From: Chiloscyllium plagiosum
Taxonomy: Eukaryota
Direction of reading: 5' to 3'
Length of the DNA stretch: 20,000 nt
Assembly (NCBI RefSeq): GCF_004010195.1
Contig: NC_057718.1
Location: forward strand, 5,073,085-5,093,084
The notes under the pieces were generated by a model. That model saw nothing but the letters and a program-made list of their open reading frames with translations. It was not told the origin of the DNA and made no database searches. Shown in pieces: positions 1 through 20,000 of the stretch. The number at the start of each line of letters is the position of its first letter. Position 1 is the stretch's first letter. Both the position numbers and the translations under genes were made by a program.

Positions 1-148
1 CTCTTAGCTTTCACCTGTTTTGGTTTTGGCCACTGTTTACCTATTATTTACTATCTACGCTACTTAACTCTGTGATCTGCCTGTATTGCTGCAAGACAAA
101 GCTTTTCACTGTCTCAGTACATGTGACAATAAATTCAATTAAATCAAG
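1..148 (+). mobile_element. 3' end of a Rex1/Babar-like LINE
   Basis: Terminal motif gcttttcactgtctcagtacatgtgacaataaa followed by a short (aattc/aatta) repeat tail, as recalled for Rex1-type 3' UTRs. Confidence 0.6.
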
Positions 149-254
149 TGAAGGATCTGTTTATTATATTGTGGCTTCACATTCCCTCTGTGAATTGGGC
201 TGTTTGCTGGAATTGAGCAGGGTCTTTCAGCAGTTTGGAATCCAATCTCTCGGG

Positions 255-681
255 ATGAGGTTAGGATTATTTTCGCTGGAGTTCAGACAAGTGAGGGGGG
301 GGGATCTCAAAGTGACTTATAAAATTCTGACAGGGTAGGTTTCGGGAGGATGTTCCCGGTGGTGGCTGCATCCAGAACCACTGATCACAGTCTGAGGATT
401 CAGGGTGGACTATTTAGGACAGAGATGAGGAGAGATTTCTTCTTCCAAGAGCGGTGAGCCTGTGGAATTCATTACCACAGGGGAGTAGCTGATGCCAAAA
501 CATTGAATGTATTCAAGGGGTGGCTAGATATAGCACTTGGGGTGAATAGGATCAAAGGTTATGGGGAGAAAGCAGGATTAGGCTATGGAGTTGGACAATC
601 AGCCATGATGGTGATGAATGGCGGGGCAGGCTTGAGGGGCCGAATGGCCACCGCCTGCTCCTATTTTCTATGTTTCTATGT
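255..681 (+). mobile_element. CR1/HER1 LINE 3' fragment
   Basis: ORF2 C-terminal remnant RLGLFSLEFRQVRGGDLKVTYKILTG; 3' UTR gggccgaatggcc...cctgctcct ending in (ttctatgt)2. Confidence 0.9.
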
Positions 682-1288
682 AAACATGGCTCCAACTAAA
701 TTTTCTGTGGGAAAACCCAGACTGAGATTGTTTTGACGACACCTCCTCTCTCATCCACATCTTGCAGCCCTCGGTGACTGTAGAAAGAAAACAAAACGAG
801 GTGCGAAGGTAGGAGGGAGCTGGGGGAAGATCTTGTCACTGCCACAACATTCTCGGGAAGCAAGCCAACAAAACCTGCTGTGACTTCTTGCCTGGGTGGT
901 TTGTGTCAGAGCTCAGAGATGATTTGAATATTCATTGCAAGCAGATTTTGCAAACATGCTCCTGTTCTGTTGGAACTGTCTGAGAACCTTAGAGCTTTAG
1001 TGAAATACACTTCAGGCCTACAATGATGCTGGAAGTGCAAATGGATAACAGAACAGGGAAGACAGCAGAGTATCTACTAAACCAGTGAGTTGAAACAGCT
1101 GAAAAGTAAATGAGGGAAAGGCCAGGAAGGAGAGGGGATATGCACTAACGCTGCAGTGTTATGTTTTTATTTAAAAAAGAGTTCACAGATTGGCTTTTCA
1201 CAGTGATTGCTTGATTTCATTGCAGAAAGCAGGAATTAAGAAACTGTGCAGACTGACACTCTTTCTCCAGGGGTTTTAAAACAGGAAA

Positions 1289-1506
1289 TATAAAACAAAC
1301 AAACCGTGGTGCTGGAAGTCAGAAACAAAATAGAAATTGCAGGAAAAGCTCTGCAGGTCTGGCAGCCCCTGTGGAGAGAAATCAGAGTTAACGTTTCGGG
1401 TCTGATGACTCTTCCTCAGAAACTCTGGATCTGAAACATTAAGTCTGATTTCTCTCCACAGGTGCTGCTGGGCCTGCTGAGCTTTCCCAGCAATGTCTAT
1501 TTATGC
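1289..1506. mobile_element. Non-autonomous Penelope-derived hairpin (pLTR family B)
   Basis: Inverted arms ~1331-1402 and ~1428-1500. Minus-strand hammerhead motif CTGAGGA-A-GAGTC-ATCA-GACCC-GAAACGTT at 1389-1419. Decayed flanking direct repeat tttaaaacaggaaa (1275-1288) / tttaagataggaga (1507-1520), 11/14. Confidence 0.8.
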
Positions 1507-1537
1507 TTTAAGATAGGAGACTGGGTAAATTCCTGGT

Positions 1538-1748
1538 TAAAAACCACACAACACCAGGTTATAATCCAACAGGTTTATTTGGAAGCATTAGCTTTCGGAG
1601 CGCTGCTCCTTCATTAGGACACAACTACCTTATGAAGGAGCAGCGCTCCGACAGCTAGTGCTTCCAAATAAACCTGTTGGATTATAACCAGGATTTTGTG
1701 ATTTTTAACTTTGTACACCCCCCAGTCCAACACAGCGTCTCCAAATCA
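1538..1748. mobile_element. Non-autonomous Penelope-derived hairpin (pLTR family A), copy 1
   Basis: ~80-bp inverted arms 1537-1618 / 1628-1709 plus a ~40-bp one-sided tail. Degenerate hammerhead motif in each arm (stem II GGAGC/GCTCC). Flanked by taaattcctggt (1526-1537) / tagattcctggt (1749-1760). Confidence 0.85.
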
Positions 1749-1785
1749 TAGATTCCTGGTGACCTTTTACCTAATGTTGACTTCA

Positions 1786-2092
1786 CATAGAAACCAGGAA
1801 ACACACAATATTGGAGCAGGAATAGGCCGTCTGGCCCTTCAAGCCTCCTCCACCGTCCAACTCAATCCCCTGTTACTGCTTTCTCCCCATACACTTTGCT
1901 CCTTTTAGCCCTAAGAGCTATATCTAACTCTAATATTCAATATTTTGACCTCAACTGCTTTCTGTGACAGAATTCCACAGGTTCCCCACTCTCTGGGTGA
2001 AGACATTTCCTCTCATCTCGGTCCAAAATGGCCGACCCCATCTCCTTAGACTGTGAACCCTGGTTCTGGACTCCCGGTAACCGAAAACATCT
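1786..2092 (-). mobile_element. CR1/HER1 LINE 3' fragment
   Basis: Reverse complement is similar to 255-681 (ggagcaggaataggcc...ctctctgggtgaaga...ttctggactccc). Confidence 0.85.
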
Positions 2093-2162
2093 GTAAGATC
2101 AAAAAATATGAAGAGAAGGGAAACAGGAAAGGAAATTTAATTTTTAAAAAAAGGATTCCGGA

Positions 2163-2465
2163 GGTGGCATGGTAGCACTACTGTTTCACAGCAGCAGAAA
2201 CCCAGGTTCGATCCCAGCCTCTGGCAACTGTGTGTGGAGATTCTCCCCGTGTCTGCGTGGCTTTCCTCCCATAGTTCAAAGATGTGCAGGTTTAGTGGAT
2301 TGGTCATGCTAAATTGCCCATAGTGTTCAGGGATGTGCAGGCTGTGGGTTGTTAACCTTGGGAAATGCAGGGTTATAGGGGTAGGGCATACGGGTGTGTT
2401 GCTCTTCGGAGGGTCGGTATGGATTCGATGGGCCAAATGGCGAGCTTCCACACAGTAGGGATCCT
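2163..2465 (+). mobile_element. HE1-like tRNA SINE
   Basis: tRNA-like head with B box ggttcgatccc, central ttctccccgtgtctgcgtgg motif, HER1-like tail ttccacacagtagggat. Confidence 0.85.
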
Positions 2466-2519
2466 GTGCTTTAACATAAAAGGCTGGAAATATCCTGCAG
2501 ATCATCAGCATCTTTAATT

Positions 2520-2834
2520 TAATCATGGGATATGGACATTGCTGGCAAGGCCTGCATTTGTTGCCCAAACTTCATTGTCCAGGGCACAGTAAAGATTGAA
2601 CCATTGTTGTGGGTTTGGAGTCACATGTAGGCCAGACCAGGTAAGGATGGCAGATTTCCTTCCCTAAAGGACATTAGTGACCCAGGTAGGTTTTAAAGAT
2701 AATTGCAATGGTTCTGTCAAGGTAAAGTCTGTTTCCAGATTTTTAATCAATTTAGATATTCCCATTTCCATAAATATAGGCCTGGGATTCTGGGTTATTA
2801 ATCCAGAGACGCTCCCACCATGCCACTGCTTCCC
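2520..2834 (-). mobile_element. tRNA-derived SINE (non-HE1 family) with CR1-type tail
   Basis: Reverse complement matches 5628-5850 (ggttcactaatgtcctttag...ggcctacatgtgactcc); its 3' tail matches the LINE end at ~15675-15730. Confidence 0.75.
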
Positions 2835-3705
2835 CTGTTTTTAGAAATAAAAAAATTAATGTTACAAAAACAGAAATTGTTGGAGCAACTCAGCAGGTCT
2901 GGCAGCCTCTGCAGGGAGAAAGCAGAGTTTACGTTTCAGGTTCAGTGATTTCATCAGAACTGCTGGGCGCTGGGAAATAGTGATATTTATTTATACTGAG
3001 GACAAGACTATGATTTCAAGGTGCTGGTGCATGCTGAGGACAAGGTTGGTGGTGAAGTGAGTAGGTAAGTGACTGGAGAGGTGTGCAGACAAATAAAGAT
3101 GGAACCCAGACAGAGAGATATGGAGGGGGGTGGGTAAACAAGGAGATAATGCAAAGGAAGCCAGGACCGAAGAAAAGCTGAGTAAGAGCTAAGAGCAGGA
3201 GAGAATGGGTAGGCTGTGCTAAAAGTAATCCATGTCTGAATAGGACTGGGTGTTGGGGTGGATAATAGACATGGAAAGATTGAGTCAGGCTTGACGTTAT
3301 TTCAAGTTACTTCACCTGGAAGGTGTGTCTGGGACCTTGGATAGTGAAGAGGGTGGAAGTTAACAGGCAGATGTTGCACCTTCCGCAATTATGGGTGAAG
3401 GTATTGGGAGTGGAGGAAGAGTGAATTGGGGTGTTCTGGAGAGAATGGTCCCTGTGGAAGGTGGATAAGGGAGGGGAGGGGAATGTGTGTCACTGGAGGT
3501 GGCAGAAATGATGGCTTACAATCCTTTGGATGTGGAGGCTGGTGTGGTGTTAGCTGAGGACCTGGGGACCGTATTGCTATTGTGGGAGGGAAGGGAAGGA
3601 GTGAGGGCAGAAGTGCATGAGATGGCTCAGACCCAGCTGAGGGCCCTGTCAACCACAGTGCTGGGGAATCCTCGGTTGAGGAAAGAGGGGCACATTTCGG
3701 AGGTT

Positions 3706-4080
3706 CCCACGGCACCTTCCCCTGCAGCAGCAGAAGGTGTATCACTTGCCCATTTCCTTCCGCTTTCCTCACTATCCAAGGCCCCAGACATGCACCTTGC
3801 CTGTACATTGCTCAATCTAGTCTCCTGCATTCTCTGCTCAGAATGTGCTCTCCCCTACACTGGGGAAACGAGACATAGACTGGGCGGCTACTTTGCAGAA
3901 CACCTACACTCTGTTGGTAGAAATAAGCCTAAGCTCCCTATTGCCTGCAACCCCTCCCCAGTCCGTGTACCCATCCCAACATCGCAGTCTCAGGCCTCCT
4001 GCAGTGTTCCACTGAGCCTCAGCACAAGCTCACAGAACAGAATCTCATTTTCCTCTTGGGGCCCCTGCAGCCTCTAGGAC
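3706..4080 (+). pseudogene. Penelope zinc-binding linker and GIY-YIG endonuclease remnant (frameshifted)
   Basis: HGTFPCSSRRCITCPF...TIQGPRH, then in another frame NLVSCILCSECALPYTGETRHRLGGYFAEHLHSV, matching the recalled PLE pattern NLVYCI.C..C...YIGET.RRL..RF.EHL. Confidence 0.85.
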
Positions 4081-4158
4081 TCAACACTGAGTTCCAGAAC
4101 TTTTCAGCCTGATTCCATCCTGCCATGTTTTGTCCCCAGCCCCAACACCTGGTCCTGT

Positions 4159-4292
4159 CATCAGCCCTTTCCTGATGAAGGGCTTATGCCCGAAATGTCA
4201 GTTCTCCTGCTCCTCAGATGCTGCCTGACCTGCTTTGCTTTTTGAGCAGCACATTCTCAACTCTAATTTCCAGCATCTGCAATCCTCACTTT
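4159..4292 (+). mobile_element. Solo Penelope pLTR (family C) with minimal hammerhead motif, nested in the larger PLE
   Basis: CTGATGA-A-GGGC-TTAT-GCCC-GAAATGTC at 4172-4199. Exact 13-bp direct repeat cacctggtcctgt at 4146-4158 and 4293-4305. The segment is absent from the homologous inverted arm at ~3200-3260. Confidence 0.85.
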
Positions 4293-4489
4293 CACCTGGT
4301 CCTGTTATGACATGGATTGTTGTCAGCACAGTCAGCCATTCTCACATCATCTTCAACCAATTATCACATTATATGGGGGCTTTCAGTACAGCTCACTCAT
4401 TTTCTCCTACTCTCATTCTTATTATCAATTATTCAGTCACTGCCAGTGCTGGCCTGCTTTCCATAATCTCCTTGTTTACCAACCCATTT

Positions 4490-4549
4490 CATCTCTCGCT
4501 CTCGCGCTCTCTGTCTCGCTGTCACTCTCTTGCACTCTCTCTCGTTCTG

Positions 4550-4584
<35 letters not shown>

Positions 4585-4700
4585 TTCACTTTCTTTCTCT
4601 GCGTCTCCCTCCCATACGCTCTTTCTTTGTGTGTCTCACTCACACACTCATTCTCACCCTCTCTTTCTCTGTGCGTCTCTTGCTCTCACATTCTCACTCC
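4490..4700. repeat. Degenerate (CT)n/(CA)n microsatellite, low complexity
   Basis: Runs of ctctctct and cacacaca; this accounts for the spurious S/L/H-rich ORFs at 4235-4783. Confidence 0.95.
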
Positions 4701-4789
4701 CTAACCACCCATCTCACCTCTTTGTAACACCCCCTTTCCAAACTTTATCCTCAGCAGAAACACCAGTATTTCCTAACAGCTAATGGCAG

Positions 4790-5005
4790 TGATTGGGACC
4801 AGAACCAAGAGGGGCTCATTGACGGTGAGATCCCTGGTTTTCCCAGGTTAACAGCCCCATTCAGGAAGCCTTAGCTGACAGGGGATTCAGAAAGTCAACT
4901 CAGTCTCAGGACTGGCTGTGAGCTGGGGGTCCGAGCCCATATACTGTGCACATGTAAGTAAAGGGTGACTTGGTGATGTGGTACCAGCCTCGGTGAAGTT
5001 ATTTC
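4790..5005 (+). mobile_element. Solo-LTR-like element, copy 1, inserted in the PLE right arm
   Basis: Similar to 12613-12821 (tcaggaagccttagctgacag; gtaaagggtgacttggtga...gttatttc). Confidence 0.65.
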
Positions 5006-5627
5006 CCCACAGTTCAGACTCACTGTTGACTCTGCTTTCTCTCCACAGAGATTGCAAGACCTGCTGAGTTTCTCCAGCAACTTCTGTTTTTGTTTAGATC
5101 TCCAGCATGGGCAGTTCTTCATTTTATTTTTAAGTTAATATTACTTTAAGTTTACCATTAGAAAAGCAGTTGGTTTGGATAAAAGTTTTCAAATTTTAAA
5201 TTTCCGAAGAGAAGGTTCACAAAGTGAAAGAATGAGATTTCACGTTTAGAATTGTTTGCTGTCTGGACTGGAAAGACTGACAGTCTTTGACAATGAAGAT
5301 GTTGGTAAAGTGGTACTTCCACAGTTGATTACTGGATTTGACTTCCCGGGCGAGATTAATTGCCACGTACTGAAATGCATGAGCTTCCTGCAAAACACAG
5401 GAAGCTTCAGGATAAGATGTCACTTTTACAAAGTTAGTGGTATAACAGGGAAAATCTTGCACCAGATTGTGGTCTTTCAGAGTTTATTGCAACATCTCCT
5501 TTCTATGAATTGCACACTAACTAATATCCGTAACAACCATTTACATGTTGAAAAAATTCAACAAAAGTATGACACGTGTCACAAGATAAGATGGTGAATT
5601 CTCAAGTGTTTATATGCCACACATTCC

Positions 5628-5850
5628 ATTGAATTCAATAAAAATCTGGAATTATAAGTCTAAAGATGACCATAATCCATTGATTTTTGGAAAGATCCAT
5701 CTGGTTCACTCATGCCCTTTACTTACTCTGGCCTATATGTGACTCTAGACCCACACCAATGGGGTTGATTCTTAACTGCCCGCTGAGCAATTAGGCATGG
5801 ATAATAAATGCTGGCCCAGTTAACGACACCCTCATTCCTTGAATTAATTT
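5628..5850 (+). mobile_element. tRNA-derived SINE (same family as 2520-2834), 5'-truncated
   Basis: gaattcaataaaaatctggaatt...ccatctggttcact...ggcctatatgtgactc...aataaatgctggcc tail. Confidence 0.75.
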
Positions 5851-6066
5851 TTAAAAATAAATAAATAAGCCATGCTTAAGGTAATTCCAGAGTGTAATGA
5901 GAGTTTTGTTTCTTTTATAGGTTGATTGGCTTACGCAGAACCAACTTTACATAACAGGAAGATAGAGTTCACCATCCTGAGTTTGACTACCTTGATAGTC
6001 CGAGACTCCTTGACTGTCCTGAGTTTAACATTGGACAGTTACAAATGCCAGTGTCATATTCACAAA

Positions 6067-6530
6067 TAAGATTGTAAGCTGTTGGAGCAGAAGTAGGCCA
6101 TTCAGCCCATCGGGTCAGCTCCACCATTCAGTGAGGTCATAGCTAATCTGATAATCCTCAACTCCACTTTCCTGCCTTTTCCCCATAACACGGTGGCAAA
6201 GTGGCTAGCACTACTGCCTCACAGCACCAGAGACCCGGGTTCAATTCCTGCCTCAGGCGACTGACTGTGTGGAGTTTGCACATTCTCCCCGTGTCTGCGT
6301 GGGTTTCCTCCGGGTGCTCCGGTTTCCTCCCACAGTCAAAATATGTGCGGGTTAGGTGAGTTGGTGATGCTAAATTGCCCGTAGTGTTAGGTGAAGGGGT
6401 AAATGTAGGGGAATGAGTTTGAATTGGGTTGTGCTTCGTCTACTTCAACGCCTGTTTCCACACTGTAAGTAATCTAATCAAACCCTTGAATCCCTTCCTG
6501 ATTAAAAATCTGTCTATCTCAGCCCGGAAT
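6067..6530 (-). mobile_element. CR1/HER1 3' fragment interrupted by an HE1 SINE
   Basis: ggagcagaagtaggccattcagccc...ttttccccataa (6067-6188) resumes as acccttgaatcccttcctgattaaaaatctgtctatctcagcc (6481-6530). Confidence 0.8.
6189..6480 (+). mobile_element. HE1 SINE
   Basis: A box tggcaaagtgg, B box ggttcaattcc, core cacattctccccgtgtctgcgtgggtttcctccgggtgctccgg, tail tgtttccacactgtaagtaatctaatc. Confidence 0.92.
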
Positions 6531-6628
6531 CATTGAATCCCTCCAGTGTGGAACGAGGCCATTTGGCCCATCGAGTGTGTAACAACCCTCCAAAGAGCAT
6601 CTGAGCCAGACCCACCCCTTGTCCCTGT
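6531..6628 (-). mobile_element. HE1 SINE 3' fragment
   Basis: gaatccctccagtgtggaac..ggccatttggcccatcgag...ccctccaaagagcat is the reverse complement of the HE1 tail. Confidence 0.75.
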
Positions 6629-6763
6629 GAGAAAGTCCTTCACTGGCCATAAAATGCTTTGGAAGGACTTCCCTGTATGATCTTCCATGACTCTAGTTGG
6701 GGTAAGGCAAAGATTGATGAAATGATCCCATGTCCCAAACTGTTCTTTACCAGGAGCTCCCCC

Positions 6764-7263
6764 NNNNNNNNNNNNNNNNNNNNNNNNNNNNNNNNNNNNN
6801 NNNNNNNNNNNNNNNNNNNNNNNNNNNNNNNNNNNNNNNNNNNNNNNNNNNNNNNNNNNNNNNNNNNNNNNNNNNNNNNNNNNNNNNNNNNNNNNNNNNN
6901 NNNNNNNNNNNNNNNNNNNNNNNNNNNNNNNNNNNNNNNNNNNNNNNNNNNNNNNNNNNNNNNNNNNNNNNNNNNNNNNNNNNNNNNNNNNNNNNNNNNN
7001 NNNNNNNNNNNNNNNNNNNNNNNNNNNNNNNNNNNNNNNNNNNNNNNNNNNNNNNNNNNNNNNNNNNNNNNNNNNNNNNNNNNNNNNNNNNNNNNNNNNN
7101 NNNNNNNNNNNNNNNNNNNNNNNNNNNNNNNNNNNNNNNNNNNNNNNNNNNNNNNNNNNNNNNNNNNNNNNNNNNNNNNNNNNNNNNNNNNNNNNNNNNN
7201 NNNNNNNNNNNNNNNNNNNNNNNNNNNNNNNNNNNNNNNNNNNNNNNNNNNNNNNNNNNNNNN
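6764..7263. other. Assembly gap (500 N)
   Basis: Run of exactly 500 n; the round number suggests a placeholder of unknown true size. Confidence 0.99.
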
Positions 7264-7654
7264 TTGGCAACACCTTAAATTTTCTTGATTTTCATACAAC
7301 CCACCTGCTCATCTGACGTGTCACTGTGAAAGTGACTCACAAAATGTCACGGTGTATTTCAAAGCATCTTGTGGCTGAAGTGCTTTGAGACATTCCTGAG
7401 CATTGTGAGAACTCAATGTATTTTTCTTTAGTTTTTATTGTGTGTGTGTGTGCTGCAGAAAGATGGTGGGCGACTTTAAACTCCAAACTGTCTGTGTATC
7501 ACATTAGTGAACAAAGCCCATCAGGCAAACTGTAAGAGCCTGTCCTGTCCTGTGGGAAATGCATCTGTGTGTCTTACTATCACACTTCCTCATCGTCTCA
7601 ACTCAACACACTCCCCTGCCCTGCCTCCTCTCTGTTGTTCACGTGCATCCTCAA

Positions 7655-7890
7655 CATTGGCATTAGCCAGAAACTCACTGGACTCGCCACATAAACACTG
7701 TAGCTGCTAGAGCAGGTCAGAGGCTAGGAATACTGTGGGTGAGTAACTCACCTCCTGACACCCCAACGCCTGTCCACCATCTACAAGGCACAAGTTAGGA
7801 GTGTGATGGAATACTCCCCATTTACCTGGATAGGTTCAGCTCCAGCAACACTCGAGAGACGTTTGACAGCATCCAGCACAAAGCAGCCGA
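7655..7890 (+). mobile_element. CR1-clade LINE ORF2 fragment (second family)
   Basis: Across frameshifts it encodes HINTVAARAGQRLGIL..THLLTPQRLSTIYKAQVRSVMEYSPFTW; homologous to ~16320-16450 (minus). Confidence 0.85.
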
Positions 7891-7924
7891 CTTTTTTTTA
7901 TCTCTTCCCTCCTCTCTATATCTC

Positions 7925-8076
7925 TCTGTCTTCCTTTCTGTTCCTTAAACACTCTCTCTTTAACCAAACCTTTGGTGACCTGTGCTGATGTGACTCTGTG
8001 TTGAATTTTCTCAAGTGATGCTGTTCTGTAGCACTGAGGGATGTCTCTCTCAATGCAAGGCTTAGAAAATGTTGCA
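7925..8076 (+). mobile_element. L2-like LINE 3' end (old)
   Basis: ccttaaacactctctctttaaccaaacctttggt...gcactgagggatgt resembles a recalled L2 terminus (LLKTYLFDQAF-like end). Confidence 0.5.
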
Positions 8077-9098
8077 GATGTTCAAAGATCCTGCTCACCT
8101 TTAGCTCTGACAGAAAATAAATCATCCAGGATCCAACTGAGCACCTTATGCAAAGGAGGTGATAGGCAATTTGAGTAGAGGTGCATAGGGACAAACTCTG
8201 TTGATTGGTGTCAGTAAGCAGTGGGTTAAAGTAAATGATCAAATCATTAAGAGATGGAAATAGTTTATTTTTGACGGTGAATTAGGTTCTGAAATAAGCT
8301 GCCTAAAAGCACATTGAAGTTTGAATTGGATGTGTTGTCCACTGTCAATGGGAAATAGAACCATAGAAACGATAGAGCACAGAAGGTGGCCATTTGGCCT
8401 ATCTTGTCTATGCCAACCCAAAGACAGTCTGCCGGGCTAAAGACCAGGGCAGTAAGACTAATTTGAGACAGCACACACAGTCACAGTAGCAAGAGTTCCA
8501 ATGATGTGACATTTGGTGATTTTCTTTCTATTCAGTGGTCACTGCATGTCGAGCTTCCATCCTCAATGATGGATCCAACATTGAAATGTTGCCCAACCCA
8601 CACACACCCATGTTCCCTCTGACCTGATCCCACAATCCTGGCTCTGATTATCAGCGGCTTTTGTTGATTGTCTCTCCAGATTTACGACTACTTTAAGTGT
8701 TCTCGTCCAGTTCTGTAAAGTTTCCACTCACAACAGCAAATGGCTGTCCTTCCACCCCTTTCTCCCAGCCCACTGTGCCCCCATCTGATTTCATGGGCAT
8801 CCGGCGGCACAGGTCGATCTTACTGTTTTGGGGGGGAATGTGCATTTGTTCACCATTGTCCCCACCCCAGCTTATGTTCCAGATGGGTCACCACTTTGTC
8901 CCGTTGTATATTTCAGTTGCACTGAGGGTCTGCTGCTTTCAGTCTTGCTGCACTACATTGTACGCTAATCTATGAGATTCTTGACACATAGCATTGCTCA
9001 CAGCTGTGTGTATAAGCATAGACATATATTTATTCTTATATGAGCGGGGGTGGTTGACAAAGTTATTCAAATCTCTCACTAAATATAATTCCGATGAA

Positions 9099-9712
9099 GG
9101 TGGCACGGTGGCTCAGTGGTTAGCACTACTGCCTCACAGCGCCGGGGATCCCGGTTCAGTTCTACCCCTGGGTGACTGGGTGGACTTTGCACATTCACAT
9201 GGGTGTATGGTTTCCCCTGGGTGCTCCAGTTTCTCCCACAGTCCGAAGATGTGTAGGTGGATTCGCCATAATAAATTGCCCATAGAGCCCAGAGTTGTGC
9301 CATGGGAAATGCAGGGTTACAGGGATAGGGTAGGGGGATGCTCTTTGAAGGGTTGGTCGGATTAGATTAGATTTGATTCCTTACAGTGTGGAAACAGGCC
9401 CTTCGGCCCAACAAGTCCACACTGACCCTCTGAAGAGCAACCCATCCGGACCTATTCCCCTACATTTACCCCTGACTAATCCACCTGACACTACGGGTAA
9501 TTTAGCGTGGCCAATTCACCCTAACCTGCACATCTGTGGGAGGAAACCCACGCAGACACGGAGAATGTGCAAACTCCACACAGTCAGTTGCCCAAGGCGG
9601 GAATTGAACCCAGGTCCCTGGTGCTGAGAGGCGGCAGCGCTAACCACTGAGCCACCGTGTCGCCCCTATGAAGTCGATGAGTCAGATGCTTCCACCCTGT
9701 AGGGATTCTGTG
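9099..9712 (+). mobile_element. HE1 SINE (+) interrupted near its 3' end by an antisense HE1
   Basis: Head ggtggcacggtggctcagtggttagcact at 9099; body runs to 9360; tail resumes at ~9666-9712 (gcttccaccctgtagggattct). Confidence 0.85.
9361..9665 (-). mobile_element. HE1 SINE (full length)
   Basis: Reverse complement begins gggcgacacggtggctcagtggttagcgctgccgcc and ends in a (ctaat)n tail. Confidence 0.92.
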
Positions 9713-9930
9713 ACTAATTCTGCCAAGTTTATATCGGTTCTGTTCGGCTGGAACAGAAAATCAACCTTGAGACAGCTCAACATGTTTTCAAACCAATGAA
9801 ATAATTTTGTGTTGTAGTCATTGGTGCAACACAGGAAAACCCTCTCCAATTCATCCCTCTCACCTGCAGCCTTACACTTTCCATTTTCCCCTCTTGAGGT
9901 ATAATCCAATTGCATTTTGGAAGTGATTAT

Positions 9931-10228
9931 AGAATCCTTATAGTGCACTTAGAGGCAGTTCAGCCCACCCAGTCTTCCCTGACCCACTGAAAAGCATCCC
10001 ACCTTGTCATAACCCATATTAACTGTGGCTCACCCTCCGGGACAATTTAGCCTGGCCAATCCAACTCATCTGTGCATCTTTGGACTGTGGAAGGAAACTA
10101 GAGCACACAGAGGAGTCCCCAAGTAGACACGGGGAGAATGTCTGCAGAATTTGCACTGTCACCCGAGGCTGGAATCAAACCCAGGTCACTGGTGCTGTTG
10201 AGGCAGCAGTGCTAACCACTGAGCCACC
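9931..10228 (-). mobile_element. HE1-like SINE (diverged)
   Basis: aggcagcagtgctaaccactgagccacc head and gacacggggagaatg core. Confidence 0.85.
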
Positions 10229-10954
10229 CTGTTATTGAGTCTACTTTGAGCCACCTATTAATGCAGTACAGTAGAGGTCTCAACAGCTTGATGTGTCAAA
10301 GCTTTTCCACATCTTGTTACCTTTCCAATTTTCTTTGATCTGCTGGCTTCTGGTCACCCAGTGGATACCCTTGAGTACTGGGGAGTTATCAGATATCGTA
10401 TGAACTCTTTTTTTGGTGGAATTGCTTTCCCTCTGATCCAGCTTTCCATGACTGAAGCTAGTTTCAAACCAGGAGTGAAAGTTGTAGCAGGTTAATAATT
10501 TCAGGACGGATTTAGGATTTCAGGAACAGTCTGAAACTGCTGTAGGGTTTACTCTTATGCTGTGTGCACTATTGTTAATGGCATGCACATGCTTACTTCC
10601 AGACAATATCCACAGTGAGCCAGTTAACAATGGAGTTAAAATAGTGCTAAACTTTAATGTCAGCAAATTAACACTGCAGGTAGTGCTTTGGGGAATTAAA
10701 ACTGATGTAATTCATTCTAGGTGGCTGCTGTTATTGGTTATATTGGAAACATTATAAGCATGAATAGCCATTATTTAAAAACAAAGATTTAATGTTTATT
10801 TCATTAAGTGTTCAGGTGTGCAAGTGGCTTTTCAATATCAGAGTCACATTCAAGTAATTCCTCCCCTGATGGTGACTTTGGGACATTTCAGTCTTGCCTT
10901 GCGAATTTTCTTTTCAATGTGTACAATCAGAGTTGGTTGTGCTAGGGGTGTCCC

Positions 10955-11170
10955 CTCACTGGGTCACACCTTCCTTTCTGGGTCAGAAAGTTGTGGGTTT
11001 AAACCCTACTCTGCAAACTCGAGATTGAGGCTACCTGAGAGACTACTGAAATGCTAAAGCTTCCTTCGGTCATAACGCCATGGTACTGTGTATTCCATTA
11101 GCTGCAGGTGAATCGGCAATGGCAACATTAAAAGATCAACGTGGGCGATCTGCCTCGTGTCCTGGGTAGA
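10955..11170 (+). mobile_element. Old DeuSINE/SacSINE1-like tRNA SINE remnant
   Basis: tctgggtcagaaagttgtgggtttaaaccctactc head, plus later taaaagatc and gtgtcctgg patches resembling the recalled SacSINE1 consensus; highly degenerate. Confidence 0.5.
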
Positions 11171-11261
11171 GAGTCATTCGTTCAGTTTAATGACCATTGT
11201 GGACAGTATTATGGAGAAATTAATTTTATATTACTGTCCTGTACAGTGCATTGTACGGTGT

Positions 11262-11869
11262 GATAGCATTTATTTGTTGAGAGATTGAGTTTCGGAGCCA
11301 ACCGGTTGTATTGCAGCTGTACAAAACTCTGGTGTGGTCGCGCTTGGAGTATTGTGTAGCGTTCTGGTCGCCACATTACAGGAAGGATGTGGAAGCATTG
11401 GAAAGGGTGCAGAGGAGATTTACCAGGATGTTGCCTGCTATGGAGGGAAGGTGTTACGAGGAAAGGCTGAGGGACTTGAGGCTGTTTTCATTAGAGCAAA
11501 TTAGGTTGAGAGGTGAGTTAATAAGGCATGCAAGATGATCAGAGGGTTAGATAAGTGAAAAGTGAGAGCCTTTTTCCTTGGATGGTGATGGCTAGCATGG
11601 GGGGACATAGCTTTAAATTGAGGGGTGATAGATGTAGGACAGATGTCAGCGATAGGTTCTTTACTCAGAGAGTAGTAGGGGTGTGGAATGCCCTGCTTGC
11701 AACAGTAGTAAACTTGCCAACTTTAAGGTCATTTATATGGTCCTTGGATAAACATATGGAATGGTGTAGGTTAGGTGGCCTTCAGATCTGTTCTACAGAT
11801 CAGTTACAACATCGAGGCCTGAAGGGACTGTACTGCACTGTAATGCTCTATATTCTATGCTCTATATCT
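11262..11869 (+). mobile_element. CR1/HER1 LINE 3' fragment
   Basis: LYKTLVWSRLEYCVAFWSPHYRKDVEALERVQRRFTRMLP...FFTQRVVGVWNAL; tail (tctatat/ttctatg)n. Confidence 0.95.
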
Positions 11870-11969
11870 GGGAGCATTGGGATAGAAATCAATATGGAAG
11901 TTTGCCACTGGATGTCTTTCTAATCTAACTGAAGGCTTTTTTTTGTGTCATAAGAAGCTTTGTGGGAGT

Positions 11970-12270
11970 AAAGCAGTGGATGAAGTGAATTTGGATTTAA
12001 GCAAGTGCATTGATACCATTCATTTGAAAAGGCTGGCGTGGAATAGGAAGAAAAATGGGAATGAGTGGAAATATTTCACAACGAAGGCATGAGTTATCAA
12101 GTGATTAGAGGGCTTGTCACTAGCATGGCGTGTGTTACCAGTTGGGTCTCACTGGATGTCTGTTTTCTGGTCTCTTGGTAAACTGCTGAGAGGCAGCTAT
12201 CAGAAGAACCATGGCCAAATTCACAGATAATACAAAGCCAACAAAAATGAGTCTCCAAAGTTGTACAGTC
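11970..12270 (+). mobile_element. Ancient degraded CR1 RT fragment
   Basis: AVDEVNLDLSKCIDTIHLKRL (cf. AVDVIYMDFSKAFDKVPHGRL in the element at 13328-14331) and later AKFTDNTK (cf. FADDTK). Confidence 0.6.
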
Positions 12271-12612
12271 CCTGGGGGGTCTGCATATAAGGAGACATGC
12301 AGGCTGATGGTGACAGATGTAAACTTACATAGAGGAATACCAAGTGCTTCACAAAAATATAACAAAGGAAATAATGTGCAATGAAGACGAAAGCAGTCTA
12401 GGATTGGATGAAAAATTGTAGCGAACGCATTAATGCTTGAAGAAGGTGAATTAAAGAAATTGGATTTTGGGGTAGATCACAAAGTTACTATTGGGCTGAA
12501 ACAGTATGCTACCTCTGACACTTTATAATGACTGCTGCATCTACACTTTCCACTGTACAATTCTGACCACTGCAATGGTGAAAGGATATTGCAGCAATGA
12601 GACTGCAGTGAT

Positions 12613-12821
12613 TGGAATGATGTCAGCCAGTTGGACCTCAGAGAATATGAGAATAACAGTCCCAATCAGGGAGCCCTTGCTGACAGATAAAAAGGAAAGT
12701 GTCAGAGATACTGACACTCCAGCACTGCCTCATACTGAGTCAGGTACAAAAGTTAAGGACTGTTCATGTGTAAATTAAGGGTGACTTGGTGACTGATACT
12801 GGCCTCACTGGAGTTACTTCA
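12613..12821 (+). mobile_element. Solo-LTR-like element, copy 2
   Basis: Begins TG (tggaatga) and ends CA (ttacttca); contains ccaat and a TATA-like gataaaaa; similar to 4790-5005. No clear TSD. Confidence 0.65.
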
Positions 12822-12859
12822 GAGAGGATACCCAATTACAATATGTATATCGTGTGTCA

Positions 12860-13070
12860 GGGGAAGCCAAGATCAAATGGTTGATTTGTGATGCAGAGTG
12901 ATGCCAACAGTGTTGGTTCAGTCCCTGTACTGACTGGGAGATCATGAAAGACTCTCCTTCTCAACCTTTCCCCTCACCCAAGGCATGGTGGCCCTCGGGT
13001 TAAACCACCACCAGTCATCTCCCTCTAATGAGAGAGCAGTCCTCTGAGACTGTGGCGACTTAACCTTTTA
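12860..13070 (+). mobile_element. tRNA-derived SINE (third family)
   Basis: B-box-like ggttcagtccc, body ctcaacctttcccctcaccc...gggttaaaccaccaccagtc, short actt-type tail. Confidence 0.6.
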
Positions 13071-13327
13071 GATGGCTGGTCAGTTTCGATTTTGGGAGGT
13101 GTGGCGATTCTATTTGTTTTATGTACATTTTAATGAGGTTTTGCAACCTGGACATGAAGAGATAGGAGGGTAGCAGTTCAAAGCATTAAAATTAATTGTA
13201 CTGTTGCCTAATGGAAGCAGCCCAGGGATACTGAAAAAAGGTTGCATAGTTCAGAAAGTTAGACCATGTGAGGCAAGGCAACTGGACACCTGAATTTATA
13301 GATCTTGGGTGAGTTTACACCGAAATT

Positions 13328-14331
13328 ACAAAGAACAAAGAAAATTTACAGCCCAAGAATAGGCCCTTCGGCCCTCCAAGCCTGAGCCGATCCAAATGTA
13401 CTGTCTAAATCTGTCGATCAATTCCTAAGCATTTGTATCCCTCTGCTCCCACCTACTCATGCATCTGTCCAGACACACCTTAAATGAATCTACTGTGCCT
13501 GCCTCTACCACCTCTGCTGGCAACGCATTCCAAATGCCCACCACCCTCTGTGTGAAGTACTTGCCGCGTGTATCCCCCTTAAACTTTCCAGATCTCACCT
13601 TCAAAGCATGACCTCTTGTTATTGGATCCTTCACCCTGGGAAAAAGCTTGTCTCTATCCACCCTGTCTATACCCTTCATGATTTTGTAAACCTCAATCAG
13701 GTCCCCCCATGATCTCCTTTTTTCTGATGAAAATAAACCTAACCTACTCAACCTCTCTTCATAGCTAGCACCTTCTATACCAGGCAACATCCTCATAAAC
13801 CTTTTCTGCACCCTCTCCAAAGCGTCCACATCTTTTTGGTAATGTGGCGACCAGAACTGTACACAGTATTCTAAATGCAGCCGAACCAATGTCTTGTACA
13901 ATGTTAACATGATTTGCCAGCTCAATACCCCGTCCAATGAAGGGAAGCATACTATACGCCGCCTTGACCACTCTATCCACCTGTGCAGCAACCTTCAGGG
14001 TACAATGGACCTGCACTCCCAGATCTCTCTGCCATCAACTTTTCCCAAGGCTCTTCCATTCATTGTATAATTCACTCTAAACACCACTGGTCACCTTTCT
14101 TCATTTCGAGAAACTCCCTTCAACTACTACTCTCTGTCTCCTGTTGCTCAACCAGTTCTTTATCCACCTAGCTAGAACACCCTGCACACCATGTGACTTC
14201 ACTTTCTCCATTAGTCTACCATGGGGAACCTTATCAAATGCCTTACTAAAGTCCATGTATATGACATCAACAGCTCTTCCTTCATCTAACAACTTGGTCA
14301 CTTCCTCAAAGAACTCTATTAAGTTGGTTAC
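13328..14331 (-). mobile_element. CR1/HER1 LINE, ~1 kb with RT and C-terminal ORF2 remnants and internal deletions
   Basis: TNLIEFFEEVTKLLDEGRAVDVIYMDFSKAFDKVPHGRL...WIKNWLSNRRQRVVVEG, then LYKTLVRLHLEYCVQFWSPHY...FTQRVVGIWNALP; tail (ttctttg)n. Confidence 0.96.
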
Positions 14332-14354
14332 AAGTAATAGAAAATTTGGTTTCC

Positions 14355-14500
14355 AAAAGCAGAAATTGTTCTGAAGAAGGATCACTGGGACTCAAAACAT
14401 TAACTGTGTTTTATCTCCATAGATGCTGCCAGACCTGCTGAGTTTCTCCAGCAATTTCCACTTCTGTTTCAAATTTCCAGCATCAGTAGTTCTTTGTTTC
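14355..14500 (+). mobile_element. Penelope pLTR (family B) with a short inverted stub
   Basis: Degenerate hammerhead CTGAAGA-A-GGATC..GACTC-AAAACATTA (14371-14402), then gatgctgccagacctgctgagtttctccagcaattt as at 5040-5090; stub caaaagcagaaattg at 14355-14368. Confidence 0.8.
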
Positions 14501-14539
14501 AGTTTAGAGTTTAGTGTGGAGAGAGTGGTGAATTATCAC

Positions 14540-14816
14540 TGAGGTTTTGGGTTTCTTACTGTGGTAAAATAGATAATGTGAGTTTGAGTCCTGTAATGAA
14601 ATTATTCCAACCTTTCCATTGCCTTGTTTAATGTAGTTCATGTTTTTGTCTTGTTTAATAAGTGTTTATTCTTTGTGTTAAAAGTACACCAGCAGCCTCT
14701 TGTAAGTGAGTCCAAAACTGACCTCCATGGTTAAAAAACAAAGCTAGGATCTAACAAGCCAGGTTTCATTCTGGAATCTGACTGAGCTAATAGGAACATA
14801 AACTGGAACCATAACA
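14540..14816 (+). mobile_element. Probable LTR 3' portion
   Basis: T-rich segment, aataag poly(A)-like signal and terminus ...ctggaatctgact...accataaca resembling recalled shark LTR ends; single copy in this window. Confidence 0.45.
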
Positions 14817-14889
14817 GTGGGAAAACGATGTGAATAGTGCAGGGATGGAGGAGGACGAAATCTTTATGTGTTTCCCTTTCTTGTTGTAG

Positions 14890-15057
14890 CTGATGGACTG
14901 GAGAAGTACTCAATCACAAACTCAGAAGGACTGCCCCCTGGGTCTGGGACACCGCCACTGAAACGGAAAAGCAAGTTGGCGTCCATCGGCAAAATCTTCA
15001 AACCATGGAAGTGGCGGAAAAAGAAAGCAAGTGAGAAGTTCCAAGAGACATCTGCAT
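14890..15057 (+). CDS. PHACTR2: Internal coding exon of phosphatase and actin regulator (PHACTR family, most like PHACTR2 exon 2), just upstream of the first RPEL motif
   Basis: Translation (A)DGLEKYSITNSEGLPPGSGTPPLKRKSKLASIGKIFKPWKWRKKKASEKFQETSA contains the PHACTR signature GKIFKPWKWRKKK. The N-terminal DGLEK.SI.NS.G resembles PHACTR2 (DGLDKASIANSDG, recalled) more than PHACTR1/3/4. Polypyrimidine tract plus AG acceptor at 14888-14889; donor GTAAGT at 15058; 168 nt, phase 1-1. Family call is near certain, paralog call less so. Confidence 0.92.
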
Positions 15058-16104
15058 GTAAGTTAGTCGTTAGACTTGGCTTTGTCGGTGGGGGGAATTT
15101 CCTTTTAAATAACATTGCATTGTGGTTCAGCCAGCCTCTTTACCACCTCGGCTCCATTCACATCACTCTGGGCCATAACAGATATGGTTTCAGGCTCCAC
15201 TCCAAAACACAAAACACTGACCCCCAATTGTCCTCTAACCAGTCACTTTATGTTCCACTTGCATTTGCCTGTTTAGTCGCTGTGATAGTTTGCAATGCAG
15301 GTCACTGACAATGGTCAGTAGAAAAAGCACAATGCCCTCTGTTGAACCTCCAGACTCAGAGCAGCAAGTAACTGGTGCATTCCTGAAGCGATCAGATTGA
15401 AGGATTGTAAAGTTGAGCAGCTTAGAGTCGAGATAGTATACGTTTGAGGAGGTGAATCAGGTGGAGAATGGAAAATAAAGAAAGGAGAATAAAGATTGCA
15501 TTAAGAGAGATCAGTGGGGTGGATAGATAAACGAAAAGCATTTTGTTTTTAAATCTCCAACAACAATTTAAACCAGAGGGAATGAAACTTACATTTGTAT
15601 TTGTGAATGTTCAGAGCCAGAGATGTTGACTGCAAGTGATCCCAGAGTTAAAAAGCTTTCCAAGAATGTTTTAATAGGATGTGGCCATTACTGGCAAGGG
15701 CAGAATTTATTGGCAGTCCCTAATTGTACTTGAAAAGGTGGTGGTGAGTCACTTAATTAAACTGCTGCAGTGCTTTACACACACCCGTAGTGCTGTTTAG
15801 GAAGGATTTGAACCCAGTGACAGTGAAAGAACAGCGATATTATTTCCACATTTAGGATGGTGAGTGGCCTGGAGTGGAACCTAGCAGTGGCAGTGCTTCC
15901 AATCATCTGCTGTCTTCTCCTTCTGAGTGGTAGAGGCCAAGGGGTGGGAAGCTGGAGTTGAAGAGCCTTGGCAAATTCCTGGAGTGCATCTTGTAGATGG
16001 AGTGTATTGCTACCACTGTGCTTTGGCAATGCTTAAATTGGTAGATGTGCCAATTAAATGGGCCACTTTAACGTCCTTGATGGTGTCAAAGTACTTTAGT
16101 GTTG

Positions 16105-16306
16105 ATTTGGAGGAACTGGTGTTGGACTGGGGTGGACAAAGTTAAAAATCACACAACACTAGGTTATAGTCCAACAGGTTTATTTGGAAGCACTAGCTTT
16201 CAGAGCACTGCTGTTTCATCAGCTGCCCGATGAAGGAGCGGCGCTCCAAAAGCTACTGCTTCCAAATAAACCTGTTGGACTATAACCTAGTGTTGTGTGA
16301 TTTTTA
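16105..16306. mobile_element. Non-autonomous Penelope-derived hairpin (pLTR family A), copy 2
   Basis: Near-perfect inverted arms ~16138-16222 / 16227-16311, hammerhead motif in each arm, exact 12-bp direct repeat actttagtgttg at 16093-16104 and 16307-16318; orientation opposite to copy 1. Confidence 0.9.
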
Positions 16307-16591
16307 ACTTTAGTGTTGTTAGGGTCACACCCATCCAGGTGGACAGGCTTTGGAGGGGGGTCAAGAGGGAGTTACTCACTGCAATAAACCTAGCCTCTGA
16401 CCTGCTGCTTTAGCTGTATATTTGTATGGCTAGTCCAGTTCAGTTTCTGCTCAATAGTAACTTCAAGATCTTGGTGGTGAAGGATTCCACAATTTTAATG
16501 GCATTGAATATCAAGGGCAATGGCTATAAACTGTCTTGTTTCTGATAGTCATTGTCTGGCACTTATGTGCCATGGATGTTACTTGCTATTT

Positions 16592-17017
16592 GACAACTGG
16601 GGCTATTTTCCCTGGAGCGTCGGAGGCTAAGGGGTGACCTTATAGAGGTTCACAAAATTATGAGGGGCATGGATAGGGTAAATAGACAAAGAGTTTTCCC
16701 TGGGGTCGGGGAGTCCAGAACTAGAGGGCATAGGTTTAGGATGAGAGGGGAAAGATATAAAAGAGACTTAAGGGGCAAACGTTTCACGCAGAGGGTGGTA
16801 CGTGTATGGAATGAGCTGCCAGAGGAAGTGGTAGAGCTGGTACAATTGCAACATTTAAAAGGCATCTGGATGGGTATATGAATAGGAAGGGTTTGGACGG
16901 ATATGGGCCGGGTGCTGGCAGGTGGGACTAGATTGGGTTGGGATATCTGGTCGGCATGGACAGGTTGAACCGAAGGGTCTGTTTCCGTGCTGTGCATCTC
17001 TATGACTCTATGACTCT
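16592..17017 (+). mobile_element. CR1/HER1 LINE 3' fragment nested in the older LINE
   Basis: LGLFSLERRRLRGDLIEVHKIMRGMDRV...FTQRVVRVWNELP; tail (tatgactc)n. Confidence 0.95.
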
Positions 17018-17598
17018 GACCCAATCCTGGATATTTGTCCGGGTTTTGCTGCATTTGAACATGGACTGCTTCAGTACCTGAGAAGTCGTAAATATTGCTG
17101 AATATTATGCAATCATCAGAGAGCATCCCCGCTTCTAACCTTATGATGGTAGGAAGGTCATTGATGAAGCAGCTAAAGATGGTTGGGTCAAGTACAGTAC
17201 CCTGAGGAACTCCTGCAGAGATACCCTGGAGCTGAGATTACTGACCTCCAACAACCACAATCATCTTCCTATTGAGAGTGCGGTCCTCACTTTCTCCATA
17301 TTCCTACCAGCCAGGTATGAGTCCAGCCGGTGTGTTCTGATACTTAGTTATCCCCAGGCTCCTTGATGCCAGTCTGTGTGAAATCCTGCCTTGATGTCTT
17401 GGGCAGTCACTCTCATCAGCTGTTTTGTCCATGTTTGGATCATGGTTGTAATGAGGTCAGGGGTCTACTGGTCCTGGCTGAACCCAAATTGAGCGTCAGT
17501 GAGTCGTTTATGTTTTGCAAGTGCCACTTGATAGCACTGTCATTGATCCATTCCAGCACTTTGTTGATGATCGTGAGGAGATTGATGGGGTAGTATTT

Positions 17599-17929
17599 CA
17601 TGGAATAGAATCTCTGCAAGTGTGGAAGCAGACTATTCAGTCCATCAAGTCCACACCAACCCTCCAAAGAGCATCCTATCCCCATTCCTGTAACCCTGTA
17701 CTGTCCATGGCTAATCCACATATCCTACTCTTCCCTGGATACTGTGAGCAATTTAGCATGGCGAATCCACCTAAAGTGCACATCTTTGGACAGTGGGAAG
17801 AAACCAGAACATCAGGAGGAAACCCACGCAGACACCGGGAGAGTTCCACATAAGCAGTCACCTGAGTCTGGAATCAAACCTGGAGCCCTAGAGCTGTGGG
17901 GCAGCAGTGCTAACCCCTGAGCCATCGTG
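17599..17929 (-). mobile_element. HE1-like SINE
   Basis: gcagcagtgctaacccctgagccatcgtg head, aaacccacgcagacac core, HER1-like tail. Confidence 0.88.
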
Positions 17930-19469
17930 AGTATCTGGTTAAGGAAGTTTGTCCTGTTTTCCGTGTACAGGACATACCTGAATAGTTTTGTTTTCCACAT
18001 TTACTGGGTAGGTGCCAGGATGGTAGCTGCACTGAGGTCTGATGCTGCTTAAACACAAACCTACTGATACCGTCCTCTGCCAGTTTAGTTTGTAGAAGTA
18101 TAGAAGTTTCATAAAGTTCAGTTTGGGTCTGTGGAGAGGCAGACAGTGGAATACTGTGCCTGACACCTCAGACAGCTGCCTGTTCATTTACAATTCAGTC
18201 ACACAGCCTTCCGTCCCTTGGCCACCTGCTCTGAAATAATTGTGAGCATCATTCCCTTCACCCTTTACAGGACCACCTCTGCAAGCCTGTATGGGGATGA
18301 ACCTTCAGTTCCCTGTGGGTTTTACAGTGACCAAAGTGCTGCTCCTGAAACAATGAGTCCAACTGGACCTGTTGCAGTGATCGTGAAAGGATTACCTGAA
18401 ATAACCTCCTGCAGAAATCATCGCCATAAACAATTTAACTGCTCAATCAACTCATTATCGTGCCAAGCTGAGTCTCGGTCTAACATTGTTGCTGCACTTT
18501 AAAATGATCCAGTCAGAGCAATTTGCAACTCTTTGGGAAAATGTAATTGGTCGCTGTATAGATTCACATTTGTATTTGCAAATTGCTCCTTCTGTGCTTG
18601 TCCTTTGGCACTTTCTTTCCATTAACTCAGCAATTTGTCAGCCTTAGATTTATCTTCTCACTCTGAGAGGGAAAAACAATTCTTCTTTACACTAAATTGC
18701 AAATGTCTGCTCTAAAATCCATTTCTTGACAGAAAAATATCTCCCATCTATTTACTTTCTCGTAGACAGTGCACTTTATATTCGACTGCTTCCTTCAGGG
18801 TTCATGTCTTCAGTGCTGACACCTTTCCATCCTGATGTGCTTTACTGTGTCTGAGTCAACACATTTTGAGCTCGCCTGTATTCTTCAGTGCAGCAACTAT
18901 ATGGAAACCTTGCTGCTTCAATTCTTCAAAGATGCTATAATTGAAATCATGCTGTGTTCTCTTAGCAGCAAAAGTGTACATTTTAGGAATCTCCTCCCAC
19001 TGCTTTTTTAATAATTGCATATTTATAATTACAATGCAATTTGAGCACATCAATGTTTTCATTTCTCTGAAGCCAAAATAAGAGCTATCATCCCCTTCCT
19101 TTGCTTATGATTCTTCTTCATTCAAATTTTGCTGTCATGGCTTTATCTACACACTGCCCCTTTTGTGAAATCCCTTGAAAACATAGCACCTAGCTGCACC
19201 CCTACAACCTCCCAAGCCTCTCTTCTGTTTACGGATTTTAGAGGATTGGGAGTAGATAATTTGGCACCCCCTCCCCTTCTACAGGAGCAGCAATCTCCTC
19301 CAACTATACATTGGGAAGATCGAAGCCATTGTCTTTGATGCCAACCGTAATCTGGGTTCCCTCACTAATGACCTATCCCTCTCTTTGGCAGTTATCAGAG
19401 ACTGAGCAGGCTTGGTGTTATTGTTGGTACTGAAGTGAGCTTCTAATCACATAACCATGGCATTGCGAA

Positions 19470-19535
19470 CACCATCACCTTGATGCTGCAGAAATCCATG
19501 CCTTTATAACCTCTCGATATGACCATTCCGTTATA
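19470..19535 (+). mobile_element. L2 ORF2 fragment
   Basis: AAEIHAFITSRYDHS resembles the L2 motif LIHAFITSRLDY. Confidence 0.5.
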
Positions 19536-19559
19536 CCCATCAGTTGGTGTGTCATTAAT

Positions 19560-19720
19560 TCGGAGGTCACAATTCCAAGATGGTCAGCAAGACATCTAGG
19601 AGTGAGATCAGGAGAAACCTCCTTACTCAGAGAGTTGTTGGGATTCAGTGTGTAGTGCCTGGGAGAGAGGCAGAGGTAGATTCCTTTGGACGCTTCAAAA
19701 GAGAGCCGGATATATATTGC
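19560..19720 (+). mobile_element. Old CR1 ORF2 C-terminal fragment
   Basis: GHNSKMVSKTSRSEIRRNLLTQRVVGI. Confidence 0.7.
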
Positions 19721-19740
19721 ACTGAATCCCAACAACATCC

Positions 19741-20000
19741 GGGCAGCACGGTGGCACAGTGGTTAGCACTGCTGCCTCACAGAGCCAGAAACTCGGGTTC
19801 AATTCCCGCCTCGGGCAACTGTGGAGTTTGCACATTCTCCCCGTGTCTGCGTGGGTTTCCTCCGGGTGCTCTGGTTTCCTCCCACAATCCAAAGATGTGC
19901 AGGTCAGGTGAATTGGCCATGTTAAATTACCCATAGTGTTAGGTGAAGGGGTAAATATAGGGGAATGGGTGTGGGTGGGTTGTTCTTTGGAGGGTCGGTG
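19741..20000 (+). mobile_element. HE1 SINE (young, runs off the window)
   Basis: A box tggcacagtgg, B box ggttcaattcc, intact central motif; very similar to 6189-6480. Confidence 0.93.

What the first reader, a model, noticed from the sequence alone, without database searches (positions are those of the whole stretch)
16093..16318. ~200-bp TSD-flanked hairpin elements carrying two opposed hammerhead ribozyme motifs
Seen: two copies (1538-1748 and 16105-16306) of a non-coding element with ~80-bp inverted arms. Each arm ends, at the hairpin centre, in a motif whose four-arm consensus is CTGATGA-A-GGAGC-NNN-GCTCC-GAAA-GCTA. Each copy has a one-sided ~35-40 bp tail and 12-bp flanking direct repeats (exact here, 11/12 in copy 1). 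Established: PLE pseudo-LTRs carry minimal type I hammerheads with a palindromic stem III thought to work as dimers. Inference: these MITE look-alikes are retro-mobilised PLE derivatives that place a ribozyme motif on both strands. They may be an independently amplifying non-autonomous family or recurrent products of PLE insertion.
Basis: partly seen in the sequence, partly recalled or inferred. Interest (0 to 1): 0.7.

Follow-up and report, generated by a model that had tools for sequence, protein, structure and literature searches.

The report
Head-to-head Penelope retroelement end stumps
The two 200-base hairpins are real but are the shortest form of a known kind of jumping-gene insertion, in which two ribozyme-bearing ends of a Penelope-like element land head to head; the ribozyme motifs here look broken, and the main interest is what the fixed layout says about how these elements integrate.

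Summary
Observation confirmed: both hairpins have 80-nt arms, a tail on one side (36 and 39 nt) and 12-bp target duplications. They are two 5'-truncated ends of a Penelope-like element (PLE) joined head to head, the 'inverted copy plus tail' layout already described for PLEs. The family is very abundant; its majority letters give a minimal hammerhead, but none of the four arms here is intact, and one transcript carries only one motif, buried in the duplex. The two centres differ (11 and 4 nt) and family members run further upstream, so each hairpin is built at insertion, not copied from a master. The layout recurs elsewhere: of 46 metagenome hairpins, 25 (12 sequence clusters) have 10-17-bp duplications, all 25 with a tail on exactly one arm. 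Best mechanism: both nicked target strands prime reverse transcription, one at each of the two known start sites, and the two short cDNAs are joined. Fold-back self-priming remains a rival. Not shown: a link of this family to an RT/endonuclease gene. Side result: the arm's AATAAA is used for polyadenylation by family members. The scan noted this structure before, on other pieces of this genome and in another genome.

The parts
16093..16104 (+). Copy 2, left target-site duplication
   Evidence: 12 of 12 identical to 16307-16318; present once in the homologous LINE-like copy
16105..16140 (-). Copy 2, one-sided 36-nt tail (3' extension of the left arm, AC-rich in element sense)
   Evidence: aligns with the tail of copy 1; family copies end near 16103 (loose ends)
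16141..16222 (-). Copy 2, left (tailed) arm, read outwards from the centre
16191..16225 (-). Copy 2, left minimal hammerhead motif; core boxes intact, stems I and II damaged; predicted cut between 16194 and 16193
   Evidence: sequence read directly; family majority letters restore the stems
16223..16226 (.). Copy 2, 4-nt centre (junction of the two truncated 5' ends)
   Evidence: compared with the upstream sequence of longer family members
16224..16258 (+). Copy 2, right minimal hammerhead motif; U4>C and G12>A; predicted cut after 16255
16227..16306 (+). Copy 2, right (tail-less) arm; its end shares up to 5 nt with the target duplication
16265..16270 (+). AATAAA in the right arm (mirror copy 16179-16184 on the minus strand); family transcripts are polyadenylated 12 and 15 nt downstream
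   Evidence: poly(A)/poly(T) loose ends at 16282, 16285, 16164, 16167 in RNA run X21
16307..16318 (+). Copy 2, right target-site duplication
1526..1537 (+). Copy 1, left target-site duplication
   Evidence: 11 of 12 to 1749-1760
1538..1617 (-). Copy 1, left (tail-less) arm with hammerhead motif (core 1617-1611, G5>A)
1618..1628 (.). Copy 1, 11-nt centre: 9 nt of the family's upstream sequence on the right arm, 1 nt on the left arm, 1 extra nt
   Evidence: against loose-end consensus
1629..1709 (+). Copy 1, right (tailed) arm with hammerhead motif (core 1629-1635, G5>U, A14>C)
1710..1748 (+). Copy 1, one-sided 39-nt tail
1749..1760 (+). Copy 1, right target-site duplication
1275..1518 (.). Control, second family: same design (arms 1328-1402 / 1428-1502, tail on the left only, 12-nt duplication with 2 mismatches at 1275-1286 / 1507-1518; the right arm is cut inside its hammerhead)
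2865..4294 (.). Control: two decayed PLE remnants, minus strand (3704-3313, leading to a second-family arm at 2960-2865) and plus strand (3711-4032, leading to a hammerhead motif at 4172)
   Evidence: tblastn with RT + GIY-YIG proteins, E 4e-7 to 2e-5 and 4e-11 to 9e-10; motif scan

Best explanation
Each hairpin is a dead, one-off insertion made by the RT/GIY-YIG protein of a Penelope-like element from an RNA that carries the element's terminal repeat (the RNA may come from an autonomous or a non-autonomous source). Inferred steps: the endonuclease nicks both target strands about 12 nt apart; each free 3' end primes reverse transcription on the uncleaved RNA, one at the tail end and one at the internal start site about 36-39 nt upstream; both cDNAs run through the hammerhead cut site and stop a few bases beyond the motif's 5' edge; their ends are joined, often over a short palindrome, and fill-in gives the duplication. 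The result is one tailed and one tail-less arm, head to head. Shown here: the anatomy, the duplication, variable centres, the one-tail rule, a common source for both arms. Inferred: the two primings and the joining. The motifs are passengers; the hairpin is not the unit of amplification.
For: Same two outer ends in both window copies but different centres, 11 and 4 nt. In runs of organisms A, B and C, hundreds of contigs continue upstream of the motif with one shared sequence (639, 656 and 74 at 16222), depth over the tail is 0.30-0.35 of depth over the arms, and 592 different joints are listed. Same layout in a second family in the window, whose arm also follows a PLE coding remnant. In metagenome contigs 25 of 46 hairpins have a duplication scoring >=9 against 3 of 300 mismatched flank pairs; lengths 10-17 nt; tail 28-56 nt on exactly one side in 25 of 25; median arm about 80 nt. 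In the largest cluster the tail motif is on one arm in 19 of 22 loci, the partner arm is the best or joint-best match among 41 arms for 26 of 42 arms, centres vary, and the arm that runs further upstream is the tailed one in 5 and the tail-less one in 6 of 11 scorable loci among 34, as two separately extended cDNAs would give. Both arms of copy 2 share a letter that about 95% of the family lacks (16160, 16289). A purified PLE protein cuts and extends both strands, starts at two sites that bracket the tail, is predicted to be a dimer, and uses uncleaved RNA (PMC11167929).
Against: No RT/endonuclease gene was linked to this family's arm: protein searches with a 40-codon frame across copy 2 found nothing, and three DNA collections hold no copy of the family. 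The joints are partly alignment artefacts of this copy's mutated motif, and only 15 of 592 were shown. In the window, arms of one copy are no more alike overall (7-8 mismatches) than arms of different copies (8-10). 21 of 46 metagenome hairpins gave no convincing duplication, and 2 of 22 loci of the large cluster scored the tail motif on both arms (1 of these). The metagenome pattern required the two cores within 30 nt, so it says nothing on how often longer centres occur. Junction overlaps of >=2 nt are enriched (6 of 17 after merging two halves of one locus, against 10% in a random-join control), which fits fold-back priming as well. The in-vitro work is on a Poseidon-clade element and did not report inverted products in the parts I read.
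Confidence: 0.6

Rival explanations
1. Same PLE origin, different route: one cDNA is made, folds back on a short palindrome just upstream of the hammerhead, copies itself to give the mirror arm, and the endonuclease resolves the intermediate at the tail boundary.
For: Explains identical starting arms and the one-tail rule; junctions in the large cluster recur at two short palindromes in different subfamilies; self-priming was proposed for PLE inverted junctions with palindromes (PMC3846280 section 11) and endonuclease resolution for the tail (PMC8557442 passage).
Against: 8 of 18 short junctions show no overlap or extra letters; neither arm is consistently the longer one (5 against 6); the tail boundaries match the two RT start sites measured in vitro for another PLE.
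Confidence: 0.28
2. The hairpin is a non-autonomous retroelement family in its own right: a master hairpin is transcribed and copied whole by the PLE protein.
For: Hairpins of about this size recur at other loci (contigs spanning the centre, table 8); identical centres recur in the metagenome set (one 12-nt centre at 3 loci, one 9-nt centre at 3 loci).
Against: The recurring centres sit in different arm subfamilies; 51 distinct centres among 59 loci; the two window centres differ; copying a whole hairpin would not give a precise tail-less end, because that end is antisense on the template (inference).
Confidence: 0.08
3. A MITE moved by a DNA transposase, with arms as terminal inverted repeats.
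For: About 200 bp, non-coding, inverted repeats, and both copies of this family have a 12-bp duplication.
Against: The ends are not symmetrical (tail on one side); most family members are single or longer arms; duplications of 10-17 nt in like structures; a hammerhead motif with covarying stems across families.
Confidence: 0.03

Closest known systems
Complex insertions of endonuclease-bearing Penelope-like elements: inverted 5'-truncated copy plus one-sided 30-40-bp tail (Craig et al. 2021, PMC8557442, passages and Fig. 2 legend; Arkhipova et al. 2013, PMC3846280, passages and section 11)
   Same: Head-to-head inverted, 5'-truncated copies; tail at one end only; short duplication (8-10 bp in the rotifer examples); short palindromes at some junctions.
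   Different: Here nothing but the two terminal 80-120 nt is inserted, with no coding part; the published examples I read flank an ORF or a captured gene.
Minimal hammerheads (min-HHR) of metazoan PLEs (Cervera and De la Pena 2014, PMC4209133, parts 1-2 of 4 read)
   Same: Core boxes, one base between positions 9 and 10.1, G10.1-C11.1, palindromic positions 15-16, short stem I. The paper already notes dual min-HHRs about 100-700 bp apart on opposite strands and many solo motifs from truncated PLEs.
   Different: Here the two motifs are only 4-11 nt apart; all four are damaged; cartilaginous fish are not named in the parts I read (supplements not seen).
Poseidon element of the green anole studied in vitro (Frangieh et al. 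2024, PMC11167929, parts 1-2 of 4 read)
   Same: Two RT start sites bracket an AC-rich tail; both strands are cut and extended; AT-rich targets; ribozyme cleavage not needed.
   Different: Other clade and species; its start site lies 111-118 nt into the ORF, whereas the tail-less end here is about 80 nt from the core; inverted products are not described in what I read.
Non-LTR retrozymes (10.64898/2026.07.22.740005, passages; PMC7229834, listing only)
   Same: Short, non-coding, hammerhead-bearing, related to PLE terminal repeats.
   Different: Retrozymes are head-to-tail tandems on one strand; these are single head-to-head pairs with a target duplication.

Membership tests
PLE inverted insertion unit | Two 5'-truncated copies joined head to head | tested here: met
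   Arms read outwards from the centre; longer family members continue upstream
PLE inverted insertion unit | 30-40-bp tail at one end only | tested here: met
   36 and 39 nt in the window; one-sided in 25 of 25 metagenome hairpins with a duplication
PLE inverted insertion unit | Target-site duplication of variable length | tested here: met
   12 and 12 nt here (n=2, so variability is not shown for this family); 10-17 nt in 25 like structures
PLE inverted insertion unit | The arm is the terminal repeat of an element with RT and GIY-YIG endonuclease | tested here: inconclusive
   Not found for this family (no genome held). Seen for two other hammerhead families of the window, whose arms follow PLE coding remnants
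Minimal type I hammerhead (min-HHR) | Core boxes, bulged base, G10.1-C11.1, palindromic 15-16 tetrad, short stem I in the family majority | tested here: met
   Majority letters at 16213, 16214, 16225, 16228, 16256 restore the stems and core (16228 and 16202 only in about half of the depth)
Minimal type I hammerhead (min-HHR) | The same features intact in the four arms of this window | tested here: not met
   3 of 4 arms have core substitutions; the fourth has damaged stems
Minimal type I hammerhead (min-HHR) | Covariation of stems | tested here: met
   Across other families only: stem II of >=4 bp in 64 of 92 arms with 5-6 pair types at pairs 2-4; stem I, not part of the search pattern, 3 of 3 paired in 15 of 32 distinct cases against 3.8 on shuffling, 0 of 5000 shuffles reaching 15. 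Not tested within this family
Minimal type I hammerhead (min-HHR) | Self-cleavage, as a dimer or with protein | not testable with these tools
   No pile-up of RNA ends was listed, but the library (3'-end, poly(A)) is unsuited
MITE of a DNA transposon | Inverted repeats at both termini, symmetrical ends | tested here: not met
   One end carries a 36-39-nt tail outside the inverted repeat
MITE of a DNA transposon | Uniform internal sequence among copies | tested here: not met
   Centres of 11 and 4 nt; most family members are not this hairpin
MITE of a DNA transposon | Partner transposase with the same termini | not testable with these tools
   No genome held
Non-LTR retrozyme | Head-to-tail tandem monomers with the ribozyme on one strand | tested here: not met
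   Single head-to-head pair in each copy

The most novel reading that the evidence does not exclude
Across animals, PLE proteins integrate by coordinated twin priming: one protein dimer on one RNA uses both nicked target strands and both RT start sites, once each. That would explain the unexplained tail and inverted-repeat structure of PLE insertions in one step, with these hairpins as the minimal product. In this lineage the by-product would be hundreds of thousands of dispersed arms whose AATAAA supplies working polyadenylation sites.
Probability: 0.4. Interest if true: 0.6.

Novelty: new member of a known kind. Interest (0 to 1): 0.3.

Why it matters
As an element it is ordinary: a known PLE insertion layout in its shortest form, noted many times by this scan. 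It matters in two modest ways. First, how PLEs form their inverted repeats and one-sided tail is called unresolved in PMC8557442; the strict rule of one tailed plus one tail-less arm, and the lack of a rule for which arm is longer, give a cheap genomic test between twin priming and fold-back, and the reaction can now be run in vitro. Second, such hairpins can be mistaken for MITEs or microRNA precursors, and the family's arms appear to act as polyadenylation sites.

Tried and rejected
No genome is held for this window, so no genome-wide table of centres and duplications. Rfam: no hammerhead model matched; the microRNA matches are below threshold and reflect the hairpin. Family-specific DNA patterns found nothing in viral contigs or metagenome contigs; the 3 matches in genome contigs are bacterial chance matches without the motif. 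The 2 viral-contig matches to the generic pattern have no arms and are chance. A 40-codon open frame across copy 2 found no protein in either library. The endonuclease remnant of the window found no homologue directly or in Pfam; it was identified only by tblastn with intact PLE proteins. Two scans for autonomous PLE loci in viral contigs failed. No RNA holder of this exact locus was listed; no verdict on its expression. An apparent clustering of joints just after the ribozyme cut site was rejected: the letters between the joints are the motif itself, unaligned because this copy is mutated there. AATAAA/ATTAAA is not general in the other families (8 of 46 arms, 5.6 expected). The excess of arm-arm mismatches near the centre of copy 2 is not seen in the 46 other hairpins. 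The Atlas gave no usable hit for the exon-like frame near 14900-15060. Paper searches found no description of this family, of twin priming for PLEs, or of poly(A) use of a PLE terminal repeat; Repbase, Dfam, subscription journals and supplements were not searchable, and the family may well be catalogued there.

Full report
1. Observation. Both elements are as described. Copy 2 has arms at 16138-16220 and 16229-16311 (83 nt, 92% complementary), an exact 12-nt direct repeat at 16093-16104 and 16307-16318 and 36 nt outside the inverted repeat on the left only. Copy 1 is the same element in the other orientation (84% identical over 215 nt), with an 11-of-12 repeat at 1526-1537 and 1749-1760 and a 39-nt tail on the right. 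Random flank pairs gave such a repeat in 4 of 3000 trials. Copy 2 interrupts an older LINE-like repeat: with one copy of the 12-mer, its flanks align through to a second copy of that repeat in the window, so the repeat is a true target duplication. A contig of organism B carries the left flank, the duplication, the tail and the start of the arm with 9 differences in 306 nt (record 9), so the insertion is older than the split of the two organisms. That the genome is shark-like is my recall of its repeats and the wording of earlier notes of the scan; I did not test it.

2. The hammerhead motifs. Read outwards from the centre, each arm begins with a minimal type I hammerhead: core box, one bulged base, a 5-bp stem II, GAAA, a palindromic tetrad and a 3-bp stem I. 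These are the features given for PLE min-HHRs in PMC4209133 (parts 1-2 of 4 read). Rfam does not detect them. In the laid DNA runs the majority letters restore what these copies have lost, for example at 16213, 16214, 16225 and 16256. None of the four arms is intact: three have substitutions in the core boxes and the fourth has damaged stems I and II. Also, the two motifs lie on opposite strands, so a read-through RNA holds only one of them, and all four strand-wise folds bury it in the arm-arm duplex (-117 to -127 kcal/mol). The arms cross the predicted cut site by about 30-40 nt, so the template was uncleaved RNA. This agrees with the in-vitro finding that ribozyme mutants do not change PLE insertion (PMC11167929, parts 1-2 of 4).

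3. The family. About 80,000 contigs per DNA run were laid on this 711-nt stretch; summed depth over the arms is 4-9 x 10^5 times the single-copy flank depth. The tool warns that this is no copy number, so I take it only as 'very abundant'. Hundreds of contigs, and of RNA reads, continue upstream of the motif with one shared sequence (639 contigs in X1, 656 in X10, 74 in X18, 457 reads in X21 at 16222). The arms are therefore truncated ends of something longer. Depth over the tail is 0.30-0.35 of depth over the arms in all three contig runs, as for an optional tail. Against that upstream sequence, copy 1 keeps 9 nt on its right arm and 1 nt on its left with one extra base (11-nt centre), while copy 2 has a 4-nt centre. 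The outer ends are the same in both copies and the centres are not. Both arms of copy 2 share a letter that about 95% of the family lacks (16160, 16289), which points to one source for both arms or to later conversion. Overall, however, arms within a copy are not more alike than arms between copies.

4. Controls in the window. A second, unrelated hammerhead family forms the same structure at 1275-1518: head-to-head arms, tail on one side, 12-nt duplication with 2 mismatches. Single arms of it occur at 2865-2960, 5025-5107 and 14369-14485. The arm at 2865-2960 follows a minus-strand remnant that matches PLE proteins, and a plus-strand remnant with the linker and GIY-YIG region leads to a third motif at 4172 (tblastn E 4e-11 to 2e-5 with RT/GIY-YIG proteins). 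For the family of the finding itself I could not reach a coding region, so its PLE membership rests on anatomy and on these neighbours.

5. The layout elsewhere. I infer, without a test, that most are animal-host DNA. Of the 121, 59 had an arm score of 35 or more, 49 of those had 80 nt of flank, and 46 remained after removing 3 duplicates; the 62 dropped include chance matches, contig ends and arms with indels. Arms have a median of about 80 nt. 25 of 46 have a duplication scoring 9 or more, against 3 of 300 mismatched flank pairs; lengths are 10-17 nt, and in 25 of 25 the duplication abuts one arm and lies 28-56 nt beyond the other. These 25 fall into 12 sequence clusters, none of which includes the window's family. 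Arm length, tail, duplication and stem I were not part of the pattern; the short centre was. Stem I pairs fully in 15 of 32 distinct cases against 3.8 on shuffling. There are 51 distinct centres among the 59 loci. In the largest cluster the tail motif is on exactly one arm in 19 of 22 loci, on both in 2 and on neither in 1; the partner arm is the best or joint-best match for 26 of 42 arms; and identical centres recur in different arm subfamilies, at short palindromes of the upstream sequence.

6. Mechanism. The layout is that of published PLE insertions: an inverted 5'-truncated copy and a 30-40-bp tail at one end (PMC8557442, passages; PMC3846280, passages and section 11). PMC4209133 already mentions dual min-HHRs 100-700 bp apart on opposite strands. 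The purified anole PLE protein cuts and extends both strands and starts at two sites that bracket the tail. The simplest reading is two primings, one from each nick and one at each start site, with the two short cDNAs joined at the centre. It predicts one tailed and one tail-less arm (25 of 25) and no rule for which arm runs further upstream (5 against 6 in the 11 scorable loci of 34). Fold-back self-priming also gives one tail and fits the excess of short junction overlaps (6 of 17 with 2 nt or more after merging L019 and L020, which are one locus, against 10% in a random-join control), but 8 of 18 short junctions have no overlap. The sample is small and I keep fold-back at 0.28. Why the cDNAs stop just past the motif is not settled: a structure or protein block, or an RNA that starts there, are both open; the stop is not a fixed base, since 0-19 nt are kept in the large cluster. 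A master hairpin family (0.08) and a DNA-transposon MITE (0.03) fit poorly.

7. Side result. In the poly(A) RNA run of organism A, 1426 of 3370 laid reads appear in four listed loose-end rows with a poly(A) or poly(T) stretch 12 or 15 nt downstream of the arm's AATAAA, where the DNA is not A-rich; the rows shown for the DNA runs have nothing like it (1554 rows not shown). Most reads are 90-95% alike or less, so they come from other family members, not from this locus. RNAs ending there lack both outer ends of the element and cannot be its template. The signal is not general in other families (8 of 46).

8. Prior knowledge and verdict. Nine paper searches found the general layout but no description of this family or of twin priming for PLEs; repeat databases and supplements were out of reach. 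Earlier notes of this scan report the same hairpins and stumps on other pieces of this genome and in another genome; they agree with the reading I had stated before seeing them and are not independent support. Verdict: real, a new member of a known kind, interest 0.3. The cross-family one-tail rule is the part worth following, because it makes the open question of PLE integration testable.

Noticed in passing
window 16265-16285 and 16164-16184 (family-wide): Family transcripts are polyadenylated 12 and 15 nt after the arm's AATAAA: 1426 of 3370 laid reads of RNA run X21 in four loose-end rows. A hairpin carries the signal on both strands.
   Followed up: partly
window 1275-1518: A hairpin of a second hammerhead family with the same design; copy 1 is inserted only 7 nt beyond its right duplication.
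   Followed up: partly
window 2829-4294: Two decayed PLE remnants on opposite strands, head to head, ending in terminal repeats of different families; a 9-nt direct repeat at 2829-2837 and 3716-3724 may bound the minus-strand copy. The two cysteine pairs before the endonuclease suggest the Neptune clade (clade label from PMC8557442 passage; not tested by a tree).
   Followed up: partly
window 16141-16308: All 8 arm-arm mismatches of copy 2 lie in the inner 32 nt and none in the outer 50 (Fisher p 0.0003, post hoc); not seen in copy 1 or in 46 other hairpins.
   Followed up: yes
window 16093-16104 and 16307-16311: The target of copy 2 matches the element at the tail-less end over 5 nt, and partly matches the family's tail end; copy 1 shares only 1-2 nt at each end.
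   Followed up: no
window about 14900-15060 (+): An exon-like frame with a basic motif that I recall from the N-terminus of PHACTR proteins; if right, both hairpins are intronic. Pfam and the Atlas gave no confirmation.
   Followed up: partly
L052, L081, L082, L100: Metagenome loci where the best arm match is offset by about 80 nt, suggesting a short tandem of motifs next to the inverted one.
   Followed up: no
L113:402-545: A hairpin lies directly beside a well-preserved PLE endonuclease fragment (89-96% identical to the four PLE proteins tried); whether it belongs to the same family is not known.
   Followed up: partly
L001:556-2676: Chance match in a 2.7-kb viral contig whose single long frame matches a mitovirus-type RNA polymerase model; unrelated to the finding.
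   Followed up: no
window 1347-1671 and 16178-16271: Rfam microRNA-precursor models match all three hairpins below threshold; such elements could be mis-annotated as microRNA genes.
   Followed up: no
window 6189-6421, 9104-9300, 19747-19973 and others; about 6760-7270: Several copies of a SINE-like repeat and of LINE-like fragments, and a run of N of about 500 bases.
   Followed up: no
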